From: a virus
Taxonomy: Duplodnaviria > Heunggongvirae > Uroviricota > Caudoviricetes
Virus record (IMG/VR): IMGVR_UViG_2541047595_000008
Coordinates: 1-5,974 of that record
Length of the DNA stretch: 5,974 nucleotides
Reading direction: 5' to 3' (one strand)
How positions within the stretch are numbered: position 1 is the first letter of the stretch; each line of letters opens with the position of its first letter. Shown here one piece after another: positions 1-5,974 of this stretch. Under the pieces are notes generated by a model. The model saw only the letters and a program-made list of their open reading frames with translations. It was not told where the DNA came from and ran no database searches. The translations under genes and the position numbers were made by a program.

Positions 1-411
1 GCAGCATTTTCTTCTGAAATGTATCCCAAACTGGCAAAGGTTTATCCAACGTTAAAATTACCTGATTTACGCGGTGAGTTTATCCGTGGTTGGGATGATG
101 GGCGAGGGATTGACTCTGGTCGCTCTATTTTAAGCGAGCAAGGATATGCAACGGAGGATCATGCTCACGGATTACCGTCAAAATCAACCGTAGCAACTGA
201 CCGCTCAATTAATTTCTACTTTGACGAGGCATGGGCTACTAGTGGTAATACGGGAGTTATCAGATGGGGGAACACAAGCGATGCAGGATTGCCAGCCCCT
301 AATTATGGAACTTTTAAAACATATAAACAGTCCGTAGCTAATTTAGGTACTGCTGGCTTAGAAACCCGCCCTCGTAATATTGCATTTAATTATATTGTGA
401 GGGCGGATTAA
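1..411 (+). CDS. Tail-fibre C-terminal variable domain Sv0 (5'-partial; gene continues upstream of window); probably the currently expressed variant
   Basis: Frame 1 is open from base 1 (AAFSSEMYPKLAKVYPTLKLPDLRGEFIRGWDDGRGIDSGR...) to TAA at 409..411. It carries the same conserved N-block and the same C-terminal tail (ETRPRNIAFNYIVRAD) as the minus-strand cassettes. The ORF-track start at 19 is an internal Met. Confidence 0.8.
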   Translation, partial: AAFSSEMYPKLAKVYPTLKLPDLRGEFIRGWDDGRGIDSGRSILSEQGYATEDHAHGLPSKSTVATDRSINFYFDEAWATSGNTGVIRWGNTSDAGLPAPNYGTFKTYKQSVANLGTAGLETRPRNIAFNYIVRAD

Positions 412-416
412 TTATA

Positions 417-1028
417 TCAACTGGCTGTAGAAAGTTGTTTTTCAGGCCAGTTGAGATCTGGTGCCGTGGTTAAATCCATCGCGTTCAGCTCGTCTATATA
501 ATCTAGCACGGAGTTAAGCTGCGTGGTTTCTGCCTGCGTCAACTTCCGTCCAGCCCGTAATTTCAACTGAATCAGACTAATGGAATCCATCGCAGTATCA
601 ATCAATGACTGACGTTTTGTTTCTGCTGCCTCTACAGCTGCACTATGTTGAGCCTCAGTATCAACCACCCATTTCTCTCCATCCCATTTGTCGTATGGTG
701 TTAGCGGGGCGATAGTGGTTGTATTTTCCGGATAGTCACCCAACACCGTGATTTCTTCGGGATTCCCAGTGTCAATGCTATAGACAGTTTCGCCACGATG
801 ATCTGGCACATACTCCCATGAACTTAAATCCTCTGAACGGAGAATCGCATAACCTGCTTTATGTGAGCCTGGAGCATCCAAACAAGAATTTGCCGGAATA
901 CCAACGCCAACAGCAAGATATTCAGTTGATGCAGAAATATATTCCCGATTACCACCATCATAGTTATAAACGATAATGTTTCCTGCCTGTATGGCTATAA
1001 GTTCGCTATTTAATATCGCATTATCCAT
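417..1028 (-). CDS. tfa: Tail-fibre assembly protein (Tfa / Mu-U-like chaperone), 203 aa
   Basis: The protein shows the Tfa pattern I recall from lambda Tfa and Mu/P1 U: GIPANS, DHRGETVY, PEN..T, KW.G..WV.DTEA and a C-terminal TAPDLNWP. Its ATG overlaps the stop of cassette A by 1 nt (TAATG on the minus strand). Confidence 0.85.
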   Translation of the reverse strand: MDNAILNSELIAIQAGNIIVYNYDGGNREYISASTEYLAVGVGIPANSCLDAPGSHKAGYAILRSEDLSSWEYVPDHRGETVYSIDTGNPEEITVLGDYPENTTTIAPLTPYDKWDGEKWVVDTEAQHSAAVEAAETKRQSLIDTAMDSISLIQLKLRAGRKLTQAETTQLNSVLDYIDELNAMDLTTAPDLNWPEKQLSTAS

Positions 1029-1486
1029 TATGCTGCTCTCACAATATAATTGAAGGCAATGTTACGTGGGCGGGTTTCATTCCCCCCAGATAACTCCGTT
1101 CTGTATTGACTGGTAAATTTACCATTAATCGCTCCTTCTTGGACGGCGTTATCTGTCGACAACAGACTATCCCCCCCTCTGTCATTTGGCACCAATACCG
1201 TGTTATCCCACGCGTCCCATGACCGAATATTATGATAATGACTTCCTGTTAACCACCCCTGTATGCTTAAGATGACCCTTCCCGCATCCACACCTCGCCC
1301 ATCATCCCAACCACGGATAAACTCACCGCGTAAATCCGGTAATTTATTGGTGGGATAAGCCTTTGCCAGATTTGGGTACTTTTCAGAAGAAAATGCTGCA
1401 CCATTGCATTTCAGCCACCCCGTTGGAGGTGTGGCTGAGGGCCACGGAACAGGTACACCAACGGGCAGCGCCGAGCCTTCTCCTAA
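1028..1486 (-). CDS. Silent tail-fibre C-terminal cassette A (no start codon; coupled to tfa)
   Basis: Manual translation shows the minus-strand frame open from site 1 down to TAA at 1028..1030: LGEGSALPVGVPVPWPSATPPTGWLKCNGAAFSSEKYPNLAKAYPTNKLPDLRGEFIRGWDDGRGVDAGRV...ETRPRNIAFNYIVRAA. The ORF track reports only 1028..1291 because the first usable start codon is an internal GTG. Confidence 0.75.
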   Translation of the reverse strand, partial: LGEGSALPVGVPVPWPSATPPTGWLKCNGAAFSSEKYPNLAKAYPTNKLPDLRGEFIRGWDDGRGVDAGRVILSIQGWLTGSHYHNIRSWDAWDNTVLVPNDRGGDSLLSTDNAVQEGAINGKFTSQYRTELSGGNETRPRNIAFNYIVRAA

Positions 1487-1503
1487 ACCAACGTTTCTAT
1501 GCC
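1478..1503 (-). repeat. Invertase crossover site 1 (hix/gix/cix-like, 26 bp)
   Basis: ttctcctaaacc-aa-cgtttctatgcc. Two imperfect inverted 12-bp half-sites flank a central AA dinucleotide. The aaacc-aa-cgttt core matches my recollection of hixL (AAACC-AA-GGTTT). It sits at the 5' boundary of cassette A. Confidence 0.7.
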
Positions 1504-1958
1504 GCTCTTACGATGTAATTAAATGCAATATTACGGGGGCGAGCTGATACATAAGCCCACCAGTCATATTTTTTGGCACCTTTACTGGATGCATCAAATA
1601 TCCACTTTTTGCCATTTATGGCCCCCCATTGATTAGAGGTTAAAGTGTCACCAAATCCGTATTGTGTTGAGCTGAGTGAACTGATATCCCCAGTATCATT
1701 ATCATCAAAACCGGAGACGATAGTGCCTTCCTGAAATGAAAGTATCTCTCGTCCTGCATCAATACCTCGTCCGTCATCCCAGCCACGGATAAATTCGCCC
1801 CGTAAATCCGGTAATTTATTGGTCGGATAAGCCTTTGCCAGCCTGGGGTACATTTCAGAAGAAAATGCTGCTCCGTTACATTTCAGCCAGCCCGTTGGTG
1901 GTGTGGCTGAGGGCCACGGAACGGGCACACCAACAGGCAGTGCAGAGCCTTCCCCCAA
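1497..1958 (-). CDS. Silent tail-fibre C-terminal cassette B
   Basis: 153-aa ORF. The apparent start is a TTG lying inside crossover site 2. It has the conserved N-block (GEGSALPVGVPVPWPSATPPTGWLKCNGAAFSSEMYP...KLPDLRGEFIRGWDDGRG), a unique middle and the invariant C-terminal RPRNIAFNYIVRAA. Confidence 0.75.
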   Translation of the reverse strand: MGEGSALPVGVPVPWPSATPPTGWLKCNGAAFSSEMYPRLAKAYPTNKLPDLRGEFIRGWDDGRGIDAGREILSFQEGTIVSGFDDNDTGDISSLSSTQYGFGDTLTSNQWGAINGKKWIFDASSKGAKKYDWWAYVSARPRNIAFNYIVRAA

Positions 1959-1975
1959 ACCAACGTTTTTATGTG
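1950..1975 (-). repeat. Invertase crossover site 2
   Basis: ttcccccaaacc-aa-cgtttttatgtg. The stop codon of cassette C (plus-strand tta at 1969..1971) is embedded in the outer half-site. Confidence 0.7.
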
Positions 1976-2472
1976 GCCCTTACAATGTAATTAAAAGCAA
2001 CGTTGCGGGGGCGCATTGATATCCATGCCCCGGTAAAATTATCCTCTGCCGTCCTTTGAGTGCCTGTTATGGAGTTATCTGATGATGCTGGAACATAATC
2101 GCTATTATCTCCTGCTTTAGGATTAGCAGGGTTTCCAACAGTTATAACAGAATCAGCAGTAGCATAAGCGATACCTACTTTGACATTAGTAGTCAGATCG
2201 ACACCGTAATAATCCTGCAAAGCTGTACGAATAAATGTTGCAGTCTGACCACTTAGCAATGAACGCCCTGTATCAATCCCTCTCGAATCATCCCAACCAC
2301 GGATAAACTCACCGCGTAAATCAGGTAATTTTAACGTTGGGTAAACCTTTGCCAGATTTGGGTACTTTTCAGAAGAAAATGCTGCTCCGTTACATTTCAG
2401 CCACCCCGTTGGTGGTGTGGCGGAGGGCCACGGAACAGGTACACCAACGGGCAGTGCCGAGCCTTCCCCTAA
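1969..2472 (-). CDS. Silent tail-fibre C-terminal cassette C
   Basis: Manual translation shows the frame open from site 3 to the stop at 1969: LGEGSALPVGVPVPWPSATPPTGWLKCNGAAFSSEKYPNLAKVYPTLKLPDLRGEFIRGWDDSRGIDTGRSLLSGQTATF...RPRNVAFNYIVRAT. The ORF track shows only 1969..2259 because no start codon lies upstream of the TTG at 2259. Confidence 0.75.
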   Translation of the reverse strand, partial: LGEGSALPVGVPVPWPSATPPTGWLKCNGAAFSSEKYPNLAKVYPTLKLPDLRGEFIRGWDDSRGIDTGRSLLSGQTATFIRTALQDYYGVDLTTNVKVGIAYATADSVITVGNPANPKAGDNSDYVPASSDNSITGTQRTAEDNFTGAWISMRPRNVAFNYIVRAT

Positions 2473-2489
2473 ACCAACGTTTTTATGCC
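2464..2489 (-). repeat. Invertase crossover site 3
   Basis: ttcccctaaacc-aa-cgtttttatgcc. Confidence 0.7.
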
Positions 2490-2986
2490 GCCCTTACGAT
2501 GTAATTAAATGCAACGTTGCGAGGGCGAGTTTCTGTACCTACATTTCCACTAATTTCACCATAACGTTTAACACTACGAGAGCTAATAGCTCGTAGTGAG
2601 GAAGGCACCTTATGACCGGGTTCGTCCGTTTTAACTATTCCCCCGTCACCGTATGTAGCTAGTATTCCTGGATTGACGCCTTCCCGTGCACTTCCTGCGG
2701 CGAGTCCGTCCCCTGTCCATAATTCCATATAGTGTGCATGGTCCAAAATTGTGTGTGGCTGCCAATTAAGCAAAGCGCGGCCAGCATCCACCCCGCGCCC
2801 ATCATCCCAACCGCGAATAAATTCTCCCCGTAAATCCGGTAATTTATTGGTGGGGTAGGCTTTTGCCAGTTTGGGATACATTTCAGAAGAAAATGCTGCA
2901 CCATTGCATTTCAGCCAGCCCGTTGGTGGTGTTTCTAAGGGCCACGGAACGGGCACGCCAACGGGCAGTGCAGAGCCTTCCCCCAA
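2483..2986 (-). CDS. Silent tail-fibre C-terminal cassette D
   Basis: 167-aa ORF with the conserved N-block (variant WPLETPP), a unique middle and the C-terminal ETRPRNVAFNYIVRAA. Its apparent TTG start lies in site 4. Confidence 0.75.
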   Translation of the reverse strand: MGEGSALPVGVPVPWPLETPPTGWLKCNGAAFSSEMYPKLAKAYPTNKLPDLRGEFIRGWDDGRGVDAGRALLNWQPHTILDHAHYMELWTGDGLAAGSAREGVNPGILATYGDGGIVKTDEPGHKVPSSLRAISSRSVKRYGEISGNVGTETRPRNVAFNYIVRAA

Positions 2987-3003
2987 ACCAACGTTTCTAT
3001 GCC
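2978..3003 (-). repeat. Invertase crossover site 4
   Basis: ttcccccaaacc-aa-cgtttctatgcc. Confidence 0.7.
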
Positions 3004-3428
3004 GCTCTTACGATGTAATTAAATGCAATATTACGAGGGCGAGATTCTCTCCCCCCCACCGAGTTAGTGCTATCCGATCTCTGTTGAATTACTGAGCCAG
3101 AAACATCAGCGGCTAAAAGATAATATCCACCTGTTGTATCAAATCCAGTTTGTGCCCATGTTCTTTCGAAATAATGACTATGTGATTTAAATTCATCTGT
3201 TTGAGTTGATAATAACGCGCGCCCACTATCCACTCCACGCCCATCATCCCAACCACGGATAAACTCACCGCGTAAATCCGGCAATTTATTGGTGGGGTAA
3301 GCCCTTGCCAGATTTGGGTACATTTCAGAAGAAAATGCTGCGCCGTTACATTTCAGCCACCCTGCTGGCGGTGTGGCTGAGGGCCACGGAACAGGCACAC
3401 CAACGGGCAGCGCAGAGCCTTCCCCCAA
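2997..3428 (-). CDS. Silent tail-fibre C-terminal cassette E
   Basis: 143-aa ORF with the conserved N-block (variant PPAGW), a unique middle and the C-terminal SRPRNIAFNYIVRAA. Confidence 0.75.
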   Translation of the reverse strand: MGEGSALPVGVPVPWPSATPPAGWLKCNGAAFSSEMYPNLARAYPTNKLPDLRGEFIRGWDDGRGVDSGRALLSTQTDEFKSHSHYFERTWAQTGFDTTGGYYLLAADVSGSVIQQRSDSTNSVGGRESRPRNIAFNYIVRAA

Positions 3429-3445
3429 ACCAACGTTTTTATGCC
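3420..3445 (-). repeat. Invertase crossover site 5
   Basis: ttcccccaaacc-aa-cgtttttatgcc. Confidence 0.7.
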
Positions 3446-3915
3446 GCCCTTACGATGTAATTAAATGCGATATTTCGTGGACGGGTTTCACTCCCGCCAG
3501 TATTACCAATACTCCCTCGAGAATGAAGTGTCGGTGATGGAATCAAATTCCCTCCTGTATTTGAGGCATCAAGCCCCCGTCCTTGTGTGTATGTTTTTTT
3601 GAAAATTGTCGCCAGCTCCCATTCATCTTTTGTGTCGTAACCATCATTGGCTACAACAATATGTCGGTGCTTTTCCAGCATTCCTGTCTGAATGCTCAAT
3701 AAAGCACGTCCCGCATCCACCCCGCGCCCATCATCCCAGCCGCGAATAAATTCTCCCCGTAAATCCGGTAATTTATTGGTGGGATAAGCCTTTGCCAGCC
3801 TGGGGTACATTTCAGAAGAAAATGCTGCTCCGTTGCATTTTAGCCAGCCTGTTGGCGGAGTGGCTGAGGGCCACGGAACAGGTACGCCAACAGGCAATGC
3901 AGAGCCTTCCCCCAA
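3439..3915 (-). CDS. Silent tail-fibre C-terminal cassette F
   Basis: 158-aa ORF with the conserved N-block, a unique middle and the C-terminal ETRPRNIAFNYIVRAA. Confidence 0.75.
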   Translation of the reverse strand: MGEGSALPVGVPVPWPSATPPTGWLKCNGAAFSSEMYPRLAKAYPTNKLPDLRGEFIRGWDDGRGVDAGRALLSIQTGMLEKHRHIVVANDGYDTKDEWELATIFKKTYTQGRGLDASNTGGNLIPSPTLHSRGSIGNTGGSETRPRNIAFNYIVRAA

Positions 3916-3932
3916 ACCAACGTTTTTATGCC
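3907..3932 (-). repeat. Invertase crossover site 6
   Basis: ttcccccaaacc-aa-cgtttttatgcc, identical to sites 5 and 7. Confidence 0.7.
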
Positions 3933-4393
3933 GCCCTTACGATATAATTAAACGCAATATTACGGGGGCGGGTTTCAGATGCTGTACGAACTGAGCGAGA
4001 GGCGTCGAATGTCCAGTTATAAGCGCCATAACCCTCAATAATTTCCGTTTCCTTTAGGCCTGTAGATAATACTTGACCATGTTGACTAAATGGCCCTGAA
4101 CTAAGTACATCTCTAAAAAGCTGAGTACGCCCGAAAGAACCAACAATATTCTGAATTGCATCATTCTGTGCAGATAATAAATTACGGCCAGAGTCAATCC
4201 CCCGCCCGTCATCCCAGCCGCGAATAAATTCGCCCCGTAGATCCGGCAATTTATTAGTGGGGTAAACCTTTGCCAGATTTGGGTACTTTTCAGAAGAAAA
4301 TGCTGCTCCGTTACATTTCAGCCACCCCGTTGGTGGTGTGGCGGAGGGCCATGGAACAGGTACACCAACGGGCAGTGCCGAGCCTTCCCCCAA
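3926..4393 (-). CDS. Silent tail-fibre C-terminal cassette G
   Basis: 155-aa ORF with the conserved N-block, a unique middle and the C-terminal ETRPRNIAFNYIVRAA. Confidence 0.75.
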   Translation of the reverse strand: MGEGSALPVGVPVPWPSATPPTGWLKCNGAAFSSEKYPNLAKVYPTNKLPDLRGEFIRGWDDGRGIDSGRNLLSAQNDAIQNIVGSFGRTQLFRDVLSSGPFSQHGQVLSTGLKETEIIEGYGAYNWTFDASRSVRTASETRPRNIAFNYIVRAA

Positions 4394-4410
4394 ACCAACG
4401 TTTTTATGCC
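4385..4410 (-). repeat. Invertase crossover site 7
   Basis: ttcccccaaacc-aa-cgtttttatgcc. Confidence 0.7.
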
Positions 4411-4832
4411 GCCCTTACGATGTAATTAAATGCGATATTTCGCGGCCTGACAGCAACAAAATTTATACCATCACCTACAGAGTTACTGGTGAAATTAAAT
4501 CGTGAAAATCCTGGCTGATTTCCGACGATGCCATCATGAAAATTAATTGCGTGCCCCGCACCATCGCCTATATTTCCGGCACGCTGAGAAAAGTTTGTAG
4601 CCTCTTGGCTGCTTAATAATGCTCGCCCATTGTCCACACCTCGTCCATCATCCCAACCTCGAATAAATTCGCCCCGTAGATCCGGCAATTTATTGGTGGG
4701 GTAAACCTTTGCCAGATTTGGGTACTTTTCAGAAGAAAATGCTGCTCCGTTACATTTCAGCCACCCCGTTGGTGGTGTGGCGGAGGGCCATGGAACAGGT
4801 ACACCAACGGGCAGCGCCGAGCCTTCCCCTAA
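4404..4832 (-). CDS. Silent tail-fibre C-terminal cassette H (outermost, next to the invertase)
   Basis: Manual translation from site 8 is open: LGEGSALPVGVPVPWPSATPPTGWLKCNGA... continuing in the same frame into ORF 4404..4688 (LPDLRGEFIRGWDDGRGVDNGR...VRPRNIAFNYIVRAA). The ORF track is shorter because the first start-capable codon is the TTG at 4686..4688. Confidence 0.7.
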   Translation of the reverse strand, partial: LGEGSALPVGVPVPWPSATPPTGWLKCNGAAFSSEKYPNLAKVYPTNKLPDLRGEFIRGWDDGRGVDNGRALLSSQEATNFSQRAGNIGDGAGHAINFHDGIVGNQPGFSRFNFTSNSVGDGINFVAVRPRNIAFNYIVRAA

Positions 4833-4849
4833 ACCAACGTTTTAGTCTT
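4824..4849 (-). repeat. Invertase crossover site 8 (array boundary site)
   Basis: ttcccctaaacc-aa-cgttttagtctt. The inner half-site and core match the other seven. The outer half-site diverges, with no preceding cassette and no embedded stop codon, as expected for the edge of the invertible region. Confidence 0.65.
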
Positions 4850-4886
4850 AATCCCTACCTATACCAACGATGTATTTTTAACTAAA

Positions 4887-4893
4887 CAAAGAG
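4887..4893 (+). promoter_or_regulatory. Ribosome-binding site of the invertase gene
   Basis: aaagagg lies 10 nt upstream of the ATG at 4904. Confidence 0.5.
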
Positions 4894-4903
4894 GTTGTTT
4901 TTC

Positions 4904-5476
4904 ATGCAAATTGGCTACATTCGTGTGTCAACAAATGACCAAAACACAGATTTACAAAGAAATGCACTGAACTGCGCAGGATGTGAACTGATTTTTGAAG
5001 ATAAAATAAGCGGAACAAAGTCAGCCAGACCAGGCTTGAAAAAGCTGCTCAGAACGTTATCAGAAGGAGATACGCTGGTTGTCTGGAAGCTGGATAGGCT
5101 TGGCAGAAGTATGAAACACCTTATCACGCTTATAGAGGAGTTGCGGGAAAAAGGTGTTAATTTCCGTAGTCTGACAGACAGTATTGACACATCAACACCC
5201 ATGGGGCGTTTCTTTTTTCATGTCATGGGTGCTTTAGCAGAAATGGAACGTGAATTAATTGTTGAGAGAACACTGGCCGGACTGGCAGCTGCACGCGAAC
5301 AGGGACGCATTGGCGGACGTCGCCCGAAGTTGACAAAAGAACAACATGAGCAAATAGCGAGGTTGATCGAAAATGGCTACAGCAGGAAACAGTTGGCAAT
5401 TATTTACGATATCGGTGTATCGACGATTTATCGTTATCATCCTGTAGAGAAGCGCCAAACTCAATCTGAGCTGTAA
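4904..5476 (+). CDS. Serine DNA invertase of the Gin/Cin/Hin/Pin/Min family (190 aa)
   Basis: MQIGYIRVSTNDQNTDLQRNAL...TLVVWKLDRLGRSMKHL...SLTDSIDTS.PMGRFFFHVMGALAEMERELI.ERT.AGLAAAR..GRIGGR is close to colinear with Gin and Cin as I recall them. The catalytic Ser is at position 9 and there is a C-terminal HTH (GVSTIYRY). The true start is the ATG at 4904; the ORF-track start is an upstream TTG at 4895. Stop is TAA at 5474..5476. Confidence 0.95.
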   Translation: MQIGYIRVSTNDQNTDLQRNALNCAGCELIFEDKISGTKSARPGLKKLLRTLSEGDTLVVWKLDRLGRSMKHLITLIEELREKGVNFRSLTDSIDTSTPMGRFFFHVMGALAEMERELIVERTLAGLAAAREQGRIGGRRPKLTKEQHEQIARLIENGYSRKQLAIIYDIGVSTIYRYHPVEKRQTQSEL

Positions 5477-5596
5477 TTCTAATGCCGCGTCGGTGTAATT
5501 TATCATGATAGAATAGGTACATTTATCGCGCGGCACATCAATTCGATGTATCTAGCGCCTGCTGACCGCTAATGAAAACTGTTCTCGAAATGTTGT

Positions 5597-5615
5597 CCCT
5601 AGTCCGAGACTAGGG
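5597..5615. other. Perfect 8-bp inverted repeat with a 3-nt loop (ccctagtc-cga-gactaggg)
   Basis: Seen directly in the sequence. No T-tract follows, so it is not a classical intrinsic terminator. It could be a protein-binding palindrome or an RNA hairpin. Confidence 0.25.
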
Positions 5616-5884
5616 TATCACCTCTGGAAAGCATACGCAGAACCTTTTTTAACCCAGGGTGCCCAGCCTTTTTGCTGCTCGCCTTATTCGCAAAAATTAG
5701 CTCACATCCTGCGCTTTCAAGTGCTTTTCACTGCATAGCTGTGTTTTGTTCATTTGTCTATATGCGTACATAGCCTATTAGCATATTTTTTGCCCACTAT
5801 CGTTATTTATTGCAAGCCACAGGTTTTAATTAACAAAACCAGTGTGTGTGGAAATCACAAAGTGCATACCGTTCTCAAATGTTG

Positions 5885-5974
5885 GGCTTTGTTGAATAAA
5901 TCGAACTTTTGCTGAGTTGAAGGATCAGATCACGCATCTTCCCGACAACGCAGACCGTTCCGTGGCAAAGCAAA
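5885..5974. mobile_element. Terminus of an IS903-group (IS5-family) insertion sequence; element continues beyond the window
   Basis: ggctttgttgaataaatc at 5885..5902 matches my recollection of the 18-bp IS903 terminal inverted repeat. The following ~70 bp (gaacttttgctgagttgaaggatcagatcacgcatcttcccgacaacgcagaccgttccgtggcaaagcaaa) matches the IS903 remnant I remember flanking the Tn903 kanamycin cassette in common vectors. This is from memory, not from a search. Confidence 0.6.

Follow-up and report, generated by a model that had tools for sequence, protein, structure and literature searches.

A nine-cassette tail-fibre array, very probably a longer version of the p15B Min inversion system

The stretch of DNA analysed here (5,974 nucleotides, hereafter "the window") very probably comes from a P1/p15B-like phage-plasmid, where it makes up the distal portion of the operon for the tail fibre and contains a nine-site allele of the Min multiple-inversion system. 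Judged from sequence comparisons, the locus is the p15B Min system with a longer array, so that the difference would be one of size rather than kind. The features found are listed in Table 1.

Eight 26-bp crossover sites of the form TTCCCCnAAACC-AA-CGTTTTTATGCC were detected, all in a single orientation, while 0.00 matches were expected from 200 shuffles. Their plus-strand sequences are TTCYCCNAAACCAACGTTTY. The same search found no site on the opposite strand of the window. The sites have the build typical of the Din family: two 12-bp half-sites, imperfectly inverted, flank a 2-bp core, and this core does not vary between partners (AA in 8/8, read as TT on the coding strand). They also agree with the consensus that PMC4134206 gives for the sites of Mu, P1, e14, p15B and S. 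boydii. The rightmost site is fixed, and its outer half-site, CGTTTTAGTCTT, is part of the invertase flank. With eight sites in the window and one predicted upstream, more than two crossover sites define overlapping invertible segments.

From each of the eight sites, a minus-strand frame (...VGLGEGSALPVG...) stays open for the lengths given in Table 1 and ends in ...RPRN(I/V)AFNYIVRA(A/T)*. No frameshift was found in any cassette. Pairwise identity among cassettes is 86.5% in the first 215 nt, 55% in the middle and 81% in the last 60 nt, and the nine cassettes fall into nine separate clusters at 80% identity. The original prediction had described eight co-oriented sites heading eight minus-strand cassettes and nine variants at the locus; these claims are borne out, and the frames are intact. 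It had also stated that none of the eight cassettes has a start codon. This is correct for three of them, where a TTA leaves no start codon at the site; in the other five, however, an in-frame TTG is present within the site (GGT TTG GGG), and is taken as the start by ORF finders and by PGAP.

Table 1. Features of the window, with positions counted from its first nucleotide.
Feature	Position	Strand	Crossover site	Description
Cassette D (Sv0)	1..411	+		Last 136 codons and stop of a 167-codon variable tail-fibre C-terminus; one head of the central unit
tfa	417..1028	-		Tail-fibre assembly protein, 203 aa; Pfam Caudo_TAP, E=3e-30
Cassette E	1028..1503	-	1478-1503	154 codons; second head of the central unit; stop overlaps tfa start
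Cassette J	1497..1975	-	1950-1975	155 codons; 99.8% identical to the L011 unit
Cassette C	1969..2489	-	2464-2489	169 codons; no TTG at site; 100% identical to the L011 unit
Cassette G	2483..3003	-	2978-3003	169 codons; 0 mismatches with the L116, L118 and L119 units
Cassette K	2997..3445	-	3420-3445	145 codons; rarest type
Cassette A	3439..3932	-	3907-3932	160 codons
Cassette H	3926..4410	-	4385-4410	157 codons
Cassette F	4404..4849	-	4824-4849	144 codons
Serine DNA invertase, Min-type	4904..5476	+		190 aa; Pfam Resolvase PF00239, 2e-51; HTH_7 PF02796, 3e-15
Recombinational (Fis) enhancer homologue	4922..4993	+		58/72 positions (81%) match the P1 enhancer, no gaps
Truncated pseudo-invertase	5608..5784	-		First 59 codons only, two in-frame stops; homologous to the 5' end of P1 cin
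Homologue of the cin promoter region	5785-5873			Next to the pseudo-invertase
IS903B (IS5-family) end	5884..5974	+		100% identical to annotated IS903B copies

Cassettes D and E are the two heads of a central unit (D> <tfa <E) that measures 1581 bp from core to core. Type D was present in 17 of the first 22 sequences. It has the same build as the other cassettes, and its own site would lie upstream of the window: in relatives this site ends 78 nt upstream of the homologue of position 1, and in the window molecule it should lie at about -103 to -78. In L119, a related array with the same nine cassettes, the site TTCTTGATTACC-TT-GGTTTGGGGGAA joins D to the constant fibre region (Sc) and is inverted relative to the other eight sites. 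The in-frame fusion with Sc seen in relatives (...SVL(D/N)YLGLGEGSALPVG...) crosses the site, and Sc itself is located beyond the window. A similar fusion of D to Sc is likely in the isomer captured here, but only because the window already accounts for all nine types of the matching nine-site arrays. The ninth, plus-strand variant predicted at the left edge does exist, while its predicted fusion to a constant region is unreadable from the window; further cassettes precede D in other isomers. The tfa gene is the sole copy in the array and encodes a protein identical to Swiss-Prot TFAB_ECOLX. It points the same way as cassette E and converges on D, and in the captured isomer it lies antisense to the fibre operon; no convincing tfa promoter was found in the window.

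The invertase shows the architecture of the Din family: about 190 aa, an N-terminal resolvase catalytic domain with the active-site serine (in MQIGYIRVSTNDQ), and a C-terminal HTH. Comparison with the Gin structures 4m6f and 3uj3 gave E values of about 1e-92, and the match to 4m6f is full-length and includes RVSTNDQ with the catalytic Ser. The gene is located just beyond the 1-4849 span given in the original prediction. Its product is exactly UniRef Q05517_ECOLX, found on at least 1000 contigs, and is also identical to the invertase of pMCR_SCKP-LL83. P1 annotates its enhancer within the 5' end of cin; window positions 4928-4998 are 83.1% identical to P1 31684-31754, and the P1 record gives an equal figure for p15B nt 6463-6533. 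These identities are indirect evidence that the invertase is Min. The pseudo-invertase is 63% identical to the window invertase (E=3e-23, tblastn), and its region shows 89% DNA identity to P1 31570-31836. A 1991 NAR study of p15B is said to describe psi-pin, the truncated 5' portion of another invertase gene, adjoining min, and the pseudo-invertase of the window is a psi-pin-like element of this kind.

Assignment to p15B Min is made because the Tfa is identical, a pseudo-invertase adjoins the invertase gene, and the P1-homologous flanks match; the equality of the identity figures with those in the P1 record is one more basis. In addition, a segment of pMCR_SCKP-LL83 has been reported as 99% identical to p15B min. 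Many assemblies present a P1-type gene context (gp16, R, S, lydA/B, darA, ddrA/B) around the identical invertase and Tfa, and every close relative shows a gene context of this type.

The identical invertase is found in many P1-like plasmids of ~95 kb, where the same cassettes occur in differing orders and orientations. Two isolates of E. coli strain 405 carry the same 96,237-bp plasmid, and the sole difference between the copies is that segments have been exchanged or turned round precisely at the site cores: one reads Sc|B A C D> <E F|inv, the other Sc|D> <E B A C F|inv. With both cut at the core dinucleotide, 5/5 segments match at 100% (three in inverted orientation), and the flanks show no difference over >5 kb. 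In L116, L118 and L119, the nine units of the window are present with 0-9 mismatches each, in permutations that are 7, 5 and 8 inversions away, respectively. Contigs of GCA_020295865.1, GCA_019193195.1 and GCA_019812035.1 carry the same nine cassettes (98-100% identity). The strain-405 pair and the three L arrays thus show inversions between inverted sites rather than deletions, and the +..+ -..- pattern predicted by inversion-only dynamics is kept in all 33 complete arrays that have the identical invertase. Array size among plasmids with this invertase ranges from 2 to 9; six nine-site arrays were counted. Cassettes J, K, A, H and others belong to a wider set that plasmids have in common, with at least 12 types.

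A very probable mechanism can be outlined. The constant 5' part of the fibre gene S (Sc, outside the window) would end in a 26-bp crossover site, and nine promoterless 3' cassettes would each start with the inner half-site, arranged in two stacks that face the double-headed central unit. The Min invertase would recombine only sites in inverted orientation, presumably with Fis at the enhancer inside its own gene; therefore, each inversion would swap the inner ends of the stacks and flip the central unit, and the cassette adjacent to Sc would be translated as the fibre tip. In the captured isomer, D presumably adjoins Sc and the remaining cassettes form a stack towards the invertase; a single inversion could place any of these eight behind Sc. 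The pairing that had been proposed, in which a Din-family invertase can join any of the eight sites, all facing the same way, to an inverted partner before Sv0, is supported by the invertase domains, by the rearranged relatives and by the inverted site of L119. We infer switching in this molecule from the sequences of its relatives, and dependence on Fis and consequences for host range are put forward with the same reserve. The stack-swap model yields 80,640 states for nine sites and 240 for six, and the latter is the isomer number published for p15B Min (PMC2481393).

One may ask whether the rearrangements of the relatives could be the work of RecA, through homologous recombination across the conserved 5' stretch that the cassettes share (~215 bp, 86% identical), in which case the array would be a set of repeats and not a programmed switch. 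Long similar repeats in both orientations do exist in relatives, and the variation in array size from 2 to 9 with the same invertase needs deletions and insertions, which an inversion-only enzyme does not make. However, perfect identity of the strain-405 segments is obtained by cutting at the core dinucleotide, and the polymorphisms of the half-sites stay put: in the strain-405 pair, the outer variants (GGCATG/GGCATA/AGCATG) remain with the upstream unit, and the inner variants (GGTTTA/GGTTTG, GGGAGAA) remain with the downstream cassette. This narrows the crossovers to some 13 nt spanning the core. The invertase is also intact and highly conserved, and a homologue of the enhancer is present. 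We thus regard RecA as a very improbable cause of the rearrangements, although cassettes may be gained and lost by homologous recombination. Even harder to sustain is the idea that the cassettes are independent small genes ("phage tail protein"), translated from the TTG of the site so that several tip proteins are made at once. ORF finders and PGAP do call genes of 142-167 aa from this TTG, but the three cassettes with TTA have no other upstream start; furthermore, the cassettes encode only a Collar domain and tip, without the N-terminal fibre shaft (Phage_fiber_2 repeats) for baseplate attachment, and one cassette is in frame with Sc across the site in every related plasmid.

A frozen relic, with intact sites and cassettes in a copy that no longer switches, silenced for instance by IS903B or by loss of host factors, is unlikely. 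The insertion lies 408 bp downstream of the invertase gene, at a place where no related record shows it, and degenerate switches have been reported in other P1-like plasmids (PMC6906374). Nevertheless, IS903B is located beyond the pseudo-invertase and leaves min, the region upstream of min, the putative enhancer and all sites untouched; plasmids with demonstrable rearrangements have an invertase of identical sequence; and 9/9 frames are intact.

An inversion switch of the Min type, the reading favoured above, can be placed among known systems. The Min shufflon of plasmid p15B from E. coli 15T- was reportedly described by Sandmeier, Iida and Arber in 1990-1992, with six sites, a number that agrees with the figure of 240 isomers. 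Both are borne by P1-related plasmids and have a serine invertase beside the array, 26-bp sites, one constant 5' fibre part (presumed for the window) with alternative 3' cassettes, a single tfa in the central segment whose product is TFAB_ECOLX, and a truncated second invertase gene beside min. The window differs in having nine sites and nine cassettes over ~4.9 kb instead of six sites over ~3.5 kb, with the corresponding rise in isomer number, and in its IS903B insertion at the right. The Cin/C segment of P1 and the Gin/G segment of Mu share the invertase family, the enhancer within the invertase gene (a putative one in the window), the 26-bp site with a 2-bp core and, very probably, the switching by inversion of the variable C-terminus of fibre protein S; in contrast, they have two sites and two variants, with one tfa (U, U') per variant, whereas a single tfa accompanies the nine variants of the window. 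Unlike in P1, the invertase gene points away from the array, and the copy in the position and orientation of cin is a pseudogene only. The R64 shufflon (Rci) and the Rin shufflon of Bifidobacterium prophages also work by multiple overlapping inversions, which join a constant 5' gene part to alternative 3' cassettes and so alter receptor specificity, but they employ tyrosine recombinases and short asymmetric sites (sfx, rix) without a Fis enhancer. An Rci-type shufflon sensu stricto was rejected for the window, as its recombinase belongs to the serine family and the window has no gene for a tyrosine recombinase.

Nine-site arrays pre-exist in public plasmids, and one has been mentioned in print as a 5-kb min-like segment. 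Of the suggestion that the locus might be a larger or undescribed member of its class, "larger" is correct and "undescribed" is not, since it is p15B Min itself. The arrays of pMCR_SCKP-LL83 (MF510496.1), pA338_p0 (CP142560.1) and the three GCA contigs have the same architecture with different cassette order and orientation. The identical invertase was shown for pMCR_SCKP-LL83, where types B and I replace J and K, and for the three contigs; none of the deposited nine-site arrays has the IS903B insertion. A tentative view, which we find rather doubtful, is that the nine-site array is a functionally distinct, expanded and never-characterised grade of Min: at least 12 interchangeable tip cassettes would circulate in P1-like plasmids, one Tfa chaperone would suffice for every tip by way of the RPRNIAFNYIVRAA motif common to their C-termini, tip D would fold with no Tfa co-transcribed, and no larger host-range switch run by a serine invertase would be known (9 tips, about 8x10^4 isomers).

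Among Enterobacteriaceae, P1-like phage-plasmids spread mcr-1, ESBL and other resistance genes, and it is the fibre tip that sets their host range. If its tips bind different receptors, an element with nine of them could potentially reach further than the two-tip model of P1 suggests. Annotations routinely list the silent cassettes as separate "phage tail protein" genes or as pseudogenes, and assemblies are probably broken or duplicated by co-existing isomers, so recognition of such arrays improves both annotation and the comparison of plasmids. To what is understood of site-specific recombination, the array adds size and no new principle.

A Pfam Collar domain was detected in cassettes J and K, and the variable part of cassette F is 85% identical to side-tail-fibre genes of the lambdoid phages mEp213 and mEp043. 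IS903B, outside the switch, is the point where the window departs from all related plasmids, which match it only to 5884.

The serine invertase encoded by min is identical in sequence to UniRef entry Q05517_ECOLX, and the tail-fibre assembly protein Tfa to Swiss-Prot entry TFAB_ECOLX; the identical invertase was found on at least about 1000 contigs, and the identical Tfa likewise on at least about 1000. The invertase aligns over its full length with solved Mu Gin (4m6f, E = 4e-92), catalytic serine in RVSTNDQ included. A shufflon driven by a tyrosine recombinase was ruled out, as the recombinase of the window has Resolvase and HTH_7 domains. The locus is the Min system of plasmid p15B itself, in a nine-site version, and not a new relative. 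The p15B Min 'shufflon' is a recognised system (PMC6109161), and the window differs from it in array length, with nine sites here. The nine-site length is not unique to the window either: pMCR_SCKP-LL83 (MF510496.1) has nine sites (cassette types F G H B C A D / E I) and an identical invertase, and CP142560.1 has nine sites likewise. A literature search returned no analysis of arrays with more than six sites, nor isomer counts or tip tests of such arrays. The window is therefore a longer allele of a system already described.

Features of the window
Feature	Coordinates	Strand	Basis
Open reading frame entering at the left edge (cassette D)	1-411	+	ORF call
tfa, tail-fibre assembly protein, 203 aa	417-1028	-	Caudo_TAP
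Run of mutually similar open reading frames (cassettes)	up to 4849	-	ORF call
min, serine invertase, 190 aa	4904-5476	+	Resolvase + HTH_7 domains
Truncated pseudo-invertase, first 59 codons, two in-frame stops, tail-to-tail with min	5608-5784	-	homology to the 5' end of P1 cin
End of an IS903B (IS5-family) copy, between the pseudo-invertase and holin genes	from 5884 to 5974		

The pseudo-invertase matches 'psi-pin', a truncated gene that reportedly adjoins min in p15B according to a 1991 NAR study. Together with the adjoining 90 bp (5785-5873), it shares 89% identity with P1 cin over the 5' end and promoter region of that gene, and it looks like a remnant of an original cin-type gene displaced by the min module. 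The P1 record lists its cin 5' stretch as 89% identical (1 gap) to p15B nt 7147-7408 and its enhancer stretch as 83% identical (0 gaps) to p15B nt 6463-6533. When the window was compared with P1 over the same two stretches, identities of 89.1% (cin 5') and 83.1% (enhancer) were obtained, and the spacing between the stretches was equal. The IS903B junction of the window was not found in PLSDB plasmids, complete E. coli genomes or IMG/VR, and is absent from related records.

A core search of the window retrieved eight copies of TTCYCCNAAACCAACGTTTY, all on the plus strand, with starts at 1478, 1950, 2464, 2978, 3420, 3907, 4385 and 4824; shuffled window sequence gave 0 matches. In their 26-bp form, TTCCCCnAAACC-AA-CGTTTTTATGCC, the sites consist of two imperfect inverted half-sites with an AA core between them, and they agree with the consensus tabulated for the inversion systems of Mu, P1, e14, p15B and S. 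boydii (PMC4134206). The minus-strand frame that begins at each site starts with VGLGEGSALPVGVPVPWP, stays open for 144-169 codons and closes with RPRN(I/V)AFNYIVRA(A/T) and a stop that directly abuts the next site. Pairwise identity between cassettes is 86.5% in the first 215 nt, where the conserved 5' part corresponds to the Pfam phage tail Collar domain, 55% in the middles and 81% in the last 60 nt. Hence, the original prediction of eight sites in the same orientation, each heading a different cassette, is borne out by both the core search and the open frames. Decay of duplicated cassettes was ruled out, since every frame is intact and the middles are divergent. The claim that the cassettes lack a start codon applies to three of the eight minus-strand cassettes, which have TTA at the site; the other five carry an in-frame TTG within the site, which is taken as a start by ORF finders and PGAP.

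Parts of the cassettes have counterparts elsewhere. The variable part of cassette F (window 4411-4668) shows 85% DNA identity to side-tail-fibre genes of the lambdoid phages mEp213 and mEp043, and window 3234-3926, which spans cassettes K and A, is 87% identical to a side-tail-fibre gene of vB_EcoM-689R6 (7% query coverage). Tip modules are therefore common to unrelated phage types.

DNA searches placed the window in P1-like phage-plasmids of about 95 kb from E. coli, Klebsiella and Salmonella. Where a contig encodes an identical Tfa or invertase, the surroundings are those of the P1 late region: gp16, R and a long fibre gene S with Phage_fiber_2 repeats come first, next the cassettes, tfa and the invertase, and then the holin genes lydA/B, darA and ddrA/B. 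In all fetched loci the sites were mapped and the cassettes typed, a type being a cluster at 80% identity of the variable part. At least 12 types exist in the sample (A-K and N1). With > and < marking cassettes that point right and left, the order in the window is D> <tfa <E <J <C <G <K <A <H <F and then the invertase, with nine distinct types. The 1581-bp central unit D> <tfa <E is common to the first 21 loci except four (L014, L016, L019 and L022), and arrays are truncated in at least three of these (L014, L016 and L019). Other cassettes flank the central unit in variable number and order, always rightward on the side of the constant 5' part of S (Sc) and always leftward on the invertase side. 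This orientation rule (+..+ -..-) holds in 33 of 33 complete arrays with an identical invertase, which contain 2-9 sites: nine in six arrays, more than nine in none. The constant part of S contains the left-most site, as TTCTT(G/A)ATTACC-TT-GGTTTGGGGGAA, and the protein sequence across the junction reads SVL(D/N)YLGLGEGSALPVG. In IMG/VR, relatives of the invertase belong mostly to P2- or Mu-type prophages with 0-2 sites and a maximum of six, a survey that says little on P1-like plasmids.

Left-hand and right-hand sites flank the central unit in opposite orientation. Inversion between one of each therefore swaps the inner cassettes of the two stacks and turns the central unit around. Breadth-first enumeration under this stack-swap rule put the number of reachable states at (n+1)·n!·2, n being the number of single cassettes. 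It gave 240 states for six sites, the number of crossover sites in p15B, and 80,640 states for nine. PMC2481393 likewise gives 240 isomers for p15B Min. Starting from the window state, any of the eight minus-strand cassettes reaches Sc by one inversion with the Sc site, as had been proposed. Overall, the invertase-driven switching mechanism of the original prediction is supported.

Rearranged arrays were detected among close relatives. The plasmids of two E. coli strain 405 isolates have equal length (96,237 bp), an invertase identical to that of the window and flanks without a difference over more than 5 kb on either side. The array is Sc, B A C D> <E F, inv in one isolate and Sc, D> <E B A C F, inv in the second. 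Splitting both arrays at the centre of each core dinucleotide yields five segments, each 100% identical between the plasmids, three of them inverted; no fewer than four inversions separate the two arrangements. Such differences might be attributed to homologous recombination within the 215-bp repeats. Polymorphic half-sites bear on this alternative: the outer ones move with the upstream unit and the inner ones with the cassette, so that the exchanges took place within about 13 nt of the core. This distribution of polymorphisms argues against homologous recombination, and the exchanges are as expected from conservative site-specific recombination. Arrangement also differs among one Taiwanese isolate and its two derivatives. 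The most direct evidence of shuffling is that three further permutations of the nine units of the window, with 0-9 mismatches per unit, were found in L116 (GCA_020295865.1), L118 (GCA_019193195.1) and L119 (GCA_019812035.1), which are 7, 5 and 8 inversions away from the window, respectively. The right flank of L116 and L119 is 100% identical to that of the window as far as the IS insertion point.

Relatives also indicate what may lie upstream. In all of them, the site of D stops 78 nt short of the base homologous to window position 1. It serves as the Sc site in isomers L006, L024 and L119, and is internal, with more cassettes upstream, in isomers L001, L023, L109, L116 and L118. As the window has all nine types of the matching arrays and arrays of more than nine sites were not seen, D is most likely fused to Sc in the window molecule, as in L119. 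The upstream inverted site would be expected as TTCTTGATTACC-TT-GGTTTrGGGGAA, in frame with the S gene that contains Phage_fiber_2 repeats.

The array has one tfa for nine tips, co-oriented with cassette E. Whenever D lies on the Sc side, as it does in the window isomer, tfa runs antisense to the fibre operon. A scan for sigma-70 promoters and terminators for tfa and min expression gave 5 matches, fewer than the 10.6 in shuffles, so no promoter was drawn from it. All cassettes have in common the C-terminal motif RPRNIAFNYIVRAA, with the ending RPRN(I/V)AFNYIVRA(A/D/T), to which the single Tfa may dock in every case. In P2-like prophages (L004 and L007) the central unit works as a simple switch with two sites, so the asymmetry of tfa is old and evidently tolerated. 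In these chromosomal prophages (L004 and L007, 9526-11132), E, tfa and D form a two-site invertible segment with an identical Tfa behind P2-type baseplate genes.

The occurrence of this two-site segment in the prophages suggests that the multi-cassette array grew from an ancestral two-tip switch by addition of single cassettes around it. Cassette number varies from 2 to 9 with an identical invertase, and inversion cannot alter copy number; hence, cassettes must occasionally be deleted, duplicated or imported. Such changes could take place via the 215-bp direct repeats or by rare invertase-mediated deletion. Array L001 carries type B twice.

In RefSeq (e.g., L023-L027), silent cassettes are called as separate 'phage tail protein' genes from the site TTG, or as 'incomplete' or 'frameshifted' pseudogenes. 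Cassette-only extra records of 2.5-2.6 kb (NZ_JBQJRM010000005.1 and NZ_JBQJRS010000019.1) were detected in two assemblies of this plasmid lineage. Co-existing isomers probably gave rise to them as artefacts of assembly, as reported for EC958.

Follow-up and report, generated by a model that had tools for sequence, protein, structure and literature searches.

Inversion of the G segment of phage Mu and the C segment of P1 by the serine invertases Gin and Cin swaps the 3′ end of a tail-fibre gene between two alternatives that face each other. Each of these switches has two crossover sites and two tips, with a separate chaperone gene (U or U′) for each tip, as the earlier note on the present DNA had said and the annotation of P1 bears out. 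A more complex arrangement is found in the Min system of plasmid p15B from E. coli 15T-, where tips bordered by several co-oriented sites are alternatively fused to a constant fibre gene. The Min array studied by Sandmeier, Iida and Arber in 1990-1992 reportedly contains 6 sites and 6 variants in 3.5 kb, giving 240 isomers. In T4 (gp37/gp38) and lambda (Stf/Tfa) a single fixed tip is followed directly by one chaperone gene, and in the R64 shufflon short 3′ cassettes encoding the tips of PilV are joined by multiple inversion to one constant gene.

The window analysed here, the whole stretch of 5,974 nucleotides, belongs to a P1-like phage-plasmid and contains a multiple-inversion tail-fibre array of the p15B Min type, an enlarged version of this known DNA-shuffling system. 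In both, the backbone is P1-related, a serine invertase of the Min/Pin type points away from the array, with the truncated remnant of a second invertase next to it, and there are several co-oriented sites through which tips are alternatively fused to the constant fibre gene; the present array is the larger one, with nine tips and sites against six, a length of about 4.9 kb and 80,640 possible orders. With Mu and P1 it shares the invertase family, an enhancer-homologous stretch within the invertase gene and the exchange of convergent fibre-gene 3′ ends, but it lacks one of the two convergent chaperone genes and has seven additional tips without a chaperone. The tips have the collar domain and the C-terminal NIAFNYIVR motif in common with T4 gp37, and the chaperone belongs to the same family as lambda Tfa, although neither T4 nor lambda has more than one fixed tip per chaperone gene. 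In contrast to this array, the R64 shufflon employs a tyrosine recombinase (Rci), varies pilus adhesins and has no chaperone gene among its cassettes.

Results

Organization of the array

The features of the window are as follows.

1..411, plus strand: 3′ part of the Sv0 tip cassette (ORF and translation; weak Pfam Collar match on the truncated piece)
412..416: 5-bp spacer (TTATA) separating the stop codons of the converging Sv0 and tfa (sequence)
417..453: stable hairpin at the Sv0/tfa junction (folding)
417..1028, minus strand: tfa, tail-fibre assembly (chaperone) gene, 203 aa (Pfam Caudo_TAP)
1028..1495, minus strand: tip A cassette, 155 codons from NVG (ORF, Pfam Collar)
1478..1503, plus strand: crossover site 1, consensus TTCCCCCAAACCAACGTTTTTATGCC
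Starts at 1950, 2464, 2978, 3420, 3907, 4385 and 4824: crossover sites 2-8, oriented as site 1
1497-1967, minus strand: tip B, intact and in frame (Pfam Collar)
1969-2481, minus strand: tip C, intact and in frame (Pfam Collar)
2483-2995, minus strand: tip D, intact and in frame (Pfam Collar)
2997-3437, minus strand: tip E, intact and in frame
3439-3924, minus strand: tip F, intact and in frame
3926-4402, minus strand: tip G, intact and in frame
4404-4841, minus strand: tip H, intact and in frame (Pfam Collar)
4904..5476, plus strand: serine DNA invertase (Min/Cin/Gin/Pin family), 190 aa (Pfam Resolvase and HTH_7)

The eight minus-strand tips A-H are all intact and in frame, running from NVGLGEGS at a crossover site to ...RPRNIAFNYIVRAA and the stop codon, and seven of them, B-H (1497..4841, minus strand), lie head to tail with 1-nt gaps and no tfa. 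Five complete tips, A, B, C, D and H, were compared with Pfam Collar and matched it with E values of about 1e-15, and the remaining tips have the same conserved N-terminal sequence as these. The tips also share a conserved C-terminal strand, ...RPRNIAFNYIVR, and align with chains of T4 gp37 (2XGF) and gp12; His-x-His motifs, as in the gp37 needle, are present in five of them (A, D, E, F and Sv0). The GC skew of the silent cassettes was modest.

The window starts at codon 33 of the Sv0 cassette, the first 32 codons being outside, and no stop interrupts the frame between base 1 and the TAA at 409-411, the C-terminus being ...RPRNIAFNYIVRAD; the full-length cassette, seen in L004-L014, has 168 codons. 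As the window starts inside Sv0, the expressed tip is not readable from it as Sv0, so that the status of Sv0 as the currently expressed tip is an assumption, with the constant fibre part (Sc) outside the window.

Each crossover site spans 26 bp with AA at its centre, against a chance expectation of 0, and the eight sites have the form TTCCCCCAAACC-AA-CGTTTTTATGCC with imperfectly symmetric half-sites, the right one holding the final codons and the stop of the preceding tip. A ninth site, in the opposite orientation, lies with Sc beyond the window. In positions 1-1477 no crossover site was detected on either strand, every stretch having more than 9/26 mismatches to the site and more than 2/12 to its core. 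Sv0 and tfa, converging with 5 bp between their stops, are therefore permanently linked, as had been proposed, and no site was found in or near tfa that could separate them. The claim that inversion at any of sites 1-8 brings tfa into the sense orientation holds for recombination of the Sc site with each of the eight.

The invertase matched Pfam Resolvase with E = 2e-51, in addition to HTH_7, and is 74% identical to P1 Cin; bases 4922-4993 within its gene align at roughly 80% identity with the annotated recombinational enhancer of P1 cin. The truncated remnant of a second invertase is also present beside the array. One 1.59-kb Sv0/tfa/A segment plus four single cassettes would give 5! × 2 = 240 orders, exactly matching the figures published for p15B, and the coordinates of p15B given in the P1 record differ from those of the window by 1,539 throughout. 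The Sv0/tfa/A triad is also found in a plasmid for which PMC5786510 reports 99% identity to p15B min.

The single tfa gene

The product of tfa matched Pfam Caudo_TAP (PF02413) with 105.4 bits and E = 3e-30 (cut-off 22.1), and its precomputed domains are Caudo_TAP_N and Caudo_TAP. Among its relatives the better-conserved half varies, being the N-terminal one in some and the C-terminal one in others, and sequence searches returned no related solved structure. No second Tfa-like ORF was found in the window with the ORF list and Pfam, confirming a single tfa for nine tips.

Tip A and tfa overlap by TAATG, as the earlier note had described, base 1028 belonging both to the stop of the former and to the ATG of the latter, and a Shine-Dalgarno-like GAGAG precedes tfa within the last codons of tip A. 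Tip A is the only tip directly upstream of tfa and co-oriented with it, Sv0 and B-H being neither, and translational coupling to tfa is thus predicted for tip A only.

The hairpin at the Sv0/tfa junction is made of the tfa codons for LNWP and the final tfa codons with the stop, with a centroid of -18.4 kcal/mol; for the whole 76-nt junction stretch, the minimum free energy was -24 kcal/mol on the plus strand (z = -3.1) and -17.9 kcal/mol on the minus strand (z = -4.4). No U-tract follows this hairpin, which is partly kept in lineages whose Tfa is 83% and 56% identical. In 13 copies of the triad, the polymorphism count gave only 2-3 changes per unique part, leaving no power to detect purifying selection on Sv0.

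Isomers and spread among relatives

Ten different orders and orientations were found among the near-identical elements L001-L013, L058 and L059. In relatives with an identical Tfa, tfa is sense to Sc in four (L004, L005, L007 and L013) and antisense in six (L001, L008, L010, L011, L058 and L059); among the latter, L008 and L010 have Sv0 fused to Sc, and in L001, L011, L058 and L059 Sv0 lies behind other plus-strand tips. Sc was seen joined to each of A, D, F, H and Sv0, the cassettes being open from the site onward, and in plasmid records the Sc-Sv0 and Sc-A junctions were about equally frequent (17 vs 17).

The Sv0/tfa/A triad was unchanged in over 10 relatives, two-tip chromosomal prophages among them, and its 5-bp spacing was kept in 10/10 loci compared. 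Directly upstream of Sv0 these relatives have Sc or another tip, never a tfa. The triad block also occurs as a separate contig or record of 1.7-2.4 kb, and the exact Tfa protein was present in 4,053 blocks of the collection. The earlier note had identified neither p15B Min nor the presence of the triad in two-tip prophage switches.

The convergent layout with one tfa recurs with Tfa proteins 82-83% identical to that of the window (L067, L082, L085 and L130) and with one that is 56% identical (L090). Tips B-H were without a tfa of their own in every array examined, and the classical form with two tfa genes is kept in some P1-like plasmids (L002 and L060). This recurrence and the extreme spread of the one-tfa layout suggest that the orphan position of tfa is no dead end.

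Pairing of tips and Tfa in other loci

In loci seeded with tfa, a tip was located directly upstream in 33/33, with stop/start overlap in 30/33; when viral loci were seeded with tips, a co-oriented tfa opened at the stop of the tip in about 68 of 80. Sv0-like tips had their own overlapping tfa in 7/8 cases, with Tfa N-domains 63-77% identical to that of the window, and the variable parts of D, E and F are 95-98% identical to those of tips with their own tfa elsewhere. Loci in which such tips come with a native Tfa include L080 (D), L111 (E), L132 (F) and L065 (Sv0). The suggestion that Sv0 needs no Tfa is hence disfavoured by the coupling of both tips in general and Sv0-like tips in particular.

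PMC9608196, citing North 2019, describes Tfa as modular, with a variable N-domain that binds the fibre and a conserved C-domain that trimerises. One cluster of Tfa N-domains at ≥90% identity was cis-coupled to 6 unrelated tip types, and a cluster at ≥80% identity to 14 tip types. Closely related Tfa proteins thus pair with many unrelated tips, which makes a generalist chaperone plausible; its universality is not assured, since the cis-coupled relative of tip H (L021) has a Tfa N-domain only 33% identical to that of the window.

Copy number of tfa and promoter searches

A single tfa-homologous place was detected in 59/60 complete plasmids carrying this tfa, largely excluding a supply of Tfa from elsewhere on the element itself. 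Sigma-70 promoters were searched with a tool scan and our own weight-matrix scan, which weak or unconventional promoters may escape; the best site upstream of tfa scored 8.6, equal to the mean of shuffled sequences, whose 95th percentile was 11.3. In four lineages, this one and three others, no candidate above chance was found. The P1 late-promoter motif AAGTTACTT-N4-TANNAT, derived from the annotated P1 LPs and LPdar, gave chance-level matches only, with 3 mismatches, and none upstream of tfa. A tfa promoter, also among the earlier proposals, is therefore without support from these two kinds of scan.

Every cassette contains the motif CTGGCA-N17-TAAATT, which is also found some 340 nt ahead of tfa. 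A cryptic promoter in the conserved 5′ region of the cassettes, as judged from array cassettes against fused tips, was rejected as evidence because the comparison is confounded by relatedness and amino-acid sequence, and because the motif is absent in L090. A promoter of the invertase remnant (5785-5860), reading on the minus strand through the array into tfa, was set aside as well, since it is some 4.7 kb distant and directed against the invertase gene, and since the two-tip prophage modules, where the puzzle is the same, lack it.

Discussion

The antisense position of tfa, which applies to about half of the arrangements, poses a real expression puzzle within a known kind of system. What had been said beforehand of the anatomy and linkage of the locus stood; of the three ways out offered with it, a supply from elsewhere is largely excluded for the element itself, a promoter of its own is without sequence support and a Tfa-free Sv0 is disfavoured. 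From the observed anatomy, linkage and isomers, the single copy of tfa, the lack of promoter motifs and the general coupling of tips to tfa, we infer a generalist recognition by Tfa and a fate for the antisense isomers, and tentatively favour the following account, which we regard as close to an even chance without quite reaching it: a Min-type array with a generalist Tfa made from the late fibre transcript, in which antisense isomers are poor in Tfa.

According to this account, the serine invertase would recombine the nine 26-bp sites, so that the constant fibre gene continues in frame into one of nine cassettes that lack a promoter and a start codon. The array would behave as seven single-ended segments (B-H) and a double-ended central one (Sv0→ ←tfa ←A), which gives (7+1)! 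× 2 = 80,640 possible orders, and the sole tfa of the array is within the central segment. Tfa would most likely be a generalist that recognises the common collar part and the C-terminal ...RPRNIAFNYIVRA strand, not the variable receptor-binding insert, and one copy could thereby serve every tip. Its expression would depend on the late fibre transcript: with the central segment in the A-sense orientation, tfa could be translated by coupling to A or from its own Shine-Dalgarno motif, whereas in the opposite orientation it would be off the fibre transcript, always for Sc-Sv0 and in half of the orders for B-H. The antisense isomers would then produce fibres with little or no Tfa, probably poorly assembled, and this may be a tolerated, roughly two-fold cost of compact shuffling.

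The persistence of the layout counts against this proposal, as a supply of Tfa independent of orientation fits it better than a tolerated defect. A promoter that is weak or unconventional, situated within tip A or within the 5′ stretch conserved in every cassette, could provide such a supply, keeping tfa on in both orientations and all nine tips always chaperoned. The one-tfa layout persists or recurs in three diverged Tfa lineages, and the equal frequency of Sc-Sv0 and Sc-A junctions also speaks for such a promoter; an independent start would be helpful, since even in sense isomers as much as 3.3 kb of untranslated cassettes may precede tfa. The CTGGCA-N17-TAAATT motif could be that promoter, but its score is that of shuffled sequence, it is accounted for by the codons for LAKAYPTNKLPD, it is present also in fused, stand-alone tips, and the L090 lineage has the same layout without it. 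In addition, the P1 late-promoter motif was not found ahead of tfa, the four lineages gave no candidate above chance, and convergent late transcription from Sc-Sv0 would disturb a weak promoter. We consider this explanation unlikely on balance, although it is the strongest rival. Should the answer be no more than a weak promoter within the array, or a two-fold loss that is tolerated, the finding would be a detail of a known system.

The coupling of tip A alone to tfa and the constant absence of a dedicated tfa for B-H in arrays could also mean that Tfa serves only A, with Sv0 and perhaps B-H folding Tfa-free. T4 gp12, which has the same collar domain and C-terminal motif, is not known to use gp38 and would be a precedent for this. 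However, an overlapping tfa of its own accompanies almost every stand-alone tip of this type, including 7/8 Sv0-like tips with Tfa N-domains of 63-77% identity and the tips that are 95-98% identical to D, E and F, so that Tfa-free folding seems improbable. Even less probable is a supply in trans, either from other prophages of the host or from a minority of plasmid copies flipped during lytic replication. Prophages of E. coli commonly carry related Tfa genes (52-78% identity), and closely related Tfa proteins pair with many tip types, but the element itself has no second copy, the late genes of resident prophages are not expected to be on during P1-type lytic growth, and such a supply would be host-dependent and unreliable. 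Inversion by enzymes of the Gin/Cin family is slow, and flipped copies would thus be rare.

The orientation of the central segment might instead act as a further, hidden switch controlling whether any Tfa is produced, an idea to which we give as little weight as to supply in trans. Under this reading, B-H would each come in two versions, Tfa-plus and Tfa-minus, and Sv0 in the Tfa-minus version only. Mu-type Tfa is described in PMC9608196, which cites North 2019 and North and Davidson 2021, as staying on the mature fibre and contributing to host recognition; hence, a hidden switch could gate infectivity or approximately double the receptor repertoire.

Should the favoured account hold, with one Tfa maturing at least nine tips with unrelated receptor-binding inserts, the chaperone must read the conserved collar and C-terminal part. 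A generalist Tfa of this kind would offer a simple rule for the design of chimeric fibres and for the retargeting of phages and phagemids without chaperone swaps, and the array is a natural test bed for it, as the same tips are equipped with a Tfa of their own in other prophages and not here. The antisense problem also bears on the infectious share of the theoretical diversity of the shuffling system, and thereby host-range prediction is affected for P1-like phage-plasmids, some of which carry resistance genes, such as mcr-1 on pMCR_SCKP-LL83.

Organization of the cassette array and its crossover sites

The features identified in the window are listed below.

1-411, plus strand: 3' part of the Sv0 tip cassette, open from base 1, with its TAA stop at 409-411
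417-453: hairpin exactly at the Sv0/tfa junction, formed by the LNWP codons and the last tfa codons plus stop (z = -3.1 and -4.4)
417-1028, minus strand: tfa, 203 codons, matching the Caudo_TAP profile
up to 4841, minus strand: the seven cassettes B-H, adjoining cassette A
4904-5476, plus strand: serine invertase, 190 aa, with Resolvase and HTH_7 domains (Pfam)

In a Pfam profile search the tfa product matched Caudo_TAP with 105 bits (cut-off 22.1). The convergent stop codons of Sv0 and tfa lie five bases apart, and base 1028 is common to the tfa ATG and the stop of cassette A (TAATG). Each of the eight cassettes on the minus strand is intact, and all share one frame from NVGLGEGSALPVG... to ...RPRNIAFNYIVRAA-stop, with 1-nt spacing. 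The Collar domain of Pfam was detected in all the complete tips tested (A, B, C, D and H), and tips E, F and G share the conserved N-terminal sequence of the Collar-matched tips. Tip A, the only one searched, aligned with both the gp37 tip and gp12 of T4, and the alignment took in the C-terminal NIAFNYIVR motif. The invertase is 74% identical to P1 Cin, and bases 4922-4993 aligned as homologous to the cin enhancer. The window opens 32 codons inside Sv0, with the ninth site and the constant fibre part (Sc) falling outside it; that Sv0 is the currently expressed tip is an assumption.

Eight 26-bp crossover sites, TTCCCCCAAACC-AA-CGTTTTTATGCC, were found in the same orientation, one at each cassette 5' end, against a chance expectation of zero. 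A scan of both strands of 1-1477 revealed no sequence close to a crossover site, so that, as the earlier note had proposed, none separates Sv0 from tfa; its structural description was correct in every part checkable in the window. In sites 1-7 (1478-4410), reverse-complementing the right half CGTTTTTATGCC gives the final codons and stop of the cassette before it (GGC ATA A..); thus, at every internal site one cassette contributes its 3' end and the following one its 5' end. The position of these internal sites corresponds, in stand-alone tips, to the TAATG junction with tfa.

The Sv0/tfa/A triad as an invariant module

Within the public collection, the exact Tfa protein was present in 4,053 blocks. 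In ten of the ten contexts shown, A directly preceded tfa with a one-base overlap and the convergent Sv0 followed 5 bp after it. P1-like plasmids keep this order whether they have 2 cassettes or 9 and more, as do two chromosomal prophages with P2-type baseplate genes, which carry A and Sv0 only (L006 and L009). The plasmids share a pool of at least eleven different cassettes, and the tfa count is always one. The triad is therefore an invariant module.

Among relatives, single cassettes between Sc and the triad point in the same direction as Sc and those beyond it in the opposite one, while the triad occurs either way round. Relative to Sc, tfa was sense in four loci (L004, L005, L007 and L013) and antisense in six (L001, L008, L010, L011, L058 and L059), and the plasmid records gave 17 Sc-Sv0 vs. 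17 Sc-A junctions, an approximate count as BLAST pieces were joined. Thus, the antisense state is common among relatives and not special to the window.

In the two prophages (9051-11759), the same triad and invertase form a simple two-tip switch behind the P2-type baseplate genes, 99.7% identical to the window and nearer to it than most P1-like copies, so that the module moves between unrelated phage backbones. In two P1-like plasmids with near-identical flanks (L002 and L060), the classical form was found, a convergent pair of tfa genes (138-146 and 200 aa) sharing 29 bp and adjoining tip A in the former and an A-position tip in the latter; both layouts thus circulate on one backbone. The Sv0/tfa/A block also appears as tiny separate 'plasmids' or contigs (CP088785.1, 2,058 bp; NZ_CP148414.1, 2,415 bp; NZ_CP142924.1, 2,021 bp; contig L014, 1,695 bp), most likely assembly artefacts of a block present both ways round in the sequenced culture.

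A tip followed by tfa and, 5-12 nt further, by a convergent chaperone-less tip recurs in two diverged lineages, one with Tfa 82-83% identical and a different convergent tip (L067, L082, L085 and L130), the other a P2-type prophage with Tfa 56% identical (L090). Tfa has 203-204 residues in all three lineages with this layout, and in each the junction hairpin arises by pairing of the conserved LNWP codons with the additional codons at the Tfa C-terminus, carrying a G-U pair or a single mismatch in the lineages with 83% and 56% Tfa identity. No U-tract follows the hairpin at 417-453, which could act as a barrier or stabiliser between the convergent genes. Persistence of the layout across diverged lineages argues that the orphan tip position is tolerated or functional. 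In Photorhabdus (L023, L025-L028 and L035, about 5000-6600), two collar-type tips stand in tandem before a single tfa, the upstream one without a chaperone gene of its own; in L025-L028 and L035 an invertase fragment follows tfa at a distance of ~700 bp, with no invertase match in L023. These loci are a distant parallel to Min-type arrays.

Requirement for Tfa and its possible source

In 33 loci found through Tfa relatives of 36-78% identity (Escherichia, Kluyvera, Photorhabdus, Pantoea, Erwinia and others), a collar-type tip immediately preceded tfa in every case, with stop/start overlap in 30 and, in most, a GAGG motif within VRA codons ahead of the tfa start codon; the motif reads GAGAG in the window's tip A. 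When 80 viral loci were collected through the tip, hence without bias towards tfa, a co-oriented tfa opened at the tip stop in about 68, including 7 of 8 Sv0-like tips. Coupling to a chaperone gene is therefore the norm for such tips. The variable parts of D, E and F (95-98%), H (89%) and Sv0 (73-76% identity) resemble those of tips with their own tfa elsewhere, so the array cassettes resemble tips from which tfa has been removed.

In five tips (A, D, E, F and Sv0), the collar part is soon followed by a His-x-His motif (SHYHN, DHAHY, SHSHY, KHRHI and DHAHG) resembling the metal-binding needle of T4 gp37; its absence from B, C, G and H suggests that one array holds two structural classes of tip.

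According to the accepted model, Tfa binds the fibre by its N-domain and trimerises by its C-domain (PMC9608196). The tips coupled to Tfa N-domains 72-77% identical to that of the window have unrelated variable parts (19-27% identical); a single N-domain cluster at ≥ 90% identity has 6 tip types as its cis partners, and at ≥ 80% it has 14. These sequence comparisons suggest that Tfa reads a conserved tip part common to all nine window tips, with the caveat that in L021, where a relative of tip H is coupled in cis to tfa, the Tfa N-domain shares only 33% identity with that of the window.

We tentatively favour a generalist Tfa made from the fibre transcript only in the A-sense orientation. With the central segment so placed, tfa would lie on the fibre transcript and the generalist Tfa would be made; the other half of the isomers, Sc-Sv0 always among them, would get little or none. 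A cryptic promoter driving tfa independently of orientation, in line with the own promoter considered in the earlier note, is a less probable source. No recognisable promoter was found: a sigma-70 scan gave fewer sites than expected by chance and none upstream of tfa, the best weight-matrix score (8.6, in cassette A) equalled the mean best score of shuffled sequence, three other lineages likewise had none above chance, and a late-promoter motif taken from the annotated P1 LPs and LPdar promoters was absent. A CTGGCA-N17-TAAATT motif present in every cassette was rejected as evidence of a promoter, being accounted for by LAKAYPTNKLPD codons and missing from one lineage of the same layout.

That orphan tips fold without Tfa is rather unlikely; the own co-oriented tfa of most such tips, Sv0-like ones included, speaks against a Tfa-independent Sv0. 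Polymorphism in the triad was too low for a selection test on Sv0. Supply in trans is quite improbable, since a tblastn search (E ≤ 1e-3) of 60 complete plasmids carrying this tfa returned a single tfa-homologous place in 59, contrary to a copy elsewhere on the element, and the position directly upstream of Sv0 is occupied in relatives by Sc or another tip.

Relationship to P1-like phage-plasmids and the p15B Min system

In shuffled pieces, the window matches P1-like phage-plasmids from E. coli, Klebsiella and Salmonella, and its bases 5608-5873 match sequence adjoining P1 cin. The P1 record describes its cin-side region and cin enhancer as homologous to p15B, and p15B coordinates convert to those of the window with a single constant offset of 1,539. 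The plasmid pMCR_SCKP-LL83, reported to be 99% identical to the p15B min region (PMC5786510), has the Sv0/tfa/A triad too. In the window, seven single cassettes plus the double-ended segment allow 8! x 2 = 80,640 possible orders, whereas p15B Min reportedly has six sites and six variants in 3.5 kb with 240 isomers, figures consistent with four single cassettes and one double-ended segment of 1.59 kb (5! x 2 = 240). From this kinship and the build of the array, the latter is a larger member of the Min type and no new kind of system. Such systems have been known since 1990; the antisense-tfa puzzle is real, but within a long-known system type, and is testable with locked isomers.

On the minus strand, 5602-5784 holds a remnant of a second, Cin-like invertase gene (MLIGYVRI*TNEQNTAMQ*KALESAGCELIF...GDTLV), with two in-frame stops and ending after ~60 codons, 89% identical to the upstream and 5' region of P1 cin; we take it to be probably the inactive 'win' pseudogene of p15B. 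Homology to P1-like plasmids ends at 5884, and the remaining 90 bases (5885-5974) match >5,000 plasmid records, mostly of Klebsiella, and resemble the terminal inverted repeat end of IS903. This insertion stands in place of the holin genes found next in relatives.

Follow-up and report, generated by a model that had tools for sequence, protein, structure and literature searches.

A probable host-range switch with nine interchangeable tail-fibre tips: a well-made example of an already known kind of system

The window (the whole stretch of viral DNA that was analysed, 5,974 nucleotides) carries one serine invertase, eight 26-bp cix-like sites, one tfa gene and nine cassettes for the 3' end of a tail-fibre gene (Table 1). 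The cassette array described in an initial annotation of this DNA was borne out: eight complete cassettes (B to I) lie on the minus strand between 1028 and 4841, and a ninth (A) lies on the plus strand, where it is cut by the window start so that only the last 35 residues of its conserved N-terminal block (N-block) are visible. The cassettes end in TAA in seven cases and in TAG in C and F.

Table 1. Features of the switch and its surroundings (window positions)
Feature	Position	Strand	Remarks
Cassette A	1..411	+	3' 136 codons plus stop; tail 367-408, ends RAD; HxH head
tfa	417..1028	−	single tail-fibre assembly gene, 203 aa; Pfam Caudo_TAP at residues 78-197, E = 3e-30
Cassette B	1028..1489	−	HxH head; translationally coupled to tfa; tail 1031-1072
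Cassette C	1497..1961	−	FDAS-type head; tail 1500-1541
Cassette D	1969..2475	−	tail 1972-2013, ends RAT
Cassette E	2483..2989	−	HxH head, weak similarity to gp37 tip; tail 2486-2527
Cassette F	2997..3431	−	HxH head; tail 3000-3041
Cassette G	3439..3918	−	HxH head; tail 3442-3483
Cassette H	3926..4396	−	FDAS-type head; tail 3929-3970
Cassette I	4404..4835	−	closest to invertase; tail 4407-4448
Eight 26-bp cix/mix-like sites	1478-1503, 1950-1975, 2464-2489, 2978-3003, 3420-3445, 3907-3932, 4385-4410, 4824-4849		one orientation
In-frame TAA closers, tail-borne	1508-1510, 1980-1982, 2494-2496, 3008-3010, 3450-3452, 3937-3939, 4415-4417	−	
In-frame TAA closer, invertase-side flank	4842-4844	−	
Serine DNA invertase	4904..5476	+	190 aa; Ser9 in YIRVSTNDQ; Pfam Resolvase and HTH_7
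Enhancer-like stretch (candidate)	4922-4993		72 bp
Dead 5' fragment of P1-type cin	5608..5784	−	MLIGYVRI*TNEQ…; catalytic Ser codon changed to stop
End of IS903B-like insertion sequence (IS5 family)	5884..5974		outside the switch

The invertase is 72.6% identical to P1 Cin and 70.5% identical to Mu Gin, has an N-terminal catalytic serine and the Pfam domains Resolvase (E = 2e-51) and HTH_7 (E = 3e-15), and is transcribed away from the cassettes, as in Mu gin. The candidate enhancer lies in the 5' part of the invertase gene, where Hin/Gin/Cin/Pin/Min switches have a Fis-dependent one, and is 81% identical to the annotated enhancer of P1. The crossover sites, which were compared with P1 cixL/cixR and Mu gix, have the plus-strand consensus TTCCCCCAAACC AA CGTTTTTATGCC; their half-sites, GGTTT(A/G)GG(A/G)GAA, match P1 cix at 9-11 of 12 positions and the TT/AA core resembles that of cix and gix. 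In its outer half a site takes in the stop of the preceding cassette together with the codon before it. All eight have the same orientation; their partner in the opposite orientation is beyond the window and is visible only in relatives (locus L087).

Locus L087 has the same layout as the window, and the 3' end of its 516-aa expressed S gene is 98.5% identical to cassette A. Since the constant part of the fibre gene and its site fall outside the window, it is by analogy with L087, whose fusion junction joins …SVLDYL to GLGEGS…, that cassette A is probably the expressed copy, fused to a constant part upstream. Each locus among the relatives has a single long open fusion (88 open vs 114 closed sites). 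P1-like arrays in public assemblies hold 2-8 cassettes, on either side of tfa, and isomers of one array occur among them (e.g. L099 vs L101), from which we infer that the present element also inverts. The serine invertase would recombine the site at the end of the constant part with any oppositely oriented site, so that one of nine promoterless, start-less 3' cassettes would be fused to the fibre gene and the receptor-binding tip changed. The region is very probably the invertible part of a Min/Cin/Gin-type multiple-inversion switch in the tail-fibre gene of a P1/p15B-like phage-plasmid, with cassettes built on a split collar domain (see below).

Such switches are already known. The Min multiple DNA-inversion region of plasmid p15B was reportedly described by Sandmeier, Iida and Arber in 1990-92. 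It has the same P1-like backbone (R, S, lydA/B and darA neighbours) and likewise a serine invertase beside stacked alternative fibre 3' ends, several crossover sites and one tfa; according to the P1 annotation a dead cin fragment lies beyond the p15B invertase, as it does here. p15B has six crossover sites, whereas the present element has eight in the window plus that of the constant part, and at least nine cassettes. The P1 GenBank annotation mentions the relation of P1 to p15B Min, and the relatives of the region are P1-like plasmids described as p15B-min-like; one close relative, pMCR_SCKP-LL83 (H27), is reported to be 99% identical to p15B min (PMC5786510). At most 74% of the window is covered by any single database record, so the present element departs from p15B in which cassettes it has and how they are arranged. 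The P1 C segment with Cin and the Mu G segment with Gin have a recombinase of the same family and 26-bp sites with a 2-bp core, as here; their enhancer inside the recombinase gene has a candidate counterpart here, and the fusion of a constant fibre part to alternative 3' parts is what the present cassettes would also undergo. However, in P1 and Mu the choice is between two alternatives, each served by a Tfa of its own (U, U'), against nine alternatives and one tfa here, and their fibre ends (…INGxWYNV…) lack the collar and tail of the present tips. The shufflon of R64 (Rci) also puts alternative C-terminal ends on one constant gene by multiple inversions; its recombinase is a tyrosine recombinase acting on the pilus adhesin pilV, and the two systems are not homologous.

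All cassettes share an N-block of 71 aa (GLGEGS…D.GR), and all nine have the 14-aa tail RPRN(I/V)AFNYIVRA(A/T/D) right before the stop, as the initial annotation had said of a near-identical opening block of about 70 aa and an invariant C-terminal tail. In pairwise comparisons, the N-blocks differ on average at 20.2 codons synonymously vs 4.5 nonsynonymously (DNA identity 87%) and the tails at 5.8 of 14 codons vs 0.8. This synonymous variation indicates that selection acts on the protein. The middles (58-83 aa) gave a best pairwise E of 0.001 in a nine-sequence database, which is not significant, and shared no k-mers beyond isolated 4-mers, so these are not rearranged copies of one another. 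To call them completely unrelated is nevertheless slightly too strong: they cannot be aligned, but five heads (A, B, E, F and G) have an HxH motif some 10-13 residues past the N-block and heads C and H share an FDAS motif. With the relatives included there are 16 head clusters.

Judged by sequence homology to solved structures and by the literature (an AlphaFold2 monomer of a cassette has an unusably low pLDDT of 36), the N-block and tail together make up a known fold, the phage collar domain (Pfam PF07484), each supplying half of it. Pfam Collar matches the N-block at E of about 7e-15 (55 bits vs a cut-off of 24; cassettes C, E and H). In phmmer alignments to T4 gp37 the N-block falls on 2XGF chain positions 27-93 (gp37 811-877; E = 1.7e-17) and the tail on 229-242 (gp37 1013-1026, NIAFNYIVRLA); both blocks also align by phmmer to T4 gp12 (1OCY 11-77 and 178-195), where the tail is again at the C-terminus. 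The gp37 collar, D10, comprises residues 811-881 and 1010-1026, with the receptor-binding D11 inserted into it (PMC6957217), and the chain doubles back to the collar (PMC12609058). The T4 gp37 tip (PDB 2XGF), λ Stf and gp12 resemble the cassettes in having HxH motifs and in building a collar from an N-terminal block and the very last strand of the chain (…NIAFNYIVRLA in both gp37 and λ Stf), between which the receptor-binding domain is inserted. Unlike them, the present tips form a switchable library, whose inserts are short and of at least nine unrelated types, in contrast to one long six-stranded needle. Each cassette would encode one complete C-terminal module, a split collar with a receptor-binding middle inserted, the N-block and tail forming a single trimeric fold as in gp37 D10 and gp12; the HxH motif of five of the nine heads resembles the metal-binding motifs of gp37 and gp12. 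The invariance of the tail, we propose, reflects its role in closing the collar beside the N-block and in positioning the C-termini of the three chains, which would sit where fibre folding is thought to begin.

What keeps the stored copies silent? A double silencing had been proposed, and it holds with one qualification. No ATG or GTG was found between the closing TAA and the N-block of the silent cassettes, and the preceding cassette terminates in a different frame; TTG, however, is the second codon in five of eight cassettes, though with no Shine-Dalgarno sequence upstream, so the claim that start codons are absent applies to ATG and GTG. In cassettes B to H the in-frame TAA lies seven codons upstream of the first codon, where the preceding tail has GTA-AGR, and in cassette I three codons upstream, in the invertase-side flank. 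Cassette B itself has GTG-AGA in its tail, and hence no TAA. If the TAA were missing, the open frames would reach back 22-46 codons into the head upstream, where ATG and GTG codons would become available. All 114 silent cassettes of 99 loci (phylogenetically non-independent) have the closing TAA, against 26 of 114 for a control frame, and across loci three different flank sequences provide it. GTA is used in 59/59 site-linked tails vs 4/102 others (p = 6e-12, Fisher test on distinct DNA versions), the codon following context even within single head types. A TAA built into the tail would keep downstream silent cassettes closed whichever head lands upstream after rearrangement.

The single Tfa has precomputed Caudo_TAP_N and Caudo_TAP domains and, over 186 aa, shares 37% identity with λ Tfa. 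The tfa start codon runs into the TAA of cassette B (TAATG), the only cassette stop that it overlaps; tfa is convergent with cassette A and antisense to the fibre gene when A is expressed. A search for separate drive of tfa revealed neither a P1-type late promoter nor an excess of σ70 promoters. Among 79 cassette-tfa pairs, 13 unrelated head clusters go with a single Tfa N-domain family, and the adjusted mutual information between Tfa N-domain clusters and head clusters stays near 0.05 for identity thresholds of 80% or less. Subtypes of Tfa defined above 90% identity do go with particular heads (0.66), and within arrays the subtype co-varies with its coupled head. This N-domain is homologous to that of λ Tfa, the partner of a fibre (Stf) with collar and tail, and is not related to P2 G or to U/U' of P1 and Mu, whose fibres have neither. 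The identical cassette C occurs alongside two Tfa types with N-domains merely 57% identical. These data suggest, as a correlation, that the type of Tfa N-domain goes with the collar module rather than with the head. The fibre-binding N-domain would then recognise the constant collar module, not the variable head, allowing one tfa to accompany many heads. The same Tfa-collar pattern would be expected if fibre tip and tfa were inherited together as one module. In T4, both gp38 and the tip of gp37 originate from the λ stf/tfa module (PMC3157838).

Two other accounts of the conserved blocks have to be set against the collar. One is maintenance at the DNA level, as an extended recombination site or through homogenisation by gene conversion, with the protein unconstrained. 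In its favour, the last seven tail codons are nearly invariant in DNA in the seven tails that abut a site, and the site covers the last tail codon and the stop, so that the earlier statement that the tail lies outside any recombination site is true only of tails A and B. These two site-less tails retain the same peptide, however, as do T4 and λ fibres, which have no inversion system; with DNA identity merely 83-87% and differences mostly synonymous, this account is very improbable, and the tail stands as a protein feature, as the initial annotation had read it. The other account, put forward there, is that the tail itself is the Tfa docking peptide, invariant because one Tfa serves all nine variants through it. 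There is one tfa per array, in arrays of up to nine cassettes, and the Tfa N-domain family is constant over 13 head types and accompanies collar/tail fibres including λ Stf; published work, moreover, has Tfa N-domains binding the C-terminal or distal region of the fibre (PMC9608196, on North et al. 2019). But the tail is equally conserved in T4 gp12 (ETRPWNISLNYIIK), which requires gp57A only and no Tfa-type chaperone (PMC3004832), and is internal in the φTE short fibre (residues 292-303 of 554). In gp37 it belongs to the collar fold (PMC6957217), so as a Tfa target it is inseparable from the N-block, and the collar explains its invariance without invoking Tfa. That one Tfa serves all cassettes through the tail is also opposed by the coupling of its start to B alone, its antisense position when A is expressed, and the subtype that goes with the coupled head. 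Docking on the tail as such is accordingly unlikely, although the constancy of the N-domain family lends the docking idea partial support.

The closing TAA could likewise be a hitch-hiker, its GTAAGG being part of an ancestral duplicated unit (tail end, site, N-block) and not selected for silencing. The site-linked tails may indeed all stem from one such unit, and the non-independence of the loci adds weight to this. Against it, the A of GTA is constant in all 59 site-linked tails whereas neighbouring synonymous positions and even the stop vary, the codon changes with context inside one head type, and in invertase-side flanks the frame is closed by two further sequences of unrelated kind (AAGACTAAAACG and AAGACGAAAACG); we regard hitch-hiking as somewhat unlikely. 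A bolder reading, which we offer tentatively and with rather more doubt than conviction, makes the collar a universal adaptor, both a trimerisation nucleus and the surface for a single Tfa. Because silent cassettes share the trimerisation module, free collar-head fragments produced by leaky expression would poison the expressed fibre, and this would account for the in-frame TAA fixed in both the tail and the invertase-side flank. If the adaptor reading is true, unrelated receptor-binding inserts could be swapped without a cognate chaperone.

None of these results overturns current understanding. Arrays of this type are natural libraries of receptor-binding tips on a single scaffold, in which the exchangeable unit is an insert in a split collar domain and the chaperone family tracks the collar, not the insert. 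This gives a concrete rule for engineering the host range of phages and tailocins: retain N-block and tail, and swap the middle. A smaller design rule, for keeping stored cassettes silent, is the conserved frame-closing stop. The P1-like plasmids and P2-like prophages that carry such arrays are widespread in E. coli, Klebsiella and Salmonella, and some of them also have resistance genes. P2-like prophage arrays hold a protein identical to cassette C, and proteins 98% identical to cassette E are found in databases.

By its sequence the window is a Min-type multiple-inversion host-range switch, an assignment drawn from the invertase, its sites, the P1-like relatives, the layout of one of these and the occurrence of isomers. 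The invertase shares 72.6% identity with P1 Cin and 70.5% with Mu Gin, has the catalytic serine, and contains an enhancer-like stretch that is 81% identical to the annotated P1 recombinational enhancer and lies at the same place in the gene. The eight 26-bp sites, all in one orientation and one at the 5' end of each minus-strand cassette, are cix/gix-like (half-sites GGTTT(A/G)GG(A/G)GAA, TT core; plus-strand consensus TTCCCCCAAACC AA CGTTTTTATGCC). Sequence-level membership tests place the switch with p15B Min, P1 Cin and Mu Gin, and it would work as they do. P1 and Mu, however, have two alternatives against nine here and a tfa (tail-fibre assembly gene) for each alternative against a single one here, and lack the collar-type tips of the window, which share their architecture with T4 gp37, gp12 and λ Stf. 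Transcription of the invertase gene leads away from the invertible DNA, and 54 bp separate the gene's 5' end from the outermost site; Mu gin is arranged likewise, whereas in P1 (locus L094) the 3' end of cin adjoins cixL. The initial annotation describes, correctly and with care, a kind of system that was already known, to which we make two modest additions: a conserved frame-closing stop and an association of Tfa with the collar.

The flanks of the window are P1-like, and its best database relatives are ~95-kb P1-like plasmids of E. coli and Klebsiella, in which the R and S tail-fibre genes are followed by the array, the invertase, and then lydA/B and darA. One database match, pMCR_SCKP-LL83, reportedly carries a region that matches min, the multiple inversion region of p15B, at 99% identity (PMC5786510). 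Database records span at most 74% of the window. Only in relatives are the partner site of opposite orientation and the inversion itself visible. Locus L087 has the layout of the window: invertase, seven co-oriented cassettes, tfa, and an oppositely directed expressed S gene (516 aa) that ends tail-to-tail with tfa and whose 3' end matches window positions 1-411 at 98.5% identity. The junction in this S gene (SVLDYL/GLGEGS) spans the site TTCTTGATTACC TT GGTTTAGGGGAA. The 99 surveyed loci contain 88 open fusions, almost always a single one in a locus, and 114 closed sites. Inversion of a block of cassette-tfa and cassette distinguishes the isomers L099 and L101. The window, including cassette A, and L103 each hold nine variants, L087 and L102 eight, and P2-like prophages combine this tfa with two to four cassettes. 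Cassettes, tfa and invertase thus occur in chromosomal P2-like prophages (L098-L101, L085, L088, L091) besides P1-like plasmids, which indicates that the whole switch moves between unrelated phage backbones.

Features of the window and their coordinates
Feature	Positions	Strand	Remark
Cassette A	1-411	+	truncated at window start
tfa	417-1028	−	single tail-fibre assembly gene
Cassette B	1028-1489	−	
Cassette C	1497-1961	−	
Cassette D	1969-2475	−	
Cassette E	2483-2989	−	
Cassette F	2997-3431	−	
Cassette G	3439-3918	−	
Cassette H	3926-4396	−	
Cassette I	4404-4835	−	
Serine invertase gene	4904-5476	+	
Dead 5' fragment of P1-type cin	5608-5784	−	
Terminus of IS903B-like element	5884-5974		IS5 family; window end
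Antisense frames, 51 aa	1363-1518, 1835-1990, 2863-3018, 3305-3460, 3792-3947, 4270-4425	+	
Antisense frames, longer copies	2337-2504 (55 aa), 4709-4885 (58 aa)	+	

Eight cassettes (B to I) are complete, and A is the ninth variant. As first described, B to I open with a nearly identical block (N-block), which measures 71 aa (GLGEGS…D.GR), and every one of the nine variants finishes with RPRN(I/V)AFNYIVRA(A/T/D) immediately before the stop, which is TAG in two cassettes. What are these two constant pieces? The N-block is assigned by Pfam to the phage tail Collar domain (55 bits against a cut-off of 24) and aligns to positions 27-93 of the 2XGF chain, i.e. residues 811-877 of T4 gp37; the tail aligns to the final 14 residues of gp37 (NIAFNYIVRLA, 1013-1026). 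T4 gp12 also aligns to both pieces (1OCY 11-77 and 178-195, ETRPWNISLNYIIK). In gp37 the collar D10, which has the gp12 collar fold, comprises residues 811-881 and 1010-1026, and the receptor-binding domain D11 is an insertion within it (PMC6957217); the chain of gp37-like tips doubles back to the collar (PMC12609058). From this homology and the published boundaries, N-block and tail are predicted to form one split domain into which the receptor-binding domain is inserted. The 'collar domain' of the Ur-λ paper is a different one, an N-terminal attachment ring. The φTE short fibre (9CUY/9MJN) was rejected as a full-length template since only residues 3-92 are modelled (PMC11972413), and serves as a sequence relative only. 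An AlphaFold2 monomer of cassette E (16-sequence alignment) was unusable (pLDDT 36, pTM 0.22), as expected if the tip is an intertwined trimer.

The tail had been held to lie outside the recombination sites. This is so for the tails of A and B, which have no adjoining site; in the seven tails that precede a cassette, the site overlaps the final codon and the stop. Conservation of the tail as DNA is nevertheless ruled out by synonymous variation. Each pair of N-blocks shows on average 20.2 synonymous and 4.5 nonsynonymous codon differences, and each pair of tails 5.8 and 0.8, DNA identity of the conserved pieces being only 83-87%. Together with the siteless tails of A and B, this synonymous excess argues that the protein, not the DNA, is what is constrained.

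The middles (58-83 aa) are distinct domains, as proposed: pairwise BLASTP and k-mer comparison of the nine sequences rule out rearranged copies, shared k-mers being isolated 4-mers only. That they are completely unrelated needs qualifying. The best pairwise BLASTP match has E = 0.001 in a nine-sequence database, but heads C and H have an FDAS motif in common, and heads A, B, E, F and G an HxH motif 10-13 residues past the N-block (window 2731-2739 in E), where the first metal-binding HxH of T4 gp37 sits. Cassette E also gives a weak match, HAHYMELWTGDG against gp37 HSHYIEAWNGTG. Since HxH is found in five heads and is absent from four (C, D, H, I), there are at least two structural head classes on one collar.

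Both proposed modes of silencing were borne out: no silent cassette frame has an ATG or GTG, each is closed by a TAA, and the upstream neighbour terminates in a different frame. In five of the eight, TTG stands as second codon, with no Shine-Dalgarno sequence ahead of it. The closing TAA straddles the Val and Arg codons, GTA-AGR, of the tail before it. In our cassette survey (161 cassettes in 93 loci, later 194 in 99) the Val codon is GTA in 59/59 tails with a site after them and GTG in 98/102 without, the choice tracking context even among cassettes that share a head type (G, H, E, F); a Fisher test in which only distinct DNA versions were counted gave p = 6e-12, on counts that are not phylogenetically independent. 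The A of GTA never varies, whereas neighbouring synonymous positions and the stop codon do. On the invertase-side flank the frame is closed by two other sequences, AAGACTAAAACG and AAGACGAAAACG. Silent cassettes are closed in 114/114 cases against 26/114 in a control frame (again not phylogenetically independent), and in 113/114 there is no start codon between stop and crossover. Without the TAA, the frames would reach 22-46 codons into the upstream head, exposing ATG and GTG. We infer that the stop sits in the invariant tail to make closure independent of the neighbouring cassette. One benefit would probably be that no free collar-head fragments are made that could join and spoil fibre trimers.

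Does Tfa recognize the tail, as the initial annotation suggested? In the survey, tfa directly follows 79 cassettes, whose heads form 13 unrelated clusters, yet the Tfa N-domains of all 79 pairs are one family, with a mean identity of 74% between different-head pairs. Adjusted mutual information between Tfa N-domain and head clusters is ~0.05 (no association) at identity thresholds up to 80%. The window Tfa N-domain is homologous to that of λ Tfa (36% over 64 aa, E = 8e-11), and λ Stf carries the collar block and the NIAFNYIVRLA ending; P2 G, P1 U/U' and Mu U/U' have N-domains unrelated to it, and belong to fibres devoid of collar and tail. The λ stf/tfa module is the reported origin of the T4 gp37 tip and gp38 (PMC3157838). 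Furthermore, an identical cassette C is found, in separate arrays, with Tfas of two types, their N-domains sharing only 57% identity. All of these results fit a Tfa that would recognize the constant collar module instead of the head. This is close to the original idea at the level of the module, but nothing sets the tail apart from the N-block as the contact.

That said, simple co-inheritance of tip and chaperone could give the same pattern. At a 90% identity threshold the adjusted mutual information is 0.66, and the Tfa subtype in arrays tracks its coupled head. A further limit on a Tfa-tail reading is gp12, which retains the tail although it needs only gp57A (PMC3004832). In the φTE short fibre the tail is present in an internal position. 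A search of PDB with Tfa gave no match at E <= 1.

Arrays have one tfa, translationally coupled to one cassette and convergent with another (L085, L087, L099, L101); in the window tfa is coupled to B and convergent with A, and some P2-like prophages couple it to an E-type head. The tfa ATG overlaps the stop of cassette B alone (TAATG), and expression of tip A leaves tfa in antisense to the fibre operon. For a separate tfa promoter, σ70 and terminator scans gave fewer sites than shuffled controls, and the P1 late-promoter pattern AAGTTACTT-N4-TAnnAT had zero matches at up to two mismatches.

Downstream of the active invertase, the dead cin fragment reads MLIGYVRI*TNEQNTAMQ*…, with a stop in place of the catalytic Ser codon, and retains upstream DNA of P1 type together with the stretch equivalent to the enhancer. 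The fragment suggests that an ancestral Cin/C-segment gave way to the Min array with its invertase; for p15B, cin-fragment homology is likewise recorded in the P1 GenBank annotation. Each cassette also has an antisense open frame of ~51-58 aa with a TTG start (MPDLGTFQKKML…NQRFYAALTM) spanning N-block and site; rather than being a gene, it most likely reflects the conserved N-block, which is poor in stops. The IS903B-like end explains thousands of plasmid and chromosome matches at >=96% identity.

What the first reader, a model, noticed from the sequence alone, without database searches (positions are those of the whole stretch)
1028..4849. Long direct repeats make the array prone to deletion, expansion and mis-assembly
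The eight cassettes share about 230 bp of near-identical DNA (site plus N-block) plus a conserved 3' end of about 45 bp, in direct orientation at roughly 480-bp spacing. Homologous recombination or replication slippage between these repeats would delete or duplicate whole cassettes independently of the invertase. Cassette number is therefore likely to vary between related elements. Short-read assemblies of such loci can collapse or chimerise cassettes, and this window could in principle be one isomer or a consensus of several.
Basis: inference. Interest (0 to 1): 0.5.

Follow-up and report, generated by a model that had tools for sequence, protein, structure and literature searches.

The report
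Invertible phage tail-fibre cassette array

Summary
Eight intact cassettes (439-514 bp) lie head to tail on the minus strand at 1028-4849. Each has a 26-bp crossover site, a ~215-nt conserved N-block, a variable part and a conserved 3' end. "Near-identical" is overstated: N-blocks are 82-94% identical in DNA (mean 88%), and most differences are synonymous.

The locus is a Min/Cin-type multiple-inversion tail-fibre switch of a P1/p15B-like phage-plasmid, driven by a serine invertase at 4904-5476.

The predictions largely hold:
- Relatives carry 2, 3, 6, 7, 8 or 9 cassettes.
- Four other assemblies carry the same nine cassettes, each in a different order.
- Identical variable regions sit on different N-blocks, so N-blocks exchange by homologous recombination or gene conversion.
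- Two reduced arrays carry the hybrid N-block expected from a homologous deletion.
- Public assemblies show orphan 2.5-kb contigs, uncircularised ends, duplicated blocks and disagreement within lineages.

Most assembly damage traces to mixed inversion isomers rather than to the direct repeats. The window itself looks like one legitimate isomer, probably a whole short-read contig that ends in repeats on both sides. Both the system and its assembly problem are already described, so interest is low.

The parts
1..411 (+). Cassette C0: 3' part of the currently expressed tail-fibre gene. It covers N-block position 97 onward, the variable part, the conserved 3' end and a TAA stop at 409-411. Its crossover site and the constant gene part lie upstream of the window.
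   Evidence: ORF and translation. Inverted-repeat arms 1-142 pair with every cassette N-block. In relatives C0 is fused to the constant part through a TTACC|TT|GGTTT site.
417..1028 (-). The only tail-fibre assembly (chaperone) gene. Its ATG overlaps the stop codon of cassette C1 (TAATG).
   Evidence: Pfam Caudo_TAP, E = 3e-30. Sequence read directly. The C0> <TAP <C1 block is unchanged in all relatives.
1028..1496 (-). Silent cassette C1 (155 aa from the site)
1497..1968 (-). Silent cassette C2 (156 aa)
   Evidence: The exact protein occurs in about 171 blocks of the public collection, including P2-like prophages.
1969..2482 (-). Silent cassette C3 (170 aa)
2483..2996 (-). Silent cassette C4 (170 aa)
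2997..3438 (-). Silent cassette C5 (146 aa)
3439..3925 (-). Silent cassette C6 (161 aa)
3926..4403 (-). Silent cassette C7 (158 aa)
4404..4842 (-). Silent cassette C8 (145 aa), next to the invertase gene
1478..1503 (-). 26-bp crossover site of C1: GGCATAGAAACG TT GGTTTAGGAGAA
   Evidence: Same type as the Phi2 sites of E. coli EC958 (PMC4134206).
1950..1975 (-). 26-bp crossover site of C2
2464..2489 (-). 26-bp crossover site of C3
2978..3003 (-). 26-bp crossover site of C4
3420..3445 (-). 26-bp crossover site of C5
3907..3932 (-). 26-bp crossover site of C6
4385..4410 (-). 26-bp crossover site of C7
4824..4849 (-). 26-bp crossover site of C8. Its left half comes from the fixed flank next to the invertase gene.
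4904..5476 (+). Serine DNA invertase of the Hin/Gin/Cin/Pin/Min (Din) family
   Evidence: Pfam Resolvase plus HTH_7. 74% identical to P1 Cin. Best solved structures are Mu Gin, E = 4e-92. The exact sequence equals UniRef Q05517_ECOLX 'DNA-invertase' and was seen on at least 1000 contigs.
4922..4993 (+). Stretch that corresponds to the annotated recombinational enhancer inside P1 cin (cin nt 19-90)
   Evidence: 58 of 72 nt identical to the P1 enhancer span. Function here is inferred.

Best explanation
The region is the silent-cassette store of a Min/Cin-type multiple DNA-inversion switch in the tail-fibre gene of a P1/p15B-like phage-plasmid.

How the switch works. A serine invertase (4904-5476) recombines the single plus-oriented 26-bp site in the expressed gene, which lies just upstream of the window, with any minus-oriented site. 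Inversion fuses a different C-terminal receptor-binding tip to the constant part of the fibre. Nine sites allow 80,640 isomers, and the window is one of them, with all silent cassettes on one strand. Invertases of this family strongly prefer inverted sites, so the eight directly repeated sites are largely safe from the enzyme.

The second layer. The ~215-nt N-blocks encode a conserved collar domain and are homeologous repeats (82-94% identical). They occasionally undergo RecA-type exchange or gene conversion. Between inverted copies this only relinks N-block pieces. Between direct copies it can delete or duplicate whole cassettes.

Consequences. Cassette number and N-block make-up drift between closely related plasmids. 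Any sequenced culture is a mixture of isomers, which is the main reason assemblies of this locus break or become chimeric.

Shown versus inferred. Shown: the anatomy, the enzyme family, different isomers in one strain, variable cassette number, and mosaic N-blocks. Inferred: the recombination pathway, the rates, and the idea that homologous deletions rather than other routes produced the smaller arrays.
For: Anatomy and enzyme.

Inversion is active:
- Strain 405 has the same 96,237-bp plasmid with the same six cassettes in two arrangements several inversions apart.
- The window's exact nine-cassette set occurs in L028, L030, L031 and L039, each in a different order, with 0 differences in nearly all variable parts.
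- All sound assemblies obey the rule predicted by a pure-inversion model. That model also gives 240 isomers for six sites, the number I recall for p15B.

Cassette number varies:
- 2 in pGD27-62, 3 in pGA_Eco1, 6 in strain 405, 9 in pMCR_SCKP-LL83, p64EVA-6 and pA338_p0.
- 6, 7, 7 and 8 in L025, L026, L027 and L038, whose cassettes are otherwise identical to the window's.

Homologous exchange in N-blocks:
- PHI-type test p < 0.001, and 393 of 741 informative site pairs are incompatible.
- For the same cassette type in different elements, divergence is 4.9% in the N-block against 0.7% in the variable part. One example is C4: 29 of 212 against 1 of 297 differences.
- The 5' 95 nt of the N-block are shared identically by different cassette types.
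- Breakpoints are scattered. That excludes exchange at the invertase core.

Deletion signature:
- L026 lacks C4 and C7. Its C1 N-block is C4(6-79) plus C1(80-217) with 0 mismatches, and the switch falls in the 37-nt exact run shared by C1 and C4.
- L027 lacks C6 and C7, and the 5' part of its C4 N-block is C6-like.

Assembly trouble:
- Orphan cassette contigs of 2,526, 2,595 and 2,415 bp.
- NZ_CP122504.1 is linear, with the invertase gene at both ends and two different isomers.
- CP088508.1 has a duplicated C0-TAP block and breaks the structural rule.
- In the 2020N21-110 lineage the parent and one derivative have C3 twice and no C8, while another derivative has C8.
- Many ~95-kb plasmid contigs end within 160-370 nt of the active site.
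- The same problem was published for E. coli EC958 prophages (PMC4134206).
Against: - No reads are available, so neither heterogeneity nor instability of this particular element is shown.
- The hybrid N-blocks of L026 and L027 are unique to single draft assemblies. They are absent at 100% identity from 5,426 complete E. coli genomes (best 97.7% and 94.0%). They could be assembler path switches.
- L038 lacks C4 without any hybrid N-block. That fits excision at the sites, or a gain of C4, as well as homologous deletion.
- Duplicated cassettes in 'complete' records cannot be told apart from artefacts.
- With 12% divergence and mismatch repair, homologous exchange should be rare. All nine cassettes in the window are intact and unique.
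Confidence: 0.8

Rival explanations
1. Differences in cassette number and the hybrid N-blocks are mostly assembly artefacts (collapse, path switching at shared k-mers, consensus of mixed isomers). Biologically the array keeps a constant cassette number and only inverts.
For: - Many demonstrably faulty public assemblies.
- Hybrid junctions are singletons.
- The reduced arrays L025-L027 and L038 are draft contigs.
- The problem is published.
Against: - Independent complete plasmids agree on their sets. Three records carry the same 9-set. Two assemblies of strain 405 carry the same 6-set at the same length. pGD27-62 has 2.
- N-block haplotypes are shared by independent records.
- Exact shared runs are mostly under 60 nt, below the k-mers of common assemblers.
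Confidence: 0.3
2. Whole-cassette losses come from rare invertase-catalysed deletion between directly oriented sites, with excision of a circle, rather than from homologous recombination.
For: - L038 lacks C4 and all remaining N-blocks are unchanged.
- Losses are always whole cassettes.
- In the window isomer eight sites are direct repeats.
Against: - Inversion systems of this family prefer inverted sites over same-oriented sites (stated in PMC11850598; topological filter of Hin/Gin, own knowledge).
- Hybrid N-blocks in L026 and L027 place the breakpoints 80-140 nt inside the N-block, not at the core.
Confidence: 0.15
3. Arrays differ mainly because cassettes are gained or replaced by horizontal exchange with other phages, using the conserved N-block and 3' end as homology arms. 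Internal deletion or duplication plays little part.
For: - Two different nine-cassette repertoires differ by replacement: C2 and C5 against N1 and N2.
- At least 13 cassette types were seen.
- C2 and N1 also sit in 4-cassette arrays of chromosomal P2-like prophages.
- Some variable parts match lambdoid side tail-fibre genes.
Against: This does not explain subsets of the same repertoire with otherwise identical sequences (6, 7 or 8 of the window's nine). It also does not explain hybrid N-blocks built from a missing cassette. It complements the main explanation rather than excluding it.
Confidence: 0.35

Closest known systems
Min multiple DNA-inversion system of plasmid p15B (E. coli 15T-). Sandmeier, Iida, Arber and co-workers 1990-1992, cited. 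Details are from my own knowledge because the papers are not held.
   Same: - P1-related plasmid prophage.
- Din-family serine invertase placed beside the array.
- Several 26-bp crossover sites inside the 3' part of a tail-fibre gene.
- Overlapping invertible segments that assemble a variable gene.
- The same flanking genes, including the decayed cin fragment that the P1 record says p15B also carries.
- My inversion model gives 240 isomers for six sites, the number I recall for p15B.
   Different: - Nine sites and nine cassettes here against six sites in p15B, so 80,640 possible isomers.
- Identity with the p15B sequence itself could not be tested, because X62121 is not in the collections.
Cin/C-segment of phage P1 and Gin/G-segment of phage Mu
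   Same: - Invertase 74% identical to Cin, with Gin as the best solved structure.
- The crossover site lies inside the tail-fibre gene.
- Enhancer-like stretch in the 5' part of the invertase gene.
- Same neighbourhood of lysis and dar genes in relatives.
   Different: - P1 and Mu have two sites, one invertible segment, two alternative tips and one chaperone gene for each tip.
- Here there are nine tips and one chaperone gene.
- The invertase gene points away from the array, whereas P1 cin ends at cixL.
R64/IncI shufflon (Rci, pilV)
   Same: Multiple-inversion cassette store that swaps C-terminal tips of an adhesin-like protein. Inversion is preferred over deletion. It is known to confuse assemblies.
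   Different: Tyrosine recombinase Rci and sfx sites there. Here the enzyme is a serine invertase with cix/mix-type sites. This locus is not a member of that family.
Invertible prophage tail-fibre segments of E. coli EC958 that gave spurious PacBio contigs (Forde et al. 2014, PMC4134206)
   Same: - Same site type: Phi2 TTACCTT GGTTTAGGAGAA and AAACGTT GGTTTGGGGGAA.
- About 200 bp of imperfect repeat behind the site.
- Collar-domain tips.
- Alternative-isomer contigs and a warning about artefactual duplications.
   Different: Those are single invertible segments in chromosomal prophages. This is a nine-cassette array on a plasmid prophage.

Membership tests
Din-family (Hin/Gin/Cin/Pin/Min) DNA-inversion system | Small serine recombinase with an N-terminal resolvase catalytic domain and a C-terminal HTH, closely related to known invertases | tested here: met
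   PF00239 at 2e-51 and PF02796 at 3e-15. 74% identity to P1 Cin over 186 aa. Mu Gin structures at E = 4e-92.
Din-family (Hin/Gin/Cin/Pin/Min) DNA-inversion system | 26-bp crossover sites made of two imperfect 12-bp half-sites around a 2-bp core | tested here: met
   Eight sites of the form xxxxxxAAAACG TT GGTTTRGGRGAA. They match the published Phi2 sites and consensus table.
Din-family (Hin/Gin/Cin/Pin/Min) DNA-inversion system | At least one pair of sites in inverted orientation flanking the invertible DNA | tested here: inconclusive
   All eight sites in the window share one orientation. The opposing site lies off the window. It is present in every relative as TTACC TT GGTTT inside the constant gene part.
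Din-family (Hin/Gin/Cin/Pin/Min) DNA-inversion system | Fis-dependent recombinational enhancer in the 5' part of the invertase gene | tested here: inconclusive
   58 of 72 nt identical to the span annotated as enhancer in P1 cin. Fis binding and function were not tested.
Din-family (Hin/Gin/Cin/Pin/Min) DNA-inversion system | Inversion actually occurs | tested here: met
   For relatives: two isomers of one plasmid in strain 405, and five arrangements of the same nine cassettes. Not testable for this isolate without reads.
p15B Min-type multiple-inversion region | More than two crossover sites giving overlapping invertible segments within one tail-fibre gene on a P1-related plasmid | tested here: met
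   Eight sites in the window plus one implied. Relatives are 90-100-kb P1-like plasmids with darA, lydAB and baseplate genes.
p15B Min-type multiple-inversion region | Sequence identity to the p15B min gene and region (X62121) | not testable with these tools
   The p15B sequence is not in the collections and the papers are not held. Indirect evidence only: the exact invertase is UniRef Q05517_ECOLX, and the P1 record notes p15B homology for the stretch matching window 5608-5873.
R64-type shufflon | Tyrosine recombinase Rci acting on sfx sites | tested here: not met
   The only recombinase is a serine invertase, and the sites are of the cix/mix type.

The most novel reading that the evidence does not exclude
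The conserved N-block may be more than a structural collar domain. It could act as a second, invertase-independent shuffling handle. Homeologous recombination and short gene-conversion tracts between N-blocks relink cassette heads, resize the array and import cassettes from unrelated prophages. The high synonymous divergence (pS 0.375 against pN 0.041) would then be maintained because it keeps deletion between direct copies rare enough for a nine-cassette store to survive.
Probability: 0.25. Interest if true: 0.4.

Novelty: already known. Interest (0 to 1): 0.2.

Why it matters
The practical value is the main one. This locus sits on widespread P1-like phage-plasmids, some of which carry mcr-1 or ESBL genes. 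Its arrangement, cassette count and even its N-block sequences in public records should not be read as phylogenetic signal without long-read support.

A simple rule flags faulty assemblies: all plus-strand cassettes lie left of the C0/TAP/C1 segment, all minus-strand cassettes lie right of it, and no cassette appears twice.

Biologically, the data add a modest point to an old model. Homologous exchange in the conserved block acts alongside site-specific inversion in the evolution of tail-fibre repertoires.

Tried and rejected
- Tandem Repeats Finder sees no array. The units are too diverged for it, so it is not informative.
- I looked for the window's exact arrangement in complete plasmids, phages and E. 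coli genomes. No record covers 80% or more in one place. Draft contigs do hold the same nine cassettes in other orders.
- I tried to read the original p15B Min papers. They are not held.
- I tried to corroborate the L026 and L027 hybrid N-blocks in complete genomes. They were not found at 100% identity, so their reality stays open.
- I first took the records with 11-14 N-block copies as evidence of expansion. I rejected this because they are uncircularised or duplicated assemblies full of frameshifts.
- I considered a secondary invertase site inside the N-block as the cause of relinkage. I rejected it because the breakpoints are scattered.
- I considered an R64-type shufflon. I rejected it because the recombinase is a serine invertase.


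Full report
OBSERVATION

The window holds eight head-to-tail units on the minus strand between 1028 and 4849.
- The repeat finder returns one family of eight 294-nt copies, 76-85% identical to the reference copy, spaced 439-514 nt apart with a mean of 478.
- A 21-nt site motif occurs eight times on one strand. None is expected by chance.
- Read on the minus strand, each unit starts with a 26-bp site of the form xxxxxxAAAACG TT GGTTTRGGRGAA.
[quoted passage not shown] A variable stretch of 180-250 nt follows, then a conserved end (…RPRNIAFNYIVRAA*).
- All eight units are open from site to stop, at 145-170 aa.

"Near-identical" is not.
- N-blocks are 82-94% identical pairwise, mean 87.6%.
- The encoded peptides are 87.5-100% identical, with pS 0.375 and pN 0.041.
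- Exact runs shared by cassette pairs are 19-119 nt. Nineteen of 28 pairs share at least 30 nt.
- The 3' 48 nt are 69-96% identical.
- Tandem Repeats Finder finds nothing.

SURROUNDINGS

- Positions 1-411 (plus strand) are a ninth cassette, C0. It begins at N-block position 97 and is the tip currently joined to the expressed gene.
- Positions 417-1028 (minus strand) are the only tail-fibre assembly gene (Caudo_TAP). Its ATG overlaps the C1 stop codon.
- Positions 4904-5476 (plus strand) encode a serine invertase with Resolvase and HTH_7 domains. It is 74% identical to P1 Cin. Its best solved relatives are Mu Gin structures. The sequence is identical to UniRef Q05517_ECOLX and was seen on at least 1000 contigs.
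- The first 90 nt of the invertase gene are 81% identical to the enhancer annotated inside P1 cin.
- Positions 5608-5784 (minus strand) are a decayed 59-codon fragment of a second, Cin-like gene.
- Positions 5885-5974 are the end of an IS903B copy.

WHAT IT IS

Related DNA lies in 90-100-kb, non-mobilizable E. coli and Klebsiella plasmids. These carry P1-type baseplate, tail-fibre, lysis and dar genes. In those relatives the constant part of the tail-fibre gene ends in a site with the left half TTACC, followed by whichever cassette is active. Silent sites have the left half AAACG.

This is the architecture of the Min multiple-inversion region of p15B, a relative of the P1 C-segment and the Mu G-segment (own knowledge; cited). 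The site type was also published for the Phi2 prophage of E. coli EC958.

I modelled the locus as one two-headed segment (C0> <TAP <C1) plus single-headed cassettes. A breadth-first search over inversions between inverted sites gives 240 isomers for six sites, the number I recall for p15B. It gives 80,640 isomers for the nine sites here. The model also predicts a rule: plus-strand cassettes lie left of the two-headed segment and minus-strand cassettes lie right of it. The window and all sound assemblies obey this rule.

(a) Arrangement
- Two assemblies of strain 405 hold the same 96,237-bp plasmid with the same six cassettes, in arrangements about four inversions apart.
- The window's exact nine-cassette set is present in L028, L030, L031 and L039, each in a different order. 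Nearly all variable parts show zero differences from the window.
- So the window is one isomer of a switching population.

(b) Number and content
- Complete plasmids carry 2 cassettes (pGD27-62), 3 (pGA_Eco1), 6 (strain 405) or 9 (pMCR_SCKP-LL83, p64EVA-6, pA338_p0).
- Drafts whose cassettes are otherwise identical to the window's carry 6, 7, 7 and 8 (L025, L026, L027, L038).
- Two nine-cassette repertoires differ by replacement: C2 and C5 against N1 and N2. At least 13 cassette types were seen.
- C2 and N1 also occur in four-cassette arrays of chromosomal P2-like prophages.
- A megablast survey with one N-block finds 167 PLSDB plasmids and 710 copies, with 1-14 copies per record.

(c) Homologous exchange independent of the invertase

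A serine invertase exchanges DNA only at the 2-bp core. The N-block should therefore stay with its variable part. It does not.
- For the same cassette type in different elements, the N-block differs by 4.9% and the variable part by 0.7%.
- Extremes include C4 with 29 of 212 against 1 of 297 differences, and N1 with 25 of 212 against 0 of 222.
- The first 95 nt of the N-block are shared identically by different cassette types.
- Within the window, 393 of 741 informative site pairs are incompatible. A PHI-type permutation test gives p < 0.001.
- Among near-identical elements the changes are short patches or 5' swaps that match other cassettes exactly. The breakpoints are scattered along the block.

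(d) Deletion signature
- L026 lacks C4 and C7. Its C1 N-block is C4(6-79) joined to C1(80-217) with no mismatch. The switch lies in the longest exact run shared by C1 and C4, which is 37 nt.
- L027 lacks C6 and C7, and the 5' part of its C4 N-block is C6-like.
- These are the products expected from unequal exchange between direct N-blocks.
- They are singletons, absent from 5,426 complete genomes at full identity. An assembler artefact is therefore not excluded.
- L038 lacks C4 without any hybrid N-block.

(e) Assembly
- Orphan 'plasmid' contigs of 2,526, 2,595 and 2,415 bp consist only of cassettes and the TAP gene.
- NZ_CP122504.1 is deposited as linear, with the invertase and holin genes at both ends and two different isomers.
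- CP088508.1 has the C0-TAP block twice, an active-type site in mid-array and many frameshifted cassettes.
- In the 2020N21-110 lineage the parent and one derivative show C3 twice and no C8, while another derivative has C8. At least one of these is chimeric.
- Many ~95-kb draft contigs end within 160-370 nt of the active site.
- Forde et al. described the same effect in 2014 and warned of artefactual duplications.
- Most of these faults trace to mixed inversion isomers, not to collapse at direct repeats.

THE WINDOW ITSELF

The window starts at N-block position 97, the first base of the only 19-mer shared by all cassettes. It ends 90 nt into IS903B. It is therefore probably a complete short-read contig bounded by repeats; this is an inference. 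Inside it, all cassettes are unique, intact and identical to those of independent assemblies. Nothing suggests a chimera, but without reads this cannot be proven.

HOW UNSTABLE IS IT?

The bacterial MEPS is at most about 30 bp, and mismatch repair aborts exchange between diverged partners (review PMC8918686). Most N-block pairs offer a MEPS-length run but are 6-18% diverged around it. Exchange is therefore possible but damped. The isomer in the window has all eight silent N-blocks in direct orientation. It is the state in which any such exchange deletes rather than inverts; this is also an inference.

VERDICT

The system (p15B Min type) and the assembly problem are both already described, so interest is low.

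Noticed in passing
window 5608-5784 (-): Decayed 5' fragment of a second invertase gene. It spans 59 codons with two in-frame stops and is 83% identical in protein to the N-terminus of P1 Cin, including the stretch that is the enhancer in P1. The P1 record says p15B carries the same stretch.
   Followed up: partly
window 5885-5974: End of an IS903B (IS5-family) copy, 100% identical to many E. coli copies. It is inserted about 408 nt after the invertase stop codon, where relatives have a holin gene. With the left end lying inside the N-block, both window ends fall in repeats, as expected for a whole short-read contig.
   Followed up: partly
window 417-1030: One tail-fibre assembly gene serves nine cassettes. 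Its ATG overlaps the C1 stop codon (TAATG), and it converges on the expressed C0 tip with a 5-nt gap. The C0> <TAP <C1 block is unchanged in every relative. How tips other than C1 obtain a chaperone is unclear.
   Followed up: no
L034-L037 (chromosomal contigs), around 9500-12700: Cassettes identical to C2 and N1 sit in four-cassette invertible arrays of P2-like chromosomal prophages with a 190-aa invertase. Different genomes show different isomers. The cassette pool is therefore shared between unrelated phage types.
   Followed up: partly
window sites at 1484, 2470 and 4830 (position 13 of the cassette): An A/G polymorphism in the right half-site decides whether the cassette begins with a TTG start codon. 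This explains why ORF finders and annotators call C1, C3 and C8 as short or 'partial' proteins.
   Followed up: yes
L001-L015, tail-fibre CDS upstream of the array: The constant part of the tail-fibre gene varies widely in length between relatives (CDS 1,551 to 2,925 nt). P1 has annotated tandem repeats there, so this is a second repeat-driven length polymorphism. It may also explain contig breaks near the active site.
   Followed up: no
L015 4556 and 6904: Two silent sites in pNT1F10-94k have a hybrid left half, AAACC, which is intermediate between the silent AAACG and the active TTACC. Exchange at the TT core does not explain this.
   Followed up: no

Follow-up and report, generated by a model that had tools for sequence, protein, structure and literature searches.

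Crossover sites of a probable Min-type multiple DNA inversion region in a P1/p15B-like phage-plasmid

We analyzed a stretch of 5,974 nucleotides of viral DNA (Caudoviricetes; IMG/VR record IMGVR_UViG_2541047595_000008, positions 1 to 5,974), referred to here as the window, and conclude that it is very probably the invertible region of a P1/p15B-like phage-plasmid with a Min-type multiple DNA inversion system. Eight repeats within the window are the crossover (mix-type) sites of this multiple-inversion region, and at each of them two silent tail-fibre C-terminal cassettes of the minus strand meet. The finding itself is already known biology, namely a Min/Cin-type invertase switch with which P1/p15B-like phage-plasmids shuffle their tail-fibre tips; tail-fibre inversion switches entered the textbooks with the work of 1982-1992.

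An array of silent tail-fibre cassettes

Eight minus-strand cassettes and one plus-strand cassette are encoded in the window, together with eight crossover sites and one chaperone gene. The cassette part of the array is composed as follows.

1-411, plus strand: 3' part of a tail-fibre C-terminal cassette (166-aa type, CL9), with TAA at 409-411; the ORF at 19-411 ends in ...ETRPRNIAFNYIVRAD
417-1028, minus strand: tail-fibre assembly (chaperone) gene tfa, a 203-aa ORF and the only chaperone gene in the array
1028-1490, minus strand: cassette starting at site 1 (153-aa type, CL7), directly followed by tfa; its core-to-stop translation clusters with 21 copies in other loci
1491-4836, minus strand: seven silent cassette modules, cut mid-core, with exact copies elsewhere (1491-1962, 1963-2476, 2477-2990, 2991-3432, 3433-3919, 3920-4397 and 4398-4836; 472, 514, 514, 442, 487, 478 and 439 bp)

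The cassette at 1-411 is the far arm of a 1581-bp double segment (cassette, tfa, cassette), and window positions 1-1490 show 4-12 differences from the last 1490 nt of that segment in loci L012, L027, L028, L030, L032 and L033. The ATG of tfa and the stop codon of the preceding cassette overlap (TAATG). The exact tfa protein carries the Pfam domains Caudo_TAP_N and Caudo_TAP; 4053 blocks of the assembly collection index it. In relatives, the cassettes are preceded by a constant fibre gene that has Phage_fiber_2 repeats, and the locus as a whole belongs to P1-like phage-plasmids, with sit, baseplate, R, S, cassettes, tfa, invertase, holins and darA. A scan for promoters and terminators returned fewer matches than in shuffles and was thus uninformative, and no NCBIfam family reached its cutoff in a search with the invertase, tfa and one cassette.

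Eight crossover sites at the cassette junctions

The exact 12-mer AAACCAACGTTT is found eight times in the window, always on the plus strand (1485, 1957, 2471, 2985, 3427, 3914, 4392 and 4831). When up to two mismatches are allowed there are nine matches, while 0.80 are expected (200 shuffles, largest 4). The additional match (AAAGCAACGTTG, 1994-2005, two mismatches) was rejected as a site; it falls where a cassette's conserved coding sequence ends (...RNVAFNY) and is without half-site context. The sites are listed below as left half, core and right half.

Site 1, 1478-1503, minus strand: TTCTCCTAAACC AA CGTTTCTATGCC; the TAG stop of the next cassette lies in the right half
Site 2, 1950-1975, minus strand: TTCCCCCAAACC AA CGTTTTTATGTG; the next cassette's ACA TAA (..VRAT*) lies in the right half
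Site 3, 2464-2489, minus strand: TTCCCCTAAACC AA CGTTTTTATGCC
Site 4, 2978-3003, minus strand: TTCCCCCAAACC AA CGTTTCTATGCC
Site 5, 3420-3445, minus strand: TTCCCCCAAACC AA CGTTTTTATGCC
Site 6, 3907-3932, minus strand: TTCCCCCAAACC AA CGTTTTTATGCC
Site 7, 4385-4410, minus strand: TTCCCCCAAACC AA CGTTTTTATGCC
Site 8, 4824-4849, minus strand: TTCCCCTAAACC AA CGTTTTAGTCTT; fixed boundary site adjoining the invertase gene

An earlier reading of the sequence alone had described eight 26-mers at 1478-4849 that share AAACC-AA-CGTTT, and both the 12-mer count and a comparison of the 26-mers agree with it exactly. The half-site variants that it gave for each site are likewise those in the extracted 26-mers: the left halves carry TTCTCCT (site 1), TTCCCCC (sites 2, 4, 5, 6 and 7) or TTCCCCT (sites 3 and 8), and the right halves are CGTTTCTATGCC (sites 1 and 4), CGTTTTTATGTG (site 2), CGTTTTTATGCC (sites 3, 5, 6 and 7) or CGTTTTAGTCTT (site 8). 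Site 8 diverges in its outer half only, as had been noticed, being identical to the other sites through CGTTTT and different thereafter; this outer half is also present in 18 sites of related loci, and it adjoins the invertase in every locus listed. The left half of a site encodes the first codons of one cassette, and the right half contains the last codon and the stop codon of the next. Conservation is not confined to the 26-mer, which is part of a repeat unit of ~260 bp of conserved coding sequence that extends from ~-210 to +50 around each core. The repeats themselves therefore do not set the 26-bp limits, which rest on analogy with hix, gix and cix. Compared by eye, the right (stop) halves match the dyad at ~5 of 12 positions, whereas the site in the fibre gene's constant part reaches 8 of 12; the right halves are weakly symmetric, and their strength as binding sites is assumed.

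All eight window sites are direct repeats of one another and for this reason cannot invert with each other. Their sole inversion partner would be an oppositely oriented site in the constant part (Sc) of the fibre gene, upstream of the window. We predict this partner to be TTCCCCCAAACC AA GGTAATCAAGAA, with the core placed ~91 nt upstream of the first window position; an inverted Sc site of this sequence is present in the near-identical elements L032 and L033. The sequence-only reading had proposed that an identical AA core allows inversion with any partner. The uniform core holds well beyond the window (TT/AA in 104/104 sites from 22 related loci and the window), but inversion with any partner does not hold for the present isomer with its eight direct repeats.

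A serine invertase and a probable enhancer

Two further features lie beside site 8.

4904-5476, plus strand: serine DNA invertase gene, Min type, 190 aa, with catalytic Ser9 in YIRVSTNDQ; adjoins site 8
4922-4993, no strand assigned: probable recombinational enhancer (Fis-binding) at the 5' end of the invertase gene, assigned by homology only

The invertase ORF is intact and the exact protein carries Pfam Resolvase and HTH_7 domains. Among solved structures, Gin is the best relative (4m6f, E = 3.9e-92, residues 1-185), a full-length match with YIRVSTNDQ conserved. It is identical at 138/190 residues to P1 Cin and at 190/190 to the invertase of pMCR_SCKP-LL83, which we used as a proxy for p15B in comparisons. 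The invertible region of pMCR_SCKP-LL83 is reported to be 99% identical to the p15B min region (PMC5786510). The putative enhancer is identical at 58 of 72 nt to the annotated "enhancer of Cin-mediated C-segment inversion", in the same codons of P1 cin. It includes a full Fis-consensus 15-mer, GCGCAGGATGTGAAC, at 4974-4988, which is conserved in P1, and a second G-N13-C 15-mer at 4925, 49 bp upstream of the first. These similarities make an enhancer with Fis binding inside the invertase gene probable.

An R64-type shufflon run by a tyrosine recombinase would have a superficially similar layout, with many short sites between alternative 3' gene ends. We give this explanation practically no credence, because the adjacent enzyme is a small serine recombinase closest to Gin, the sites have the cix/hix-like 12+2+12 structure, and there is no tyrosine recombinase ORF in the window.

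It is also conceivable that the array is a relic, with sites and invertase intact in sequence in a copy that no longer inverts, for example after damage to the partner site or to the phage. The single orientation of all eight sites and the position of the upstream partner outside the window, where it is unseen, would be compatible with this, as would an IS903B-family element 408 bp downstream of the invertase gene, with its end at 5885; because of this insertion the phage as a whole may be defective. An exact-match scan of genome contigs for the junction with this insertion sequence, aimed at the source contig and its upstream partner, gave no match, and look-ups of tfa, the invertase and the rarest cassette led to relatives only. 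However, the same arrangement with all sites on one side is found in L007 and L033, both of which have the Sc site, all cores are intact, and 14,962 blocks of the assembly collection index a protein with 100% identity to the invertase. We therefore regard a relic as improbable.

Exchange in natural isomers maps to the site centre

All seven core-to-core window modules are present at full length and with 0 mismatches in at least one other plasmid contig, in another order or orientation; the exact copies are in L012, L026, L027, L028, L030, L032 or L033 and have different neighbours. In 22 exact module matches, identity ends 1-24 nt past the core cut, with the tightest limits lying 6 nt to one side of the core and 1 nt to the other. 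Since identity stops so close to the cut, the exchange is confined to the 7 nt AAACCAA; natural variation resolves the exchange point to these 7 nt, not to the dinucleotide. Furthermore, two plasmids of equal length from isolates labelled strain 405 are exact isomers, composed of 7 core-cut segments that are each 100% identical and rearranged. These comparisons of assembled sequences show inversion with junctions at the site centre in close relatives of the present element. We also looked for within-culture isomers among the small extra contigs of GCF_052122755.1, and these had indels and no clean module matches. The proposal that crossover takes place at the central AA is supported by cix homology, by the adjacent intact invertase and by natural-isomer junctions within AAACCAA.

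A different origin of the rearrangements has to be weighed here, in which the repeats are simply conserved coding sequence of duplicated cassettes and the modules are rearranged by RecA-dependent homologous recombination between the ~260-bp repeats. The 26-mers are indeed conserved no better than the 200 nt to their left. The cassette 5' regions are also a recombination mosaic. Of 351 informative site pairs, 180 fail the four-gamete test (PHI-like P = 0.0006), and where "same" cassettes differ, the mismatches are clustered in tracts within nt 1-200. Such recombination, however, predicts breakpoints scattered over 200 bp of homology, whereas 22/22 exact module matches are bounded within 1-24 nt of the core and every core-cut segment of the strain 405 pair is fully identical. 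With an intact invertase and an enhancer homologue adjacent to the array as well, we consider RecA-dependent rearrangement very improbable.

Half-site variants and their pairing

The half-site variants are neutral coding polymorphisms. Both variable positions of the left half are third-codon positions (TTA/TTG Leu and GGA/GGG Gly), and the right-half variants are TAA/TAG stop-codon and GCA/ACA last-codon changes. Throughout the first 200 nt of the cassettes, 40/55 polymorphic columns are third codon positions. In the wider population several start-half variants occur within the same cassette type, four of them in the 153-aa type, and the left-half variants sit in the gene-conversion mosaic of the cassette 5' regions.

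The variants had been read as products of recombination at the core, with left and right halves assorting independently. Independent assortment is not established by the eight window sites, for which a mutual information of 0.643 compares with a mean of 0.634 under permutation (P = 0.57, in a window-only test without power). It is thus conceivable that the sites are genuine while their half-site variation holds no record of recombination, neutral drift and gene conversion having produced the same window pairings without core exchange. The coding nature of the variants and the several start halves within one cassette type speak for this explanation, as does the outcome of the assortment test. 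It accounts for the origin of the variants but not for their pairing: cassettes in L012, L032 and L033 keep the window's halves while their partners change, which requires exchange between the halves. In L032 and L033, which have 9 sites, the multiset of half-sites is that of the window but the pairings differ; half-sites consequently do reassort at the core, as the sequence-only reading had proposed. We therefore find drift without core exchange rather unlikely. As products of recombination, the pairings stand, while the variants themselves did not originate by recombination and are coding polymorphisms that travel with the adjacent cassette.

Two processes may be reassorting the sites: core exchange, which re-pairs the halves, and gene conversion across the ~200-bp cassette 5' regions, which moves left-half variants between cassettes. 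Concerted evolution of this kind may keep at least nine sites recombination-competent in an array larger than the six-site p15B. We offer this as a tentative suggestion and lean slightly against it; if true, it would make the array a natural example of recombination sites maintained through gene conversion.

A model for tail-fibre switching

These observations suggest a mechanism in which one tail-fibre gene has its constant 5' part, Sc, upstream of the window, ending in an oppositely oriented crossover site, and the window holds the alternative 3' ends of this gene. The serine invertase would bind the sites, and Fis on the enhancer within the invertase gene would help to pair the Sc site with any single site of opposite orientation. 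Both sites would be cut at the central AA/TT with a 2-nt stagger, after which half of the complex would turn by 180 degrees and the ends would be religated. The chosen cassette would thereby be fused in frame to Sc (...YLGLGEGS...) with all DNA between the two sites inverted, and repeated inversions would permute the modules. As half-sites stay with their own cassette, every site is a hybrid of two cassette ends whose pairings would change with each inversion. The anatomy, the homologies and the positions of junctions in natural isomers are observed directly; from the Hin/Gin/Cin paradigm we infer that the invertase binds the sites, where exactly it cleaves them, that it depends on Fis and that the present element is active.

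Such a switch would allow one phage-plasmid to display any of at least nine receptor-binding tips and so to have a broader host range, in an element family in which resistance genes such as mcr-1 are found as well. Every window module has already been sequenced elsewhere. The region also matters for sequence databases: annotations routinely present the silent cassettes as genes that start at a TTG inside the crossover site, and the invertible region breaks or duplicates assemblies.

Relation to known inversion systems

Among the closest known systems is Min/mix of plasmid p15B, described by Sandmeier, Iida, Arber and co-workers in 1990-1992. As in the window, the invertase gene is transcribed away from the invertible region in a P1-like backbone, the crossover sites number more than two and their invertible segments overlap, and the cassettes are 3' ends of one tail-fibre gene. 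The p15B array reportedly has six mix sites, whereas the present one has eight and the Sc site; an inversion-only model gives 240 isomers for 6 sites and 80,640 for 9, and 240 is also the number reported for p15B. The cassette set of pMCR_SCKP-LL83 overlaps that of the window only partly (69% of the window covered at 95% identity).

Cin/cix of P1 resembles the window in the inner half of its sites (GGTTTAGGAGAA compared with cix GGTTTAAGAGAA, which differ at 1/12 positions), in the TT/AA core, in the homologous invertase with an enhancer in the 5' end of its gene, and in the tail-fibre and chaperone logic. In contrast, P1 has two sites, with a separate chaperone for each of its two alternative Sv-U sets, and cin points toward the invertible segment while the window's invertase gene points away.

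The window further has the features of the Din family, namely a small serine recombinase with an N-terminal catalytic Ser9 and a C-terminal HTH, and 12+2+12 sites with a uniform core. Gin/gix (Mu), Hin/hix (Salmonella) and Pin (e14, P2-like prophages) share the 26-bp 12+2+12 sites but are two-site, two-state switches. Din-type systems use 26-bp sites and a Fis-dependent enhancer in an invertasome (PMC3798978) and make a 2-bp staggered cut, with mismatched cores blocking the reaction (PMC4817059); in Gin/Hin-type systems inversion is restricted to inverted sites (PMC3798978, PMC4817059). Prophage Phi2 of E. coli EC958 has active 26-bp sites whose inner halves, GGTTTAGGAGAA and GGTTTGGGGGAA, are those of the window (PMC4134206). 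The R64 (Rci) and bifidophage Rin shufflons also use multiple sites to shuffle alternative C-terminal gene segments, but they depend on tyrosine recombinases and have another site architecture (PMC6109161).

Anatomy of the cassette array

The exact 12-mer AAACCAACGTTT occurs eight times in the window, on the plus strand only (1485, 1957, 2471, 2985, 3427, 3914, 4392 and 4831), with site-to-site spacings of 472, 514, 514, 442, 487, 478 and 439 bp; with up to two mismatches the count rises to nine, compared with a shuffle expectation of 0.80. The half-site variants, left and right, that the sequence-only reading had listed for the eight 26-mers (1478-1503 to 4824-4849) agreed exactly on re-checking, as did its remark that site 8 departs in the outer half only: CGTTTT is common with the other sites and divergence beyond it is complete. 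From about -210 to about +50 relative to the core of the eight window sites, ungapped conservation lies between 0.8 and 1.0, and therefore the repeated unit is about 260 bp of coding sequence, in which the 26-mer is no isolated island. The 26-bp limits of the site are drawn by likeness to hix, gix and cix and are putative to that extent. The TT/AA core is present in 104 of 104 sites from 22 related loci and the window.

The minus-strand frame after each site reads GLGEGSALPVGVPVPWP...GWLKCNGA...LPDLRGEFIRGWDDGRG..., followed by a variable middle and then ...RPRN(I/V)AFNYIVRA(A/T)*. These frames are C-terminal cassettes of a tail fibre and carry the Pfam Collar domain; a C-terminal ...RPRNIAFNYIVRA motif is common to all of them. 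A site's left half provides the opening codons of the left-hand cassette; its right half provides the final codon and stop (GCA TAA, GCA TAG or ACA TAA) of the right-hand one. The features of the window are as follows.

409-411, plus strand: end of a ninth cassette, an open frame running into these positions
417-1028, minus strand: tail-fibre assembly gene (tfa), sole copy in the array, TAATG-coupled to cassette 1028-1490
1028-1490, minus strand: leftmost minus-strand cassette, with TAATG coupling to tfa
4904-5476, plus strand: serine invertase gene, 190 aa, starting 54 nt right of site 8
5885-5974, window end: opening 90 nt of an IS903B-family (IS5-like) insertion sequence, with its terminal inverted repeat (GGCTTTGTTGAATAAATCG...)

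There is one chaperone gene for at least nine cassettes, translationally coupled (TAATG) to a single one of them. In the window isomer this gene and the expressed fibre gene are on opposite strands. Public annotations and ORF finders alike begin the silent cassettes at a TTG within the crossover site (TTG GGG GAA, giving 'MGEGSALPVG...'; window 1497-4688), and where TTA replaces TTG (sites 1, 3 and 8) a shorter ORF is called from an internal start. Both kinds of start appear artefactual, since a cassette is a 3' gene segment and becomes coding only on fusion with the constant fibre-gene part.

Junctions in natural isomers

The sequence-only reading proposed that isomers be compared for reassortment of half-sites, and this comparison, run on public assemblies, supports both exchange at the core and reassortment. 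L013 and L014 are equally long plasmids whose source isolates bear the label strain 405. Both were cut mid-core; the seven resulting segments are all 100% identical between them and are rearranged, which requires at least four inversions under a model permitting inversion between oppositely oriented sites only. Outside the window, every one of its seven core-to-core modules (439-514 bp) recurs end to end with 0 mismatches in one or more contigs (L012, L026, L027, L028, L030, L032 and L033), in differing order and orientation. In the 22 exact module matches identity ends 1-24 nt past the cut, except for two in L032 that run more than 500 nt past it because the adjoining module is the same. Junctions are bounded most tightly to 6 nt towards the cassette start and to 1 nt in the other direction, the latter at a junction with the half-site of Sc, the constant 5' part of the fibre gene. 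These bounds place the exchange within AAACCAA, core included. Homologous recombination was considered as the cause of the rearrangements and rejected, since breakpoints cluster at the core; it probably acts instead as gene conversion within cassette 5' regions.

L032 and L033 have nine sites each, with a multiset of half-sites that equals the one from the eight window sites once the Sc half is added to it together with the unseen end of the double segment, a 1581-bp cassette-tfa-cassette unit. Pairings differ among the window, L032 and L033: TTCTCCT, for example, is joined to CGTTTCTATGCC, CGTTTTTATGCC and CGTTTTTATGTG, respectively.

Public assemblies often break in the cassette region (L032-L035 end inside it) or carry extra 2.4-2.6 kb contigs of cassette and tfa, such as L037 and L038 (NZ_JBQJRS010000019.1, ...16.1), which contain indels. 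Cultures that mix isomers would be expected to give such breaks and extra contigs.

Origin of the half-site variants

The half-sites had been read as products of recombination, and this is true of their pairing, which comes from site-specific exchange; the variants themselves are neutral coding polymorphisms that travel with the cassette ends. The left half varies at two positions, each the third of its codon (Leu TTA/TTG and Gly GGA/GGG); in cassette nt 1-200 these two open a series of 55 polymorphic columns, 40 of which are third positions. Right-half variants consist of the stop codon (TAA or TAG in the window, TGA elsewhere) and the last codon, and are largely fixed per cassette type. In the wider population a single cassette type can have as many as four start-half variants. 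Drift alone would account for the origin of the variants but leaves their re-pairing unexplained. Left and right halves had also been described as assorting independently; in the eight window sites only, the halves share a mutual information of 0.643, and permutation gives a mean of 0.634 (P = 0.57; possible range 0.30-1.30), so that the window alone lends this description no statistical weight.

Within the conserved cassette 5' regions (e.g. 4637-4836 and 4198-4397), all four gametes occur in 180 of the 351 informative site pairs, and compatibility in the first 200 nt is higher for neighbouring than for distant sites (PHI-like P = 0.0006). When the same cassette is compared across plasmids, mismatch tracts cluster in nt 1-200, e.g. 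at nt 97-121 or 163-178, and the variable part is identical or near-identical. This mosaic of mostly synonymous polymorphisms points to gene conversion among cassettes.

Inversion partners and proposed mechanism

It had been suggested that the AA core lets any sites invert productively. The eight window sites have a single orientation and an asymmetric AA/TT core, and what is established for enhancer-dependent invertases precludes inversion between any two of them: the invertasome aligns sites for inversion (PMC3798978), and the cut has a 2-bp stagger, with matching cores needed (PMC4817059). On the same grounds, the sole partner in the window isomer would be the inverted site that ends the constant fibre gene, which in the near-identical L032 and L033 is TTCCCCCAAACC AA GGTAATCAAGAA. 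If the same nine sites are present here, the Sc core would lie about 91 nt upstream of window position 1, the plus-strand cassette would be the one now expressed, and eight inversions would be possible from the present state, each framing a different cassette. Under the inversion model, six sites allow 240 arrangements and nine allow 80,640; 240 is reportedly the figure published for p15B.

Site sequence and orientation, coding anatomy, the homology of invertase, sites and enhancer region, and exact modular rearrangement in relatives with junctions in the sites are established here. Following the Hin/Gin/Cin paradigm, invertase dimers would bind every site, a Fis-enhancer invertasome would assemble, and the AA/TT core would be cut with a 2-nt stagger before 180-degree rotation and religation. 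By this analogy the window copy is presumably active; it could conceivably be an inactive relic, but neither the sites nor the invertase give any hint of that. Overall, exchange at the core and re-pairing of half-sites survive from the initial reading of the sites, and three of its points are corrected: the origin of the variants, the independent assortment within the window alone, and the free choice of partner.

Flanking insertion and related chromosomal loci

Similarity to related phage-plasmids ends at 5884. The insertion sequence lies 408 nt past the invertase stop codon, just upstream of the position, about 436 nt past that stop, at which the holin gene starts in relatives. Because the window ends in IS903B-family sequence, plasmid matches number at least 5000 records, mostly Klebsiella. 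The same tfa protein is encoded in L005, L008 and L011, and the same invertase protein in L022, all of which are chromosomal and have P2-like genes for tail or head. Just two sites are present in L005 and L008, flanking the double segment, which may be a simple two-state form and the source of multi-cassette arrays.

Comparison with known inversion systems

Piecewise matches at about 95% identity link the window to P1-like phage-plasmids of E. coli and Klebsiella; the gene order of these plasmids is baseplate, R, S (the constant fibre gene), cassettes, tfa, cassettes, invertase, holins and darA. The invertase is identical (190/190) to that of plasmid pMCR_SCKP-LL83, whose invertible region is reported to have 99% identity to the p15B min region (PMC5786510), and the exact protein is indexed in 14,962 blocks of the assembly collection. 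It shares 138 of 190 residues with P1 Cin and matches Gin (4m6f) over its full length (E = 3.9e-92). Nucleotides 19-90 of its gene (4922-4993) agree at 58 of 72 positions with the annotated enhancer of Cin-mediated inversion in P1, and a full Fis-consensus 15-mer at 4974-4988 is kept in P1. In prophage Phi2 of E. coli EC958 the active sites have the inner halves GGTTTAGGAGAA and GGTTTGGGGGAA, the same as those of the window (PMC4134206). The window carries a multiple inversion system of the Min/mix type, kin to Cin/cix, Gin/gix, Hin/hix and Pin (summarized in PMC6109161). A tyrosine-recombinase shufflon was excluded.

In P1 cixL/cixR the outer half is followed by TT GGTTTAAGAGAA, and in window site 1 by TT GGTTTAGGAGAA. 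Non-coding 5608-5873, 3' of the window invertase gene, is 89% identical to the region just upstream of P1 cin, which carries annotated predicted cin promoters; its relative orientation is opposite in the window, so that the window invertase gene points away from the invertible region and P1 cin points toward it. Many of the related loci compared have arrays with seven to nine sites. As to the crossover sites there is nothing new: the system is already known, and the window's element differs from p15B Min in having more sites, at least nine compared with the six of p15B.

Follow-up and report, generated by a model that had tools for sequence, protein, structure and literature searches.

The 5,974-nucleotide stretch of DNA analysed here (the window) comes from a P1/p15B-like plasmid prophage and carries a serine DNA invertase gene together with an array of crossover sites. 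Within the 5′ coding region of this gene we identified homology to the annotated recombinational enhancer of P1 cin, and purifying constraint at the nucleotide level falls exactly on the two predicted Fis cores of this region. Based on these comparisons, the gene very probably encodes a Min-type invertase that depends on Fis and on an enhancer located in its own codons 7–30, at positions 4922–4993. Neither the gene nor its arrangement is new: an enhancer within the invertase gene is the textbook layout of the Hin, Gin and Cin systems, and the feature has little weight as a discovery. The base-level coordinates of the cores are nevertheless of practical use, as these are the positions to preserve when the gene is recoded or moved, for example in the engineering of P1-like phage-plasmids or of inversion switches.

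Invertase gene and genomic setting

4904–5476, plus strand: serine DNA invertase gene, read as Min-type, 190 aa; transcription directed away from the cassette array

The open reading frame of the invertase ends at 5476 and its ATG at 4904 agrees with the start in all homologues; a GAGG motif occupies 4891–4894, nine bases 5′ of this ATG. The encoded protein is composed of a Resolvase domain (PF00239, E 2.1e-51) and an HTH_7 domain (PF02796, E 3.4e-15), features the motif YIRVSTNDQ and the catalytic Ser9, and shares 72% identity with Mu Gin and 74% with both P1 and P7 Cin. These domains and identities bear out the original prediction, which had described the product as a Din-family serine invertase. 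In a search of the PDB, Gin crystal chains were matched with an E value of 4e-92, versus 3e-31 for gamma-delta resolvase.

We read this invertase as the Min protein of p15B-type plasmids, because its sequence exactly matches the UniRef entry Q05517_ECOLX (“DNA-invertase”) and because nt 25–95 of its CDS are 83% identical to P1 cin (59/71, gap-free), which equals the value that the P1 GenBank record gives for p15B nt 6463..6533. Its probable identity with Min, the invertase of the multiple-inversion system of plasmid p15B (E. coli 15T−), is drawn from this UniRef entry and from the p15B notes in the P1 record.

The marks of Fis/enhancer-dependent invertases are residues Gln151, Arg154 and Leu155 of Hin, localised to helix 1 of the DNA-binding domain, and the basic residues 47, 48 and 51 in helix B (PMC3798978). 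In the invertase alignment, Q150, R153, L154 and K46 are invariant, and positions 47 and 50 are occupied by lysine or arginine. At the positions equivalent to Hin His107 and Gin Met114, the window invertase has the wild-type residues; the H107Y substitution renders Hin Fis-independent. The Gin crystal chains carry a valine at the Met114 position, which we take to be likewise an activating change.

Positions 4850–5884 match E. coli IncY plasmids, for example CP088422.1, with 100% identity; beyond the matching part, these continue with P1-type holin and lysis genes and darA. Positions 5885–5974 represent one end of IS903, with 100% identity to the copy of this element that is annotated in phage P7. 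This element is absent here from the closest plasmids, in which the match ends at 5884 and the sequence runs on into lydC. The exact arrangement of the window in one piece found no match among plasmid or E. coli genome records, and a promoter and terminator scan of 4780–5974 returned nothing exceeding chance.

Position of the predicted enhancer and its Fis cores

The Cin enhancer is annotated at cin nt 19–90 in the P1 record (72 bp; locus L001, 3088..3159) and at nt 19–86 in the P7 record. The window gene, cin and gin align gap-free in one register, and the equivalent of the enhancer is therefore found at 4922–4993. This element contains two predicted Fis cores, as follows:

4922–4993: predicted recombinational enhancer, by homology to the annotated 72-bp enhancer of P1 cin; CDS nt 19–90, codons 7–30
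4926–4940, centre 4933: predicted proximal Fis core TGTCAACAAATGACC, matching 7 of 7 specified positions of KNNYRNNWNNYRNNM
4974–4988, centre 4981: predicted distal Fis core GCGCAGGATGTGAAC, matching 7 of 7 specified positions of KNNYRNNWNNYRNNM

The sequence KNNYRNNWNNYRNNM is the classical 15-bp Fis consensus, reportedly from Hübner and Arber, and both cores agree with it at all seven specified positions not only in the window gene but also in Mu gin, P1 cin and P7 cin. The core centres are 48 bp apart, the pair spans 63 bp, and 96 bp separate the proximal centre from that of the nearest crossover site. The Y-R steps at ±3–4 and the G/C ends of the Fis site have been confirmed (PMC4784862). 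Position −7 of the proximal core is a T, not a G. The central 5 bp of the distal core read GGATG and thus include G/C pairs, which at this place are reported to weaken Fis binding (PMC3711457); gin and cin, however, have this core as well.

Across the window, the degenerate Fis consensus matched 47 times versus 49.9 matches expected, which is chance level. The sole pair of consensus matches with 48-bp spacing is the one at 4926–4940 and 4974–4988, and 0.4 such pairs are expected per window by chance. Because both the single matches and the spaced pair are near chance expectation, the case for the enhancer rests on homology and conservation. The original prediction had located a recombinational enhancer within the 5′ coding region of the invertase gene, and this location is strongly supported by the homology to the annotated P1 cin enhancer and by the nucleotide-level constraint in 74 homologues described below. 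Fis binding, enhancer activity and Fis dependence are what we infer for the window locus from these sequence comparisons.

A second enhancer-like copy in a truncated cin pseudogene

A further stretch with homology to the cin enhancer was identified downstream of the invertase gene:

5608–5784, minus strand: cin pseudogene, truncated to the first 177 nt of the gene and interrupted by a TAG at codon 9
5748–5762: proximal Fis-like core of the pseudogene TATAGACAAATGAAC, 6 of 7 consensus positions; two substitutions, at positions −4 and −3
5700–5714: distal Fis-like core of the pseudogene GCGCAGGATGTGAGC, 7 of 7 consensus positions, intact

The pseudogene, together with P1-cin promoter-like DNA extending to 5873, is 89% identical to P1 31570–31836, a segment comprising the cin promoter, the 5′ end of the gene and the annotated enhancer. 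Papers on p15B are said to describe this cin relic already. The pseudogene is oriented towards the working invertase gene and faces its 3′ end.

Given its sequence, this enhancer copy could bind Fis and act in cis, and we considered whether it (5700–5762) is the working enhancer of the array, or is redundant with the in-gene element. At the correct spacing of 48 bp, the core pair matches the consensus at 13 of 14 positions, within a segment whose P1 counterpart carries the annotated enhancer; it is located in cis, with the closest crossover site ∼0.9 kb away, and enhancers are able to act over a distance. The relic is also kept in 10 of 11 related loci, where it is found at +704 from the ATG, although such retention is uninformative on selection because these loci are nearly identical. 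Against this, the pseudogene that hosts the copy is decaying, with its stop at codon 9 and its proximal core substituted at −4 and −3, whereas the in-gene copy is both intact and measurably constrained. We therefore regard this explanation as unlikely and retain the in-gene element at 4922–4993 as the predicted enhancer of the array.

A variant in which two cis enhancers serve the array, namely the constrained in-gene copy and the slightly decayed pseudogene copy ∼0.8 kb downstream, appears quite unlikely as well. Were it true, the two enhancers could bias the choice of silent cassette, given at least nine sites distributed over more than 3.4 kb, and the array of eight cassettes with a single assembly gene would represent an expanded Min variant with its own rules of site choice.

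Nucleotide-level constraint on the two cores

The comparison set was composed of 74 distinct, codon-aligned homologous invertase genes of 58–97% nucleotide identity, derived from 80 genome loci and P1; hin was not among the 80 invertase loci returned by the scan of the genome collection. The Fis consensus is kept at nt 23–37 in 72 of the 74 genes and at nt 71–85 in 70, with both cores kept together in 70/74. The next best single consensus offset within the first 405 nt is found in 36 of 74 sequences, and no other pair of offsets occurs in more than one. Third codon positions within the proximal core are 88–97% conserved.

Constraint was expressed as the synonymous excess, defined as synonymous-codon identity minus the per-amino-acid expectation within the same genes. 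This excess reaches +0.31 in codons 8–12 and 24–28, which correspond to the two cores, versus −0.03 in the spacer between them (codons 13–23) and −0.025 in the remaining gene. The difference gave a Mann–Whitney p of 2.9e-5, and a thinned set of 28 sequences below 78% identity gave 1.3e-5, both p-values being approximate because the compared sequences share descent. When two blocks of five codons, 16 codons apart, were placed at each of 113 possible positions, the best two placements began at codons 9 and 8.

The distal core also keeps its Fis nucleotide classes where the protein varies. Codon 24 is variable (TGC, TGT, CGC or AGC, encoding Cys, Arg or Ser), but core position −7, which falls in it, is a G in 72 of 74 genes. 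Codon 26 likewise varies between Gly, Asn and Asp, but the centre of the distal core (nt 78) is an A or T in 73/74. These two patterns point to selection on the DNA and not on the protein. As an internal control for the scan we used other conserved peptide motifs of these genes, and those at codons 56–69 and 88–105 were without synonymous excess. Across invertase genes, synonymous sites provide a direct readout of the constraint on Fis sites.

Synonymous conservation could in principle also arise if the mRNA, the initiation of translation or the choice of codons around the catalytic serine were under constraint. The proximal cluster (codons 8–12) is indeed close to the 5′ end of the gene and spans Ser9, and some synonymous excess is also present at codons 1–6. 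A constraint of this kind, however, does not account for a second cluster exactly 16 codons (48 bp) downstream across an unconstrained spacer, for the nucleotide classes kept despite amino acid change at codons 24 and 26, or for the control peptides that are conserved without synonymous excess. Moreover, the predicted RNA fold of 4880–5010 is not stabler than that of shuffled sequences (z 0.17), and this segment has no Rfam match. We consider this explanation highly improbable, and a DNA enhancer containing the two cores remains the preferred reading.

The downstream A/T-rich stretch

The original prediction had placed the enhancer at 4950..5080 (nt 47–177), had quoted an A/T-rich string from this interval and had proposed alignment to known enhancers. 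Such alignment returned gin and cin cores nearly the same as those of the window and in one register, and it puts the element at 4922–4993 (nt 19–90), about 30–90 bases upstream of where it had been placed. The sequences concerned are the following:

4985–5011: quoted A/T-rich string gaactgatttttgaagataaaataagc; overlaps the distal core by 4 bases and is otherwise downstream of it
4997–5011: Fis-like 15-mer GAAGATAAAATAAGC, 6 of 7 consensus positions

An enhancer at 4950–5080 with 4985–5011 as its Fis site has very little probability: the distal core (4974–4988) does fall inside the interval, and GAAGATAAAATAAGC has a G at −7, a C at +7 and an A/T-rich centre, with the similar GAAGATAAATTAAGC in Mu gin, but the annotated P1 enhancer stops at nt 90, equivalent to window position 4993, and the interval holds, apart from the distal core, only about half of the spacer, with the proximal core outside. 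The quoted string itself lies almost wholly 3′ of the distal core and is without synonymous constraint, the excess being −0.02 to +0.14 in codons 31–36 and at or below 0 in later windows. Its A/T richness is accounted for by the conserved peptide Glu-Asp-Lys-Ile-Ser, and the counterpart of GAAGATAAAATAAGC in P1 cin, GAGGACAAGGCGAGC, is G/C-rich. The consensus scan found no full Fis match between 4989 and 5168, and with 59% A/T versus 56% in the whole gene, the interval 4950..5080 is not richer. Judged by its sequence, GAAGATAAAATAAGC may be at most an accessory or fortuitous site.

Crossover sites and cassette array

The DNA 5′ of the invertase gene is composed of an array of tail-fibre C-terminal cassettes, which contain the Collar domain, and one tail-fibre assembly gene. 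We identified eight copies of the crossover-site motif AAACCAACGTTT in the window, at 1485, 1957, 2471, 2985, 3427, 3914, 4392 and 4831, where 0.02 are expected by chance. The sites have the form TTCCCCNAAACC AA CGTTT..., a 26-bp sequence with imperfect inverted 12-bp halves around an asymmetric 2-bp core, and they resemble cixL and Mu gixR, TTCCTGTAAACC GA GGTTTTGGATAA. Based on the asymmetric AA core, all eight (1485–4842) are co-oriented.

4824–4849, plus strand: invertase-proximal 26-bp crossover site TTCCCCTAAACC AA CGTTTTAGTCTT; core 4836/4837, 67 bp before the ATG
1478–4410, plus strand: seven further crossover sites, cores 1490, 1962, 2476, 2990, 3432, 3919 and 4397; co-oriented with the site at 4836

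Each of the seven further sites marks the head of a silent minus-strand cassette that encodes a tail-fibre C-terminus. Within 1478–4410, the TAA stop of each silent cassette falls inside the right half-site of the adjoining crossover site (GGCATAAAAACG, minus strand), so that cassette ends and recombination sites overlap, without a spacer. A single tail-fibre assembly gene (417–1028, minus strand, within 1–1028) is present for the eight silent minus-strand cassettes, and the plus-strand cassette at 1–411 is without a co-oriented assembly gene in the present isomer. The left edge of the window cuts this plus-strand cassette, and its site, the expected inverted partner, must lie to the left of the window.

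The original prediction had counted the common orientation of the array sites among the factors that impose inversion. The orientation itself was correctly described, with eight of eight sites in the window agreeing; however, a single orientation is no help in imposing inversion, since no inversion is possible between directly repeated sites.

We compared the array with 11 related loci that carry an identical invertase. A crossover site is found at −73 in all of them, always in the same orientation, and most contain an oppositely oriented constant-part site (TACC TT GGTTTAGGGGAAGG). They have one to seven array-oriented sites and zero to two inverted array-type sites, compared with eight array-oriented sites in the window, and all but one of the 11 have an identical enhancer stretch. 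Among related plasmids with the identical invertase, the assembly gene and cassettes are found in either orientation; inversion therefore occurs in nature, and these plasmids represent natural isomers. The number of cassettes, which ranges from 1 to 8 among plasmids, more likely reflects homologous recombination between the ∼200-bp conserved cassette heads.

In CP088422.1 (locus L002, 1507–3630), a long tail-fibre ORF stops soon after its crossover site (...PVGVPCSMALSHTTNGVAEM*) and does not enter a cassette, a sign that this isomer may have a frameshift or an unproductive junction.

Proposed mechanism of inversion

Based on the organisation of the locus, we hypothesised that two Fis dimers would bind the cores at 4926–4940 and 4974–4988. 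Invertase dimers occupying two 26-bp sites of opposite orientation would meet the Fis-bound enhancer on supercoiled DNA and would be remodelled into an active tetramer, with strand exchange proceeding by one 180-degree rotation. The inversion would swap the tail-fibre C-terminal cassette joined to the constant part of the fibre gene, and each silent cassette could be fused to this constant part through inversion with an oppositely oriented site.

In the Hin and Gin systems, invertase dimers and the Fis-bound enhancer assemble at a branch of supercoiled DNA, where the dimers form an active tetramer that exchanges strands by one rotation; a ligatable product arises only from inverted sites, and the Fis/enhancer invertasome confines recombination to inverted pairs. 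An enhancer-dependent topological filter of this type would stop the eight co-oriented silent sites from recombining among themselves. Exchange would be open to each of them only with sites of opposite orientation to the left of the window, and related plasmids do have such sites. These sites would be protected from site-specific deletion because the invertasome limits recombination to inverted pairs, and the filter would in this way account for the stability of the eight-site tandem array.

Comparison with known inversion systems

In its organisation, the window resembles p15B Min. As in p15B, the invertase gene of the window runs opposite to P1 cin, and beyond it come a truncated cin relic, at the cin position next to lydC, and the genes lydC/lydA; the P1 record gives a homology of 89% for p15B 7147..7408, the same value as that of the window versus P1 over the cin relic. 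The two systems also share more than two crossover sites within tail-fibre coding cassettes and overlapping invertible segments. p15B reportedly has six crossover sites in 3.5 kb, whereas the window has eight co-oriented sites in 3.4 kb with at least one more outside, and IS903 from 5885.

Mu Gin, 72% identical at the protein level, is likewise transcribed away from the invertible DNA. The spacing between gixR and gin is that of the window, the site core being 67 bp from the ATG and 96 bp from the proximal Fis centre, and the Mu gin Fis cores TATCAACAAATGACC and GTGCAGGATGTGAAC are nearly identical to those of the window. In contrast, Mu has two sites and one invertible segment with two sets of cassette plus assembly gene, whereas the window belongs to an array of at least nine sites with a single assembly gene.

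With P1 and P7 Cin, in addition to the 74% protein identity, the window shares the register of the enhancer and the phage-plasmid backbone. P1, however, has two sites, and its cin gene is directed toward the C segment, with cixL at the cin 3′ end. This arrangement leaves the cin enhancer ∼0.5 kb from the nearest site, whereas in the window, where the gene is reversed relative to cin, the distance is 96 bp.

The Hin enhancer of Salmonella is 65 bp long, has a Fis site at each end and lies ∼100 bp from one recombination site. The window cores are similar in span (63 bp) and in distance from a site (96 bp), and the Fis-contact residues and basic residues of helix B are conserved. Between its cores the Hin enhancer has the A/T segment ATTTA, and the window has GATTTAC at 4949–4955. 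The hin cores TGTCAACAATTGACC and GTGCAAATTGTGACC are presumably located at the same codons as the window cores. The two systems differ in outcome, as Hin flips a promoter and the window system swaps gene ends.

Distribution of the invertase gene

The identical 190-aa invertase gene was found in ∼15,000 blocks of the searched sequence collection, where one block may hold several contigs. Some of these identical copies are located in chromosomal contigs or beside P2-like tail genes (locus L092). Invertase genes of the enterobacterial type were also present in a short contig labelled Moraxella osloensis (L004, 1268 bp; 84% identity) and in a Chitinophaga MAG (L046; 75%), both of which are likely to represent contamination or mis-binning.

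Follow-up and report, generated by a model that had tools for sequence, protein, structure and literature searches.

The DNA analysed here, referred to below as the window, is a stretch of 5,974 nucleotides from a virus of the class Caudoviricetes (IMG/VR record IMGVR_UViG_2541047595_000008, positions 1 to 5,974). Positions 1–4890 are occupied by a multi-segment tail-fibre inversion cassette, with many alternative C-terminal segments (Collar-domain ORFs ending in ...RPRNIAFNYIVRA) and one tail-fibre assembly gene on the minus strand (417–1028). The first 113 nt of the window lie inside a conserved cassette repeat, and eight other copies occur in the window at 78–93% identity, all inverted relative to 1–113. 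The sequence AAACCAACGTTT was found in eight exact copies, all on the plus strand, at positions 1485, 1957, 2471, 2985, 3427, 3914, 4392, and 4831 (0.02 expected by chance), and these copies are candidate crossover-site cores; the P1 cixL core was not found in the window cassette. In related replicons, the same cassette segments occur in other orders and orientations. Between positions 1363 and 4885, each cassette repeat also carries a plus-strand ORF, mostly of 51 aa (51–58 aa; MPDLGTFQKKML...NQRFYAALTM), running antisense to a tail-fibre segment over its conserved 5′ region; these ORFs most probably reflect the repeat itself and are unlikely to be genes.

The cassette is followed on the plus strand by the serine DNA invertase of the tail-fibre inversion module (4904–5476; PF00239 Resolvase and PF02796 HTH_7). 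Its longest ORF starts at a TTG at position 4895 (193 aa), and the relatives annotate the ATG at position 4904 (190 aa), which is the form on public record. The collection that we searched lists this exact invertase protein in 14962 blocks. A terminator-like hairpin with a T-rich tail lies at 5482–5496, beginning 5 bases beyond the invertase stop codon. Further downstream, at approximately 5600–5784 on the minus strand, there is a truncated invertase pseudogene that matches P1 cin and corresponds to the 5′ portion of a cin-like gene. Over its first 94 bp, which cover the annotated recombinational enhancer, the pseudogene agrees with the 5′ end of P1 cin at 84 of 94 positions and with the window invertase at 71 of 94, and it contains two in-frame stops. 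The final 90 bp of the window (5885–5974) belong to a different kind of sequence, an insertion sequence end, the identity, junction, and probable extent of which are described below.

Identity of the IS903 end

Positions 5885–5974 (plus strand) correspond to the left, transposase-proximal end of IS903, element positions 1–90. In a BLAST search of the phage collection, the 90 bp were identical at all 90 positions to the start of the IS903 copy of P7 (AF503408.1, mobile_element “insertion sequence:IS903”; E = 2e−39). The annotated P7 element is 1057 bp long and occupies positions 1501–2557 of the P7 locus retrieved for comparison (L002), and the window matches positions 1501–1590 of that locus, in other words, from the first base of the element. 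The original prediction that the last 90 bp comprise the terminal inverted repeat and adjacent interior of IS903 was thus correct to the base. We considered and rejected chance similarity, given this E-value and the fact that the match opens with base 1 of an annotated element.

The 18-bp terminal inverted repeat, GGCTTTGTTGAATAAATC, is an exact match at positions 5885–5902 (plus strand), forms the outer edge of the IS, and is identical to both ends of the P7 copy (inverted at the far end). It occurs once in the window even when up to 3 mismatches are allowed (0.01 expected by chance). Across the junction, the window reads ...CGTTCTCAAATGTTG and then, from position 5885, GGCTTTGTTGAATAAATCGAACTTTTGCTGAG... 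The transposase gene begins at position 5962, equivalent to element position 78, where the tnpIS903 CDS of P7 starts. From there, the window reads GTG GCA AAG CAA (VAKQ) on the plus strand and ends one base later, at position 5974, so that 13 bases of the transposase gene lie inside it. The window stops 90 bp into IS903, so that the second inverted repeat, expected about 1057 bp away, would lie outside it. The full-length reference transposase (307 aa) scored 358 bits against NF033579 (cut-off 140) and matched PF13737 and PF01609, which identifies it as an IS5-family DDE transposase.

This end is extremely widespread. A BLAST search of plasmid records with positions 5885–5974 returned no fewer than 5000 records, with ≥99% identity in 3415 of the matches listed, and the matching features, where annotated, carried the PGAP name “IS5-like element IS903B family transposase.” Copies bearing different annotated names matched at 98.9–100%, and 90 bp is too short to separate the isoforms IS903, IS903B, and IS903D. 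The window and P7 share element positions 1–90, the 18-bp inverted repeat, and the position of the transposase start, but differ in the site occupied: the P7 copy lies between upf93.6 and upf91.7, whereas the window copy lies in the spacer between the cin pseudogene and the position of lydC.

The junction and the uninterrupted relatives

The backbone to the left of position 5885 matched 90–100 kb plasmids of E. coli, Klebsiella, and Salmonella at approximately 99–100% identity. These relatives are IncY, non-mobilizable, P1-like phage-plasmids, and one of them is an mcr plasmid. The invertase, cassette, and spacer were 96.5–100% identical to those of P1-like plasmids, in which the lyd and dar genes follow; in the window, these genes would fall beyond IS903 and outside the sequence available. 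It had been proposed that the locus sits in an IS-rich context such as a plasmid or a decaying prophage. The P1-like IncY phage-plasmid backbone bears out the first of these settings, but the end at position 5885 is the only IS end within the window, and the relatives are complete phage-plasmids of 90–100 kb.

When the window was compared by BLAST with the retrieved loci, nine IS-free relatives aligned over positions 5374–5884 at 98.8–100% identity and all ended at position 5884, and the P7 IS903 match began at position 5885. Similarly, every backbone alignment obtained from the plasmid and E. coli genome searches ended at position 5884. Because the nine uninterrupted relatives align through position 5884 and no further, the junction is exact. 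The invertase stop codon ends at position 5476, so that IS903 begins after 408 bp, in agreement with the earlier estimate of an IS about 400 bp downstream of the invertase. These 408 bp (5477–5884, plus strand) are intact backbone, colinear with the nine IS-free relatives and homologous to the cin–lydC region of P1. The suggestion that the element had been interrupted or truncated on this side therefore holds insofar as backbone colinearity breaks at 5884|5885; the inversion module itself is intact, with the invertase and the following 408 bp colinear with the relatives.

The relatives also reveal what normally lies to the right of the junction. Their empty site reads ...CAAATGTTG|TTCAACTTACTGTTGTATAGGTAAAAAATG..., followed by lydC, the ATG of which lies 27 bp past the insertion point and begins an ORF of 87 aa from the holin family (PF16083). 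This ORF is annotated as LydC in phages vB_EcoM-673R5 and vB_EcoM-813R1, and pSCKLB684-mcr annotates a shorter, 79-aa form of it that starts 51 bp past the insertion point. In all 10 of the listed contigs carrying the exact invertase, the downstream order was invertase, holin, holin, LydB, DarA_N, DarA, and DdrB; in the uninterrupted relatives, the invertase is followed by the cin pseudogene, lydC, lydA, lydB, hdf, darA, and ddrB. It had also been suggested that whatever normally follows the invertase gene may have been displaced. This does not apply to the cin pseudogene, which the window retains, and the normal later genes are those from lydC to ddrB. The transposase of IS903 reads away from the invertase and toward lydC.

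The closest framework for comparison is provided by P1-like IncY phage-plasmids with a multi-segment tail-fibre inversion region of the p15B Min type, such as pSCKLB684-mcr (NZ_MH781719.1) and vB_EcoM-813R1 (ON470617.2). Positions 4633–5884 are 96.5–97.9% identical to several of them, and they encode an identical invertase protein and carry the same cin pseudogene. They differ from the window in that the pseudogene leads into lydC without interruption, whereas the window carries IS903 at that point. The spacer is also homologous to that of P1 (AF234172.1), and an alignment of the window, the empty site, and P1 placed the insertion point at P1 nt 31559/31558, a short distance before lydC and bordering the annotated P2cin −10 hexamer. 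P1 itself has a functional cin, which diverges from lydC, and the annotated promoters P1cin and P2cin are found in the spacer between the two genes. In the window lineage, by contrast, a pseudogene occupies the cin position, and the functional invertase gene, located further upstream, shares the orientation of lydC.

We found no second example of this insertion. No record spanned the left junction in BLAST searches of plasmids, E. coli genomes, and phages or in a scan of genome, viral, and metagenome contigs, and no exact protein on record corresponded to the 53-aa ORF that crosses it. No IS903 was found downstream of the exact invertase, all 10 of the places listed being empty sites. As a test for an insertion hot spot, an empty-site probe was matched to plasmids, and none of 40 evenly spaced rows among the 431 matches showed a break at the insertion position. 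The IS903 site in the spacer between the cin pseudogene and lydC is thus apparently new and unique.

Probable origin and extent of the insertion

IS903 encodes a DDE transposase that makes staggered cuts 9 bp apart and thereby generates a 9-bp target duplication. The P7 copy, for example, is flanked by the 9-bp duplication CACGAAAGT. In the window, the predicted target is CAAATGTTG (5876–5884), the last nine bases of the backbone, which would be expected again at the far end of the IS. A published table also lists a 9-bp duplication for IS903, together with the target motif WTTYA-N9-TRAAW (PMC2577343, Table 1). Once reconstructed, the insertion site reads GTTCT-CAAATGTTG-TTCAA, which agrees with this motif at 6 of the 10 specified positions. 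The P7 site obtains the same score, and 10% of positions in a related locus do at least as well. The score is compatible with an IS903 insertion and is not diagnostic of it.

From the sequence of the element end and its exact border with the backbone, we consider it very probable that positions 5885–5974 are an IS903 end produced by transposition into the spacer between the cin pseudogene and lydC. Specifically, a copy of IS903 (IS5 family) would have transposed into the spacer of a P1-like IncY phage-plasmid. As for what lies beyond the window, the known behavior of IS903 favors a complete 1057-bp copy, which is probably followed by the 9-bp duplication CAAATGTTG and then by lydC, lydA, lydB, hdf, and darA. 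If the insertion is complete and simple, its far end would be expected to read GATTTATTCAACAAAGCC-CAAATGTTG-TTCAACTTACTG, where TTCAACTTACTG is the lydC leader.

The most serious alternative is that the IS903 end marks the edge of a composite transposon or resistance module, or is the product of an IS903-mediated deletion, inversion, or cointegrate, in which case lydC would not be the next gene and no matching duplication would be present. IS903-type elements abound in resistance plasmids, many Klebsiella plasmid records containing them in several places, and the mcr plasmid among the backbone relatives points in the same direction. A case of this kind is found in the P1-like Salmonella phage SJ46 (KU760857.1; positions 4144–5998 of the retrieved locus L015), in which IS903D lies immediately downstream of blaCTX-M-27, with Tn1721 genes beside it and cre/ref nearby. 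Resistance cargo thus does enter P1-like phage-plasmids with IS903-type elements, at other sites. In SJ46, however, blaCTX-M abuts the transposase-proximal end of IS903D, whereas in the window the same end abuts clean backbone, so that the usual CTX-M arrangement is absent on this side. The predicted right junction was absent in a scan of genome, viral, and metagenome contigs and was found nowhere in the collections searched, which would be in keeping with a larger module, but this absence says little, since the left junction, which is present in the window, was missing from the same collections. Furthermore, simple insertion is the commonest outcome of IS903 transposition. An edge of a larger module or rearrangement is therefore possible, but we regard it as considerably less likely than a complete simple insertion.

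It is very unlikely that only a fragment of IS903 is present, either as a solo end or as a truncated copy left by a later deletion or by the insertion of another element. Such a fragment is compatible with the window, in which 90 bp of IS903 are visible; nevertheless, those 90 bp are 100% identical to copies of the active type, with the inverted repeat and the transposase start intact, and if the contig broke within a complete, multi-copy IS, no deletion would be needed to explain the short view. Repeats occupy both window ends, as described above for positions 1–113, which fits a short-read contig broken at repeats, and the window probably ends at position 5974 because short-read assembly did not continue through the multi-copy IS. 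The uniqueness of the junction among the collections searched and the repeats at both window ends might also suggest an assembly chimera, with the backbone and IS903 not adjacent in the real molecule, but we give this hardly any credence, since the inverted repeat starts precisely where the backbone stops, as in a real transposition junction. In a chimera, the join would be expected within sequence common to both parts, and the backbone and IS903 have only TGTTG in common near the junction.

Predicted effect on lydC and significance

In P1, lydC is described as monocistronic, an early promoter is predicted for it, and its product serves as an accessory holin, the loss of which delays lysis and does not prevent it (PMC9025707). 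LPdar (AAGTTACTTTGCATACCAT), a late promoter of P1, is located in the interval separating lydC from lydA, and all the relatives preserve its 19-bp core exactly. Because of this location, LPdar is downstream of the insertion point. Judged by position in the relatives, the predicted arrangement is one in which lydC alone is separated from its upstream sequences, and the dar operon retains LPdar.

A complete insertion would leave 27 bp before the lydC ATG, placing any native upstream promoter at least 1 kb away. From the P1 literature and the geometry of the locus, we infer that lydC may have lost its upstream promoter and may be transcribed solely by read-through from IS903, the transposase of which has the same orientation, and that lydA, lydB, and the dar genes would continue to use LPdar. 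Because LydC is accessory in P1 and LPdar would be retained, the insertion should be tolerated, with lysis timing shifted at most.

A consensus scan of the window and the empty site identified no sigma-70 promoter for lydC upstream of the insertion point and none split by IS903. We also examined whether IS903 splits a P1-type late promoter for lydC, since CACAAAGTGCATACCGT, just upstream, shares TGCATACC with LPdar, and rejected this candidate because the −22 box is not conserved. The sequence at positions 5855–5873, ATCACAAAGTGCATACCGT, which is conserved in P1, likewise shares TGCATACC and a TANNNT-type hexamer with LPdar and lacks the conserved −22 box; it overlaps the region homologous to the P1cin −35 element, on the opposite strand.

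In itself, this is an ordinary mobile-element insertion, that is, a known element in a known replicon type. We think it rather doubtful that the insertion amounts to more, either because IS903 forms one side of a larger module bounded by IS903 copies, such as a resistance region, beside the host-range switching cassette, or because cutting off the lydC promoter measurably retunes lysis timing; if true, either reading would be a modest new observation on the remodelling of phage-plasmids by insertion sequences. Otherwise, the insertion matters little beyond annotation: it probably explains the end of the window, and it sets the right-hand limit of usable backbone at position 5884. The inversion module and its invertase are left intact, and the genes expected beyond IS903 can be named, namely, lydC and the dar operon. 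For the phage-plasmid itself, the insertion raises the possibility that lydC expression has changed and that IS-borne cargo could enter at this point.
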